From: Squalus acanthias
Taxonomy: Eukaryota
Direction of reading: 5' to 3'
Assembly (NCBI GenBank): GCA_030390025.1
Contig: CM059432.1
Coordinates: 51,152,001 to 51,216,000, forward strand
DNA: 64,000 nt
Below are positions 1-64,000 of this stretch, in pieces. Both the position numbers and the translations under genes were made by a program. Position 1 is the first letter of the stretch; every line of letters starts with the position of its first letter. The notes beneath the pieces were generated by a model. It did no database searches. It saw only the letters and a list, made by a program, of their open reading frames with translations, and was not told the origin of the DNA.

Positions 1-202
1 ACCAAAAATGAACAAATGCCTGAGAATGGGCAGGCACTGGTAAACACTGCATTGTTGCAGGGCCACCTTGTACGCTGTACCCAGATGATCATGGCCCAAT
101 CATCCAGGGGGCTAGCAGCACATCACCTCCTCCTGCCACAACAGTTGCTTCTCCAATTGGAAAACACATTTTTACAGTTTAGAGATGCAAATTAGAGCTA
201 GT

Positions 203-2575
203 ACATAAGAACATAAGAACATAAGAAATAGGAGCAGGAGTAAGCCAAACGGCCCCTCGAGCCTGCTCCGCCATTCAATAAGATCATGGCTGATCTGATC
301 CTAACCGCCAATCTACTATCTATCACAGAACCATCTCCTGCATCTAACAGAATTGCACACACGAAATAGGAGCAGAATCAGGCTACACAGTCCCTGGGCC
401 CGCTCCACTACCCACAGGGCCATGACCGATCCGAACCTAGACTCATGTCCAAATTCCTGCCCGCTCCCCGTAACCCTTAATGCCCTTTACTTCTAGGAAA
501 CTGTCTATTTCTGTTTTAAATTTAATTAATGTTGTAGCTTCTACAGCTTTTTGTGGCAGCATATTCCATGGACCTACCACCCTCTGAGTGAAGTAGTTCC
601 TCCTCATCTCAGTTTTGAAAGAGCAGCCCCTTATTCTAAGACTATGTCCCCTAGTTCTCGTCTCACCCGTCATCGGGAACATCCTCCCCGCATCCACCCG
701 ATCCAACCCCTTCACAATCTTATATGTTTCAATAAGATCGCCTCTCATTCTTCTGAACTCCAATGAGTAGAGTCCCAATCTACCCAACCTCTCCTCATAT
801 GACCACCCCCTCATCCCCGGGATTAACCGAGTGAACCTTTTTTGCACTGCCTCGAGAGCAAGGATGTCTTTCCTTAAGTAAGGACACCAAAACTGTATGC
901 AGTATTCCAGGTGCGGTCTCACCAATACCTTGTACAACTGAAGCAATACCTCCCTATTTTTATATTCTATCCCCCTAGCAATGAAAGCCAACATTCCATT
1001 TGCCTTCTTAATCACTTGCTGCACCTGCATACTAACCTTTTGAGTTTCGTGCACCAGGACCCCCAGATCCCTTTGCACTTCAGTACTCTCCAGTTTCTTG
1101 CCATTAAGATAATAAATTGCTCTAGGATTTTTCCTGCCAAAGTGCATCACCTCACACTTTCCAGTGTTGTATTCCATCTGCCAAATCTCTGCCCACTTAC
1201 TTAGCCTGTCTATGTCCCCTTGCAGGTTTTTTATGTCCTCCTCACTCACTACTTTCCCTCCCATCTTAGTATCATCTGCAAATTTTGATATGTTACACTT
1301 GGTCCCTTCCTCCAAATCGTTAATATAGATTGTGAAGAGTTGGGGACCCAGCACTGACCCCTGTGGAACACCACTAGTTACTGATTGCCAGTCTGAGAAT
1401 GAACCATTTATCCCAACTCTTTGCTTTCTGTTAGATAGCCAATCCTCTATCCATGCCAGAATATTACCCCCAATCCCGTGATTTTTTACCTTAAGCAATA
1501 ATCTTTTGTGTGGCACCTTGTCAAATGCCTTTTGGAAGTCTAAATACACTACGTCCACTGGTTCCCCTTTATCCACTCTATATGTTACTTCCTCAAAGAA
1601 CTCCAGCAAATTTGTCAAACATGACTTCCCCTTCGTAAAACCATGCTGACTTTGTCCTATTAAATTATGATTATCCAAATGTCCTGTTACTGTTTCCTTA
1701 ATAATGGACTCCAAAATTTTACCTACCACAGATGTTAGGCTAACCGGTCTATAGTTACCAGCCTTCTGTCTACTGCCCTTTTTAAATAAGGGTGTTACAT
1801 TAGCAGTTTTCCAGTCTGCCGGGACCTTAGCGGAATCCAGGGAGTTTTGAAAAATTATTACCAATGCATCTACAATCCCTACCGCCACTTCCTTCAAGAC
1901 TCTAGGATGTAAGCCATCAGGTCCAGGTGATTTATCCGCCTTGAGTCCCATTATTTTACCGAGTACCACTTCCTTAGTGATTTTGATCGTGTTTAGCTCC
2001 TCTCCCCCTATAGCCCCCTGTTTGTCCAGTGTTGGGATATTCTTAGTGTCCTCTACTGTAAAGACTGATACAAAATATTCATTCAGTGTTTTTGCCATCT
2101 CCATATTTCCCACCATTAATTTCCCGGTCTCATCCTCTAAGGGACCAACATTTACTTTAGCCACCCTTTTTCTTTTTATATAACTATAAAAACTCTTACT
2201 ATCTGTTTTTATATTTTTTGCTAATTTACTTTCATAATCTATCTTCCCTTTCTTAATCAATCTTTTTGTTATTTTTTGCTGCCTTTTAAAGTTTTCCCAA
2301 TCCTCTGTCCTCCCACTAGATTTCGCTACCTTATATGCCCTTGTTTTTAGTCGAATACTATCCTTAATTTCTTTACTTAGCCACGGATGACTGTCCTTTC
2401 TTTTACACCCTTTTCTTTTCAGTGGAATATATTTTTTTTGGAAGTTGTAAAATAACTCCTTGAATGTACACCACTGATCATGTGTCGTCTTACCCTTTAA
2501 TCTATTTTCCCAATTCACTCTACTCAATTCCGCTCGCATACCTTCATAGTCTCCTTTATTCAAGCTTAGCACACT
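203..2575 (-). mobile_element. 5'-truncated CR1 LINE with uninterrupted ORF2 reverse transcriptase region
   Basis: ORF 443..2635(-) has KSPGPDGL, NYRPVSLTS, QHGF, YLDFQKAFDKVPH, GVPQGSVLGP and FADD motifs. CR1 homology starts near 2572. The 3' tail is a (TTCTTATG)n microsatellite at ~203-225. Confidence 0.95.
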
Positions 2576-3885
2576 GTTAGAAAGGGAAAACACAGGTATG
2601 GGAAATAGATAAAGGGCAGTGCTGGATCTGTACATATTGCCTGAGGTGTCTTTACATCTGAAGAAGTTGCCTCATCATGAAATGGTCCTCTTAATTAAGA
2701 TGATGCATTAAAATAGGCATTGACAGTAGCAGGCTTATTCTCCCACTTTTCCAGGAGACAATTGGATAACAGCAAGCAGTAGCCTTTTAATCCCCAATTC
2801 AAGTCGTGCAAAGAGCCAACATTGTATAGCTCAAAAAAGTGTGAAAAGGACTTGATGTAAACCTTAAGAAATGCTTGCAACTTAGAAATGGTTATGCAGT
2901 AATGTAACTAAAAGTTATGCACAACTACCCCAAAAATCCACATGGGAGCACATTTGGGTGTAAGGGCATCATCTCTGCCACTGACCCTTTATAGACCTGT
3001 CTGGGTCAGAGGCACCCTGACAATAGTGGGGGTCGGGAGGTTTGGCTGAAGAATGCCTTGATGGGGAGAAGGGGAAGTGCCAGGGCTCCCTCCAAAACAA
3101 CTTTATGATGTCCCCTTTGTTAGGGGCCCACATTGAAAATATTTATAAAAATTAATGAATCCTTTCCTCAGATATTCAGGCCATGATCCCAGCCTGGATT
3201 CCCAGTTGATCCTCATATGCATCATTTGGCACATAGGTAAGTCTGGTCTTACCAGACATATCTCAGTTGATGCCACACTAGGTCTCTCTGAGGCTGGAAA
3301 AATGGAAAATCCCACAATGTCCTTATGCTGATAGACTTGTTTCAGGTGTGTGGAAATTCTAACCCCACAAGGCTGTCCTGAAAACTGCAACACAAGGCTG
3401 GGACCTGGCATATCTGTATCTCAGCCAAGATTTCAGCCCTACAGGCAAATTCCTGCCAAAGTTATGGCAGAAATACGCCGGAAGGGCTGCGGATGTTTGG
3501 GCCCATCAGCTTTAAGAAGGCTTATTATAGATGTAGGTAAAGTATATCAGTATGCAATAGTTATAGTCACGAATTGTATAATGAGGGCTATAATTGGTGT
3601 AATGAATTTGACTTACCAATCTTCTGGCAGCCAGTGGGAAATTCTACTAATTGTTTCAATTGACCCAGTGAAGCATTTCATTCATCCTTAGTGAGAGAGA
3701 CAATGGGTTCATATCTGAAAGTACTACTCAAACGTGTTATAGGCCAGTGGCTTGGCAGCAGTGTGTTCAGTACCAACTTGTATTGTACCAGATAAAATGT
3801 GTGGATTGTTGACTACACCAGTGAATCTTTCATGAATATGATGAAACAGCAGTCCTTCACTCTGTGTATGCGTGAGACCAATGAG

Positions 3886-3949
3886 ATGGGGATCGTTTAC
3901 CTGTGCAGATTGCTACAGTTGTTCATTTTCCGACATGAAAAGAGATACA
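3886..3949 (+). CDS. Candidate first coding exon (MGIVYLCRLLQLFIFRHEKRY) for the AKAIN1/AKAP7-like gene
   Basis: ATG GGG at 3886; phase-1 donor A|GTAAAA at 3949/3950 is compatible with the phase-1 acceptor at 10601. Loosely recalls the AKAP7-alpha MG..C N-terminus. The donor is weak. Confidence 0.3.
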
Positions 3950-4164
3950 GTAAAAAAAAATATTTAATTAATATGATACAGAAAGTAAAATCGCCTCCAT
4001 TAATGTCAGTTAAAATTCTCTCCATAATGAAATTGTTCAATAAGTTATTTAAAGGAATGTCACTGCCTTTAAAGCTCAGCTGGCAAAGCATTTTATGTAA
4101 AAATACAATTCAGTAATATAATTCACATTGAAAAGAACTCTTCCACACTTCAATTGACGTTTGT

Positions 4165-4345
4165 GCGGATCTAAACCATACAGACTAGGAAGGTCCAGGT
4201 TCAGCGCTGAGCTGTGCTAATTTAGCTAAGTCAAAATAACCCCCGAAGAGTGACCATTTGATTAAAGTAGTGGAATACGGCTAGTGCCCTTGTAACCGTA
4301 TCCAAACAGGAGCCGGTGCTTTGAGGAGAAAAGTGGAGAAAATAG
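4165..4345 (+). mobile_element. Degraded LF-SINE-like relic
   Basis: ccatacagactaggaaggtccaggttca...ctgtgctaatttagcta resembles the LF-SINE head and the copy at ~21060. Confidence 0.45.
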
Positions 4346-4837
4346 GTGGAATAAGCATAAGAAAGCATACAAAAACACACATCATTCTTTCACTCATCTC
4401 ACTCAGCTTGTACATTTAATGTTGGCTATGATAAGTAAGCAGGTAAATACTAATCCTGACATTTACTGTGGCTCACTCCTGTCCTTCCCACACTCTGTGT
4501 GAGTAATTAGACCTCTAATGGCAAGGAGCGTACCAGTGTGAATATTTACACTTCATTGCTAATTGGCAGGGTGATTTTAAATGTCACTCAGTAACCGAGT
4601 AGCAAGATTTCTTTAGTACAGTTTAAAAGATGTTGCTATTATAATAATTAAGACAATGCAGAAGTTGGGGCTATTGAAGCTGAGCCTGGATATAACGGTT
4701 TCAGCAGCTGCTTCCGCAGCATGTTGGCAGGAGGAAGCTGATAATGTAATGAAGCAGTAATGCTCTTATGTCCATCAAAAGCAAAAAAAAAACATACTTT
4801 TCAATTCATTCTCGGGTTATGGGTGTCACTAGTAAAG

Positions 4838-7222
4838 ACATAGAAGCATAGAAGATAGGAGCAGGAGTAGGCCATTCGGCCCCTCGAGCCTGCTCCGCCA
4901 TTTAATGGGATCATGGCTGATCATCCAAATTCAGTACCCTGTCCCTGCTTTCTCCCCATATCCTTTGATCCCTTTAGCCTTAAGAAATATATCTATCTCC
5001 TTCTTGAATATATTTAATGAATTGGCCTCAACTGCCTTCTGTGGTAGAGAATTCCACAGTTTCACCACTCTCTGGGTGAAGAAATTCCTCCTCATCTCAG
5101 TCCTAAATGGCTTACCCCTTATCCTTAGACTGTGACCTCTGGTTCTGGACTCCCCCGCCATCAGGAACATCCTTCCTGCATCTAGTCTGTCTAGTCCTGC
5201 TAGAATTTTATAAGTTTCAATGAGATCCCCTCTCAGTCTTCTAACTCTAGCGAATATAAGCCTAAACGACCCAATCTCTCTTCATACGTCATTCCTGCCA
5301 TCCCAGGTATCAGTCTGGTAAATCTTCGCTGCACTCCCTCCATGGCAAGAACATCCTTCCTCAGATAAGGCGACCAAAACTGCACACAATACTCAAGGTG
5401 TGGTCTCACCAAGGCCTTGTACAACTGCAGCAAGACATCCTTGCTCCAGTACTCGAATCCTCTCGCTATGAAGGCCAACATAGCCATTTGCCTTCTTAAC
5501 CACCTGCTGCACCTGCATGCTTACCTTCAGCGACTGGTGCACAAGGACTCCCAGATCTCGTTGCACTTCCCCCTTTTCCAATCTATTGCCATTCAGATAA
5601 TAATCTGTCTTCCTGTTTTTGCCACCAAAGTGGATAATCTCGCATTTATCCACATTATACTGCATCTGCCATGCATCTGCCCAATCACCCAACCTGTCCA
5701 AATCATACTGGAGTTTCTCTGCATCCTCCTCACAGCACACACGCCCACCATGCTTTGTGTCGTCTGCAAACTTAGAGATATTACATCTAGTTCCCTCGTC
5801 TAGATCATTAATATATATGGTGAATAGCTGGGGTCCTAGCACCGATCCCTGCGGTACCCCACTAGTCACTGCCTGCCACTCGGAAAAAGACCCGTTTATT
5901 CCAACTCTTTGCTTCCTGTCTGCCAACCAGTTCTCTATCCAAATCAATACCTTACCCCCAATCCCATGTGCTTTAACTTTGCATGCTAATCTCTTATGCG
6001 GGACCTTATCGAAAGCCTTCTGAAAGTCCAAATACACCACATCCACTGGTTCTCCCTTATCGATTCCACCAGTTACATCCTCAAAAAATTCCAGTAGATT
6101 AGTCAGGCATGATTTACCTTTTGTAAATCCATGTTGACTTTGTCCGATCCTGTCACTGTTTTCCAAGTGCTCTGCTATTACATCTTTTATAATGGACTCC
6201 AGCATTTTCTCCACTATCGATGTCAGGCTTACCGGTCTATAATTCCCCGTTTTTTCTTGACCACCTTTTTTAAATAGTGGGGTTACATTAGCTACCCTCC
6301 AATCCATGGGAACTGTTCCAGAGTCTATAGAATTTTGAAAGATGACCAGCAATGCATCTACTATTTCGAGGGCCACTTCCTTAAGTACCCTAGGATGTAG
6401 ATTATCAGGCCCTGGGGATTTATCGGCCTTTAATCCCATCAATTTCCCTAACACCATTTCCCTACAAATACTGATTTCATTCAATTCCTCCCTCTCTTTA
6501 GACCCGCTGCTCCCCGACATCTCTGGGAGGTTATTTGTGTCCTCCTTTGTGAAGACAGAACCAAAGTATGTATTTAATTGGTCTGCCATTTCTTTGTTCC
6601 CCATTATAAATTCCCCTGATTCTGACTGCAAGGGACCTATGCTTGACTTCACCAATCTTTTTCTCTTCACATATCTATAGAAGCTTTTACAGTCAGTATT
6701 TATATTCCATGCAAGCTTACTCTCATATTCTATTTCCCCCCTCTTAATTAATCCCTTTGTCTTCCTTTGCTGAATCCTAAACTGCTCCCAATCCTCAGGT
6801 TTGCTGTTTTTTCTGGCCAATTTATATGTGCTCTCCTTGGATCTTATGCTATCCCTAATTTCCCTTGTTACCCACGGTTGAGTCACCTTTTTTGTTTTAT
6901 TTTTATGCCAAACAGGGATGAACAAATTCTGTAGTTCATCCATGCAATCTTTAAATGTTTGCCATTGCCTATCCACCCTCAACTCTTTAAGTAATGCTCC
7001 CCAATCCATCCTAGCCAACTCGCGCCTCATACCATCATAGTTTCCTTTATTTAAATTCAAGACCCTAGTCTCTGAGTCAACTACTTCACTCTCCATCTTA
7101 ATGAAGAATTCTATCATATTATGATCGCTCCTCCCCAAGGGACCTCGCACAACAAGATTGCTAATTAATCCTTTCTCATTACATAATACCCAGTCTAAGA
7201 TAGCCTGATCTCTAGTTGGTTC
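4838..7222 (-). mobile_element. 5'-truncated CR1 LINE (family A), frameshifted near the C-terminus
   Basis: ORFs 5393..7243, 5233..5487 and 4931..5170 give the end of the endonuclease (SDH), the RT and the C-terminus. Nearly identical to 54357-56184. Confidence 0.95.
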
Positions 7223-7394
7223 CTCGATGTCATCGGCGTACATGTGGAACTTGACATTGTGTTTTCAGATGATGTTGCCGAGGGGTATCATTGACTGTAC
7301 AACAAGAAGCTGTGCTTAGATCTGAAATTGATGAAAACTATCAAGTGCAAATATAAAGTAGCACCAGTAGCAGAATACAGTTTATATTTCATGG

Positions 7395-7552
7395 TGTCAG
7401 CATTGGCTCAGTGGTAACACTTTCACCTCTGAGTCGAAGTTTGTGGCTTCAAGCCCAACTCCAGAGGCTTAAGCACACAATCTTTACTGGTATGTCAGTG
7501 TAGTGGTGAGGGAGTGCTGCACTGTCGGAGGTGTTGTCTTTCAGATGAGCTA
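7395..7552 (+). mobile_element. 5' part of a tRNA-derived DeuSINE (SacSINE1-like)
   Basis: gtcagcattggctcagtggt...ctctgagtc...gagggagtgctgcactgtcggaggtg...tttcagatgag matches the head of the copy at 16364. Confidence 0.75.
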
Positions 7553-7554
7553 TT

Positions 7555-8645
7555 GGTCTAGAAATTTGATTGCACTGATATCAGGTGCGCAGGAGGCCGC
7601 ATTAAATTGGTGCTGGCAGCTCATTATTACAGGCATATCCACAGATCTGTTTGGGGACTGGGAAATTAGGCTTCATTGATACCACTTAAAGGCAGCCAAC
7701 ACCTCTTAAAGGGGAAGTGCAATCAGACTTCAGAGAGCAGGAAAACTTTGCAAATGGAGAAATGGCAGCAAGAGGTTCAGAGAGGCCTCCCAGGTTCTCT
7801 GATGCAGTATTGGAGGCCTTGATCCAGGGGATGGACAGGAGGAGGGAGATCCTGTTTGTCCCAGGGGACAGAAAGCCCTCCGGGCAAGACCTCCATCACC
7901 AGTGGGAAGAGATTGCTGAGGAAGTTAATGCCAGGAGCGTAGCTCCCAGGACATGGCTATTATGCCATAAAAAGTTCAATGACCTCACCAGAGTCGTCAA
8001 GGTAAAAATCTTACCTCTCACCTCAACTACTCTCTCACCATACCTGCAGCATCACTACTCACAATGCTCCCCTCCCTCACTTCCCTTTACTCTCCTACAA
8101 TCACTGCACCAACACTCCGCCTCCCTGCTCTTCCTACACTCAACATTATTGAAACCCTCACTTCCCCACACCTCCACATTCTGCAAAACATACAAAATAA
8201 TAGGCACATTCTCTAAACAGCTTGTCAGTAACAAGGCTGTCACTAACACACCCCTTTGTTGCATGACAAGGTCGCACACAACTTGCCACAGGAGGCTGTG
8301 ATTGGAGGAGACCGAGCCCACCTGCACAACCTCTTCCTTGTGGAGGAAAACGTGCTGGCCATCACAGGCAGGGGAATAGTCATGGTGAGTGGCAACTCTG
8401 GAGGAGACGTCGTGCAAGGTTTCTTCACACCGTATCCTATTTTTCCCTTCTATCTCTTATATCACACTTTGCATGACAAGCCGCAGCAACTTTTACCAGC
8501 TACTTCTCTCTCTGCTCTCACTTAACACTAAAAGTTAACCCTTGTCCCCCTCTTTCAGTTCAGCTGCTGAAAATGTGGATGCCCCTCTGCCACTTCAGGA
8601 AGAGGAGACCAGCTTTCCTGAAGAGGCAGTGTCACTCAATCTGTC
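7555..8645 (+). mobile_element. Harbinger remnant: left end and Myb/SANT gene exons 1-2 and start of exon 3
   Basis: MAARGSERPPRFSDAVLEALIQG...WEEIAEEV...RTWLLCHKKFNDLTRVVK followed by a GT donor at 8002; same exon layout as the other copies. Confidence 0.8.
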
Positions 8646-8680
8646 CCTGGCAAGCACAATGCATCGGGGTGGGGGTGGTG

Positions 8681-8870
8681 GGGGGAGATTGTGAATGGAA
8701 AGTCGACGGGGAGATTGTGGATGGAAGGTTGGGAGAGATTGTGGGTGGAAAGTCGACGGGGAGATTGTGGATGGAAGGTTGGGAGACATCATGGATGGAA
8801 AGTTGGCGGGGAGACTGTGGAGGTCGGGGGGAGGAGATTGTGGATGTCTGGGGGGAGATTGGATCGGCGG
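8681..8870. repeat. G-rich minisatellite (~25-nt unit GGGAGATTGTGGATGGAA...)
   Basis: About 7-8 degenerate units, with a ~50-nt higher-order period at 8709/8759. Confidence 0.85.
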
Positions 8871-9071
8871 GGGGGAGGTAGTACGAGCATGAGGAGGGAA
8901 GCAGGTTTGCTTGAGGGACCTGGGAGAAGCACACCTGCTCCTCCTGGCCCACAAGCAGTGCTGGAAAGGTACTTACCAATCTCGCCTCCCTTCAGCTGCT
9001 GGGTTTCCGGAGCCCAGAGAAACCCATGCTGGAGGCATTAAATCCGAAGGAAAGTTAAATTCATGTCAAAA

Positions 9072-10038
9072 GGCCCTGACTCAGGGCAGTGTCCTAGATC
9101 CAACCATCTTCAGCTGCTTCATCAAATACCTTCCCTCCATCATAAAGTCAGAAGTAGGGAAGTTCGCTGATGATTGCACAGTATTCAGTTCCATTTGCAA
9201 CTCCTCAGATAATGGAGCAGTCCATGCCCACATTCAGCAAGACCTGGACCACATCCAGGCTTAGGCTGATAAATGGCAAGTAACATTCGTGCCACACAAG
9301 TGCCAGACAATGACAATCTCCAACATAAGAGAGTCTAGCCACTTCCCCTTGACATTCAATGGCATTACCATCGCTAAATCCACCACCATCAACATCCTGG
9401 GGTCACCATTGACCAGAAACTTAACTGGACCAGCCACATAAATACTGTGGCTACAAGAGCAGGTCAGAGACTGGGTATTTTGCGGTGACTGTCTCACCTC
9501 CTGACTCCCCAAAGCCTTTCCACCATCTACAAGGCACAAGTCAGGAGTGTGATGGAATAGTCTCCACTTGCCTGGATCAGTGCAGCTGCAACAACACTCA
9601 AGAAGCTCGACACCATCTAGGACAAAGCAGCCCGCTTGATCGGCACCCCATCCACCACCTTACACATTCACTCCCTCCACCACCAGCGCAACATGGCTGC
9701 AGTGTGTACCATCTACAAGATGCACTGCAGCAACTCACCAAGGCTTCTTCGACAGCATCTCCCAAACTCTACCACCTAGAAGGATAAGGATAGCAGGCAC
9801 ATGGGAACAGCACCATTTCCAATTTCCCCTTCAAGGCACACACCATCCTGACTTGGAAAAATATCGCCGTTCCTTCATCGTCGCTGGGTCAAAGTCCTAG
9901 AACTCGCTACCTAACAGCACTGTGGGAGTACCTTCACCACATGGACTGCAGCGGTTCAAGAAGGCAGCTCACCACCACCTTCTCAAGGGCAATTAGGAAT
10001 GGGCAATAAATGCTGGCCTTGCCAGCGATGCTCACATT
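9072..10038 (+). mobile_element. 3' fragment of CR1-group LINE family B
   Basis: QGSVL...FADDCT; tail gggcaataaatgctggccttgccagcg followed by an A-rich end. Confidence 0.9.
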
Positions 10039-10039
10039 C

Positions 10040-10276
10040 CGTGAATGAATTAAAAAAAATGGTATCAAATTATCAGCTTAAATGCTGTCTAAATTGCCTG
10101 CATTAATGATGGTGCCGACTCTGGCGAGCAGGTTACTCGCACGCAATCAAACGTGCCTCGGTTAAACCCGGAAGTCACCGTGTTGCAGCCGGGTTGCGGT
10201 CACGCTTCATTTTTCCCTGAATTTAACTACGCATCCGACCCCAATCCACCCGTTCTTGCCTGTTAAATATTCCCCG
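10040..10276. mobile_element. Harbinger-type terminal segment
   Basis: Homologous to 47340-47562 and to the reverse complement of the 32171 terminus; probably continuous with ~8890-9070 and split by the LINE. Confidence 0.55.
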
Positions 10277-10311
10277 TAGAGTCAGTAGGAGATGGGATCA
10301 GGAGACTTCAC

Positions 10312-10330
10312 AGTTCCACCTAGTGGCGGC
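10312..10330 (-). promoter_or_regulatory. Possible CTCF site
   Basis: Minus strand reads GCCACTAGGTGGAAC, close to CCACYAGRKGGCRC; motif match only. Confidence 0.25.
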
Positions 10331-10600
10331 AGGCCTACATCTGTAGCATGACAGGCAAATAGGGTTTTGCCATTATAAGATGTTGACATAATCTGTTTTC
10401 TATTGTGACATGTTAACATATGATTTTTCCATTATAAATGTTGACTTAAAAACCCTAACATGAAAATTGTGGCAACAGAAAGAAAGAATAAAGGTGGACA
10501 GGAAATGTGTACCATATAGAAAACTTTCAATATATTATAGATAGATATAGATATATGTAGATGGCTGATTAATTCACTGATGGCTGCAATCTCCTGGCAG

Positions 10601-10794
10601 GTGACAAGCCTGAGAATGAACCACAGGAAGAAGAGCTGCAGATTACCAGTAAGCAGATTGTGGAAAAGGCTGTTCTCCAGGCTGTGCAGCAGTATTCCCA
10701 AGAGAGAAAGCAAAAAGAGAAGAAGGCAAAAGCAAAAAAGGGTTCACTTCTGCAGGTATCAGACTGTTCTGTGCAATGGGAAAAGAAGAAATGA
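10601..10794 (+). CDS. AKAIN1: Terminal coding exon of A-kinase anchor inhibitor 1-like protein (AKAP7-type RII-binding helix)
   Basis: Acceptor ctcctggcag|; not in the ORF track. Frame reads (x)DKPENEPQEEELQITSKQIVEKAVLQAVQQYSQERKQKEKKAKAKKGSLLQVSDCSVQWEKKK*, matching my recollection of human AKAIN1 ([35 protein letters not shown]...HEKK) better than AKAP7. AT-rich UTR-like sequence follows. Confidence 0.8.
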
Positions 10795-11334
10795 AAGACA
10801 GTAACCACTCGAGTCATATCTTGCAGTTAGCACTGTGTTTATGTATCAAGATGTACATAATATACAGCAGATTAGCTGTATTCTTCCAGATAACAGAAAG
10901 ACAGCCATTTTCGATATTGGACTGCATTCTTTAATTCGTACCATTGTTCCTGGTATGAATTATTTGTTTTTTGAAATGATAAAGGAAAAGCAATAATACT
11001 AAATTTTCTTATTTACAGAATGTTGTTGCAGGCGTAATAGCTTTACATGTAAATCTCAGCAATATGTACAATTAAGGAATCTTTTTGAATTGTGTTTTTC
11101 AGACATGTAATTGTGTTGTACAAATAGTGTATTCTTTCAATTCATTAAGTAAATTTTAAAGTAAAATTATTAACTTGTTATAAATTAAGTTCTCATACTG
11201 AGACCAATGTGAAGCATCCTCCAGTACAGGATTGTTTATTGTCCTCTCTTTTACTGTCATTTTTCTTTCTGTAAAGTTCTAACTCTTTCTCATATATCTT
11301 CTTTCATATTATATACAATAGTAGATGTCTGTGG

Positions 11335-14126
11335 TGTTGTTTGTAGTGAGTTGGAGGCGATGTTCTTTTATAACAACAATAACATCCCAAACTCCTCCAT
11401 CACCATCCCTGGGTATGTCCTATCCCACCGGCAGGACAGACCTACCAGGGATGGCGGCACAGTGGTATACAGTCGGGAAGGAGTGGCCCTGGGCGTCCTT
11501 AACATTGACTCCGGACCCCATGAAGTCTCATGGCTTCAGGTCAAGCATGGGCAAGGAAACCTCCTGCTGATTACCATCTACTGCTCTCCCTCAGCTGATG
11601 AATCAGTACTCCTCCATGTTGAACACCACTTGGAAGAAGCACTGAGAGTAGCAAGGGCACAGAATGTACTCTAGGTGGGGACTTCAATGTTCATCACCAA
11701 GAGTGGCTCGGTAGCACCACTACTGACCGAGCTGGACGAGTCCTGAAGGATATAGCTACCAGTCTGGGCCTGCGACAGGTGGGGAGAGAACCAACACGAG
11801 GGAAAAACCTACTTGATCTCGTTCTCACCAATCTACCTGTCGCAGATGCATCTGTCCATGACAGTATTGGCAGCAGTGACCACAGCACAGTCATTGTGGA
11901 GACGAAGTCCCGTCTTCACACTGAGGACACCCTCCATCATGTTGTGTGGCACTACCACCGTACTAAATGGGATAGATTCAGAACAGAGCTAGCAGCTCAA
12001 AACTGGGCATCCATGAGGCGCTGTGGGCCATCAGCAGCAGCAGAACTGTATTCCACCACAATCTGTAACCTCATGGCCAGGCACATCCCTCACTCTGCCA
12101 TTACCATCAAGCCAGGGGACCAACCCTGGTTCAATAAGGATTGTAGAAGAGCATGCCAGGAGCAGCACCAGGCATACCTAAGAATGAGGTGCCAACCTGG
12201 GGAAGCTGCAACACAGGACTACATGCATGCTAAAAAGCAGAAGCAGCATGCTATAGACAGGGCTAAGCGATCTCACAATCAACGGATCAGATCAAAGCTC
12301 TGCAGTCCTGCCACATCCAGTCGTGAATGGTGGTGGATCATTAAACAACTAACAGGAGGAAGAGGCTCCATGAATATCCCCATCCTCAATGATGATGGAG
12401 CCCAACACGTAAGTGAAAAAGACAAGGCTGAAGCATTTGCAACCATCTTCAGCCAATAGTGCCGAGTGGATGAAACATATCGGCCTTCTCCTGAGGTCCC
12501 ACCATCACAGAAGCCAGTCTTCAGCCAATTCGATTCACTCCACGTGATATCAAGAAACGGCTGAGTGACTGGATGCAGCAAAGGCTATGGGCCCCGAAAA
12601 CATCCTGGCTGTTGTGCTGAAGACTTGTGCTCCAGAACTAGCTGTGCCTCTAGCCAAGCTGTTCCTGTACAGCTACAACACTGGCATTTATCCGACAATG
12701 TGGAAAACTGCCCAGGTATGTCCTGTTCACAAAAAGCAGGACAAATCCAATCCAGCAAATTACCGCCTCATCAGTCTACTCTCAATCATCAGCAAAGTGA
12801 TGGAAGGTGTCATCGATAGTGCTATCAAGCGGCACTTACTCAGCAATAATCTGCTCATTGATGCCCAGCTTGGGTTCCACCAAGACCACTCGGCTCCCGA
12901 CCTCATTACAACCTTTGTCCATGGACAATGGAGTTGAATTCCAGAGGTGAGGTGAGAGTGACTGCCCTTGACATCAAGGCAGCATTTGACCGAGTGTGGC
13001 ATCAAGGAGTCCTAGTAAAACTGAAGTCAATGGGAATCGGGGGGAAAACTCTCCACTGGCTGGAGTAATACCTAACACAAAAGAAGATGGTTGTGGTGGT
13101 TGGAGGTCAATTATCACAGCCCCAGGACATCGCTGCAGGAGTTCCTCAGGGCAGTGTCCTACGCCCAACCATCTTCAGCTGCTTCATCAATGACCTTTCC
13201 TCCAACATAAAGTCAGAAATGGGGATGTTCGCTGATGACTGCAAAGCGTTCAGTGCCATTCACAACTCCTCAGATAATGAAGCAGTCCATGCCCGCATGC
13301 AACAAGACCTGGACGACGTTCAGGCTTGGGCTGACAAGTGGCAGGTAACAATCGCACCACACAAGTGCCAGGCAATGACTATCTCTAACAAGCGAGAGTC
13401 TAACCACCGCCCCTTGACATTCAATGGCATTACCATCGCCGAATCCCCCATCAACATCCTGGTGGTCACCATTGACCAGAAACTTAACTGGACCAGCCAC
13501 ATAAATACTGTGGCAACAAGAGCAGGTCAGAGGCTAGGTATTCTGCGGTGAGTGTCTCACCTCCTGACTCCCCAAAGCCTTTCCACCATCTACAAGGCAC
13601 AAGTCAGGAGTGTGATGGAATACTCTCCACTTGCCTGGATGAGTGCAGCTCCAACAACACTCAAGAAGCTCGACACCATCCAGGACAAAGCAGCCCGCTT
13701 GATTGGCACCCCATCCACCACATTAAACATTCACTCCCTCCACCACCAGCGTACCGTGGCTGCAGTATGTACCATCTACAAGATGCACTGCAGCAACTCG
13801 CCAAGGCTTCTTCGGCAGCATCTCCCAAACCCCCGACCTCTTCCACCTAGAAGGACAAGGGCAGCAGGCGCTTGGGAACACCATCACCTCCAAGTTCCCC
13901 TCCAAGTCACACACCATCCTGACTTGGAAGTATATCGCCGATCCTTCATCGTCGCTGGGTCAAAATCCTGGAACTCCCTCCCTAACAGCACTGTGGGAGT
14001 ACCTTCACCACACGGACTGCAGCGGTTCAAGAAGGTGGCTCACCACCACCTTCTCAAGGGCAATTAGGAATGGGCAATAAATGCTGGCCTTGCCAGCGAC
14101 GCCCACATCCCATAAACGAATTAAAA
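11335..14126 (+). mobile_element. Near full-length ORF2 of CR1-group LINE family B (APE+RT), with stops and frameshifts
   Basis: GGTVVY, GDFN, LDLVLT, SDH (APE); NYRLISLLS, QGSVL, FADD (RT); family B tail at 14058-14126. Confidence 0.95.
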
Positions 14127-14270
14127 AGACCTTGCATTTATATATTGCGCTTTTAAAGTAGTAAATGTCGCAAGGCAGGTCACTGGAGCGTTATCAAATA
14201 ATGTTTGACACCGAGTCACATAAGGAAATATTAGGAAAGTGGTAGATTTTAAGGAGCATCTTAAAGAACA
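14127..14270 (-). mobile_element. L2 3' tail fragment
   Basis: cttgcatttatatattgcgc...tttgacaccgagtcacataagg matches 51637-51735 and 44529-44625. Confidence 0.7.
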
Positions 14271-15269
14271 ATAGGGATGCTTTTGCCATGTAGGGAATAA
14301 TATCAGGGGTATTGATTTACATTGATTGAATAAGTCAAATTTCATTTTTATTAAATGGTATTTTAGGATTTTTACTGGTGATTTGGGATTTAAATTTCAT
14401 AACTCTGCCAACTATTCTGTGAAAACTATAAATGAATGGCCTTTATTTTATATGCATATTCCTTTACCTAGCAAATTAATTGTTATCCTTTACCCTTTTT
14501 AAGGATAAGAATATATAATAAGAAGGTATGCAAGATGTTCCAGTTAGATTTCAGAGGCATGAAAATGCACTGATTTCTTGCATAAAGATTGTGCAATCTG
14601 GGCAGGGAGTGTTGAGGAATGTGGGACAGGACCTGGATCCATCAAATTACCACCCTTTTATGCAACCATCAAAAATTCTGACCATGCTGACTTTTGAAGA
14701 GAAGGTGGATCTGGTGGGATATACCATCACCCACTCGAAATCCCACCCCTTCAACCTCCTTTGCCCCCAACACAAGCCTTGCCTGATGCAGGTAGTATGG
14801 TGAGAATCCTTTGTTCGGGCATCACTTCGGGATAAAAACTGGGGAGTGGAATGTGAAGTTTGGCTCACTGATGGATTCCAGGTGTTTGTCAGCAGTGAGA
14901 GGAAGGGGAGAGCATTGGCTTGACAGCACTTGGTGGAATAGCAGGGTACCAGGTCTGGAAACACTGTCAACCTGTCCGGTTGTCGGGCGGGAGACTGCAG
15001 CATTTTATTTAAATGAGGTTCTGCCATTAATATCAGCAGAACTACCATGTCCCCAGCCCTGGCGGCTTCCTTGGCCGATTACAGCCTCCCCCACACCCAC
15101 CCCAGCTCCCCGCTAATATTGGGTCCTGCACTCTTTTACTTTGAATTGAATTTTATGACATCAGTATGAGTCATATTAAGAATTGAAAAGCTTTAATGAT
15201 TGCGTGTTTTCAAACATGCTGTGCCTGATGTGCATGAATGATACTTAGATGGCTTGAAACTTTAATTTT

Positions 15270-15376
15270 GAACACCTCTATTAAATCTCCCCTTAACCTT
15301 CTCTGTTCTAATGAGAACAATCCCAGCTTTTCTAATCTCTCCACATAGCTGAAGTCCCTCATCTCTAGTACCATTC
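15270..15376 (-). mobile_element. Short CR1 RT C-terminal fragment
   Basis: Similar to 61600-61705. Confidence 0.6.
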
Positions 15377-16541
15377 CCCATCATGACACCCTAGTCCAAA
15401 TGCAGAAGTACAGGAAGGTGGATACTAGTAAGGGAATACGGAGGATGACGCAATGGTCCCTTCATTTCCTATTGGAAAAGTCACCATTTATCATCAGTGT
15501 CTGCACATGTACATTGGTTTCTTGTAGCAGTCAGGTGCAATTCTTTGCAGCTCCCTCTAAATCTCAATTGAATCAAAATCTCCACAAAATTGCAGCAGGA
15601 TCTCATCTAATCTAAAGGTGGTTTTGGTATGCTGTCTGAGTCCACTCAACCCGTTCAATGTTTAAAGCTTTGAACGCTTGTCACATTTGCAAACTCATAA
15701 CTTAATGTGGTGTGAAATAAAATGTTTTGGTTAGATTAACATTAACTGATTCTGAGAGCCTAGGAAAAAGTCTGGAAGCATTAAACTGTCAACACCTGCA
15801 CTAATTTGTAGCGCTGTACTCAAAATGTCTGCTATAATTATTCATAACTGCTCAAATGACATGCTAAATATTACCAGAGTTCATAGCCAGCAAATGTACA
15901 AAAAAAATTGGCTTTGGAAATGTAAACTGTAAGACATAGTTACCATTTATTACATTTCATGTGAATCAATAGTTTCTCCAGGTAATTTCCCAGAACACTA
16001 CAGTACAGAACACTGCAATTAAGCTACAGCGTATAGCGGAACGGATTGATGACGAAAATGCCATGCAATAGCCAACTGCTGTCATGTTCTAGAAACTGAC
16101 ACAATATCCGCATGCTTGCATTTGTGTGGAAAAATTTCTATTTTAAATTGATGAAAGCTCTTTTTAACCAAAATGATCACATAAATCTTCAAAATAAATA
16201 GACAAAAATATTTGTCAAAGGTTACTTAGAAAGGTGCTTTATTTTCTCTCTTAGTTTTACCTACCGAAGTGACAGAAGAAATCAATAATCTGACCTGAAT
16301 TTACATTTTCATGAATAGCTGTGATGGCTTGACATGCAGTGTGAGCATCAGAAAAACCTAAAGTGTCAGCTGTGGCTCAGTTGATAGCGCTCTCACCTCT
16401 GAGTCAGAAGGTTGTGGGTCCAAGTTGCACTCCAGGGACTTGAGCACAAAAATATAGGCTGACATGCCAGGGCAGTGCTGAGGGAGTGCAGCACTGTTGG
16501 AGGTGCCATCTTTCTGATGAGACGTTAAAACTGAGGCCTTG

Positions 16542-17435
16542 TGTAAGATCTTAATGACCTCTGAGTTCTTGGACAAGACACCAATAGGCAGCAGCCAGTA
16601 TGAGCAATAGATCAAGATTTATTAAGCTTACAGCGTAATCAATACTTAACAAAAGGCGATAGTTTTAACGAGTAGCTCGCAGCCCTTGGTCTTTGGAACC
16701 TCTCGGACACAGATGACGTCGTCTTAAGTCTGTTCCTTTGTTCTCTCAGTACGTCTGTGTGAAGTTGTTCTTTGAGTATCGAGGTTTTAACCCTTTTCTT
16801 ATCAAAAGTTGGTTTGGCCAGTGTCCATATATGGTCTTTAACAAAATCACCTTTTATAATTGGTTCTAATGGTCAAAATACCATTGTCACTTAGACTAAG
16901 GTAGCATCCCGCCTTTCCAGTATTTTTCCACCAACTTTGCCATGTTCAGTGTTATCTTGTTTATAGTTTTTCACCCCATTGGAATTTACTTTCTCTCTTT
17001 CATTTCATAGCCTCCCTGGTACAAGGCCTTTATACCAAGGGCCCATATCAACACTGTTTCACTAGTCTTGAGGTATCCAGACTATCTCACTTTAATCCAC
17101 CAGATAAATACCTTATCTCCATGATCTCTCTCATTTGATGTCCTTATACTAATTATTTTTTAAATATCATTGCAATTAGTTTTGGTAAGCGAATTCTAAT
17201 TTCTACTTAGCATCGTAATATGTTTTTTTTAGCAATTTAACCTTCACTCGCAGTCTGTGGCTGTTATCAAAACTTAGTGAAAACTGCTTTTTACTGTCCT
17301 TCACAGCTGCATTTTGAACAAGTCTTAGCTTTATAGTTACCCAGGAGTAATTATGGGTAATATTATTTGGTCAATGGCTACACTTGAATTTATATGTATA
17401 TGATTTTCGTCTACTAAATATCAGCCTTTCGTACA
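16542..17435 (-). mobile_element. Solo LTR (894 bp)
   Basis: TGT...ACA termini, 4-bp TSD CTTG at 16538-16541 and 17436-17439, minus-strand AATAAA near 16618. Confidence 0.85.
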
Positions 17436-17555
17436 CTTGTCTCCTCTCAGGTGGACGTAAAAGATCCCATGGCACTATTTCGAAGAAGAGCAGGGGAGTT
17501 ATTCCCGGTGTCCTGGCCAATATTTATCCCTCAATCAACATCACTAAAACAGAAT

Positions 17556-18301
17556 GGCCCGGATTTTCCGATCGGAGGCTTCCTGCGGGCGGATGCCTCC
17601 GATCTGGAAAAAAATCTATGATCTTACCTGCTGGCTCCGTAGGTCCCGACACTTCCGCTCCTGGGCCTCTCCTGGTCCGCGCACGCAGAGGCCCAGGTAT
17701 CCCAGGGGCACAGACGGCTCGCAAGCGTCCCTGGGATCATGTGGGCCATGGGGAACCAATCAAAGAGGGAATCCCCCTTCACACTTTTGACAGGTCTCTC
17801 CACGTAGACCTGTCAAAAGTATGAATGGGGATCACTCAAAACACACTAAAACATTAAATACATTTTTTTTTAAATCACGTATTTAAAATTAGTTAAAATT
17901 ACATTAAAATAAATATTTTAAGCAAAAATTTAATTTTTTGAAAAATATTAAAGTTTTTTACGGGGCTAAAAATAAACTTCCTTTTTAAAAAAAGTATTTT
18001 TAAATTATAAATGAGTGAAAAAAAGTTATTTTTTAACTTTTTTAAACTCTTATGCTGGTAAAAGCAGTCCTTACGCTTGCTTTTACCAGACATAAGATTT
18101 TTGAAGGTTTTCAGCGGGCGAAGGTTGTGCAGAAAGCGGAACTCCCTGCCTGCGGAGGCCCTTCTCCCGGGCAGGCGGGTGATCTGTCAAGAGGATTCTT
18201 GACAGATCGGAAGTGCCGGTTTTCAGCACATTGGGGTTCGCATGCCCCTACAGGTGTGTACACACCTCATACACACCCGTGGGGGTCGGAAAATATGGGC
18301 C
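17556..18301. mobile_element. Hairpin-rich non-autonomous DNA transposon (MITE, Harbinger-like)
   Basis: TIR GGCCCGGATTTTCCGA vs GGCCCATATTTTCCGA (14/16); flanks AAT/ATT; AT-rich centre; interrupts the SINE cleanly. Confidence 0.85.
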
Positions 18302-18638
18302 ATTATATTTGGTCATTATCACATTGCTGTTTGTGGAAGCTTGCTGTATGCAAATTGGCTGCTTTTTTCCTACATTACAACAGTGACTAGACTTCAAAAG
18401 TACTTCATTGACTGTAAAGCGCTTTGGCACGTCCTGTGGTTGTGAAAGGCTGCTATATAAATGCAAGTCTTTCTTTAAAGCAAGCAACTGCAATTCAATT
18501 TTAGCAAACATTTTATTTTAATACATAGGAACTGAACTCATTTAGAGTGAACTTCATTTTTCATGAAATAATTTCCATAGACTGGTTCACTTACCATGTA
18601 ACTGAATGGAATTATATTCCTAAAAGACTATAAATTAT

Positions 18639-19030
18639 TGTAGTGGTTATGTTACTGGACTAGTAATCCAGAGAAGGTGAGTTCACATTCCATCAAGGCT
18701 GTTTGAGAATTTGAATTCAGTTAAAAAAAAATCTTGAAATAAAAAACTGGTATCAGTAAAAGTGACCATGAAAATGTCAGATTGTCACAAAAACCCCACT
18801 GGTTAACTAATGACTTTTAGAGAGGAAAACCAGTTGTGCTTACCCGGTCTGGTCTATATGTTACTCCAGTCCCACACCAACATAGTTGACTCTTAATTGC
18901 TCTCTAAGTGCCCTAGTAAACCATTTAGTTTTATCAAAAGAAAACCCATCACCATGTTCAAGGCAACTAAGGAGGGCCAACAAATGCCAGCCTTGCCAGC
19001 AATGCCAAATCCAAGAATTAATTTTTAAAA
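18639..19030 (+). mobile_element. tRNA(Thr)-derived SINE with a family-B LINE 3' tail
   Basis: Anticodon-like arm CTGGA-CTAGTAA-TCCAG (18655-18671), B-box-like gagttcacattcc; body matches 57340-57605(-); tail ggcaactaagg...aaatgccagccttgccagc matches 14058-14110. Confidence 0.8.
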
Positions 19031-19124
19031 ATCCAAATGCCAATTTTCATTGGTTTGTTCATGAGCAGTGTCTCACAGACTAGATAGTAGAAACTGGCAC
19101 TTCCAGTCATTAAATACTTAATGC

Positions 19125-19665
19125 AAAAGCAAAATACTGCAGATGCTGGAAAAAATGGCACTATAAAAAGAAGAGCTGGTGAGGTTTCCCAATGTCCTTG
19201 GCCTCCTACACTGTTTTAATGAAGCTCAATGGAAGCTCAAGGAACAGCACCTCATCTTTCGATTAGGCACCTTCTGGACTCAACATTGAGTTCAACAATT
19301 TCGATCATAATCACTGCTCCCATTTTTTCGGACAGCAGCTGTGGCAATGATTCAGCTGTTATCATTTACAGCTCCTCTAGACCCATCTTTTGTTTCTTTC
19401 TTGTCCCATTACCATCTCCTTTTGCCTTGCACCATCATCCCTTTTGTCATTTCATCACTCCTACTTTCCACCCTAGCACAGACCTTCCCTTTTGTTCTTT
19501 CCTCCCCTCCCCATCTTTCCCTGCCTCTGCACTTGCTTAACACCGGTTACATCTCTAACTTTTTCCAGTGCTGATGAAAGGTCATCGACCTGAAACGTTA
19601 ACTCTGTTTCTCTTTCCACAGATGTTGCCTGACCTGCTGAGTATTTCCAGCATTTCCTGTTTTTA
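19125..19665 (+). mobile_element. Penelope-like element 3' remnant
   Basis: Degenerate VLGLLHC.NEAQ.KL.EQHLIFRLGT...GLNIEFNNF (GIY-YIG C-terminus); short inverted copy of the 3' end at 19125-19153; hammerhead motif. Confidence 0.8.
19567..19603 (+). ncRNA. Minimal type I hammerhead ribozyme motif
   Basis: CTGATGA-a-AGGTC-atc-GACCT-GAAA-CGTT-aact; stem I imperfect (agtg/aact). Confidence 0.65.
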
Positions 19666-19727
19666 AACACTCCTTGGTTTGTGTCTTAACCCAGATCTGA
19701 ATTCTGTGTTTTTAGTTTCTGATTTGA

Positions 19728-20035
19728 ACTAAGGGAGTGCCGCACTGTTGGAGGGGTCAACTTTCAGATGAAATGTTAAACAGAAGTCCTGTCTTCCTCT
19801 CAGGTGGATGTAAAAGATGGCACTATAAAAAGAGGTGGTGAGGTCTCCCGGTGTCCTGACCAACATTCAACCCTCAACCAATAGCATCAAAACAGATTAT
19901 CTGATTATTTGTCTCATTGCTGTTAGTGGGAATTTGCTGTGTGCAAATTGGCTGCTGCTTTTTCCTACATTATAACAGTAATTACACTTCAAAAGTCCTG
20001 AAGTGTGAAACATGCTATATAAATGCGATTTCTCC
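19728..20035 (+). mobile_element. DeuSINE copy, 5'-truncated
   Basis: Core and tail match 17436-18476. Confidence 0.8.
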
Positions 20036-20311
20036 TTTAGTATTGTGCTGTTAATTAAACTTGGTGCAGTTGTGCTACTTAATGTTAAGGTGGGCCTGCA
20101 GAGGCAATCTTCACTGAGTGTATCGGAGGATACAGGACTGTTAAAATCGAAGGAAAGTCTGTGGGATACTTCCAATACAAACTACTTATTCTTCTGTCTA
20201 AAAACAAAAATTCATACCCATCTTCATGCTGCCAGTTTGTCAGAAATTATCAGCTTAAATGGTGTCTTAATTGTCTGCATTAATGGTCGAGCTGATTCCG
20301 GCAAGCAGGTT

Positions 20312-20515
20312 GTCAGAAGGTTGTGGGTTCAAGTCCCACTCCAGAGACTTGAGCACAAAAATCTAGGCTGACAGTCTAGTGCAGTACTGAGAGAGTGGTG
20401 CACTGTCAGAGGTGCCATCTTTCAGATGTGACATTAAACCAAGGCCTCATCTGCTCTCTCAGGTAGACATAAAAGAGCCCATGGCATTATTTCGAAGAAG
20501 AGCAGGGAGTTATCC
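20312..20515 (+). mobile_element. DeuSINE internal fragment
   Basis: gtcagaaggttgtgggttcaagtcccactccagagacttgagcac...gaagaagagcagggagttatcc. Confidence 0.8.
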
Positions 20516-21056
20516 ACTGCAACTTCCATTTTTCTAATTAGTTTATAAAACTTACAGGAATTTCATGATATATATATATATCATCCCTGAGCAGCTCACA
20601 ATCTACGAATATAAATGTCTCGGTGCTAAGGGAGCTGATGATATACACAGCTGCCACTTTAGACCACAAGATGTCAGCAGCACACTTCCAAAAATGGAAG
20701 CTCAGAATTCGCTCACGGCTGAAAAGAAACACTGCTAAAATAGCAGTTCTGCTTCAAAGAACGAGCTAGATTAATCTTTTATGCCTCCTTCTATTGACTT
20801 TTATATCAAATCTTTCTATTTATATTTATATAACATATATTCCTCCCATGTGGCACAAAATAGGAATTACACTTGTTCCCTTCTGTCAATACATAACTTA
20901 TCTGATTACCATAGCTATTATTTCACAACTAATCTGTGTGCACTGGGACAGTGAAACCACAGTTGTCACAAAGGATCAGCTTTGAATCTAAAGTTTCAAG
21001 TAGAGTTACAAAAAATCCGATATTCAGGAAAATCGCAAATTTAGCCCTGTCCATTT

Positions 21057-21290
21057 GGGCTTCCCAAGTGGCTCAATGAGTAAATGCATCAATTGGCGTG
21101 GCACAGAATCACAGGCCAGGAAGCTCCCACGTTTGATCCTGTTCCTGCTGAGTTAGCGGATATCAACTGGGAAAGTTGTGGCCTAAATTTCTCCAGGCCA
21201 GGGAAAAATCAGCAATGGTACACTTTACTCATCATAATCCAGTGACTGCTGTTGGGTAGAGCAACATGTGTTGGATGTTGGGCATGGCTT
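21057..21290 (+). mobile_element. LF-SINE-like relic
   Basis: tggctcaatgagtaaatgca...ccaggaag...ctgctgagttagc...gggaaaaatcagc...atccagtgac. Confidence 0.55.
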
Positions 21291-21752
21291 TGACGCTTTG
21301 TTGACTGTTGACTTCCTGCTAACATTCACTGTTAAGGGTTGCCAATAAACATATAACCAGACCTCAGTAATAGTTACACCATCAGCAGGGGAGGAGAGGG
21401 ATGTAGAGAAATGAAATGGTAGGAGATGCCAAATTGCTTTGGTGGTTTTGTTCATTAATATAGCGCACAATGATGTTGAAGGGCATTGTGGCACACCTCT
21501 TATTCCTATATGAAGTACTCCTGATAAGAATCTTGGCAGAGACAGAGAGAGGCACTATCAAAAGAAGAGCAAGTAATCTCAACCATTTTGTGCCTACCCT
21601 TGTTGCTGGGGAGAGGTGTTTATCTTTATAACCAACGCTTAAGAACTGTATGAAAGTGATACGATTTAAAATTTAAATTTCCATATGTGATATTGATATT
21701 ATTAAAAGTAAATGCAAATCTTGTCCAGTAAACTAGACCAACCTGAACATGG

Positions 21753-23480
21753 TGCCGCGAAATTCGGTACCTTAGTGCCTTTCCGGTTTTGGAAACAAAA
21801 TGGCGACCGCCTCGCTTCCGCCCACTTCCGTAGCGGCCTGCGCTGGCCACCATCTTGGTGAGGGCGATAGCGTGGGCGGGACATGCAGGCGTCGGCAGTA
21901 TGCAGAGTAGGCTGATTGTGACGTCAGTCAGCGTGCATTGCTAATTTGATGCAAGACCTGCCATTTTAGATGCGTCGTTCCAAACAATGCCGTCTCCTAA
22001 ACACTCACGGCTAAACGTGCATTCAGCTGCATGAAGCAACACCCCACCAGCGCAATTTAAAGGGATACATCCAACTTTCAGGTAAGTTGATTTCTTCTCT
22101 TGTACTGGCTCTTGCAGAGTTTGTATGAACACTGGGTTGCTGGAAGACATTTATAAAGTTGTTAAAGTGTGCAGGCAGTGCTGTTGGACGTTGGGAAGGC
22201 GTTGGCTGCAACTGAAAGGCCTCCGACGACACATCTTGCTCCCAGTTATGGGGACTCTACTTGCAGTCCCCCTCGCGCTGCAGCATGAGGGGGAGCTGGA
22301 GCAGAGGCAGCAAAGATAAGCTGCTCGCAGAGGGAGGGCTCTCAGCAGGAGGCCTTACCCACCTCAGGTCTTCAGGGAGTACTTCTCCTACATGCACCTA
22401 AGCCAGGAGCAGTGTATTCGGAGGCTCTGCTTCACCAAAAAGGTGGTCACAGAACTCTGCCACCTCTTGGAACCAGACCTGCAGCCTCAGAGCAGGGCGA
22501 TGATGGCTCTGCCCGTGGCCTTCAAGGTGACCGTGACCCTGAAATTTTTTGCCAGCTGGAACAGGCGACATAGCAAATACCTCGCAGTTCACCTTCCATC
22601 ACTGCATCTGGGCTTCCCCACGGTGCAGGGTGCCATCGACTGCACACACGTGGCTTTGCAGGAGCCTCAAATCAATGCTGAGATGTACTGTAACCGCAAA
22701 GACAACCACTCTCTTAATGTGCTGGAGGAATGTCCTGTACCCACAGGGGGAGAAGGAATCTACCTCGTCCTCCTGTCCCTCTCTCCTCCTTAATCTCCTC
22801 CTCCTCCTCTTGTGGCTCCTGAGCTTGACCCTCTGCTACAATTGCTGGTGGCAACAGCTGGTCTCATGATCGGCAGATTGTGGAGCATGCAGCAAATCAC
22901 CATGAATCTGAAGCTCTCCTCGCCCTCCTGTCCCTCCTCTCCTCCAGCAGCTGCTGCTGCTGCTCTGCCTGAACTCATCTTCTCCTCCCATTCCCCTGCA
23001 GATTAAGGGGAACCCCTAACAAGATGCCGATGACCAAGCACTCCCTTTCTCCTGGTGACTCCTATAAGGTGACCAATTAGGTAGTGTCGCACAGCACTTA
23101 CTCTTTTTAAATGAAGTCCTCAGAGAATTTCCAGAATACATGTTAACAGAGTGTTGGTGAAGTCTTGACAAAGTGTCCCAGAAAGTCTCCCGATGTGTTT
23201 CAAAAGTCCTCTTCAAACCTTCAGCAACAAGTGAACAGTCAAAGATGATATATCTTTAAGTAGCACTCGAAATCTGCAGCAACGACTGGTTTACTCCCTG
23301 TCAGCTCGCTGCTGTTAGGAGAGAGCATTAGTAGAAGCGCTAGTCACCAAAATGGCATGCAGCCTCATTAATGAGCGCTAGCAGGCAATTTAAGTGGCAA
23401 TCAGCTGCTTAACAAGCCTCCGGGCGGCTGTTCCTAGCACTGGCTTCAACTGTTTTACCAAGATGGTGTCTTGCGCTAAA
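21753..23480. mobile_element. Rearranged Harbinger transposase remnants
   Basis: Plus-strand pieces (MGTLLAV, LSQEQCIRRLCFTK, GFPTVQGAIDCTHVAL) to ~22720, then minus-strand C-terminal piece (CCMLHNL plus acidic tract). Confidence 0.75.
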
Positions 23481-23507
23481 CATGGGCTAAACTGCATTTC
23501 AGCTTAT

Positions 23508-26446
23508 GGCCCCAGTTTGTGATTTGTGCCAACCATTAACGCCATGACATGTTGAAAAAACGGCGGCCAGCGCTCTTCCGCCAGCTGGTGGTGGATCCCG
23601 CGGCGGGTGCCATTGTGCAAGGCCGGTAGCGCTGCTGGTAAACGGGATCGCTGGAGGGACTTAAATCAATGAGATCATGACATCAGTGAGTGTGCAACGC
23701 TCACTTGACGCCCGATCTGCAGCATTGGATTTCACTGTTTAACTTACCGGCATGCCTAAGCAACAGACAGGGAGAGCAGGTGTTCAACAGCAGGAATGAG
23801 GCTCCAGCAGCGATATTTAAAGGGAACATCAGTAATCGGATGCACCTGACATGGTTATGCAGTTTGAGTGGCTGTGTGCTACTTTCTGCAACTCCAACAG
23901 CTTTCTTTACTTCTTTCAAGGTTCTAAGGGAACAGAGAGTGTTGTTGCAATTGCAGAACTCCTTCATTTTTTTTAAAGGCTTTTTCTCACAACACTTGCT
24001 CACAGTCATGGGGGTTGCACTGACAGTCGACCTCGCCCTCCAGGATCTACCACAGGGGGAGCGGAGGCAGCGAGGAAGACAGGAACAGGCGCGCAGAGGG
24101 AGGAGGAGGAGCGCCATGAGGGCTCTCAGCAGGAGGCCTTACCCACCTAGGGTCTTCCGACAGCACTTCTCCTACCTCCAATTAAGCAAGGAGCAGTGTC
24201 TTAGGAGGCTACACTTCACCAAGAGGTGGTCACAGAACTCTGCCACCTCCTGCAACCAGACCTGCAGTTTCAGAGCAGAGTGACCACGGCTCTCCCAGTG
24301 TTAGTGAAGGTCACCGTGACCTCAGTTTCTTCACCAGCGGAACCTTCCAGTCTGTGGCAGGAGACATATCTAACATCTCAGTTCTGAACAGAGAGAAGCA
24401 GGACGAGCATATAGCTTTGCCAGGATAGCGGGCTTCCCCATGGTGCAGGGCGCCATTGACTGAAAACACGTGGCTTTGCAGGTGCTGCATAATAATCCTG
24501 AGATCTTCCATAACCGTAAAGGCTACCACTCACTTAATGTGCAGTTGGTGTGCGACCACGCACAGTGAATCCTCAATGCCCGCTATCCTGGCAGCAGCCA
24601 TGATGCCTTCATCCTGCGCCAGTCCGGTGTGCCAGCAATCTTCCAGCCACCACAGCAAACTTGAGGGTGGCTGCTCGGAGACAGGGGCTATCCACTCTCT
24701 ACCTGGGCAATGGCGGAGTGGCAGTGGTGGGAACAGGAATAATGTCATCTTGAGAGAGGAGAGCAGGTTCCTGCTCCACTGACTCACTGCCACTCCCCCG
24801 GGGCGGCACCTCAGCATTCCTAGCAATCTGCTGGAGCACAGATTGCTGGGCTGCGGCGACACTCTGCATGCCCCGGTTGACAGTGGTAAACCCAACCAAG
24901 GTGGCAGCAGTCAGAGCTTGGGTGGCTTCAAGATGAGACTGCATGAGAGCGGTCTGAGCTTCTGCTGTAGCACTAAGATGTTGGGTCGCTTCCACCTGTG
25001 TTGTAATGGAAGCTGCAACATTGCTCATCATGCGCACCATCACGTCAGGGGCACCATGGTCTCTCTGGGAGCGTACAATCATTTCCAGGCTGGAAATCCT
25101 GGACTCCATGCTCTGTGCAGAGCCGCGTGCAATGTTAGAGGCGGACTCCTCCACGCTCCTTAACATTGCCGAGAGGCTCTCTGGCAGCCTTGCCATTGCA
25201 CCCATCAATTCGGTGTGCATGCCCATCACCCTTCTTCTGAAGGCCTCCCCATCGAGGTCCTCATCTGAGTCCTGTGCAGCAGCACTCATGCGCGAACTTG
25301 CGCTCCGGGGAGCTGACCCCCAAACTACACTTTCCCCCTGGCCTTGCTGCAGCCCACTCGTGCCCGGTGCCTCACCCTGTGTAAGGTCGGAAATGGGGAT
25401 GTTCGCTGATGACTGCACAGTGTTCAGTGCCATTCACAACCCCTCAGATAATGAAGCAGTCCATGCCCGCATGCAACAAGACCTGGACGACATTCAGGCT
25501 TGGGCTGATAAGTGGCAGGTAACATTCGCGCCACAGAAGTAGAAATGCATTCATACAGCATGAGTAGCTTGAAAGTGAGAAAAGATTGTGGGCTGAGGGG
25601 GAAGTGGGATGTGAGAAGATGGATTAGGCATGAACATACCGTTGTTGTCCCCAAGGGGGTCAACATCGCTGGTTGCCACGGCGTCGATGACGTGATGCAC
25701 AATGATCTGGAGTCATCGCTCCTCCAGCTGCCTTAGTTCTTGAAAGCCCACCTGGCCCCTGCCTGTCTGTTGCTGCACGCGGTGATTATGTGCCACCTTT
25801 GCCTGCAAGAGAAAGAGAAGGTTGAGTGAGTTTAGTACAATGTGTTTGGGTGATGTGCCTGTCAGTGTGTGCAAGGTGCAAGTGTTGCAGCAGTGGTAAG
25901 GTTGTGAGGCTGAAGTGAAGCTCTGATTGGGAGGTGTGTGGCGATAGCTGGAGATTGTTGGAAGGTGAGTGCTAGGGGTGTGGTGCATTGAGCAGTCTGT
26001 GAGGCTTGTGGTGCAGATGGTGCTATGTGGCATTTGCTGAAGCCTCCACGTGAGGTCATTAAGCTTCTTCCTGTACTGGGTGGGGGTCCTGGGGACCAGA
26101 TTGCTGGCTGTGACATGATCCCCAATCTCACGCCATGTGGTTTGGGAAGTGTAGGACGAGGGCTTCTTGCCAGTTTGTGGGGGGTTGTTCCTCCTCCTCC
26201 CCTTTAAATAGTGGAAAAAGCCTGTGGCAAACATGACTGTGAATTAGACTGGCCCCGATATTGGTCCACCTGTTGAGCATTAAGCCAAACAGCATCAGTT
26301 TCAGTGCTAGAATCATGACTCCAATCATGTTAATGAAGAGTGAGCATGAATTTTGTGAGCTACCTAGACCATTTTCAGGTGGAGCAGCATAAACTTATTT
26401 GGTCTTAACACTGCCCATTTCGTGGCTATATCCAATTTTTAGCCCA
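23508..26446. mobile_element. Degenerate two-gene Harbinger element
   Basis: Transposase pseudogene + (~24008-24700); convergent Myb/SANT gene - (exons near 26130-26050, 25800-25640, 25380-24700); right terminus reads GGGCTAAAAATTGG on the minus strand. Confidence 0.8.
25381..25535 (+). mobile_element. Internal RT fragment of LINE family B inside the Harbinger Myb gene
   Basis: VRSEMGMFADDCTVFSAIHN...QAWADKWQVTFAP, near-identical to 13208-13360. Confidence 0.85.
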
Positions 26447-27029
26447 AAGTATCCAGGGAAAATTGCCTCTCAGCCTACCCAACCCCCGTCTCTGGGAAAA
26501 CAAGCACAAGTCCCCAACAGAAAATACACTGAAACTGGAAAAAGCTTCTAACAAAGGACAATTATAAATAATTTGAAAATGCCTTTGCTTTTGGAAAACT
26601 GGTCCCAATATTTTGGAGAGGACAGTAAATAGAATAACTTCTTGCCAAGGACTAATCAGGTTTGCAAGTAATTTATTGCTATTTCCAATTTGCATAGGTC
26701 GATAAACAGAAAAAGTAAGAAAAAAGATCTTGCTTATTGTTTTTTGAACTTTCTGTCCAAAAACGTTATGCCACTCATCAACAATGGGAATTTTTCATGG
26801 TACAGTCTTTAGGAGAAAGTATTTATTTTGTTTAGAGAAAGAAATATGACGTGTATCTTTTGCCATGATGGCACCATGCACAAGTGATGCAATAATTAAT
26901 TTTTATATTATTTATATAAATGTTTATGTTTATATATATATATATATATTTATGTTTGTGGATGACTAAAAAGGTTTGCCAAATACCTTTTTGATGAGGA
27001 TGGTGCCCCTTTAATGAAGTAATGCTTGG

Positions 27030-28270
27030 ACTTTTTTTTATTTGTTCATGGGATGTGGGCGCAGCTGGCAAGGCCAGCATTTATTGACCATCCCTAATTG
27101 CCCTCGAAAAGATGGTGGTGAGCTGCCTTCTTGAACTGCTGCAGTCCGTGTGGTGAAGGTACTCCCACAGTGCTGTTAGGGAGGGAGTTCCAGGATTTTG
27201 ACCCAGCGACAATGAAGGAACGGCGATATACTTCCAAGTCAGGATGGTGTGTGACTTGGAGGTGGTGGTGTTCCCATGCGCCTGCTGCCGTTGTCCTTCT
27301 AGGTGGAAGAGGTCGTGCGTTTGGAGGTGCTGCCGAAGAAGCCTTGGCGAGTTGCTGCAGTGCATCTTGTAGATGGTACACACTGCAGCCACGGTTTGCC
27401 GGTGGTGGAGAGAGTGAATGTTTAAGGTGGTGGATGTGGTGCCAATCAAGCGGGCTGCTTTGTCCTGGATGGCGTCGAGCTTCTTAAGTGTTGTTGGAGC
27501 TGCACTCATCCAGACAAGTGGAGAGTATTCCATCACACTCCTTACTTGTGTCTTGTAGATAGTGGAAAGGCTTTGGGGAGTCAGGAGGTGAGACACTCGC
27601 CGCAGAATACCTAGCCTCTGACCTGCTCTTGTTGCTACAGTATTTATGTGGCTGGTCCAGTTAAGTTTCTGGTCAATGGTGAACCCCAGGATATTGATGG
27701 TGGGGAATTCAGTGATGGTAATGCCGTTGAATGTCAAGGGGCGGTGGTTAGACTGTCACTTGTTAGAGATAGTCATTGCCTGGCACTTGTGTGGCATGAA
27801 TATTACTTGCCACTTATCAGTCCAAGCCTGAATGTTCTCTAGGTTTTGCTGCATGCGGGCATGGACTGCTTCTTTATCTGAGGAGTTGCGAATGGAACTG
27901 AATACTGTGCAATCATCAGCGAACATCCTCACTTCTGACCTTATGATGGAGGGAAGGTCATTGATGAAGCAGCTGAAGATGGTTGGGTCTAGGACACTGC
28001 CCTGAGGAAATCCTGCAGTGATGTCCCGGGGCTGAGATGATTGACCTCCAACAACCACAACCATCTTCCTTTGTGTTAGGTATGACTCCAGTCAGTGGAG
28101 AGTTTTCCCCCTGATTCCCATTTACTTCAATTCTACTAGGGCTCCTTGATGCCAGACTCAGTCAAATGCTGCCTTGATGTCAAGTGCAGTCACTCTCACC
28201 TCACCTCTGGAATTCAGCTCTTTTGTCCATGTTTGGACCAAGGTTGTAATGAGGTCTGGAGCCGAGTGCT
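27030..28270 (-). mobile_element. 5'-truncated LINE family B
   Basis: ORFs 27081..27737, 27756..28064, 28158..28400; family B tail. Confidence 0.92.
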
Positions 28271-28634
28271 GCACCGCATTTGCATTATAATAATGCCATA
28301 GACAAGCAGCATGGTAACCACCGCCCTCAACATCTTTTTGCCAGGCCCCCACCCCCCCCTTCCGCAGACTGTTTGTCACAGGAGGACCCATTTCCCTCAC
28401 TGTGCCAGGCTGATTCCCCTCCCCACTAATCTACTTGTGCCAGGGTGACCTGCTTCCACACTCTTGTCTGTCTGGTTTCGGGGGTGGTCGTCTGGTGATT
28501 TTGACTGAATTACAGTTAACTATACATACAAACTCTATGAAATCATTTTGTTTGTAGTTTTATAATGCATCATTAGGTGGTGAGTGTCATTTCTGTTGAT
28601 TCTCATAAAAATTATGACATTCGTTATATCCACA

Positions 28635-28758
28635 TTATTGTTGACTGCGTGATGGTTGATGGAGGTTAATCTCTACACATCTTCCACTAGTAGAAGCAAC
28701 AAAGTCGTCACACCAGTTTTCTTGAAACGCGGAGATAGCACGGCAATCATTAATAAAT
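28635..28758 (-). CDS. Possible terminal exon of an unidentified minus-strand gene
   Basis: Acceptor tttatttttcacag|, 40 open codons FINDCRAISAFQENWCDDFVASTSGRCVEINLHQPSRSQQ*, non-repetitive context; no family recognised. Confidence 0.25.
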
Positions 28759-29160
28759 CTGTGAAAAATAAATGACTTGGGCACTGATGTGAAGAAAAAG
28801 ATTTTCTGAATAGACCATATAGACAGTGGGTACAAAAAACTGACTTTCCTGAACAGTGTTACTGTATTATTTATAAACAGTATCTGAATGCGCTTCAATA
28901 ATGTGACAACACATCCGTGGTAATTATACATACATTTCTTTTGCATTTGTAGTGTATATGTGCAATTATCAAAATACAGGCTGCTAAAATGTTTTGCCTT
29001 GCTACGCTGCACAACCTACATTTTCCATCCTGGCTACTTTGCTGTGCTCCCACCCTGTGTGTCCCCAGATTTGGTGTAGAAAATATGGTCACCCCACCTT
29101 AACCTTCTCAGCTCTAAGGAGAAGAATCCAAGCTTCTCTAGTCTCTACCAGACAGATAAT

Positions 29161-29904
29161 GGCCCAGAAATTGATCTCGCTCTGTTCCCGCGGGGGTAAG
29201 CCTTCCCCGCGATGTCTCACCTCGCTTATGCTTTTTCTGATCCAGCTCGCACGAACTTGATGTTCCAGACATCAGCTGTGCTGGGCTTGCGTATCCCAGC
29301 GGCGCAGTTAATTCGTGCGAGCTGTGGGATCACGTGACTCAGTTAGAGCCAATGGCAGCACACCATCTTCCATTCATAAGTCTCACAGCATGGTTGAGAG
29401 ACTTATGAATCTTACACCCCCCCAAAATAACAGCTAAACCGCAATTAAATTAAAAAAAAAACCCATCACATTAATAAAATAAGTATAGTTAATTAAATTA
29501 ACCATTTTAAATAAAAAATTAAATTTTTGAAAAAATTTAAAATCTTTTAAAAAGTTATAAAAATAAACTTACCTGTCTTTAAAGTCTATAAAAAAGATAT
29601 ACCTGTAAAAAAAAATTCAAAAAAATACTTAATTCACTACTTACCTTCTTAAAAGCGGGTCTTACTCCTCCTTTTTACATTTCTAAAATCTTCCCTACTT
29701 ACCTGCGCGTCCAAAGCATGAAGTGCACAGCGTGCGCGCAGCCTGTAGCGCGCACGCGATGCACTCAGGCCCCGCCCCCTTTTCGGAAGAGCAATTGCCG
29801 GTTTTCAGCGCATGCGCAGGGCATGCAGAAAACCGGCAATTGGAGTGGGAATACGCGAGAGTATGCAGTGCGTACTCTCGCGTCCCGGGATCAATTTTCG
29901 GCCC
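29161..29904. mobile_element. Hairpin-rich MITE, uninterrupted copy
   Basis: TIR GGCCCAGAAATTGATC vs GGGCCGAAAATTGATC; collinear with 36990-37367 joined to 41453-41818. Confidence 0.9.
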
Positions 29905-32709
29905 ATTATACTCTAACCTATCGTAGATGATTATGGCCTAGAGATTTGATAAGGCCCGAAAACGGGCAGTGGCACCACGGGGCGAGATTTGCTCGTGCCT
30001 GTTCAGACAGCGCAGGCAGCACGTTAATTTGGTGCTGCCTGCTGATTTGAATGATTTTAGTGCACAGCCCAGCAACGAACGCGTTGCTTCAGACTGTGCG
30101 CTCAGCAGGAAGCCCAATGCCATGTCGCTGTAGCGTCGCTGTAGCGACGCAGCATTCTCTTACAGCAAGGCTGTCATTTTTGAAAGCAGTCGCGCGCCCT
30201 TAAAGGTGAACTGCATTCTGAAAAATGAAATTAAAAATCGTTCAAAAATAAGCAGTCTCTAGCCCTTAAAGCTGAACTGCCTGCTGAAAAAAACCCATTA
30301 AAAATCATTCCAAACTAGGCAGTCGTCAGCTCTTAAAGCTGAACTGCCTTCTGCATGTAAAAAATGGTAAAAGTGCTTTAGTACTAACACAGATGGATCA
30401 ACAGGCCATGGAATGGCCACCCAGGGTTTCGCACGCAGCACTCCAGCTTTGTGCAGGGGGTCAACACTGCAAGAGAGGTCCTCTACTTACAGGGCACCAG
30501 GTGGCCCTCCAGAAAGAAGGATGTGGGACCAGATCACTGAGGCAGTCACTGCCAGCAGTGTTGCCCCCACCACCTGGCTCCAGTGCCCAAAGAAGCTTCA
30601 TGGCCTCAGACAAGTGGTAAAGGTCAGTGAATGCATCTTCAAAAGCCATCTCCTACCAACTGAAGCACTAGCCTCAAACACTGCTCAATGTACGACCCCC
30701 CCCCACCCCTTCCTTCACCTCTCAACAATCTCTACCAAACACGGGGCACACCTCACATTCCTAGCTTCACCTCACCCTCTTGGAGGAGACGGTGCTGGCC
30801 ATTCTTGGCAAAGTCTTGGCTGTGCCCTTGGCCAACGGTGAGGCTGAAAGAATACAAGATGCTGGTATCCTCATAAGTTATCCTCCTTCTCACATCCCAT
30901 TTCCACCTCATCCCACAATATCTTCTGATTTACAAGCTGCACATGGTGTAAGCATGCACCTCTTGCTTTACCACCCTCCCCTCACCACAACCCTACCCTT
31001 GTGCCTTCCTCATTTCAGACACCCAAGAAATCCAGTCTGCCCAGCCAGTGTTGACCAAGAAGAGGGAGAGGAGAGTGAAGAAGAAGAAACACCGACACTC
31101 GATTTCACACTCCCAGCCACCAGCTCCTCGATGTCATCCTGCAAGGCCATCTACAGTGTCCCCCATTGAAAGTCGGCAGCCTTCCACCAGCCATGCTGCA
31201 GCCACTGGGGTAGCACTGCATGACATCACTAGGATAGGCAAAGGCACACGCAGGACAGTCACTAAAGGAATGCATAATACTAGCAGGCACCAGCTCAGAA
31301 AATGGCACTGTGCGAACTTTAGAAAGTAGTATAGAGGCGGTATCTGCACATGGTGATTCACTGGGCAAGAGTGGGCTGCAGCCAGTGAGGGGGAAAGGGT
31401 AGCTCGGGTGCCAGCTCCCCAGAGGGCGAGTTTGTGCATGTGTTCTGCTGCACAGGATTCAGATGATGACCTCAATGGGGTGGCCTTCAGAAGAAGGGTG
31501 ATGGGCATGCAGACAGAAATGCTAAGTGCAATGGCAAGCCTACCAGATTTAATAAGCATGGAGGAGTATTGCTCCAACATTGCATAGGTCTTTGCACGGT
31601 GCTTGGAGCTCATGATTTCCAGAATTTGAAATGATGGGAAAATCCACGAGAGACTTTGTGGACCTAGCCATGAGGCTGGGTGTGATGGGCGATGTCGCAG
31701 CTTCCATTGTAGCACAGGCGGATTTGACCCAACGTCTCAGTGCTGCAGTGGAAGCTCAGACTGCTGCCATCGTGGCTGGGTTTACAAGTGTGGGAAGTGG
31801 CTTGCAGGGTCTCACAGAAGTCTAGCAAACTGTCTCCCAGTAGATGGCTAGGAATCCTGAGGCGCCGCTCCGGGGTAGTGGCAGTGGCTCCGGGAGCAAC
31901 AATCTGCTGTCCGCTCTCAGAATGACAGCATTTCTACTCACAGCATTTCTACTCCCACCACTGCCCTTGCCATCCAGGCTGCTGCCGCCCATGCCGAGGT
32001 GTTGCAGTCTACAGCCGAGCCTTCTAGGCCCAGAGCAGCTCGAGGTTGTCCTGCAAGGCCATCTGCAGTCTCCCCCACTGAAATCAGCAGCATTCCACCA
32101 GCCTCTGGGGGAGCACTTCGTAGCAGCACCAGATTAGGAAAAGGAACATGAAAGATAGACATGAAAGAAAGGCCGCGATTTTGCCAGTGCTCAGAGGGCA
32201 GGTTTGGAGGTGGGTCCGGAGTTAAAATCAGAATGATTGATGGCGGGTTTCGAACCCGCTGCCATCCCACCTCCACGCAACTTTACAAAGTGTCGGGTCT
32301 GCGAGTTCCAATCAGACCCGACACCAAGTGGCGGGAGAGCCACTTAAGGCAGTTAACAGCTTGTTAACTGCCTAGATAATCCTATTTTCAGAGGCTCTTC
32401 CCATTTTGCTACATTTTCAGTGTGTTCCACGTCATGCAACAAACACGCCAGCTGATTGTGCCGGGTTCAGCAACTAGCTGAATACTTGACAGCTGCTCCT
32501 GCAGCATAAAAGCGGACCTGTAACATGGCTGACTTTCAGATGGCAGAACATCCTGTTTTGAGGTTTCGGAACACATTTTGCAGGTCTATTGAGCTTTTAA
32601 GTATTTAAGCTGAAATCCATATGCACTGTGACCTCCTTGGAAAACCCTCTCCCCACATTGACTGAGTGCTTATAACATCTGTTCCTCAACTGAGATATAT
32701 ACCAGCAGA

Positions 32710-33944
32710 ATGGGAACCATTTATACCCTCTCATCCTGGTCCTCAGAATCGGAGGAAGAGCAGCTGCAGCAGCAGAACGAGGCACAACAGCAGCAGCAAC
32801 AACAGGAGCGCCAACCTTCTCCTCAGCCACCCAATGCTGCACAGGGCAGAGGGTGTCAGCGCAGGGCTGCACCTCGCTGCAGGAGATACCCCCAACACAG
32901 GGTTTACAGGCCGAGGATGAGCATCCTCAACATGAGTGAGCAGCAGTGTCAAAGGAGGCTGAGACTTTCACGAGAGGTAGTCGCTGACATTTGCACAATG
33001 CTGCACCAACACCTGGAGCCCCGAGGAGCGTGTGGACACTCCTTACCAGTGGCTGTCAAAGTCACCACCGCACTCAACTTCTTTGCTTCAGGGTCCTCCC
33101 AGGGATCAGCAGCAGACATCAGCGGCATCTCCCAGTCGGCTGCACACACTTGCATTACGCAGGTTACCGATACCCTCTTTGCAAAGGCGCACAATTACAT
33201 CCACTTCTCCACGGATGAAGCAAGTCTAACCGCGCGTGCGGTTGGCTTTGCAAATATGGCAGGCTTCCCAAGGGTGCAGGGCGTCGTAGACTGCACACAT
33301 GTGGCCATTAGGGCACCCCATCACAACCCAGCTGTACTTGTGAACCGCAAGGGCTTCCACTCCCTTAACGTCCAGCTGGTGTGTAACCACAGGAAGAACA
33401 TTATGCATGTTTGCGCCAAGTTCCCTGGCAGTTGCCATGACTCGTTCATCCTGCGCCAGTCTACTGTGCCTCAGCTGTGCAATCCGCCAACCCAACTTTC
33501 CGGACGGCTACTTGGAGACAAGGGCTATCCCCTGAAGACATGGCTAATGACACCGATGGGGAGGCCATCAAACGAAGCTGAGGAGCGATACAATGTGAGC
33601 AACATTTCCACCAGAAGCATCATAGAGCAAATCATCAGCTTGCTCAAAATGTGATTCAGATGCCTCGACAGATCTGGTGGAGCCCTGCAGTACGTACCAG
33701 CCAGGGTCTCCAGAATCATCGTGGTCTGCTGTGCCCTGCACAACATCACACAGCAGCGTGGCTTAGCGCTGCCTGGGGAACAAGTGGCTCAGCGGACAGT
33801 TCTTCGGAAGAGGAGGATGAGGAGGAGGAGGAGGCGACAGATGAGGAAGACCTTGCGGAGGCGGATGTGCCAGTCTCACCAGCACATGACCACATTGCTG
33901 GCCGTAAGCCAAGGGATGCACTAATCCATGCCAGATTTGCGTAA
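32710..33944 (+). pseudogene. HARBI1-like DDE transposase of element A
   Basis: [33 protein letters not shown]; premature TGA at 33652 and a later frameshift; N-terminal poly-Q. Confidence 0.9.
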
Positions 33945-34241
33945 GTTTACGCATCAAACACACATGGCTGGCACATGGAAATGAATATCTGGTCAACCTT
34001 CTTAACACACCAAACAGCATCTGTACAATAAACTGTGGTTTCCTATCACTCACACCACCATCATTACAGATGAAAGGCGCCCTGACCCCTCACTGTGCAA
34101 CTTCCATTTCTGAGCACACATAGGCCAACTCTTTGAATCTTTGCCATCGCATTTCTTTAATACAATTGAAATAACGTTGAGAAACATAAATTTGTATTAG
34201 ATCAAAACATCCAAGTGACTACCCATGTGACTATTTGAGTG

Positions 34242-36144
34242 TTAACTTTCTCTTACACGTGCTTCTACATGGTGCTTCCCCTGTGGCTTCAGCAGATGTA
34301 GAGGCACCTTGCTCACTTCTATGCTGTGCCTGCTTAGACGCCTTTGGCAGGCGTCCTCTGGGTTTGGGAGCCTGGTAGGGCTCCGCAACAGTCTGCTCCT
34401 CCTACGGCTGTGCAGCGGCTGAGACGGCCATCTCAGTTGGGTGAGGAATCTAGGGCTATGACCGAGGGCTCCGCAGTGGCATGGGAGTGTGAGCACTTGG
34501 AGAGGAGCCCACACTTCATTGCTGTCGACCACCAACATCCCTCTCATGGGTCACCCGCACTTCACTGCTAGCAAGTAGCTGGAGAGCACCTTGCTGCACA
34601 TCAGTGGGGCCATGAGGACCCATCTCTGTACTGACAGTCCTCATAACGGGGACGTCCATGTACCTTTGGTTCCTCTCCTCAATAGATGCCCATCTATCCC
34701 CCATAGCAGACCATCTATTTAGAAGAGTCACCATGTTCATTTGAGTCTGGCGATTTATGTCCTCCATGGAGGTTGCCATCCTTTCCATGGCAGCACCTAC
34801 ATTCGCCATTGCGTGCACCACGGCATTGCTCATGTTTGAGATGGACTCCTCCATTCTTTTCACACTCGCAGTTACCGTGGTTGCAAACCCTGTCAGAGAT
34901 TCCTGCACTTGTTCCTGAAGTTCCAGCACCGCTCTCTTTCTGGATGGCCCCAGAGGCACAGTGTCCACATGCAGCTGAGCAGAGTTAGGAGCGTCCAGCG
35001 CCCTCTGACGAGGACTCTCCTCTGCTGTCCCTGTCGCCACCATCTGCTGATGCTCACTTGTGAGCTGTGATACACTAGGTGACAACACTACTCTATCTCA
35101 CAAAGGACCCACCGAAGTGTGTGTCTCTGCACTGGTGCTGGGTGAGCTCATTTCTGCTGACGCTGCTCCTTCAGAGGCTGCAGCTTCCTCTGAGGAGTCT
35201 TCCAGCTCTTCCTCCTGGACAGTGGGGAGGAGGGCTCTCGATGGTCTTGTGGGGGAGTAAAGGCATGAGTCAGACATGTGATATTAATGTAGCAGACACA
35301 TCCCATTGTGCAGATGATCAGAACTAAATCTGTATGAACATCAGATACCATATCAGTCACTCATGCAATCTAATGAGAGGGTTGCAAATCTATTCTGTCA
35401 CCAGCTTGCTCTACTGCGCCCATCTCTCCGTCTCCCACTTCCAGCTCCTCTGCACCTCCGACGATCTCGATAGCACCCTCCTCAGCGTTGGTTAAATGCA
35501 CCATGGAAGGTGGCCCTCCTCCTGTCCTCCCCCTTTCCCTCTTATTGTGGGCTCTCTTTTCCTGCAATGTGGGACACAGGTGGAGTTTGAGTGAGAATGT
35601 TGGAGTCAGTGTAGAGAATCCATAGCATAGATACTTAGAGGGAGACAAAGATGGAGTGTGTTGCCAATACCAAGGGTCCTCCCTGTGTGTTGTTAGTTGT
35701 TGTCATTGCATAACAGTGATAGCGAGTGTGAGGGGTGCATAGTAGAATGGTGGAGTGATTCTGTACATAGAGAGAGAGGGATGGTTAAGGGTGCAAGGGA
35801 TGTAAGGGTAAGTTGGGATGTGCAGGAGTAGGTTGACAATGCAGAGTGCTGGTGATGAGAAGAAATGGGGAGCAGATTGAAGGTAAGTGTGATGTTATAC
35901 TCACTTTTGTTGAGCGTAGCAGATCATTGAACCTTTTCCTGCACTGAACCCAGGTGTGTGAGCACAAAGACCTGGCGCTCACCTCCTCAGCAATTTGCAG
36001 CCAGGCTGCCTTGGTTTGCTGAGGAAGCTTCCTCCATCCATTAGAGGGGAACAGAACCTCCTTGCGCCCTCTCACTCCCTCCACAAGAGCATGGAAGGAG
36101 TCATCATCAAATCTGGGAGAAGCCTTGGCTCTTGAAGCAGTCAT
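34242..36144 (-). pseudogene. Three-exon Myb/SANT DNA-binding gene of element A
   Basis: Exon 1 36144-35905 (PRFDDD...WLQIAEEV...QCRKRFNDL, donor GTGAGT); exon 2 35561-35402 (RTGGGPP); exon 3 from ~35246 with damaged acceptor and stops. Confidence 0.85.
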
Positions 36145-36160
36145 CTCGCTATCAGTAAGA

Positions 36161-36811
36161 AGTCACACAACACCAGGTTATAGTCCAACAGTTTTATTTG
36201 AAATCACAAGCTTTCGGAGCTGTGCTCCTTCGTCAGGCGGCCTTCGAGACACATGACAACGCAAAATCGTCGAGCAGAAACTGATAGCCAAGATCCGCAC
36301 CCATGAGGACGGCCTCAACCGGGATCTTGGGTTCATGTCATGCTACATGTAACCCCACCTGACGTAGAGTCATCCAGACTCGAGTCGTCGTTGGCTTGTT
36401 CTCTCTACACCGATGCGGCCGGACCTGCTGTGATTTCCAGCAAAAAAAGTTTTTTGTTTTCCATACAGACCCCAGCATCTGCCACATTTGACCCCTTGTG
36501 ACCCCACCTCATTGTCTTTGATGTAATGTTTTCCTGACTGACCTGTTTGGACACCATCCACACCTTTGATTGCCGTGATTATCTCTCTGCTGAGGTGTGA
36601 TAAAGGGCAGTTAGAAAGATTAACTGTAATCATCTGGCAGTGTTCTCTGACTATATGTGCTGTGCCTATATACATCTCTTCACTTCACCTGACGAAGGAG
36701 CAGCGCTCCGAAAGCTTGTGATTTCAAATAAAACTGTTGGACTATAACCTGGTGTTGTGCGACTTCTCACATTTGTCCACCCCAGTCCAACACCGGCATC
36801 TCCGCATCATT
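36161..36811 (+). mobile_element. Penelope-like 3' remnant with inverted pseudo-LTR
   Basis: QRKIVEQKLIAKIRTHEDGLNRDLGFM (GIY-YIG C-terminus); 36158-36237 is the inverted copy of 36688-36767; flanking repeat GCTATCAGTAAGA / GCTATTAGTAAGA. Confidence 0.88.
36685..36721 (+). ncRNA. Minimal type I hammerhead ribozyme
   Basis: TCAC-CTGACGA-a-GGAGC-agc-GCTCC-GAAA-GCTT-GTGA: stems I and II intact, palindromic AAGCTT in place of stem III. Confidence 0.8.
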
Positions 36812-37735
36812 GCTATTAGTAAGACGGAGAAGCAGCAGAATGTGAATGAAACACCACAAGGCTGCATGGGCCCCTTAAATGCAGCTGAATCGAAGACGTC
36901 AGCAGAGGCGAGCAGCGGACCCGAACCCACTGATTGGGCCGGGTAACGCGCACGGCGGGCTTAATAAGCCCAGTTAAGTCAAAATAGTTGGCCCAAAAAT
37001 TCGTGAGGAAGCCTTCGTGCGAGGGTAAGGCTTCCCCGCGATCTCTCACTGCGCGTTGGCTTTTTCAGTTCCAGCTTGCAAGAACTTGATGTTCTGGACA
37101 GCTGCTGTGCTGGGCTTGCGTATCCCACAGGCGCAGTTAATTCGTGCGAGCTGTGGGATCACGTGACTCAGTTAGAGCCAATGGCAGCACACCATCTTCC
37201 ATTCATAACTTTCACATAAGTGCTGTGAAAGCTATGAATACTATAGCCCCCCAAAAGAACAGCTAAACCTCAATTAAATTAAAAAAAAACATCACATTAA
37301 TAAAATAAGTATAGTTAAATAAATGAACCATTTTAAATAAAAAATTAAATTTTTGAAAAAATTTAAAGGGGTAAAAATTCAGTTGGTTGCGCCTCCCGTT
37401 AGCGCCTTAAGAGGGCGCTAATGGGGCGCAAAGCCGCTAGCGCCCGGGCGCAGCGATGTTTGCGCCACTCGGGAACTTAACTAGACATTGTGCGGCGGCG
37501 CTAAACCTTACCGCCGCGACCACCTGCGCGCGCAGATTGTGACGTCATTCCATGGTGCAACGCCCTTGTGGCGCCCCGGAGCGGAAATTGAGTGGCGCCC
37601 CCTGCCTTACCGCCTGGCGCATCCAATGACCGGAAGACTGGAACGCTATCAATCGCTGTGGGGCTGGGGGGGGCGCTATTTAAAGGGGGCCTCTTCCTGT
37701 CTTTTTCTGTGGTTGACATTTTTGCACCACTCGTT

Positions 37736-37736
<1 letters not shown>

Positions 37737-37775
<39 letters not shown>

Positions 37776-37776
37776 C
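37737..37776. repeat. (GA)n microsatellite
   Basis: Directly visible, upstream of the element C transposase. Confidence 0.95.
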
Positions 37777-37878
37777 TTCTGCATTGAGTCAATGCTTTGT
37801 GAGGTAGTTTTGCCTACTGATCCTAACTTCGCTGGTACTTTGGTTGCTGTCCTTCATAACTTTGCTTGCAAAGAGACT

Positions 37879-39030
37879 ATGGGGGCTGCACTGAATGGGG
37901 GCGTCGTCGTGCTCCAGCTGAATCGGAGGACACAGAGACGCAGAGAGAGAGTGGCAATGATGGCCAGACGGAGGAGGGCCAACAGGCGTCTGTACAGGAG
38001 AGCTTACCCTCCCAGGGTATATCGTGAACAGCTCTCCTACATTCATTTGTCTGAGGAGCTGTGTTTGCGAAGGCTGCGATTCAGCAAGGAGGTGGTCACT
38101 GAGGTCTGCCACCTGCTGCAGCCAGATCTGCAGCCTCAACTGAGGTCCAGGACGTCTCTGTCGGTGGCAGTGAAGGTCACAGTGGCTCTCAACTTCTATG
38201 CTACTGGCTCATTTCAAGCTGCTGCTGGGGACCTCGCCAATATCTCCCAGTTCGCGGTGCATTGCTGCATCCGGCAGGTCACAAATGCCCTCTTTAAAAG
38301 GAGACGAGAGTTCATCTCTTTCCCCATGACCCCAGACAAGCAGCGTGACTGCGCTCTGGGCTTTGTGAGGATAGCGGGCTTCCCCATGGTGCAGGGCGCC
38401 ATTGACTGCACGCATGTGGCTTTGCGTGTTCCACATGAGAATGCCGAGGAATTCCGGAACAGAAAGGGGTTCCATTCCTTGAATGTTCAGTTGGTCTGTG
38501 ACCACAGACAGCTGATACTCGCTGTCAATGCCCAGTATCCTGGCAGCTGCCACGATGCTTTTATCCTGCGCCAGACTACTGTGGCAGAACTTTTCGAGGC
38601 ACCGCATCAGCCAGTTGGTTGGCTTCTCGGGGACAAGTGGTATCCATTGAGCACCTGGCTGATGACACCGCTCCGTACGCCCAACACCCCTGCTGAGCTG
38701 CGGTACAATTAGAGCCATCAAGCTACCAGGAACATCATTGAGCGCACAATCGGCGTGCTGAAGCAACGGTTCCGCTGTCTCGACCATTCTGGAGGAGCCC
38801 TGCAGTACTCGCCTGAGCGAGTATCCAACTTCGTAGTTGTGTGCTGCATGTTGCATAACATGGCAATCGTCAGGACCCAGCCAATGCCACCAGGCCTTGG
38901 AGCACCACCAGAGGAGGAGGAGGAAGAGGACGAGGAGGATCATCATCAGCAGCACCAAGGCGGGAGGGCGGCCCACAATGGTGAAACTGCAAGGGCCGTC
39001 CGTCAACGGCTAATAGCAAGCCGCTTCTAG
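37879..39030 (+). pseudogene. HARBI1-like DDE transposase of element C, single in-frame stop
   Basis: GAIDCTH, HDAFIL, LLGDKWYP, RNIIERTIGVLKQRFRCL; one TAG at 38710, same frame continues to 39030. Confidence 0.92.
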
Positions 39031-39342
39031 GGCCCCTGCTGTGGAAATGGCTTCTGTCATTGCTAACAACATCAATGAACCCAGCACGCAACCCCTAAGC
39101 CGGCCAAGGCACCAGTAATTCCAAACACCAAACATGTATATTTTGAATACAAAAACTTATTTATTTTACAAACTCTGTGTGTGTCATTTCCTCATGACAA
39201 ACTCATAGAAATAAACACAAAAAAACAGTCAATAACATAACTGGTTCTCACAACCTGGAGATAATGTCCAAAACACTAAACAAAAGTTGGACCACGAACC
39301 TCGGCCTTTAATAAAAAAATGACCAGCATTTTGTCACACCTC

Positions 39343-41093
39343 CTACTTTTTGCCCTTCGAGGGTGATCTCCTTCCCTTGCGCACTTCCCCCCTTCTAACC
39401 CTACTGCTCCTCCGTAATGGGACCTCAGTGGCTGCAGCAAGGCTGGTGGAAGGCTGCTGATCGTCAGACCCTGACACTGCAGATGCCCCTGAAGGACGGC
39501 CTCGACCAGTTCTGGGCCTGGAGGGCCCGGCTGCAGACTGCACCAACTCTGCATGGGCGGCAGCAGTCTGTCCTACAGGCGGTGGCAAGTGCAGTGGAGA
39601 AGTGACAGTGTTGGCAGCAGGAATGCTGTCATCGTGAGAGAGGACAGCAACTCCCTGCTCGCCCGACACACTGGCACTCCCACGGGGCAGCACTTCAGCA
39701 TCCGGAGCAATCTGCTGGAGCACAAATTGCTGGCCTGCTGTGGCGCGGTGAGAGCCCCGGGGACATGTGAACGAACCATCGAGGTTGGCAGCAGTCAGTG
39801 CTCGCGTGGCCTCAATCTGAGTCTGCATGAGAGCAGTCAGAGATGGGATCACGGCAGTCAGTGACTGAATTGCAGCACTAAGCGTTAGTGTGGCATCCGC
39901 CTGTGCTACAGCGAAGTGCTCCACACTCCTTGCCAGTGACTCAATGCATTCGGGCACCCTTCCCACTGCACCCATGAGCTCAGTGTGCATGCCCACCGCC
40001 TGGGTGTTCATTTCTGCGATCAGCCGCTCCTCCTCTGCGTCCATTGCAGTAGGAGTCTCTGGCATACTCTCCCTCTGGGGAGAAGGCCCCCGTTCTTCCC
40101 TACCCCCATGGCGTTGCTGCAGCTCGCTGGGTCCTGGAGCTTCACCCTCATCAGACCCTTCCCCCCTGCTCCCCTCCAGGGAAGGCGTGTTCCCAGTGTG
40201 GGCATGGGCTTCCTCGGGAGAGGGTGGCACTGATGCTCCGGCTTCCTCTTCCTCCTCGGCTGCAGCTTCACTCCCAGTGGCAGCTTCAGGGCCCGTCTCC
40301 TCAGCTGGTGAATCACCATCTGAAAGCAGGGAGGTACAAGAGTGGCTTTAGCGTGAGGACAGGGTGGCAGTAAGGAAGGAATAAGTGCAGCGAGTTAGCA
40401 AGTTGGATTGAAAGCGTCAAAGGCTGGTGTTGTGAGGGACAAGTGGAAGGACAGAGGACAAAAAGGTGATGACCTTACCATTGCTGTCCAGAACGGGGTC
40501 GGCGTCTCCAGTGGCGACGGGACCGATCACCCGGCTTGCCACAATCCTGTGGACGCGCTCCTCAAGATCGCTGAGCGGTTGCAGCTGAGGCCGCCGTCCG
40601 TTGCTGCTGTCTCCTATTATGCGCCAGCTTGGCCTGCAAGAAAAAGGACAGCATCTGAGTAAATATACAGCCATGGTCTTGCCTGATGTGCCTCCCATAG
40701 GTGCACACTGTATGCAAAGTGTGGAATGTGTGTGTGTGTTTGATGAAAGGGCCATAGGTGTTGGATGAGTGTTGTGCATTGGGGTTTTAAGACCCTCTGG
40801 CCATAGAGTGAGGTTGAGATGGAGGGATGGAGAGGTATTGAGAAAAAGCCACTCACCCTGACGACCCAAGTGAGGTCGTTGAACTTTTTGCGGCATTGAA
40901 CGTGGGTCCTGGGCACCATGCTCCTGGAGGAGACGCTCTGAGCCACCTCCCTCCACACTCTTCTGTACTCGCGTGGCAAAGGCCTCCTGCCACTCTCAGG
41001 GAAGAGTATACATCTTCTGCGCTCCACCGCGCCAACCAGAGCATCCAAGGCCCGCTCGGTGAAGCGATGAGCTCGTTCTCTCACCCTCTCCAT
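39343..41093 (-). pseudogene. Three-exon Myb/SANT gene of element C
   Basis: Exons 41093-40857, 40633-40479, 40319-39343, all GT-AG. Exon 2 is 155 nt vs 160 nt in element A and is frameshifted at the RTGGG motif. Exon 3 is open and ends in a basic tail. Confidence 0.88.
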
Positions 41094-44000
41094 CCTTGGC
41101 AGCAAAATGGATTCACAGGTCTCTCCAGGCCGAGATTCAAGGCTGCAATGAGCAGGGTGTGGCTGGGGAGCAAGTTGGCCCCCCCCGCTTTAAGAACTGG
41201 CTGGCGCCAGTGTGTCTGTGTTCCCTCGCTAACTGGCAGCAGCTGCGCTGCGCTCGCGCGCTGAGTTGGTGCCTCACTGCTCGGCCTTTGCGCCTTAAGA
41301 CAGGTGTGCAGCGCCTGATTTAGCGCTCCACTCACCTCCCGGGGCGGTAAAAGTGAAGTTTCCAGTCAGTGGCGATAATTAGCGCCAGGCGCTAATATTT
41401 GCGTCCAGACGATATTTGCGCCCCAAACGGGGCGCGACCTAATTTTTCCCCCAAAATCTTTTAAAAAGTTATAAAAATAAACTTACCTGTCTTTAAAGTC
41501 TCTAAAAAAGATATGCCTGTTAAAAAAAATTCAAAATAATACTTAATTCACTACTTACCTTGTTAAAAGTGGGTCTTACTCCTCCTTTTTTTACGTGTAA
41601 AATCTTCCATACTTACCTGCGTGTTGAAACCACTAAGTGCACTGCATGCGCGCAGCCTGTAGCGCGCACGCGGTTCACCTAGGAACCGCCCCCTTTTCCA
41701 TTCACCAAGTGCCGGTTTTCAGCGCATGCGCAGTGCATGCAGCAAACCGGCAATTGGAGACAGAATTCGCGAGAGTACACAGTGCGTACTCTCGCGTATC
41801 AACACAAATTTTTGGGCCGTTATTTCAGTGCGGCTGAAACCGGTAGTGGGACCAGAACCCACCGACCAGCCAACCCGACGTGAACCTGCCTCCTATGGCA
41901 AAATCGCGGCCTAAGGAAATGCACAAGGTGATTAGTTGATGTTGTTGTTATGATTTGCTTTTGATTAATTTATAAATTATGTTTGGAATGTTTGTTTTGT
42001 GGTGGCTTTCATTTCAACTTTGTGCTCAGGAGGAGGCTGTGATGTTCCGTGACAGAGGGATGGTAAGTTGGGGAAGTGGTGAGCAATGGGGATCTGGGGT
42101 TTCATTCACTGGAACCACAGTCTGATGAGGCCAGACATCCCATCTGGAACGGGGTTCTGCTGCCTCCTCCCTGCCTCCTCCTCCTCCACTTCCTCTTCCT
42201 CCTCCTCCTGAGGCGGTCCTGGAATCCATGATGGCAAGGGCTGAGCTCTCATGGTGGCCAAGTTGTGGAGCATGCAGCAGACCACCATGAAATGGGACAC
42301 CCGCTTTGGCGTGCACTGGAGGCCTCCTCCCGAGCGGTTAAGGCAGCGGAACTGTTGCTTTAGCACCCCGATGGTCTGCTCAATGACGTTCCTCATGGCA
42401 GCATGGCTGTAATTTTATGATTGCTGGCCACGAGTGGTGATGTTGTGGAGGGGAGTCATCAGCCAGGTACAGAACTGATAGCCCGTGTCTCCGAGCAGCC
42501 ACCATCGGGTTTGATGTGGTGGCTGGAAGATTGCTGGCACACCAGACTGGCGCAGGATGAAGGCATCATGACTGCTGCCAGGATACCAGGCATTCACCAT
42601 CATGATGTGCTGGTCATGGTCGCACACCAACTGCACAATAAGTGAGTGGTTACGGAACATCTCAGGATTGGTATGCGGCTTCTGCTAAGTAATCTGTGTG
42701 CAATTGATGGCGCCCTGTACCATGGGGAAGCCTATTTTCCTGGCAAAGCCACATGCGTGCTCCTCCTGCTTCTCTCTGTTCAGAGAGAAGGCAATGAAAT
42801 CCCTTCTCCTGGAGTAGAGAGCCTCTGTGACCTCCCAGATGCAGCGATGGATGGCAAACTGGGAGTTGTTAGTTATGTCTCTTGCTCCAGACTGGAAAGA
42901 TCCAGTGGCGATAAAATTGAGGACCACGGTGACCTTGAGGGCCACTGGGAGAGCCGTCATTGCCCTGCTCTGTGGTTACAGGAGGTGGCAGAGTTCTGTG
43001 ACCAACTCCTTGGTGAAGCGAAGCCTCCTAATACACTGCTCCTGGCTTAGGTGCAGGTAGGAGAAGTGCTCCCTGAAGACCCTAGGTGGGTTAGGACTCC
43101 TGCTGAGAGCCCTCCTGTCCCTCCTCCTCCCTCTGCGAGCATCTTGTCCTGTTCTTCACTGCATCCGTTCCATCTCCCTTTCATACCTGAGCGTGAGGAG
43201 GACTGCAAGTAGAGCGCCCATAAATAGGAGCAAGTCGTGTGAGCGGAACCCTTTAAATGAGATGCAAGGGGTTCTACACTTGCAGCAACACTCCTCGTCA
43301 CCTCAGCAACTTTAAACAACTCTAGATAGCTCCAAACTGTTGCAAAAACTTACATCGAGCCAGTAGAAATGAAAAAGCAAGTCAGCTGCCTGTTATTGAT
43401 GATGATCTCTTTAAATAGCACTGGTGGGGTGTCCTTCCTGCTGCTGAACGCATGTTCAGCTGGCCGTGATTAGTAAAGGGCGTTAAATGGAGCGGCGACG
43501 CCAATATGGCAGATCATGCGTCAAATCAGAGTTGCACAATCATTGACGTCACGATTTGTCTCATCTAGTTATCTGCAGCGAGCGCAGGCAACGGCAGCGC
43601 TACCAACCTGCCCAAAATAACGAGCGAATGCGAGGCGACCGCCATTTTTTCTTTCAAATCAGCCTTAATGGCCGGCGCTAAAGGATCCAATTTTGCGGCT
43701 GTCAAATTGAAGCAGTTACTTCGATCTCTTATGACTGGAGAGCAGGAATTGCAGTTACCCAACATTAGGAGGCAATAATCTTTTAAATCCGTCCCTCTAT
43801 TGTAAGATTGTGCCAAGGCTGTAACTCCCAGAGGTGTCCTTAATTATAATAATGACAAATAATGCAACTTGCAGACATGCATTGCAAGTGACTCAAGAGA
43901 TAATTATATTAGAAAATCTATAAAGGGAATAAACCTTTATATCTGTGCTTGTACCGAGGGATTTGAAGTACATAACAACACACTCGATGACACTAAATAA

Positions 44001-44299
44001 AAATAATGCACCTTTTAATAAGTATGTTGGTCTCCTTCCTTAGCTGCTTTCTGTTATGCTTGATAGATTTCATCTTGATAATACTTCTTTATAAATTGTC
44101 ACATTTTGTAATAAAATAAATGATAAGCATTAGCAGAATATAGAAAATGTATTGTCCCTGCAGATCACAAGATTTGCAGTGGAACCCAATTTTAAAGTTA
44201 ATGGATAGGATTTTCCTCTTTACTGTCTATTTTGTGTGATGATGGGGCAGAAAATAAAGACTTGTGCATTCAAATGCAATGGTAATGATGGTGTCAGGT

Positions 44300-47200
44300 C
44301 ACTTGACTCTGAGCAGCCAGCCAGTAAGTCTGCTTTGAGGTGCGAAGAGATCAGAGAGGGTGGACTGCCGCAGGATGAATGCATGATAGCAGCTGCCCAG
44401 GAATCTTGCACACACCTGCATAAAAATCTTTTTGTAGTTGCACACCAGCTGCACATTGATGGAGTGGAAGTCCTTACAGTTGTTGAACACTCCTGGATGA
44501 CCTATGGGTATCTTAGCAACAACAACCACTTATATTTATATAGCGCCTTTAACGTAGTAAAACGTCCCAAGGCGCTTCACAGGAGTATTATAAGACAAAA
44601 AATTTGACACCAAGCCACATAAAGAGAAATTAGGGCAGGTGACCAAAAGCTTGGTCAAAGAGGTAGGTTTTAAGGAGTGTCTTAAAGGAGGAAAGAGAAG
44701 TAGAGAGGCAAAGAGGTTTAGGTAGGGAATTCAAGAGCTTAGGGCCTAGGCAACAGAAGGCACGGCCACCAATGGTTGAGAAATTATAATCAGGGATGCT
44801 CAAGAGGGCAGAATTAGAGGAGCACAGATATCTTGGGGGGTTGTGGGGCTGGAGGAGATTATAGAGAAAGGGAGGGGTGAGGGATTTGAAAACAAGGATG
44901 AGAATTTTGAAATCGAGGTGTTGCTTAACCGGGAGCCGATGTAGGTCAGCGAGCACAGGGGTGATGGATGAACGGGACTTGGTGCGAGTTAGGACACGGG
45001 CAGCCGAGCTTTGGATGACCTTAAGTTTACGTAGGGTAGAACGTGGGAGGTCAGCCAGGAGTGCATTGGAATAGTCAAGTCTAGAGGTAAGAAAGACATG
45101 GAACCAGGTGAGTGCAGTCTCACCCAGCTGGACGATGGTGGAGAGGCGTTGGAGGAGGATGGAGTGGTCAACCGTGTCAAAGGCTGCAGACAAGTCAAGA
45201 TTGACAAGGAGGGATAGTTTACCTTTGTCACAGTCATAAAGGATGTCATTTGTGACTTTGATGAGAGCTGTTTCGGTACTGTGGCAAAGGCAGAAACCGA
45301 TTGGAGGGATTCAAACATGGAATTGCGGGAAAGATGGGCACGGATTTGGGAGGCAACAACACGTTCAAGGACTTTGGAGAGGAAAGGGAGGTTGGAGATG
45401 GGGTGGTAGTTTGCAAGGACGGCGGGGTCAAGGGTTGTTTTTTTGAGGAGTGGGGTGATGACGGCAGATTTGAGGGAGATGGGGACAGAACCTGAGGAGA
45501 GAGAATCATTAACAATGTCAGATAACATGGGAGCCAGAAAAGGAAGATGGGTGGTCAGCAGTTTGGTAGGAATAGGGTCGAGGGAGCAGGAAGTAGGTCT
45601 CACGGACAAGGTGAGCACGGAGAGGTCACGAGGGGAGATTGGAGAGAAACTGGAGAAAGATGTGAGTTCAGGGCTAGGGCAGGGGGGAACCTTAGAGGAA
45701 GTTTGGCCCGGTGGGCTAGGGAAGAGAGGGAATTGGCAGAGGCAGCTGAATGGATGGTCTCAATCTTAGAGACAAAGAAGTCCATGAGCTCTTCACACTT
45801 GTTGTTGGAGGTGAGGGTGGAGGAGACAATGGAGAGGGGTTTAAGAAGACGGTTAGCAGTAGAGAATAGAAGCTGGGGTTTATCTTAGCATTCCAGAATG
45901 ATTCTGAAATAGTGAGCAATTATGGCAGACAAGAGCAGGACCTGATAATGCTTTATGTGGTCCAGCCAGATCTGGCGGTGAATGGCTAAAGCAGTTGTCC
46001 ACCATCTCCATTCAAGTCTGTGTCCCTTGGACTTAAGGGAGCAAAGATGAGGGCCATACCGGGGGCATGGTCAGGGTGAGAGAAAGTAATTGTTTTAATA
46101 GGGACTAGGGCATCAAAAGTGGTGGTGAGCATATGGTTGAGCAGATCGGTAGCTGCAGAAATGTCATGGTGAATTGAGGGCCCAAGTTTGGACAGTTGGG
46201 ATTTCGTAAGTGCAGATGTGAGAGAATTGAGAGAGAGTTCTTTCCAGGGGCGGACACAGAAGGAAGTAGGGTTGGGGGGGTGAACCGGGATGTGGGTGGA
46301 GAGCGATACGTGGAAGTGGTCAGAGATGGCCTTATCTGCGGTTGACATGATGGGAGTAACAAGGCCACGTGAGATGGCAAGGTCAAGGGGATGGCCGTGA
46401 ACATGGGTTGGGGAGTTTACATGGAGGGAGAGACTAAGGGAGAATAGGAGGCTAGTAAACTCAGAGGAGAGAGAGCATGATGAATTGAGAGTAACTGCCA
46501 CATATGTGCAGTCGATGATGCCCTGCAACTGTGGGAAGCCAGACAGAGCCACAGATCCATGCGCCTGCTCATTCTGACTGGCATCATCGCAGGCAAAGTT
46601 GACATAATTGGCGGCCCAGGCAAACAAGCCATCAGTCACCTGTCTTATGCATTTGTGGGCCACCGACTGCAAGATCCTGCAAATGTCTCCAGCAGAGCCC
46701 GGGAAGGATCCAGAGGCAAAACATTGAGGGCGATGGTAACTTTGACATCCACTGGTAAAACATGGCCACCAGGTCCAGCAGGCAGCAGTGCTTGTTCCAG
46801 CAGGCTGCAAATGCCTGCCACCACCTCACGCGACACCCTAAGCCTCCTGAGACACGTTCAGACATGTCGAGGAAGCTTATCCTCTGCCTATAAACCCTGT
46901 GTGCCTGGTATGGTCTCCTGCGAGCTGCACCTCAGTGCTGCTCCCCTCTTTCCTGTGGAGCTACAGGTCGGTGACCAGCAGGCTTCTGCTGCCGCTGTTG
47001 CTGGTGCTGGTCATCCTGGTCCTAATCTGACGTCCAATTTATGGCAGCATGAGTGGCAACCATCATGATCTGATTGATCACAGCTCCAAAGTGCAGATCA
47101 GACCTCCAAACCTCCAAAGTGTAGATGACACCTCCAAAGTGTATAAAGTAACCTCTCAACACAAGTACTGTGAACAAACCCTTTCCCACAAGCAGGTAAA

Positions 47201-47562
47201 AAAACAGCTGTGAGTACTGCATACTTATTGGCCTATTTCCCTCACATGGCTACAACCTCCTCAATTGCCGCTTTCTTCTCACCTTGCTTTCACTGACGAG
47301 TTCCAGGAAGCCCGGGAAAACCATGGACCCTAAGTTAAACTTAAAAATCCATTTCAATATTGCTCTAATTGAGCAATTAACATATGTTAAGTGGCAACTC
47401 GCCTCTCCCGACGGTATTGCTCACACGCAGCCTAACGTGCTGCATTGAAACCCAGAAGTCGGCGAGTTGGAGCCAGCTTCCCGACCTGTTGTCAATCTAG
47501 CTGGTTTTAACCCCCCACCCGCTCCCAAACCCACCCGCTCCTGCACATTAAAATCCAGCCCA
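44300..47562 (-). mobile_element. Harbinger transposase remnant split by L2
   Basis: GFPQLQGIIDCTYVAV at ~46500 continues as KIPIGHPGVF..FHSINVQLVC at ~44510; terminus near 47562. Confidence 0.8.
44517..46490 (-). mobile_element. L2 LINE, 5'-truncated and internally deleted
   Basis: PTHVHGHPLDL..ISDHF (APE), LDPIPT, NYHPISNLPFLSK, SAAFDTVDH, SRLDYSNALL; tail cgctatataaat..(gtt)n. Confidence 0.9.
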
Positions 47563-48799
47563 AAGAGGCAGGTAGGATTTAATCAGAAACAGTGGTGTTA
47601 ATGGTATATGATGAAGCATTAGTAATAGCATGCTGAGAGACAGCAGTGGTAGTGGCCACAAGAGAGGCAGCAATAGTAAAAACAGGTAGAGATATAGCAC
47701 TGGTAGATTTGACTTATCTTGTTGGTTTCTTCTTAACTATTAATAGATGTAAAAATGGTGGAGGTAGTTGCTAAGGTGTTCCTGAGGTGTTCCTAGAATA
47801 GTACACAGGAGACAAAATGCCACACAGGTTCCTTGCACCACTATAATTATGTCTGGATCATTGTATAGAAATTCATTATAAAGAATTGGAATCAGTACCC
47901 GTCTTTGACATTTTGATTGTGAGAAGAACACTCTCCATGAATTACTGAAAAGTTGGTTTCATCCTTTCTTTGGGACAAAAGATACATTTTGGTCACATTA
48001 CTTGACTATTACTTCATAGCCTCTGTTCCATCTGATAACTACCTTTAACACTGTACAGCTGTTTATAAATAAATATAGCATAAATGTATCAACTCATCTG
48101 ATATTCTTTAGCACCTAAGAAATTATATCATTTATTGATGCCTGTAGTGCTTGTGAGTTGTGGGTCTTGTAAAACTATTTCTATTTTCAGTGATATTGAT
48201 TGAGTTGTGCTGTATTTGCTGCATGAGTATTAAAGATATTTTCACTGCCCAGTAACTTGAAAACTAACTGTAGTGAAATGGTACCTGCTGCAGTTAATTA
48301 CAGGCAACACCTGTAACATGCCATTTTCCCCGGGATTTCCGCTGCTTTTCCATAGAAGTTATGGTGGGCGAGCAGGCAAACCCTCGCAGAAATTCATCCT
48401 ACTCTTCTCAGTCAACATTCACACTTAGGATTTTTCTGTCTTCAATCTCAATTGGGAGGAGAAAAACTGCTGGACTGGAATCCCATCCTCTACCACTCAA
48501 GCATAATTCCACTAGCAAGTAAAATAAGGAACGGTTTTAATTGTGTGCATGAGTTCTTTATGATAAGGACTGGCCAGACCTTCTTTTGATGAATATAATG
48601 AGGCTCCGAGGCTGACTTGGGAAGAAAAAGTTTGGAGAAAAATACTACTAATATTATATGGAATATATATGTTTGTACTGAGTCTACGCTAACAGAGCAA
48701 TCTAAGGAGCAGGAAAGATGATATTGCATTAAGAGGCACTATCCTGTGAGACTATCATCTAATACCCCAGGCAGCCCACTGGTGCTAGGCACAGACTAC

Positions 48800-50130
48800 C
48801 AGCAAAACAGATCAATGCTCCATGAATGTTTGTCTCTTCAAAAATAGGCCCATGAGATTCGGGTCTCTAGGCTCCGCAGTTGAGGACAGTCATTGCTTCC
48901 TTCTCCAGAAAGGCACAGCTGGCTCCTCCTGCTCACTGGTACTCAGTGCATCACTCTGTGATGTACCCTCTGCTTCTCAATTTACATCCTCCCGAGTGGG
49001 AGTATCTGGGCTGTGCTTGAAATAATAAGGCGCCATGATGGAATCGATGAGTCTGCTGCCGAAGTGGTCACTCTGCAGCTGCCAGGCTGCTCTTCAGATC
49101 CTTCATTTTTTATAAGTCCATCACGTGGGTGGGATAGAAAGCGAATAGTTCTAGGAGGGTGGACTCCCACATGTGATGTACAAGAAGTGACTGAAGTCTG
49201 GAAACTGTAACAACTCACTGTACTGTAGGCGATTCACTCTGTTAACAAACATTTCCCACCTCCCCAGTGTGTCTCCTAAGGAGCTGACAAACTTTCTCCT
49301 CGTGCCTACTTAAGGGCCTGATTGTTGCTATTTCTCCACCTGTGGTACTTCTTTGCCGCTGATTATGGGCGACCTTTTCCTTTGGATGGCATCTGATTGA
49401 CAGAACATTTAATTTCTCTCTGGCATCTAAAGCCGTTTAATCGTAGAATGCTTTCAGGTGCCAGGTATGCAACAGACTCTTCACTTTTGACTGTAACATT
49501 TTAACCTTTGATCGCAGGAATTGGGATAAGGCACGGGTGTGAAGTGCCTTGTAAATATTCATCCATCGATTTACACTGCGCAGGCACAATATATCTGGAG
49601 GTGAGTCATGCTTCTAACATTCTTTTCGGATGTTCATGGTTACGCATGACTTCACTTAACTTGACCAACCTCGTAAGATCATTGAAATGTTTCTGGCTCT
49701 GTTTAGGGGGTTCAGGGGGTGGATGAGGTGGCACTGACTGCCTGGACCACCCTCTTCTGGAACTTGCTATATTGGGTGCTGAAGAGCCACTATCTTCTTC
49801 CTCTCATCTCCACCAATAGAGTATGTCCACCACAGCAGATGGCTCTGATGCCGTTCCTTTCTCTGTCATTTCAAACCAGTTTTGTGCTCTCTCTCTCTCT
49901 TTCCTCTTTGTTCCTTCAAGTGAGTGTTTCTGCCCCTACAAACAATGACAGCTTCTTAAATGCTGCACCTGAACCTCATTTCCCGAACCCAAGTGGCAGT
50001 AAACCAGTCAGGAACAGGAATACCACTGAAAATCCACCCTGGATGTGAAGAGATCGCAAAGTCTCTGTTTGAAGAATGGACTCAGTCGAGAATATTTTGT
50101 GGACTTTATGGGATTTTTCTGAGGGTATTT
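48800..50130 (-). mobile_element. Highly decayed Harbinger Myb/SANT gene relic
   Basis: Minus strand near 49660-49700 reads QKHFNDLTRLVK, the exon-1 end motif of the other copies. Confidence 0.5.
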
Positions 50131-50208
50131 TCCCTGTGATGGGATCACCCTGTGCAGATACGTGAAAAACTGGTTTGTTAAAACTCCAGAGAACGCATGG
50201 CAGTTGGC

Positions 50209-51279
50209 TGTGACAAAAGAACTGTCAGTCATCCAGAATGTATGGGTTCGCCCGACAGTCCTGGAAAAAGGAAGGTGGGGGGTGCCATTGACAAAGGGGC
50301 TGAGGACCCTGAGGCACCCGTTAACTTGAACCTATTAGAAAGCCACTCTAATATGCAAAAGCACTTCTCACCTCCATCTCAGAAGAGAAGCAGAACAATG
50401 AACCCACTAGCCTAGCCAGCCGAAGAGGAGCCAGTTTTTCCCAACACAAAGACCGAGATATGTCCCAGACTTAGGGCCATTAGTCCAATCATGGAATACT
50501 CATGGGTCTGATGATGGCCCATCGCTGACTAAGCACCGGAGTGCTTAGAAACAAAAGGATTTTAAAGATTGGCGGGAAAGATAGGGGTAGCAAGACTCCT
50601 AATAGATAGATCCTTTTCCACCATTCTCTCTCTCTCTCGCTCTCGCTCCACCAAGATCGACCTAACAAGAAGAAATACCAGAGGAAGAAGCCGCTGAGAC
50701 TGAGAACCGCATACCCCTCACAGAGAACGGCCTCCAGGCAGTGACTTCCCACAGCTGAGCGGAGCGATCGAAACCGACTGTGTGTGGTGGTAAGCATGGT
50801 CTCGAGTGTCCCAAGCTGGTAACCAAATATCTCAGGCGAGCTGGGTGAGGTGTAAGGGCTCAGGGTTTTTCTCAGAAGTTAAGTTTTTTTGGGCTATTCC
50901 GGGGTGAAGCTTCGTTTGGTTCAGCCAGGCGAAGGGGCTTATGCGTCTGGGTAATTCATTGGTAGGGGTGGAGTTAGAGTCCACCATAGCAACAAGGGAA
51001 TTACTGCTTGTTATAGTCCCCAGTTGTGTTCTGTATGTATGTTGTTTGTAACCTGGATCTTATTCTCCACAGAGACAGTGATTTTGTTTAGTAGTGCATG
51101 TTTTAGCCAGTGTATGTTAGACCAAATAAATATAAGTATGATTTTTCACCGAAGCATTCCTGTCCGTGACTTATTCCATTTACACTCTGAATAATAATTC
51201 CCAGGTATAGAACTTTCGTAAGGCGGGGGCAATTCGAACCGTCCGTCTAGCAATTGGGCTTGGATCAAAACCGCTTACA
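50209..51279 (+). mobile_element. Possible solo LTR
   Basis: TGT...ACA ends, (CT)n tract, AATAAA at 51125; no TSD found, ends uncertain. Confidence 0.4.
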
Positions 51280-51621
51280 GATGTGACATGAGGCCCACCC
51301 CAAGAAGGTTCTGTTGGCTCCTAATGGTATGATTTCTAGCAGGCAGACGAAAATACAGCCCCATATCTCGGTGCTCATTAAATTTTATCACTTGGAGAGG
51401 AAACCAACTCACTTTTATCCACAGAGAAAACAAAGTAACAGAGCTTTCTCTGAGCAACTCACACTCTGATTAAATTTTCACACATACTCAGAACTGTTCC
51501 ACATGTCCTGATAACACAAATGCTTTCTCCTCATTTTTACTTGTTTCATTTTCATATACTGTACTGTATAAAAAAACTTCTTATACAGTGTCCTGGCCAA
51601 TAATTATTCCTCAACCAACAT

Positions 51622-52040
51622 CATCAACAACAACATCTTGCATTTATATAGCACCTTTAACGTAGCAAAACATCCCAAGGCACTTCATAGGAGTGTTATC
51701 AAACAAAATTTGACACCGAGTCACATAAGGAGATATTAGGGCAGATGACCAAAAGCTTGGTCAATGAGGTAGGTTTTAAGGAGCGTCTTAAAGGAGGAGA
51801 GAGAGGTAGAGAGAGAGGCGGAGAGGTTTAGGCAGGGAATTCCAGAGCTTAGGGCCCAGGCAGCTGAACGTCAAGAGGCCAGAATTAGAGGAGCACAGAT
51901 ATCTCAGCGGGTTGTGGGGCTCAAGGAGATTACAGAGCTAGGGAGGGGCAAAGCCATGGAGGGATTTGAAAACAAGGATGAGAATTTTAAAATCAAGGCG
52001 TTGCTTAACCAGGAGCCAATGTAGGTCAGCAAGCACAGCG
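51622..52040 (-). mobile_element. L2 3' fragment
   Basis: Matches 44517-44960. Confidence 0.88.
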
Positions 52041-52061
52041 AACACTAAAAGCAGATGGCAA

Positions 52062-52445
52062 AAGAAAGACGTGCATTTATATGGCGACTTTCACAATCTC
52101 AGGATGTCCCAAAGTGCTTTACAACCAATAAAGTACTTTTTTAAGTGTTGTCACTGTTGTAATGTAGGAAACGTGGCAGCCAATTTGCGCATAGCAAGCT
52201 CCCACAAACAGCAATGTGATAATGACCAGATAATCTGATTTTTTTTGTTATGTTGATTGAGAGATAAATATTGGCAGGACACCGGGGATAACTCCCCTGC
52301 TCTTCTTCGAAATACTGCCATGGGACCTTTTACGTCCACCTGAGAGCGCAGACAGGGCCTCGGTTTAACGTCTCATCTGAAAGACTGCCCCTCTGGCAAT
52401 GCAGTACTCCCTCAGTACTGCACTGGAGTGTCAGCTGAGATTTTT
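52062..52445 (-). mobile_element. DeuSINE copy
   Basis: Reverse complement of the core and tail of 16364-18476. Confidence 0.88.
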
Positions 52446-52713
52446 GTGGGAACCTTGGTGGCCAGTTAAAATAGCCATGGTTAGCTGCTGGAAAGATCTC
52501 AGGAACTCGCCATTTGGAATTTTAAACTGTTCTACTGAGCAGGTAACGAGAACATCCACTGAAAAAAGTGGGATCCTTCTTTACATATGCAATGCAGTAC
52601 GCCCTCAGTATTGCACTGCAGTGTCAGCCTAGATTTTTGTGCTCAAGTCTCTAGAATGGAATCTGGTCATGCTGTTTGTGGGATCATGCTGTGTGCAAAT
52701 TGACTGCCGCATT

Positions 52714-55700
52714 TTTAATTTTTTTTAAATTCGTTTATGGGATGTGGGCGTCGCTGGCAAGGCCAGCATTTATTGCCCATCCCTAGTTGCCCTTGAGAAG
52801 GTGGTGGTGAGCCGCCTTCTTGAACCGCTGCAGTCCGTCTGGTGAAGGTACTCCCACAGTGCTGTAGGGAGGGAGTTCCAGGATTTTGACCCAGCGATGA
52901 TGAAGGATCGGCGATGTACTTCTAAGTCAGGATGGTGTGTAACTTGGAGGGGAAATTGGAGGTGGTGGTGTTCCCATGCGCCTGCTGCCCTTGTCCTTCT
53001 AGGTGATAGAGGTCGCGGGTTTGGGAGGTGCTGCCGAAGAAGCCTTGGCGAGTTGCTGCAGTGCATCTTGTAGATGGTACACACTGCAGCCACGGTACGC
53101 CGATGGTGGAGGGAGTGAATGTTTAAGGTGGTGGATGGGGTACCAATCAAGCGGGCTGCTTTGTCCTGGATGGTGTCGAGCTTCTTGAGTGTTGTTGGAG
53201 CTGCACTCATCCAGGCTAGTGGAGAGTATTCCATCACACTCCTGACTTGTGTCTTGTAGATGGTGGAAAGGCTTTGGGGAGTCAGGAGGTGAGACACTCA
53301 CCGCAGAATACCTAGCCTCTGATCTGCTCTTGTTGCCACAGTATTTATGTGGCTGGTCCAGTTAAGTTTCTGGTCAATGGTGACCCCCAGGATGTTGATG
53401 GTGGGGAATTCGGAGATGGTAATCCCGTTGAATGTCAAGGGGAGGTGGTTAGACTGTCACTTGTTAGAGATAGTCATTGCCTGGGACTGCTGTGGCGCGA
53501 ATGTTACCTGCCACTTATCAGCCTAAGCCTGAACGTCGTGCAGGTCTTGTTGCATGCGGGCATGGACTGCTTCATTATCTGAGGAGTTGTGAATGGCGCT
53601 GAACACTGTGCAGTCATCAGCGAATATCCCTATTTCTGATCTTATGTTGGAGGGAAGGTCATTGATGAAGCAGCTGAAGATGGTTGGGCCTAGGACACTG
53701 CTCTGAGGAACTCCTGCAGCGATGTCCTGGGGCTGTGATGATTGACCTTCAACCACCACAGCCATCTTCCTTTGTGCTAGTTATGACTCCAGCCAGTGTA
53801 GCGTTTTCCTCTCGATTCCCATTGATTTCAGTTTTACTAGGGCTCCTTGATGCCACACTCGGTCAAATGCTGCCTTGATATCCAGGGCAGTTACTCTCAC
53901 CTCAGCTCTGGAATTCAGCTCCTTTGTCCATGTTTGGACCAAGGCTGTAATGAGGTCAGGAGCCAAGTGGTCTTCGCTGAACCCAAACTGGGCAGCCGTG
54001 AGCAGGTTATTGGTGAGTAAGTGCCGCTAGATAACACTGTCGATGACACCTTCCATCACTTTGCTGATGATTGAGAGTAGACTGATGGGGCGGTAATTGG
54101 CCGGGTTGGATTTGTCCTGCTTTTTGTGGACAGGACATACCTGGGCAGTTTTCCACATTGTTGGATAGATGCCAGTGTTGTATCTGTACTGGAACAGCTT
54201 GGCTAGAGGCGTGGCTAGTTTTGGAGCACAAGTCTTCAGCATGATAGCAGGATGTTGTCGGGGCCCATAGCCGTTGCTGAATCCAGTGCGCTGAGCCGTT
54301 TCTTGATATCACGTGGAGTGAGTCGAATTGGCTGAAGACTGGCTTCTGTGATGGTGATAGATTCTATAGATATGTGAAGAGAAAAAGATTGGTGAAGTCA
54401 AGCATAGGTCCCTTGCAGTCAGAATCAGGGGAATTTATAATGGGGAACAAAGAAATGGCAGACCAATTAAATACATACTTTGGTTCTGTCTTCACAAAGG
54501 AGGACACAAATAACCTCCCAGAGATGTCAGGGAACATAGGGTCTAATGAGAGGGAGGAACTGAATGAAATCAGTATTTGTAGGGAAATGGTGTTAGGGAA
54601 ATTGACGGGATTGAAGGCCGATAAATCCCCAGGGCCTGATAATCTACATCCTAGGATACTTAAGGAAGTGGCCCTAGAAATAGTAGATGCATTGCTGGTC
54701 ATCTTCCAAAATTCTATAGACTCTGGAACAGTTCCCATGGATTGGAGGGTAGCTAATGTAACCCCACTATTTAAAAAAGGAGGTAGAGAGAAAACAAGGA
54801 ATTATAGACCGGTAAGCCTGACATCGGTAGTGGGGAAAATGCTAGAGTCCATTATAAAAGATGTAATAGCAGAGCACTTGGAAAACAGTGACAGGATCGG
54901 ACAAAGTCAACATGGATTTACAAAAGGTAAATCATGCTTGACTAATCTACTGGAATTTTTTGAGGATGTAACTGGTAGAATAGATAAGGGAGAACCAGTG
55001 GATGTGGTGTATTTGGACTTTCAGAAGGCTTTCGATAAGGTCCCGCATAAGAGATTGACGTGCAAAGTTAAAGCACATGGGATTGGGGGTAAGGTACTGA
55101 CTTGGATAGAGAACTGGTTGGCAGACAGGAAGCAAAGAGTTGGAATAAACGGGTCTTTTTCCGAGTGGCAGGCAGTGACTAGTGGGGTACCGCAGGGATC
55201 GGTGCTAGGACCCCAGTTATTCACAATATATATTAATGATCTAGACGAGGGAACTAGATGTAATATCTCCAAGTTTGCAGACAACACAAAGCTGGGTGGG
55301 CGTGTGTGTTGTGAGGAGGATGCAGAGAAACTCCAGTATGATTTGGACAAGTTGGGTGATTGGGCAGAAGCATGGCAGATGCAGTATAATGTGGATAAAT
55401 ACGAGTTATCCACTTTGGTGGCAAAAACAGGAAGGCAGATTATTATCTGAACGGCAATAGTATGGGAAAAGGGGACGTGCAACGAGACCTGGGTGTCCTT
55501 ATGCACCAGTCGCTGAAGGTAAGCATGCAGGTGCAGCAGGCGGTTAAGAAGGCAAATGGTATGTTGGCCTTCATAGCGAGAGGATTTGAGTACAGGAGCA
55601 AGGATGTCTTGCTGCAGTTGTACAGGGTCTTGGTGAGACCACACCTTGAGTATTGTGTGCAGTTTTGGTCGCCTTATCTGAGGAAGGATGTTCTTGCCAT

Positions 55701-57607
55701 GGAGGGAGTGCAGCGAAGATTTACCAGACTGATACCTGGGATGGCAGGAATGACGTATGAAGAGAGATTGGGACGATTGGGCTTGTATTTGCTAGAGTTT
55801 AGAAGAATGAGAGGGGATCTCATTGAAACTTATAAAATTCTAACAGGACTAGACACAGGAAGGATGTTCCCGATGGCGGGGGAGTCCAGAACCAGGGGTC
55901 ACAGTCTAAGGATAAGGGGTAAGCCATTTAGGACTGAGATGAGGAGGAATTTCTTCACCCAGAGAGTGGTGAACCTGTGGAATTCTCTACCACAGAAGGC
56001 AATTGAGGCCAATTCCTTAAATATATTCAAGAAGGAGATAGATATATTTCTTAAGGCTAAAGGGATATGGGGAGAAAGCAGGGACAGGGTACTGAATTTG
56101 GATGATGAGCCATGATCTCATTAAATGGCGGAGCAGGCTCGAGGGGCCGAATGGCCTACTCCTGGTCCTATCTTCTATGTTTCTATGGTGGTGACTTCAG
56201 GAGTAGGCCAATATGGATCATCCACTCTGCACTTCTGGCTGAAGATGGTTGCAAACGCTTCAGCCTTGTCTTTTAGACTCATGTGCTGGGCTCCACCATC
56301 ATTGAGGATGGGGATATTCATGGAGCCTCCTCCTCCCGTTAGTTGTTTAATGGTCCACCACCATTCACAACTGGATGTGGCAGGACTGCAGAGCTTTGAT
56401 CTGATCCGTTGATTGTGGGATCACTTAGCTCTGTCTATAGCATGCTGCTTCTGCTTTTTAGCATGCATGCAGTCCTGTATTGCAGCTCTCCACCTCATTT
56501 TTAGGTACTCCTGATACTGCTCCTGGCATGCTCTTCTACACTTGTTGTTGAACCAGGGTTGGTCCCCTGGCTTGGTGGTAATGGTAGTGTGAGGGATATG
56601 CCAGGCCATGAGGTTACAGATTGAGGTGGAATACAATTCTGCTGCTGCTGCCCCAGAGCACCTCATGGATGCCCAGTTTTGAGCTACTAGATCTGTTCTG
56701 AATCTATCCCATTTAGCACGGTGGTAGTGCCACACAACACGATTGAGGGTGTTCTCAGTGTGAAGACGGGACTTCATCTCCACAATGACTGTGGGGTGGT
56801 CACTGCTGCCATGGACAGATGCATCTGCGACAGGTAGATTGATGAGGACTAGGTTTTGCCCTAGTGTTGGTTCTCTCACCACCTGTCGCAGGCCCAGATT
56901 GGCAGTTAAGTCCTTCAGGACTCGGCCAGTCGTGGTGCTACCGAGGCACTCTTGGTTCATTGAAGTCCCCCACCCAGAGTATATTCTGTGCCCTTACTAC
57001 TCTCAGTGCTTCTTTCAAGTGGTGTTCAACATGGAGGAGTACTGATTCATCAGCAGGTGATAATCAGCAGGCGGTTTCCTTGCCCATGCTCAACTTCATC
57101 AGGTCCGGAGTCAATGTTGAGGACTCCCAGGGCCACTCCTTCCCGACTATATACCACTGTGCCACCACCCTTTGGTGATTGTGATGGAAGAGTTCGGGAC
57201 ATTGGCTGAAAGGTATGTGAGTATGAGTATGACAACTCTCCCAATTTTGGCACAAGTCCCCAGATGTTGGTGAGGAGGACTTTGCAGGGCTGGGTTTGCC
57301 GTGTCCGTGTCTGCAGCTGTCCGTCCGATTTCATTCTTTTTCATAGCAGTTTCTAGGCTAGACATTGCTGTGGGTCTGGAATCACACATAGGCCAGGCCG
57401 GACAGCAGATTTCCTTCCCTAAAGGACAGTTAGTGAACCAGATGGGCTTTTACGACAATCAGATAGTTTCATGGTTACCATTACTGTTACCAGTAATTAT
57501 TCCAGATTTATTTAATTAACTGAATTTAAATTCCCCAGTTGCCGTAGGATTTGAATTCACGTCTCTGGATTAATAGCCCAGTGACATTACCACTACGCTA
57601 CCGTTCC
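52714..57607 (-). mobile_element. Apparently full-length LINE family B with tRNA-derived 5' head, split by a CR1 family A insertion
   Basis: Head 57607-57340, APE start VLLTNIWGL at ~57280, APE to ~56190, RT 54350-52770, tail to ~52714; degraded by frameshifts. Confidence 0.85.
54357..56184 (+). mobile_element. 5'-truncated CR1 family A inserted into LINE B
   Basis: ORFs 54374..55450 and 55462..56115; tail ttctatgtttctatg; probable TSD ATGGTG (54351-56, 56185-90). Confidence 0.93.
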
Positions 57608-57740
57608 CTTACATTACATTCTTACTTTACAACAGTGACTATACTTCAAAAGTACTTCATTAGTTGTAAAACATGTTGGGACAGCCTGAGGTCATGAAAG
57701 GTGCTATATAAATGCAAGCCTTTCTTTCTTTCTTTTTTTC
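57608..57740 (+). mobile_element. DeuSINE 3' tail, continuation of 52660-52713
   Basis: tacattaca...acaacagtgactatacttcaaaagtacttc...gctatataaatgcaagcc(tttc)n. Confidence 0.8.
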
Positions 57741-58071
57741 TTTCTCCGATCTTGTTGCTGTGCCTGGATCCAGGCCTGGATCTGCCAAGATCATGGGGAA
57801 ACATTTTTTTTTGAAAATTACAAGTATCCCCTTGACACAACCTGCCAAAGGCCTGCTCCTCCTCCTCTTCCCCTGACCCTGTGAATATTTATTCTACCAT
57901 ACATCATCATACATCAATTCAAACTTATCAGCTTCATATGTGTGCATGCTATCACCTTACCATGTTGACAAAGCTTGTTTCATGGAGAAAATTGTTTAGT
58001 GTAGCCTGTTAGTGGTAAAAAAAAATGCCATTTCAGTAAGTATAGGCCCAGAACCAACAGAGGTACTTAGA

Positions 58072-58165
58072 TTAAAATCAGAAAATGGTGGAAACACTCA
58101 GCAGGTCAGGCAGCATCTGTGGAGAGAGAAATAGAGTTAACGTTTTAGGTCAATGACCTTTCATT
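58072..58165 (-). mobile_element. Penelope pseudo-LTR fragment with broken hammerhead
   Basis: Reverse complement of 19574-19665; GAAA mutated and CTGA missing. Confidence 0.7.
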
Positions 58166-58394
58166 GGGTATTTGGATTTTGTTTTTGCTCATTAAAGAAG
58201 ACAAAAAGACTATGATTAATTTTACTTATTTTTTGCTTACTCTCATAGTTTTGATCATTTGTATCTGGGCTTCCAGTTGGACCTGACTTTGACAAATAGG
58301 GGGCGATTTTAACCCAGCTGCTCAGTGGAAACCGGGCAGGTGGGCAGCAACGTTCCCTATAAGCTGCGCACCATGTGTTAAAGTTCGTGCATGC

Positions 58395-58515
58395 AGGGAT
58401 ATGGGGAAAAAGCGGGGGAGTGGGACTAACTGGATTGCTCTACGAAAGAGCCGGTGGAGACTCAGTGGGTCGAATGGCCTCCTTCCATGCTGTACTATTC
58501 TATGATTCCATGATT
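58395..58515 (+). mobile_element. CR1 3' tail
   Basis: gggatatggggaaaaagcggg...gaatggcctcctt...ttctatgattccatgatt. Confidence 0.7.
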
Positions 58516-59223
58516 CCTGAACGCAAGATAGCCTTGGAAGCCAAACCCGTCAACCACTTTGTGTTGGTGGGTGGTCTTTGGACTGCTCAGTTTTTCACCA
58601 CTTCCCGCCAACATCCCACCCATTCAGGATGAGAAATCGTCCCCTCTCGATTTTTCACAGAATCTTCACCACCCCCCCCTCCCCCGCCCCCCACTTCAGC
58701 CTTTTCCCTACATCAGTGAATACATCAGTGGGTTGGTATCTACCCACCCTTTTCTTCTCCCATACTCCTGGGCCATGCTACCCTCTCCCTCTGCTATTCG
58801 GCTTTATTCACAGTACCTGAAATTGAGAAATGAACAACTCGATACGGACCAACGCTCCTCAATGTACAGGTAAAATTCCAAATCAGCTCTGACTCCAGAT
58901 TTACACTACAATTTCACTGTCAGTGATGATAAACTGCTTCCGACTGACACGCCAGGTGTAGTGTAAATGCAGCCTAAGTGTCTATGATCCCATAAAGTTA
59001 AACAAATTAGGAACATTAACATTCTCTATCAAGCTGAACACATTTTTATTATGAAGATAGATCACTAATATTTCCTTCTGAAAATATAGCTGTTTTGAGA
59101 GTATATTCATAGTATTGTGAGCCAACATTAACTACAATTGTCCTTTGCATTTCTGAATGCTATGAAATTGAAAATGTGCTGAGGAAACGATCATGAAAAC
59201 CTTTTTACACAAAGAAATATAAT

Positions 59224-59580
59224 GGGCCTGAATTTGCAATCGGACGCCTCCGATCTGAAATAAAAGTACGATGGTCCCGTACCTATGAAGACTCATGCTC
59301 CTGGGCCTGCAGGCGTACGCCTGTGTAAAGGCCCACGTATCCCAGGGGCGCAAGCAGTTCGCAAGCGTCCCTGGGATCACGTGGGCCGGCCCAACCAATG
59401 AGACAGGGGGATCACCATTATGCTTATGGGGTTCCATTTATGTACAGAATCCCCATAAGTTTAATAGGAATCACCTGACAACACAAATTTCACACAACTT
59501 AAATAAAAATAAATCATTACATGGTCAAAATTAATTAAAATACAATGTAATTAAACACTTAAAACAAAAATTACATTTTT
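59224..59580. mobile_element. Left half of a hairpin-rich MITE relative
   Basis: Collinear with 17556-17940 (gcaagcgtccctgggatcacgtgggcc...ccaat, hairpin, AT tract). Confidence 0.75.
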
Positions 59581-61237
59581 TCCGGGGGGTCAGCAGGCGC
59601 GATTGGTGGCGGGTCGTGTGGGAAAGTGTTTTTTTCCCCAGCGGGTCAGAACCCCGCTGTGAACCTGCTGCCACGTGCCTTTCCCCGATGTTGGGTCTGT
59701 CAGCGCTAAGCAGACCCGACACGCAGTAGCGGGGGAGCCAACTTAAATGATGAGTGGCTTGTTTACAACCATTTAACAATAGTTTTAAACTGACCTTTTG
59801 AATTTGACAGCTTGCCCATGGTTTCACGCTGTTGCTAGACCACGTCTGTGAAACTGAGGCGGGAGGTTAGTGGCCATTGAATCAGCTGATGAGTTGACAG
59901 CTTCAAATGTCAAGTAAAAGCTCCCACCTTCCAGAGATATCTTCCCTCAGCCACAAGCTCTTCCTCATTGCATTTCCACAACAGATTATCCATACTGCAA
60001 GTCTTTACACAAGTCTCCATCCAGTCTGACCTCATTACCTCTCTCACCATTGACAGATCGCTTCTGTCATCTCTACTTCACCTGCCATCTCTACTTCACC
60101 TGCCATCCATTACATCAGCATCGGTGCACTTTATACTCTCCCAACTTTGTCCTCAGAATCCCACCACGATCAGCCCCAACACCAGTATCACCAGGCACAC
60201 CAGCAGCATTAATAACAACACCAACCTTCTCCGCAATCAACTGACGCTGCCCAGGACAAAGGGCATCAGCACCCGACCACGTTGCTGCCCGGGAGGCCAG
60301 GGATGGCCTCAGCATGGCCAGATTTAGAAATTGAGGGTGACCTTGATTGTCACTGAGAGAGCCGTGGTCGCCCTGATCTGAGGCTGGAGGTCTGGTTGCA
60401 GGAGGTGGCAGAGTTCTGTGACCACATCCTTGGTGAAGCGGAGCCGTCTAATACACTGCTCCTCGCTTAATTGGAGGAGAAGAACTGCTCTTGGAATACC
60501 CTCAGAGGTAAGACCTCCTGTTGAGAGCCCTGATGGCCCTCCTCCTCCCTCTGGCCGTAGATCCTGGAGGGTGAGGTCGACTGCCAGTACAGGCCCCCAT
60601 TACTGTAAGCCAAGTGTAGCAGTCTGATTTTTTAAAGAATAAATGTAGCTCATTTTTAGTTCCCACCACACTCCTGAAACAAAATAACCTTTAAATTACT
60701 GAATTAAACTGTTGCACAATGTGAAACTGACAAGAAAGCACTGAAACTCCACCAACCTGACAGCTGCAACTCACTACTCATAATCCCTTTAAATAACATC
60801 CCTTGAGCCGGCTTCTGGCTGCTTCATGCTAACTCGCCTTGTCGCTGTTTGGTCGAGGCGCTAAGGTAGGTGGTGACAATCAATTTCACTGATCGGGCAG
60901 CCAGTGAGCATTGCACGCTCACTAACGTCACGATCTGCCCGGCGTTGAAGTCCCCGGCAGTACCTCGTACCGGCGGCGCAACAGGGGGGCCGGATATGCT
61001 GTGCGGCACTAGATTTGCCTCATCCCGGTGCTACTGCATCAGGGCCCTCTGCTGGCGCTAATGGGAGGTGCTAAGGTACCGAATTTCTCCCCCTAAGACT
61101 TGAATTAGGACTCCAATCATTTCTTTAAGCAGTGAGCACAAATTTTGCGTGCAGTCTAAAGCATTAGCGCCTGGCGCTAATTCTCCAACTTTTCTAATTT
61201 TACCGCCCATTCCTGGTCTATAATGAATTTCTAGCCC
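59581..61237. mobile_element. Composite Harbinger remnants
   Basis: Minus-strand transposase N-terminal piece ~60600-60325; termini reading GGGGAGAAATT (61094) and GGGCTAGAAATT (61237) on the minus strand. Confidence 0.65.
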
Positions 61238-62497
61238 ATAGAATCATAGAATCACAGAAATTTATGGCACAGAGGAGGCCATTTGGCCCATCGTGTCTGT
61301 GCCAGCCAAAAAAGAGCTACCCAGCCTAATCCCACTTTCCAGCTCTTGGTCCATAGCCTTGGAGGTTACAGCACTTCAAGTGCATATCCAAGTACTTGTT
61401 AAATGTAATGATGGTTGCTGCCTCCTCCACCCTTTTAGGCAGTGAGTTCCAGACCCCCACCACCCTCTGGGTGGAAAAAGTTCTCCTCAAATCCCCTCCA
61501 ATCCTTCTACCAATTACTTTAAATCTATGCCCCCTGGTTATTGACCTCTCTGCTAAGTGAAACAGGTCCCTCCAATCCACTCTATCTAGGCCCCTCATAT
61601 TTTTATACACCTCAATTATGTCTCCCCTCAGCCTCTCTGCTCCAAAGAAAACAACCCCAGCCTATCCAATCTTTCCTCATAGCTAAAATTCTCCAGTCCT
61701 GGCAACATCCTCGTAAATCTCCTCTGTACCCTCTCTGGTGCAAGCACATCTTTCCTGTAATGTGGTGACCAGAACTGTACACAGTACTCTAGCTGTGGCC
61801 TAACTAGTGTTTTATACAGTTCAAGCATAACCTCCCTGCTCTTGTATTCTATGCCTCGGCTATTAAAGGAAAGTAGTCTGTAGGCCTTCTTAACCACCTT
61901 ATCTACCTGTCCTGCTACCTTCAATGATCTGTGGACATGCACTCCAAGGTCCCTCTGTTCCTCAACACTTCTCAGTATTCTACCATTTATTGTGTACTCC
62001 CTTGCCTTGTTAGCCCTCCCCAAATGTATTACCTCAAACTTCTCCTGATTGAATTCCATTTGCCATTTTTCTGCCCACCTGACCAGTCCATTGATATCTT
62101 CCTGCAGTCTACAGCTTTCTTGCTCACTATCAACCACGTGGCCAATTTTTGTATCATCTGCAAACTTCTTAACCATGCCCCCTACATTGAAGTCTAAATC
62201 AGTGATATATATCACAAAAAGCATGGGACCCAGTACTGAGCCCTGCGGAACCCCACTGGAAGCATCCTTCCAGTCACAAAAACACATGCCGACCATTACC
62301 CTTTGCAGCCCGCCACTGAGCCAATTTTGGATCCAACTTGCCACTTTCCCTTGGAACCCATGGTCTTTTGTTTTTCTGACAAGTCTGCCATGTGGGACCT
62401 TGTCAAAAGCCTTGCTGAAATCCATGTAGACTACATAAATACGCTACCCTCATCAACCCTCCTTGTTACCTCCTCAAAAAATTCAATTAAGTTAGTC

Positions 62498-62498
<1 letters not shown>
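61238..62498 (-). mobile_element. 5'-truncated CR1 (third family)
   Basis: MDFSKAFDKVPH, GVPQGSVLGP, FADD; tail (ttctatga)n. Confidence 0.92.
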
Positions 62499-62533
<35 letters not shown>

Positions 62534-63905
62534 GGAGGAGGCAGCCTGCAAATTCCCATTTTGGACGGGCTGTCCATGAGTGCATCATCAGACTGAGCTT
62601 CCCCTGAAGGAAACCCCAGATCCCCGTTGCTCAACACTTCCCCACCTTACCATTCCTCTGTCACAGAACGTCACAGTGTCCTCTTGGGCACAATGCAGAA
62701 ATGAAAGCCGCCATAAAACAAACATTCTAAACATAATTTATAAATGATTAATTCCAATATTACATTACAAAGCCAACTAATTACACATGCGCATTCTCTT
62801 AGTGTCTGTCTTTCGTGTTCCTTTGCCTATTCATGTGCTTCTACGTAGTGCTACCCCAGTGGCTGCAGCATGGCTGGTGGAAGGCTGCTGACTTTCCATG
62901 GGGGCACTGCAGGATGACCTCGAGCAGCTCTGGGCCTAAAAGGCCCAGCTGTAGATTACATCACCTCGGCATGGGTGGCTGCAGCCTGGGGTGGCTGCAG
63001 CCTGAGCTGGCTGGCTGACAGGCAACAGCAAAGGCTCTGGTGGAGTGGCAGTAGTGGAAGTACGAATGTTGTCATCCTGAGAGAGGACAGCAGGGTCGGC
63101 CTCCACGGAGGCAATGCCACTCCCCCGGGTCAGCGCCTCTGCATTTCTAGCCATCTGTTGCAGGATAGATTGCTGGACTGCTGGAAGAACCTGCAAGCCC
63201 CTTTCCAAACTCGTAAACCCAGCCACAATGGTAGCACTCTGAGCTTGTGTGGCAGCAAGCTGAGCCAGCATGACAGAAGTTTGAGCTTCCACTGCAGCAC
63301 TCAGACATTGGGTCGCTTCCACTTGTGCTGCAATGGAAGCTGCAATATGACCTGTCACACCCAGCATATGGTAGCGCTCTAATGGAGTTGTCCATCACTT
63401 CCATCCTGGAAATCATGGGCTCCAAGCTCAATGCAAAGCCCTGTGCAATTTTGAAGCTGGACTCCTCCATGCTCCTTGACAGTGACATGAGGCTCTCTGG
63501 CAGGCCTGCCATTCCACCAAGCATTTCTGTGTGTATGCCCTCCTTCTGAAGGCTGTCCCATCGAAGTCCTCATCTGAGTCCTGTGCAGCAGAACCCATAT
63601 GCGGCCTCGTCCTCCCGGGAGCTGGCACCTGCGTTACCTTTTCCCCATGGCTTGGCTGCATCCCACTTGTGCCCGGTGACTCATCGCATGCAGATCCCGT
63701 CTCTGTACTACCCTCTAAAATTTGCGCAGTGCCATTTTCTGAGCTGGTGCCTGGGAGTGTCAGATCGAGTAACGGTGCCTCTTCTCCTTTTGTTCTTCCT
63801 GCACAGACTGAGCTGGTTGGAGTTGTTGGGTATCTGAAAGGAGAAAGGCACAAGGGTCGGGTTGTGGTGAGGGGAGGGCAGGATAGCAAAATGTGCATGC
63901 TTATC
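62499..63905. mobile_element. Harbinger remnant: transposase 3' end (+) and Myb exon 3 (-)
   Basis: Acidic GAG tract at 62499; exon-3 acceptor tttcag at ~63834; homologous to 24700-25380 and 31020-32170. Confidence 0.78.
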
Positions 63906-64000
63906 ACAGAATCATAGAAACATAGAATGGTTACAGCACAGAAGGAGGCCATTTGGCCCGTCGAACCCGTGCCGGCTCTCTGCAAGAGCACTTCAGCTAG
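63906..64000 (-). mobile_element. CR1 3' tail running off the window
   Basis: cacagaatcatagaaacatagaa...gaaggaggccatttggccc. Confidence 0.75.

Follow-up and report, generated by a model that had tools for sequence, protein, structure and literature searches.

Can a retrotransposon that encodes its own copying enzymes be transcribed by Pol III? Current papers hold as a rule that coding LINEs are made by Pol II and non-coding SINEs by Pol III (PMC10886601, PMC5786205). Pol III-made SINEs are described as short elements of 100-700 bp (PMC10886601), and it is stated that 'SINEs cannot encode a protein' (PMC5786205). The question is raised by a locus in a 64,000-nucleotide stretch of Squalus acanthias DNA (contig CM059432.1), hereafter the window. 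On its minus strand an initial annotation had placed an A box and a B-box-like motif that lead within ~320 nt into the start of the endonuclease (APE) of a LINE, positions which we confirm. We read the locus as a defunct copy of the elasmobranch Zenon. At full length, members of this family open with a tRNA-derived A/B-box head and encode a single APE-RT frame. Because a SINE-like head is here joined to encoded copying enzymes, we think it probable that this protein-coding retrotransposon is transcribed by Pol III from the head. If so, a natural 3.3-kb Pol III RNA, translated and self-copying, would break the LINE/SINE polymerase rule, would open a direct route from LINE to SINE by deletion and would offer, outside mammals, a natural system in which to study how Pol III RNA is polyadenylated and translated independently of a cap. 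If the element is made by Pol II instead, one Zenon lineage would still show an unreported promoter capture, the source being a tRNA or SINE.

The locus and its family

The locus (Table 1) is a decayed, minus-strand copy of an abundant family of 3.3 kb with a single ORF (APE-RT). Head, ORF and tail had been proposed to form one insertion unit. This is borne out by the two halves of the host SINE, which are contiguous when compared with two uninterrupted copies in the window; ~12 extra bases lie on the 5' side and there is no clean target-site duplication. The host SINE may be SacSINE1-like. The nested CR1 is oriented opposite to the Zenon copy and shows a 6-bp duplication at its junctions. In the window copy, which carries 5' deletions, the VLLTN codons start 320 nt past the A box; the majority APE start lies ~420 nt from +1. 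Stops and frameshifts interrupt the ORF in both its 5' and 3' parts.

Table 1. Features of the Zenon copy and of its surroundings (window positions)
Feature	Position	Strand	Basis
tRNA-derived head, element +1 at 57608	57535..57608	-	ungapped, 40/55 identical to own-genome tRNA-Gln(TTG) copy; 50 heads with common +1, unrelated flanks
A box	57590..57600	-	sequence; same motif opens the five published elasmobranch Zenon consensuses (by eye, available part of source)
Anticodon-like arm	57565..57581	-	sequence
B box-like motif, one base decayed in window copy	57547..57558	-	sequence compared with family majority
Conserved non-coding 5' body, two deletions in window copy; candidate translation-initiation element	57348..57534	-	consensus comparison by eye (available part of source)
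5' part of single ORF: basic N-terminal stretch, APE (VLLTN from 57280), linker	56188..57347	-	alignment to PF14529/PF03372-bearing relatives
Nested 5'-truncated CR1, later insertion, outside the element	54359..56187	+	RVT_1 E 5.7e-30; 95% to window 4839-6685; junctions
3' part of single ORF: reverse transcriptase and C-terminus, stop ~52785-52783	52783..54358	-	RVT_1 matches on two fragments
3' end: AATAAA (52774-52769), stem-loop, T3 (52729-52727), A-tail	52714..52782	-	sequence and 3' end comparison
Host SINE tail, upstream half	57609..57727	-	contiguous with downstream half, compared with intact copies 52061-52213, 18325-18476
Host SINE tail, downstream half	52670..52713	-	comparison with intact copies

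Copies are abundant in the genomes of sharks and rays, and the family joins APE and RT in one frame, the RT identified by RVT_1 matches and the APE by alignment to relatives bearing PF14529/PF03372. Judged by eye from the first 400 nt of SquAca_Zenon-1, it is the elasmobranch Zenon (CR1 group) of Stuart et al. 2026 (PMC13343379). In the available part of that source these 400 nt correspond nearly letter for letter to the long-form head and 5' region, with no sequence difference noted by eye, and SquAca_Zenon-1 and its kin share the length of 3.3 kb, the single APE-RT frame, the lack of ORF1 and the poly-A tail. The initial annotation had seen no room for ORF1, and indeed only ~310 nt separate +1 from the frame in 17 aligned copies, with no alternative shared 5' end among 30 loci; 48 distinct 3' ends carry a poly-A tail, mostly A7-11. 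Since absence of ORF1 (as a defining feature) and a poly-A tail are already published for Zenon (PMC13343379), this half of the finding is ordinary. Canonical vertebrate CR1 is defined by an esterase ORF1 lineage and the absence of a poly-A tail (available part of PMC13343379); the present family lacks ORF1 and has the tail. Like SINE2 elements it begins with a tRNA-derived head that contains A and B boxes (shuffle-tested alignment), but those elements are 100-700 bp and non-coding, whereas this family is 3.3 kb with a selected frame. The nearest proteins are 37-45% identical, single-ORF and from invertebrates or unnamed.

The tRNA-derived head and the shared 5' end

The alignment of the window head to tRNA-Gln scores 57.5, and no dinucleotide shuffle out of 500 scored above 38. 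ARAGORN and Rfam made no call on the head at this locus. For the heads of other copies tRNA-Leu(AAG) scores as well as tRNA-Gln among the five isotypes compared; as the certain source, tRNA-Leu is weakened by the gap-free alignment of tRNA-Gln. All five shark and ray consensuses (available part of PMC13343379) open, by eye, with an A/B-box head, and both boxes are kept while the spacer between them varies. Three of the five have the canonical B box GGTTCGAATCC; the B box of the ray and that of the window copy (GAGTTCAAATCC), which has lost one G relative to the family majority, are not fully canonical. The A/B-box head is absent from hagfish, coelacanth and moth Zenons as far as represented in the available sources. 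Where an earlier description was concerned, the family itself proved to be published with consensus sequences (PMC13343379), and none was found for its tRNA head in the open literature searched. As available to us, PMC13343379 contains no occurrence of 'tRNA' in main text and supplement and none of 'Pol III' in the supplement, and makes no mention of a tRNA head, A/B boxes, T-run depletion, a terminator-like end or a missing AUG in elasmobranch Zenon.

The family itself begins at this head: 50 distinct heads share the same +1 in random flanks. Nor is the junction unique to this locus, as 25 of 29 other loci run from the head into the APE; the remaining four run from head to tail, and such short head-plus-tail elements look like deletions of the coding element. 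When loci were selected by the APE only (n = 30), 18 reached +1 to +5, one reached the A box and 11 were cut at scattered points within the 5' region. No second shared 5' end and no longer form with a conventional 5'UTR and ORF1 was present among these 30. Two of them, cut at 242-243, share an upstream repeat that is read as host repeat, because the junction points differ and a full-length copy is flanked by the same repeat.

Coding frame, T-runs and 3' ends

In sharks and, as far as the published consensuses are available, in a ray, head, frame and tail form a single mobile unit of 3.3 kb. The majority sequence of 17 copies holds a stop-free frame of 970 codons, in keeping with the autonomous type proposed at the outset. 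Intact natural copies, which would have lent further support, were not among the loci fetched (3.3-5.5 kb), whose longest stop-free stretch is 489 aa. Synonymous changes make up 22 of 49 variants shared by at least four copies versus 336 of 1233 singletons (Fisher p 0.009); selection has maintained the Zenon frame. Ahead of the endonuclease the frame contains no AUG, so translation would be non-canonical; several AUGs lie upstream, none of them in frame. Initiation at a UUG is unlikely, as nearly every copy has an in-frame TAA downstream of it. The 5' body is, by eye, nearly identical between the available shark and ray consensuses. In the 5' region Rfam matched no IRES, ribozyme or tRNA family, and single-strand folds of the 5' body were no better than shuffles (z 0.77 and 0.29).

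The consensus sense strand, checked for Pol III terminators as initially suggested, contains no TTTT (3.85 expected by base shuffle, P 0.018), an absence that by itself falls short of significance under codon shuffles (P 0.12) and dinucleotide shuffles (P 0.2). T3 runs number 5 versus 11.2 by codon shuffle (P 0.006), and 5-mers with at least four T number 1 versus 9.8 by dinucleotide shuffle (P 0.002); in two CR1 copies of the window such T-rich 5-mers stand at 26/28.3 and 30/28.2 observed/expected. All 12 variants that create a T4 are confined to one or two copies. T makes up 0.196 of the strand, a general scarcity that may have other causes. T3 observed/expected is 0.31 in the family and 0.70-1.58 in 80 metagenome relatives, all of which have T4 runs. 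Regular expressions found an upstream A/B-box pair in 0 of these 80, a set of distant relatives, many on contigs without a 5' end, that is separate from the DNA of the closest proteins; relaxed ARAGORN returned only noise on them. A clade-wide Pol III habit is rejected for this set.

The 3' ends read AATAAA, T1-3, A-tail, with AATAAA ~42 nt ahead of the tail. In 46 parsed ends, tallied with a tail query that carried T2 and may have biased the count, the terminal T-run measured 1 (19 ends), 2 (17), 3 (8), 4 (1) or 6 (1), so that T4 or longer occurs in only two; the run adjoins the A-tail, where slippage is higher and could also vary its length, and PMC8466645 reports that T-runs grow with age. 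Internal TTT runs stayed at three in 83-100% of parsed copies. The variable T1-3 ends may correspond to the terminator rudiments of T+ SINEs.

Transcription by Pol III or Pol II

Three signs point to Pol III: the A/B boxes at the exact start, the T-run-depleted sense strand and the AATAAA-T1-3-A-tail ends. In the mechanism that we propose from these, TFIIIC would bind the internal boxes and Pol III would initiate at +1, read through 3.3 kb because terminators have been purged, and stop in a T-run at or past the 3' end. The RNA would be polyadenylated as in T+ SINEs and, uncapped, translated either by initiation at a non-AUG codon close to the beginning of the frame, or by initiation at a conserved AUG out of frame followed by a -1 shift. 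The Zenon protein would then recognise the 3' stem-loop of its own RNA and copy that RNA by target-primed reverse transcription, and each full-length copy would retain the promoter, since it is internal. The fuller picture, a self-encoding SINE with a Pol III-made, terminator-free RNA of 3.3 kb, T+-like polyadenylation and translation without cap or AUG via the 5' body, predating the shark-ray split and parent of the head-plus-tail SINEs by internal deletion, is offered tentatively, as possible rather than probable.

Against Pol III speak the short length and uncapped state that its RNAs are held to have and the poly-A tails general to Zenons, which elsewhere, in the sources as available, have no Pol III heads (PMC6740152, PMC13343379). 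The distance of ~42 nt between AATAAA and the tail, the incompletely canonical B boxes of the window copy and the ray, and a 5' body that matches no IRES or ribozyme family and folds like its shuffles weigh on the same side. The element may be an ordinary Pol II Zenon, its tRNA- or SINE-derived head now serving as internal Pol II promoter or 5'UTR and its T-poverty being compositional. LINEs are generally Pol II transcripts (PMC10886601, PMC5786205), other Zenons have the tail without a Pol III promoter, and the lack of T4 is within codon and dinucleotide shuffles. We nevertheless regard this as unlikely: the boxes are conserved in sharks and the available ray consensus though the spacer changes, neither the 80 relatives nor the local CR1 are T-run-depleted, a capped RNA would scan into the upstream out-of-frame AUGs, and the T1-3 ends are variable.

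Two RNAs could instead share the work, a 3.3-kb Pol III template being copied by protein translated from capped transcripts that Pol II makes when it reads through copies inside host genes. All Pol III signs would be accounted for with no translation of uncapped RNA, and introns hold 39% of whale shark CR1-Zenon copies; we nonetheless hold the scheme to be quite improbable. Enzymes provided in trans should favour deleted forms, whereas selection maintained the frame and full length is retained in five species, and read-through RNA would still require a non-AUG or shifted start. A third possibility is already largely refuted, and we give it hardly any weight: that the nesting arose by chance, or that a conventional LINE equipped with a 5'UTR and an ORF1 of its own mobilised a non-autonomous SINE-LINE chimera. 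Short head-plus-tail elements do exist and the fetched loci are all broken, but the recurrent junction and the single 5' end of the APE-selected loci speak against it, as do the structure common to five species and the intact ORF2 copies in ray (3/612) and whale shark (1/1419) reported in the available part of PMC13343379.

Several known systems come close to elasmobranch Zenon. T+ SINEs such as B2, Dip and Ves (PMC8466645) have the tRNA-derived head, AATAAA and a T1-3 terminator rudiment ahead of the A-tail, but are short, non-coding, mammalian and L1-dependent. SINEs with a LINE-derived middle (PMC5786205) likewise join a tRNA head to LINE sequence (RTE or Vingi 5'/3' parts), there a deleted, non-coding one. 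The TRIMp3 elements Cassandra, Helenus and Ajax (PMC10886601) are retroelements outside classic SINEs with a small-RNA-derived Pol III promoter; unlike Zenon they are non-autonomous LTR elements of 311-1263 bp, and the autonomous elements that partner them are assumed to depend on Pol II. The Zenon of Lepidoptera, with Persaeus as its internally deleted partner (PMC6740152), is stated to be without tRNA homology and Pol III promoter; in common with the shark element it has the single ORF, the poly-A tail and short derivatives that combine 5' and 3' ends.

Structure of the element and its family

The locus is a real feature, a member of the known LINE family Zenon (CR1 group) with an undescribed SINE-type head. 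As the initial annotation had proposed, an A box and a B-box-like motif on the minus strand run into the APE start, and the element lies between two halves of one host SINE (which we take to be SacSINE1-like) that prove contiguous when compared with two uninterrupted copies elsewhere in the window. The nested CR1, flanked by a short duplication, was therefore inserted later than the element.

Coordinates of the Zenon element and of an older related element in the window
Feature	Position	Strand	Basis
Element start (+1), tRNA-like head	from 57608	-	sequence
A box	57600-57590	-	sequence
Anticodon-like arm	57581-57565	-	sequence
B-box-like motif	57558-57547	-	sequence
VLLTN codons (APE start)	from 57280	-	
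Nested CR1	54359-56187	+ (opposite to element)	6-bp duplication
RT fragments	within element	-	RVT_1-type similarity
A-tail	about 52714-52726	-	
Older head-plus-tail element	18640-19031	+	79% (head) and 74% (tail) identical

The nested CR1 and a window copy at 4839-6685 are 95% identical and are cut at nearly identical points at the 5' end; another CR1 (504-2203) is 70% identical. Four more members of this Zenon family, likewise lacking their 5' part, lie in the window at 11385-14127 (+), 27032-28268 (-), 9080-10059 (+) and 25382-25540 (+), 90-97% identical to the majority (consensus) sequence.

Searching with the head-APE junction gave 7598 candidates, of which 40 were scored and 30 loci kept. 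Among these, the head runs into APE in 25 of the 29 loci other than the window and into the tail in 4 of 29, so that the junction is not unique to this locus and chance nesting or a chimera is very improbable. Since this search was biased towards heads, another was done with APE DNA only (30 loci, one being the query itself): 18 loci reach +1 to +5, one reaches the A box and the other 11 are truncated at positions 30-405. No alternative 5' sequence common to several junctions turned up among these 30 loci, which speaks against longer copies with a conventional 5'UTR and ORF1.

Twenty longer stretches yielded 14 head-to-tail copies of 2992-3612 nt, two internally deleted ones and four without a tail in reach, in agreement with head, ORF and tail inserting as one unit. 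The window copy and 16 of these stretches (L041, L048, L049 and L050 were left out) give a majority of 3.29 kb with one stop-free frame of 970 codons; the 17 aligned copies are 92-97% identical to it (median non-CpG divergence 3.2%). Over 78 loci, non-CpG variants common to at least four copies are synonymous in 22/49 cases vs 336/1233 singletons (p 0.009), and source elements therefore kept the frame under selection. No fetched locus holds an intact copy; of the many copies with the same junction and an intact single ORF that would have supported the annotation, the junction and the open majority frame were found, the intact ORF was not.

In four loci the 5' region is joined to the tail, each time at a different point (86-95% identity), which argues for sporadic deletions as the source of these short forms. 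These are deletions of a coding element, the reverse of the usual picture, in which a non-coding LINE with deletions acquires a head (PMC5786205). The older element in the window has internal T4 runs (four consecutive T) and could represent a distinct SINE family that arose from an earlier Zenon. CmiSINE and SacSINE1, reported in a shark SINE paper (PMC5499810), have L2 tails.

Origin of the head and published Zenon elements

ARAGORN and Rfam made no tRNA or family call on the head. Compared with tRNAs fetched from this genome, the window head aligns ungapped with a tRNA-Gln(TTG) copy (40/55 identical, score 57.5, reached by 0/500 shuffles); two other heads score 55-57 against tRNA-Leu(AAG) in gapped alignments, and Met, Lys and Cys tRNAs score 29-43. 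By these alignments the head is tRNA-derived, and its isotype may be Gln or Leu. In the long form of the head the anticodon-like arm is duplicated; many copies, the window copy among them, have a single arm. Fifty distinct heads agree from +1, with random sequence upstream.

Some local peculiarities were seen. Locus L010 has two heads (952 and 1501, minus) that share 13 nt of upstream flank, which suggests a local duplication. In loci L031-L080, numerous deletions have occurred between short direct repeats (the duplicated head arm, hexamers repeated ahead of APE). Some of them recur at identical sites, and they may reflect how this genome carries out repair or reverse transcription. Long tandem tRNA arrays lie at G000:C1:100.83-101.09 Mb (L191-L202) and C21:3.34-3.48 Mb: Leu(AAG) with Met(CAT), period ~1.99 kb, and Gln-motif repeats, period ~1.19 kb.

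The nearest proteins are single-ORF APE-RTs of about 960 aa (37-45% identity), the named ones from amphioxus, crab and moth; fragments from Rhincodon, Heptranchias and Heterodontus reach 63-82%. Zenon has been described in elasmobranchs, coelacanth and hagfish as lacking ORF1 and ending in poly-A, the elasmobranch forms being absent from repeat repositories (Stuart et al. 2026, PMC13343379). The annotated LINE with a tRNA head and no ORF1 is real in structure; the missing ORF1 is ordinary for Zenon as published. By eye, the published consensus SquAca_Zenon-1 matches our family over the first 400 nt. The elasmobranch Zenon-1 consensuses, five in number (four from sharks, one from a ray; 3244-3314 characters), likewise all open with an A box when inspected by eye; the B box is canonical GGTTCGAATCC in three and variant in two, the stretch between the boxes differs, and their first 400 nt contain no T4. 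By the same inspection, one coelacanth and two hagfish consensuses are without the head and have T-runs in this region. Moth Zenon derivatives are described without tRNA homology or a Pol III promoter (PMC6740152), passages of a whale shark preprint name CR1-Zenon only, and Stuart et al. use 'tRNA' neither in the main text nor in the supplement (0 occurrences). The head is thus an elasmobranch gain, and no description of it was found in the literature searched. In supplement Table 3 of that paper, the intact-ORF2 cell of SquAca_Zenon-1 reads 675852, apparently a spreadsheet conversion error.

Terminator avoidance and the transcribing polymerase

The boxes lie at the exact element start and, in the published consensuses, are conserved between sharks and a ray. 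On the majority sense strand, the proposed check for TTTT gave a T4 count of 0; the expectation is 3.85 for base-shuffled (P 0.018), 1.83 for codon-shuffled (P 0.12) and 1.5 for dinucleotide-shuffled sequence (P 0.2). In-frame T3 number 5 vs 11.2 by codon shuffle (P 0.006), T3 7 vs 10.6 by dinucleotide shuffle (P 0.11), and 5-mers with at least four T 1 vs 9.8 (P 0.002). A-runs are as frequent as expected, and two CR1 copies have no such deficit of T. Observed/expected T3 is 0.31 in the family vs 0.70-1.58 in all 80 metagenome relatives, each of which has at least 1.1 T4 per kb. The 12 T4-creating variants each occur in at most two copies. By these counts the sense strand avoids terminators. 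Together with the boxes and the 3' ends described below, this makes it likely that Pol III transcribes the coding RNA, the best explanation of the element; Pol II using a captured head is unlikely, and a split between template and message is less likely still.

The 3' ends read AATAAA, stem-loop, GAA, T-run and A-tail. This order may correspond to that of terminator-bearing (T+) SINEs, in which a T-run precedes the A-tail because termination by Pol III falls within the terminator itself and polyadenylation of the transcript follows (PMC8466645). The terminal run is T1 in 19, T2 in 17, T3 in 8, T4 in 1 and T6 in 1 of the 46 ends parsed out of 48. Seven TTT inside the element, one of which shares the GAATTTAAA context, by comparison keep exactly three T in 83-100% of the copies parsed. 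Slippage in place of Pol III termination is a live alternative for this spread, since T-run growth in old T+ SINE copies is reported in the same paper; the tail query also carried T2.

Translation start

The first in-frame Met of the majority is codon 284, downstream of APE, and in nearly all copies the frame is closed just upstream by an in-frame TAA, after which the next codon varies. All five published Zenon-1 consensuses have, by eye, an AUG in another frame some 85 nt ahead of VLLTN. Two features would fit a non-AUG start in frame: the first conserved Ala codon lies a multiple of three nucleotides from VLLTN in 40/41 parsed copies and, by eye, in 4/5 published consensuses, and the stretch between is Arg/Lys-rich like the N-termini of relatives. 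Against it stand a 7-nt deletion there common to 4/13 unparsed copies, the published SquAca-1 line, which lacks one base, and P0147, a gene model from whale shark in which the AUG frame joins VLLTN directly; the last is compatible with either a -1 shift or an indel specific to that copy. Shared variants in this stretch are mostly CpG decay and favour neither reading. For non-LTR elements, a start resembling that of an IGR-IRES has been suggested as possible (PMC3894237); an Rfam search and folding against shuffles gave no structural support for one in the 5' region.
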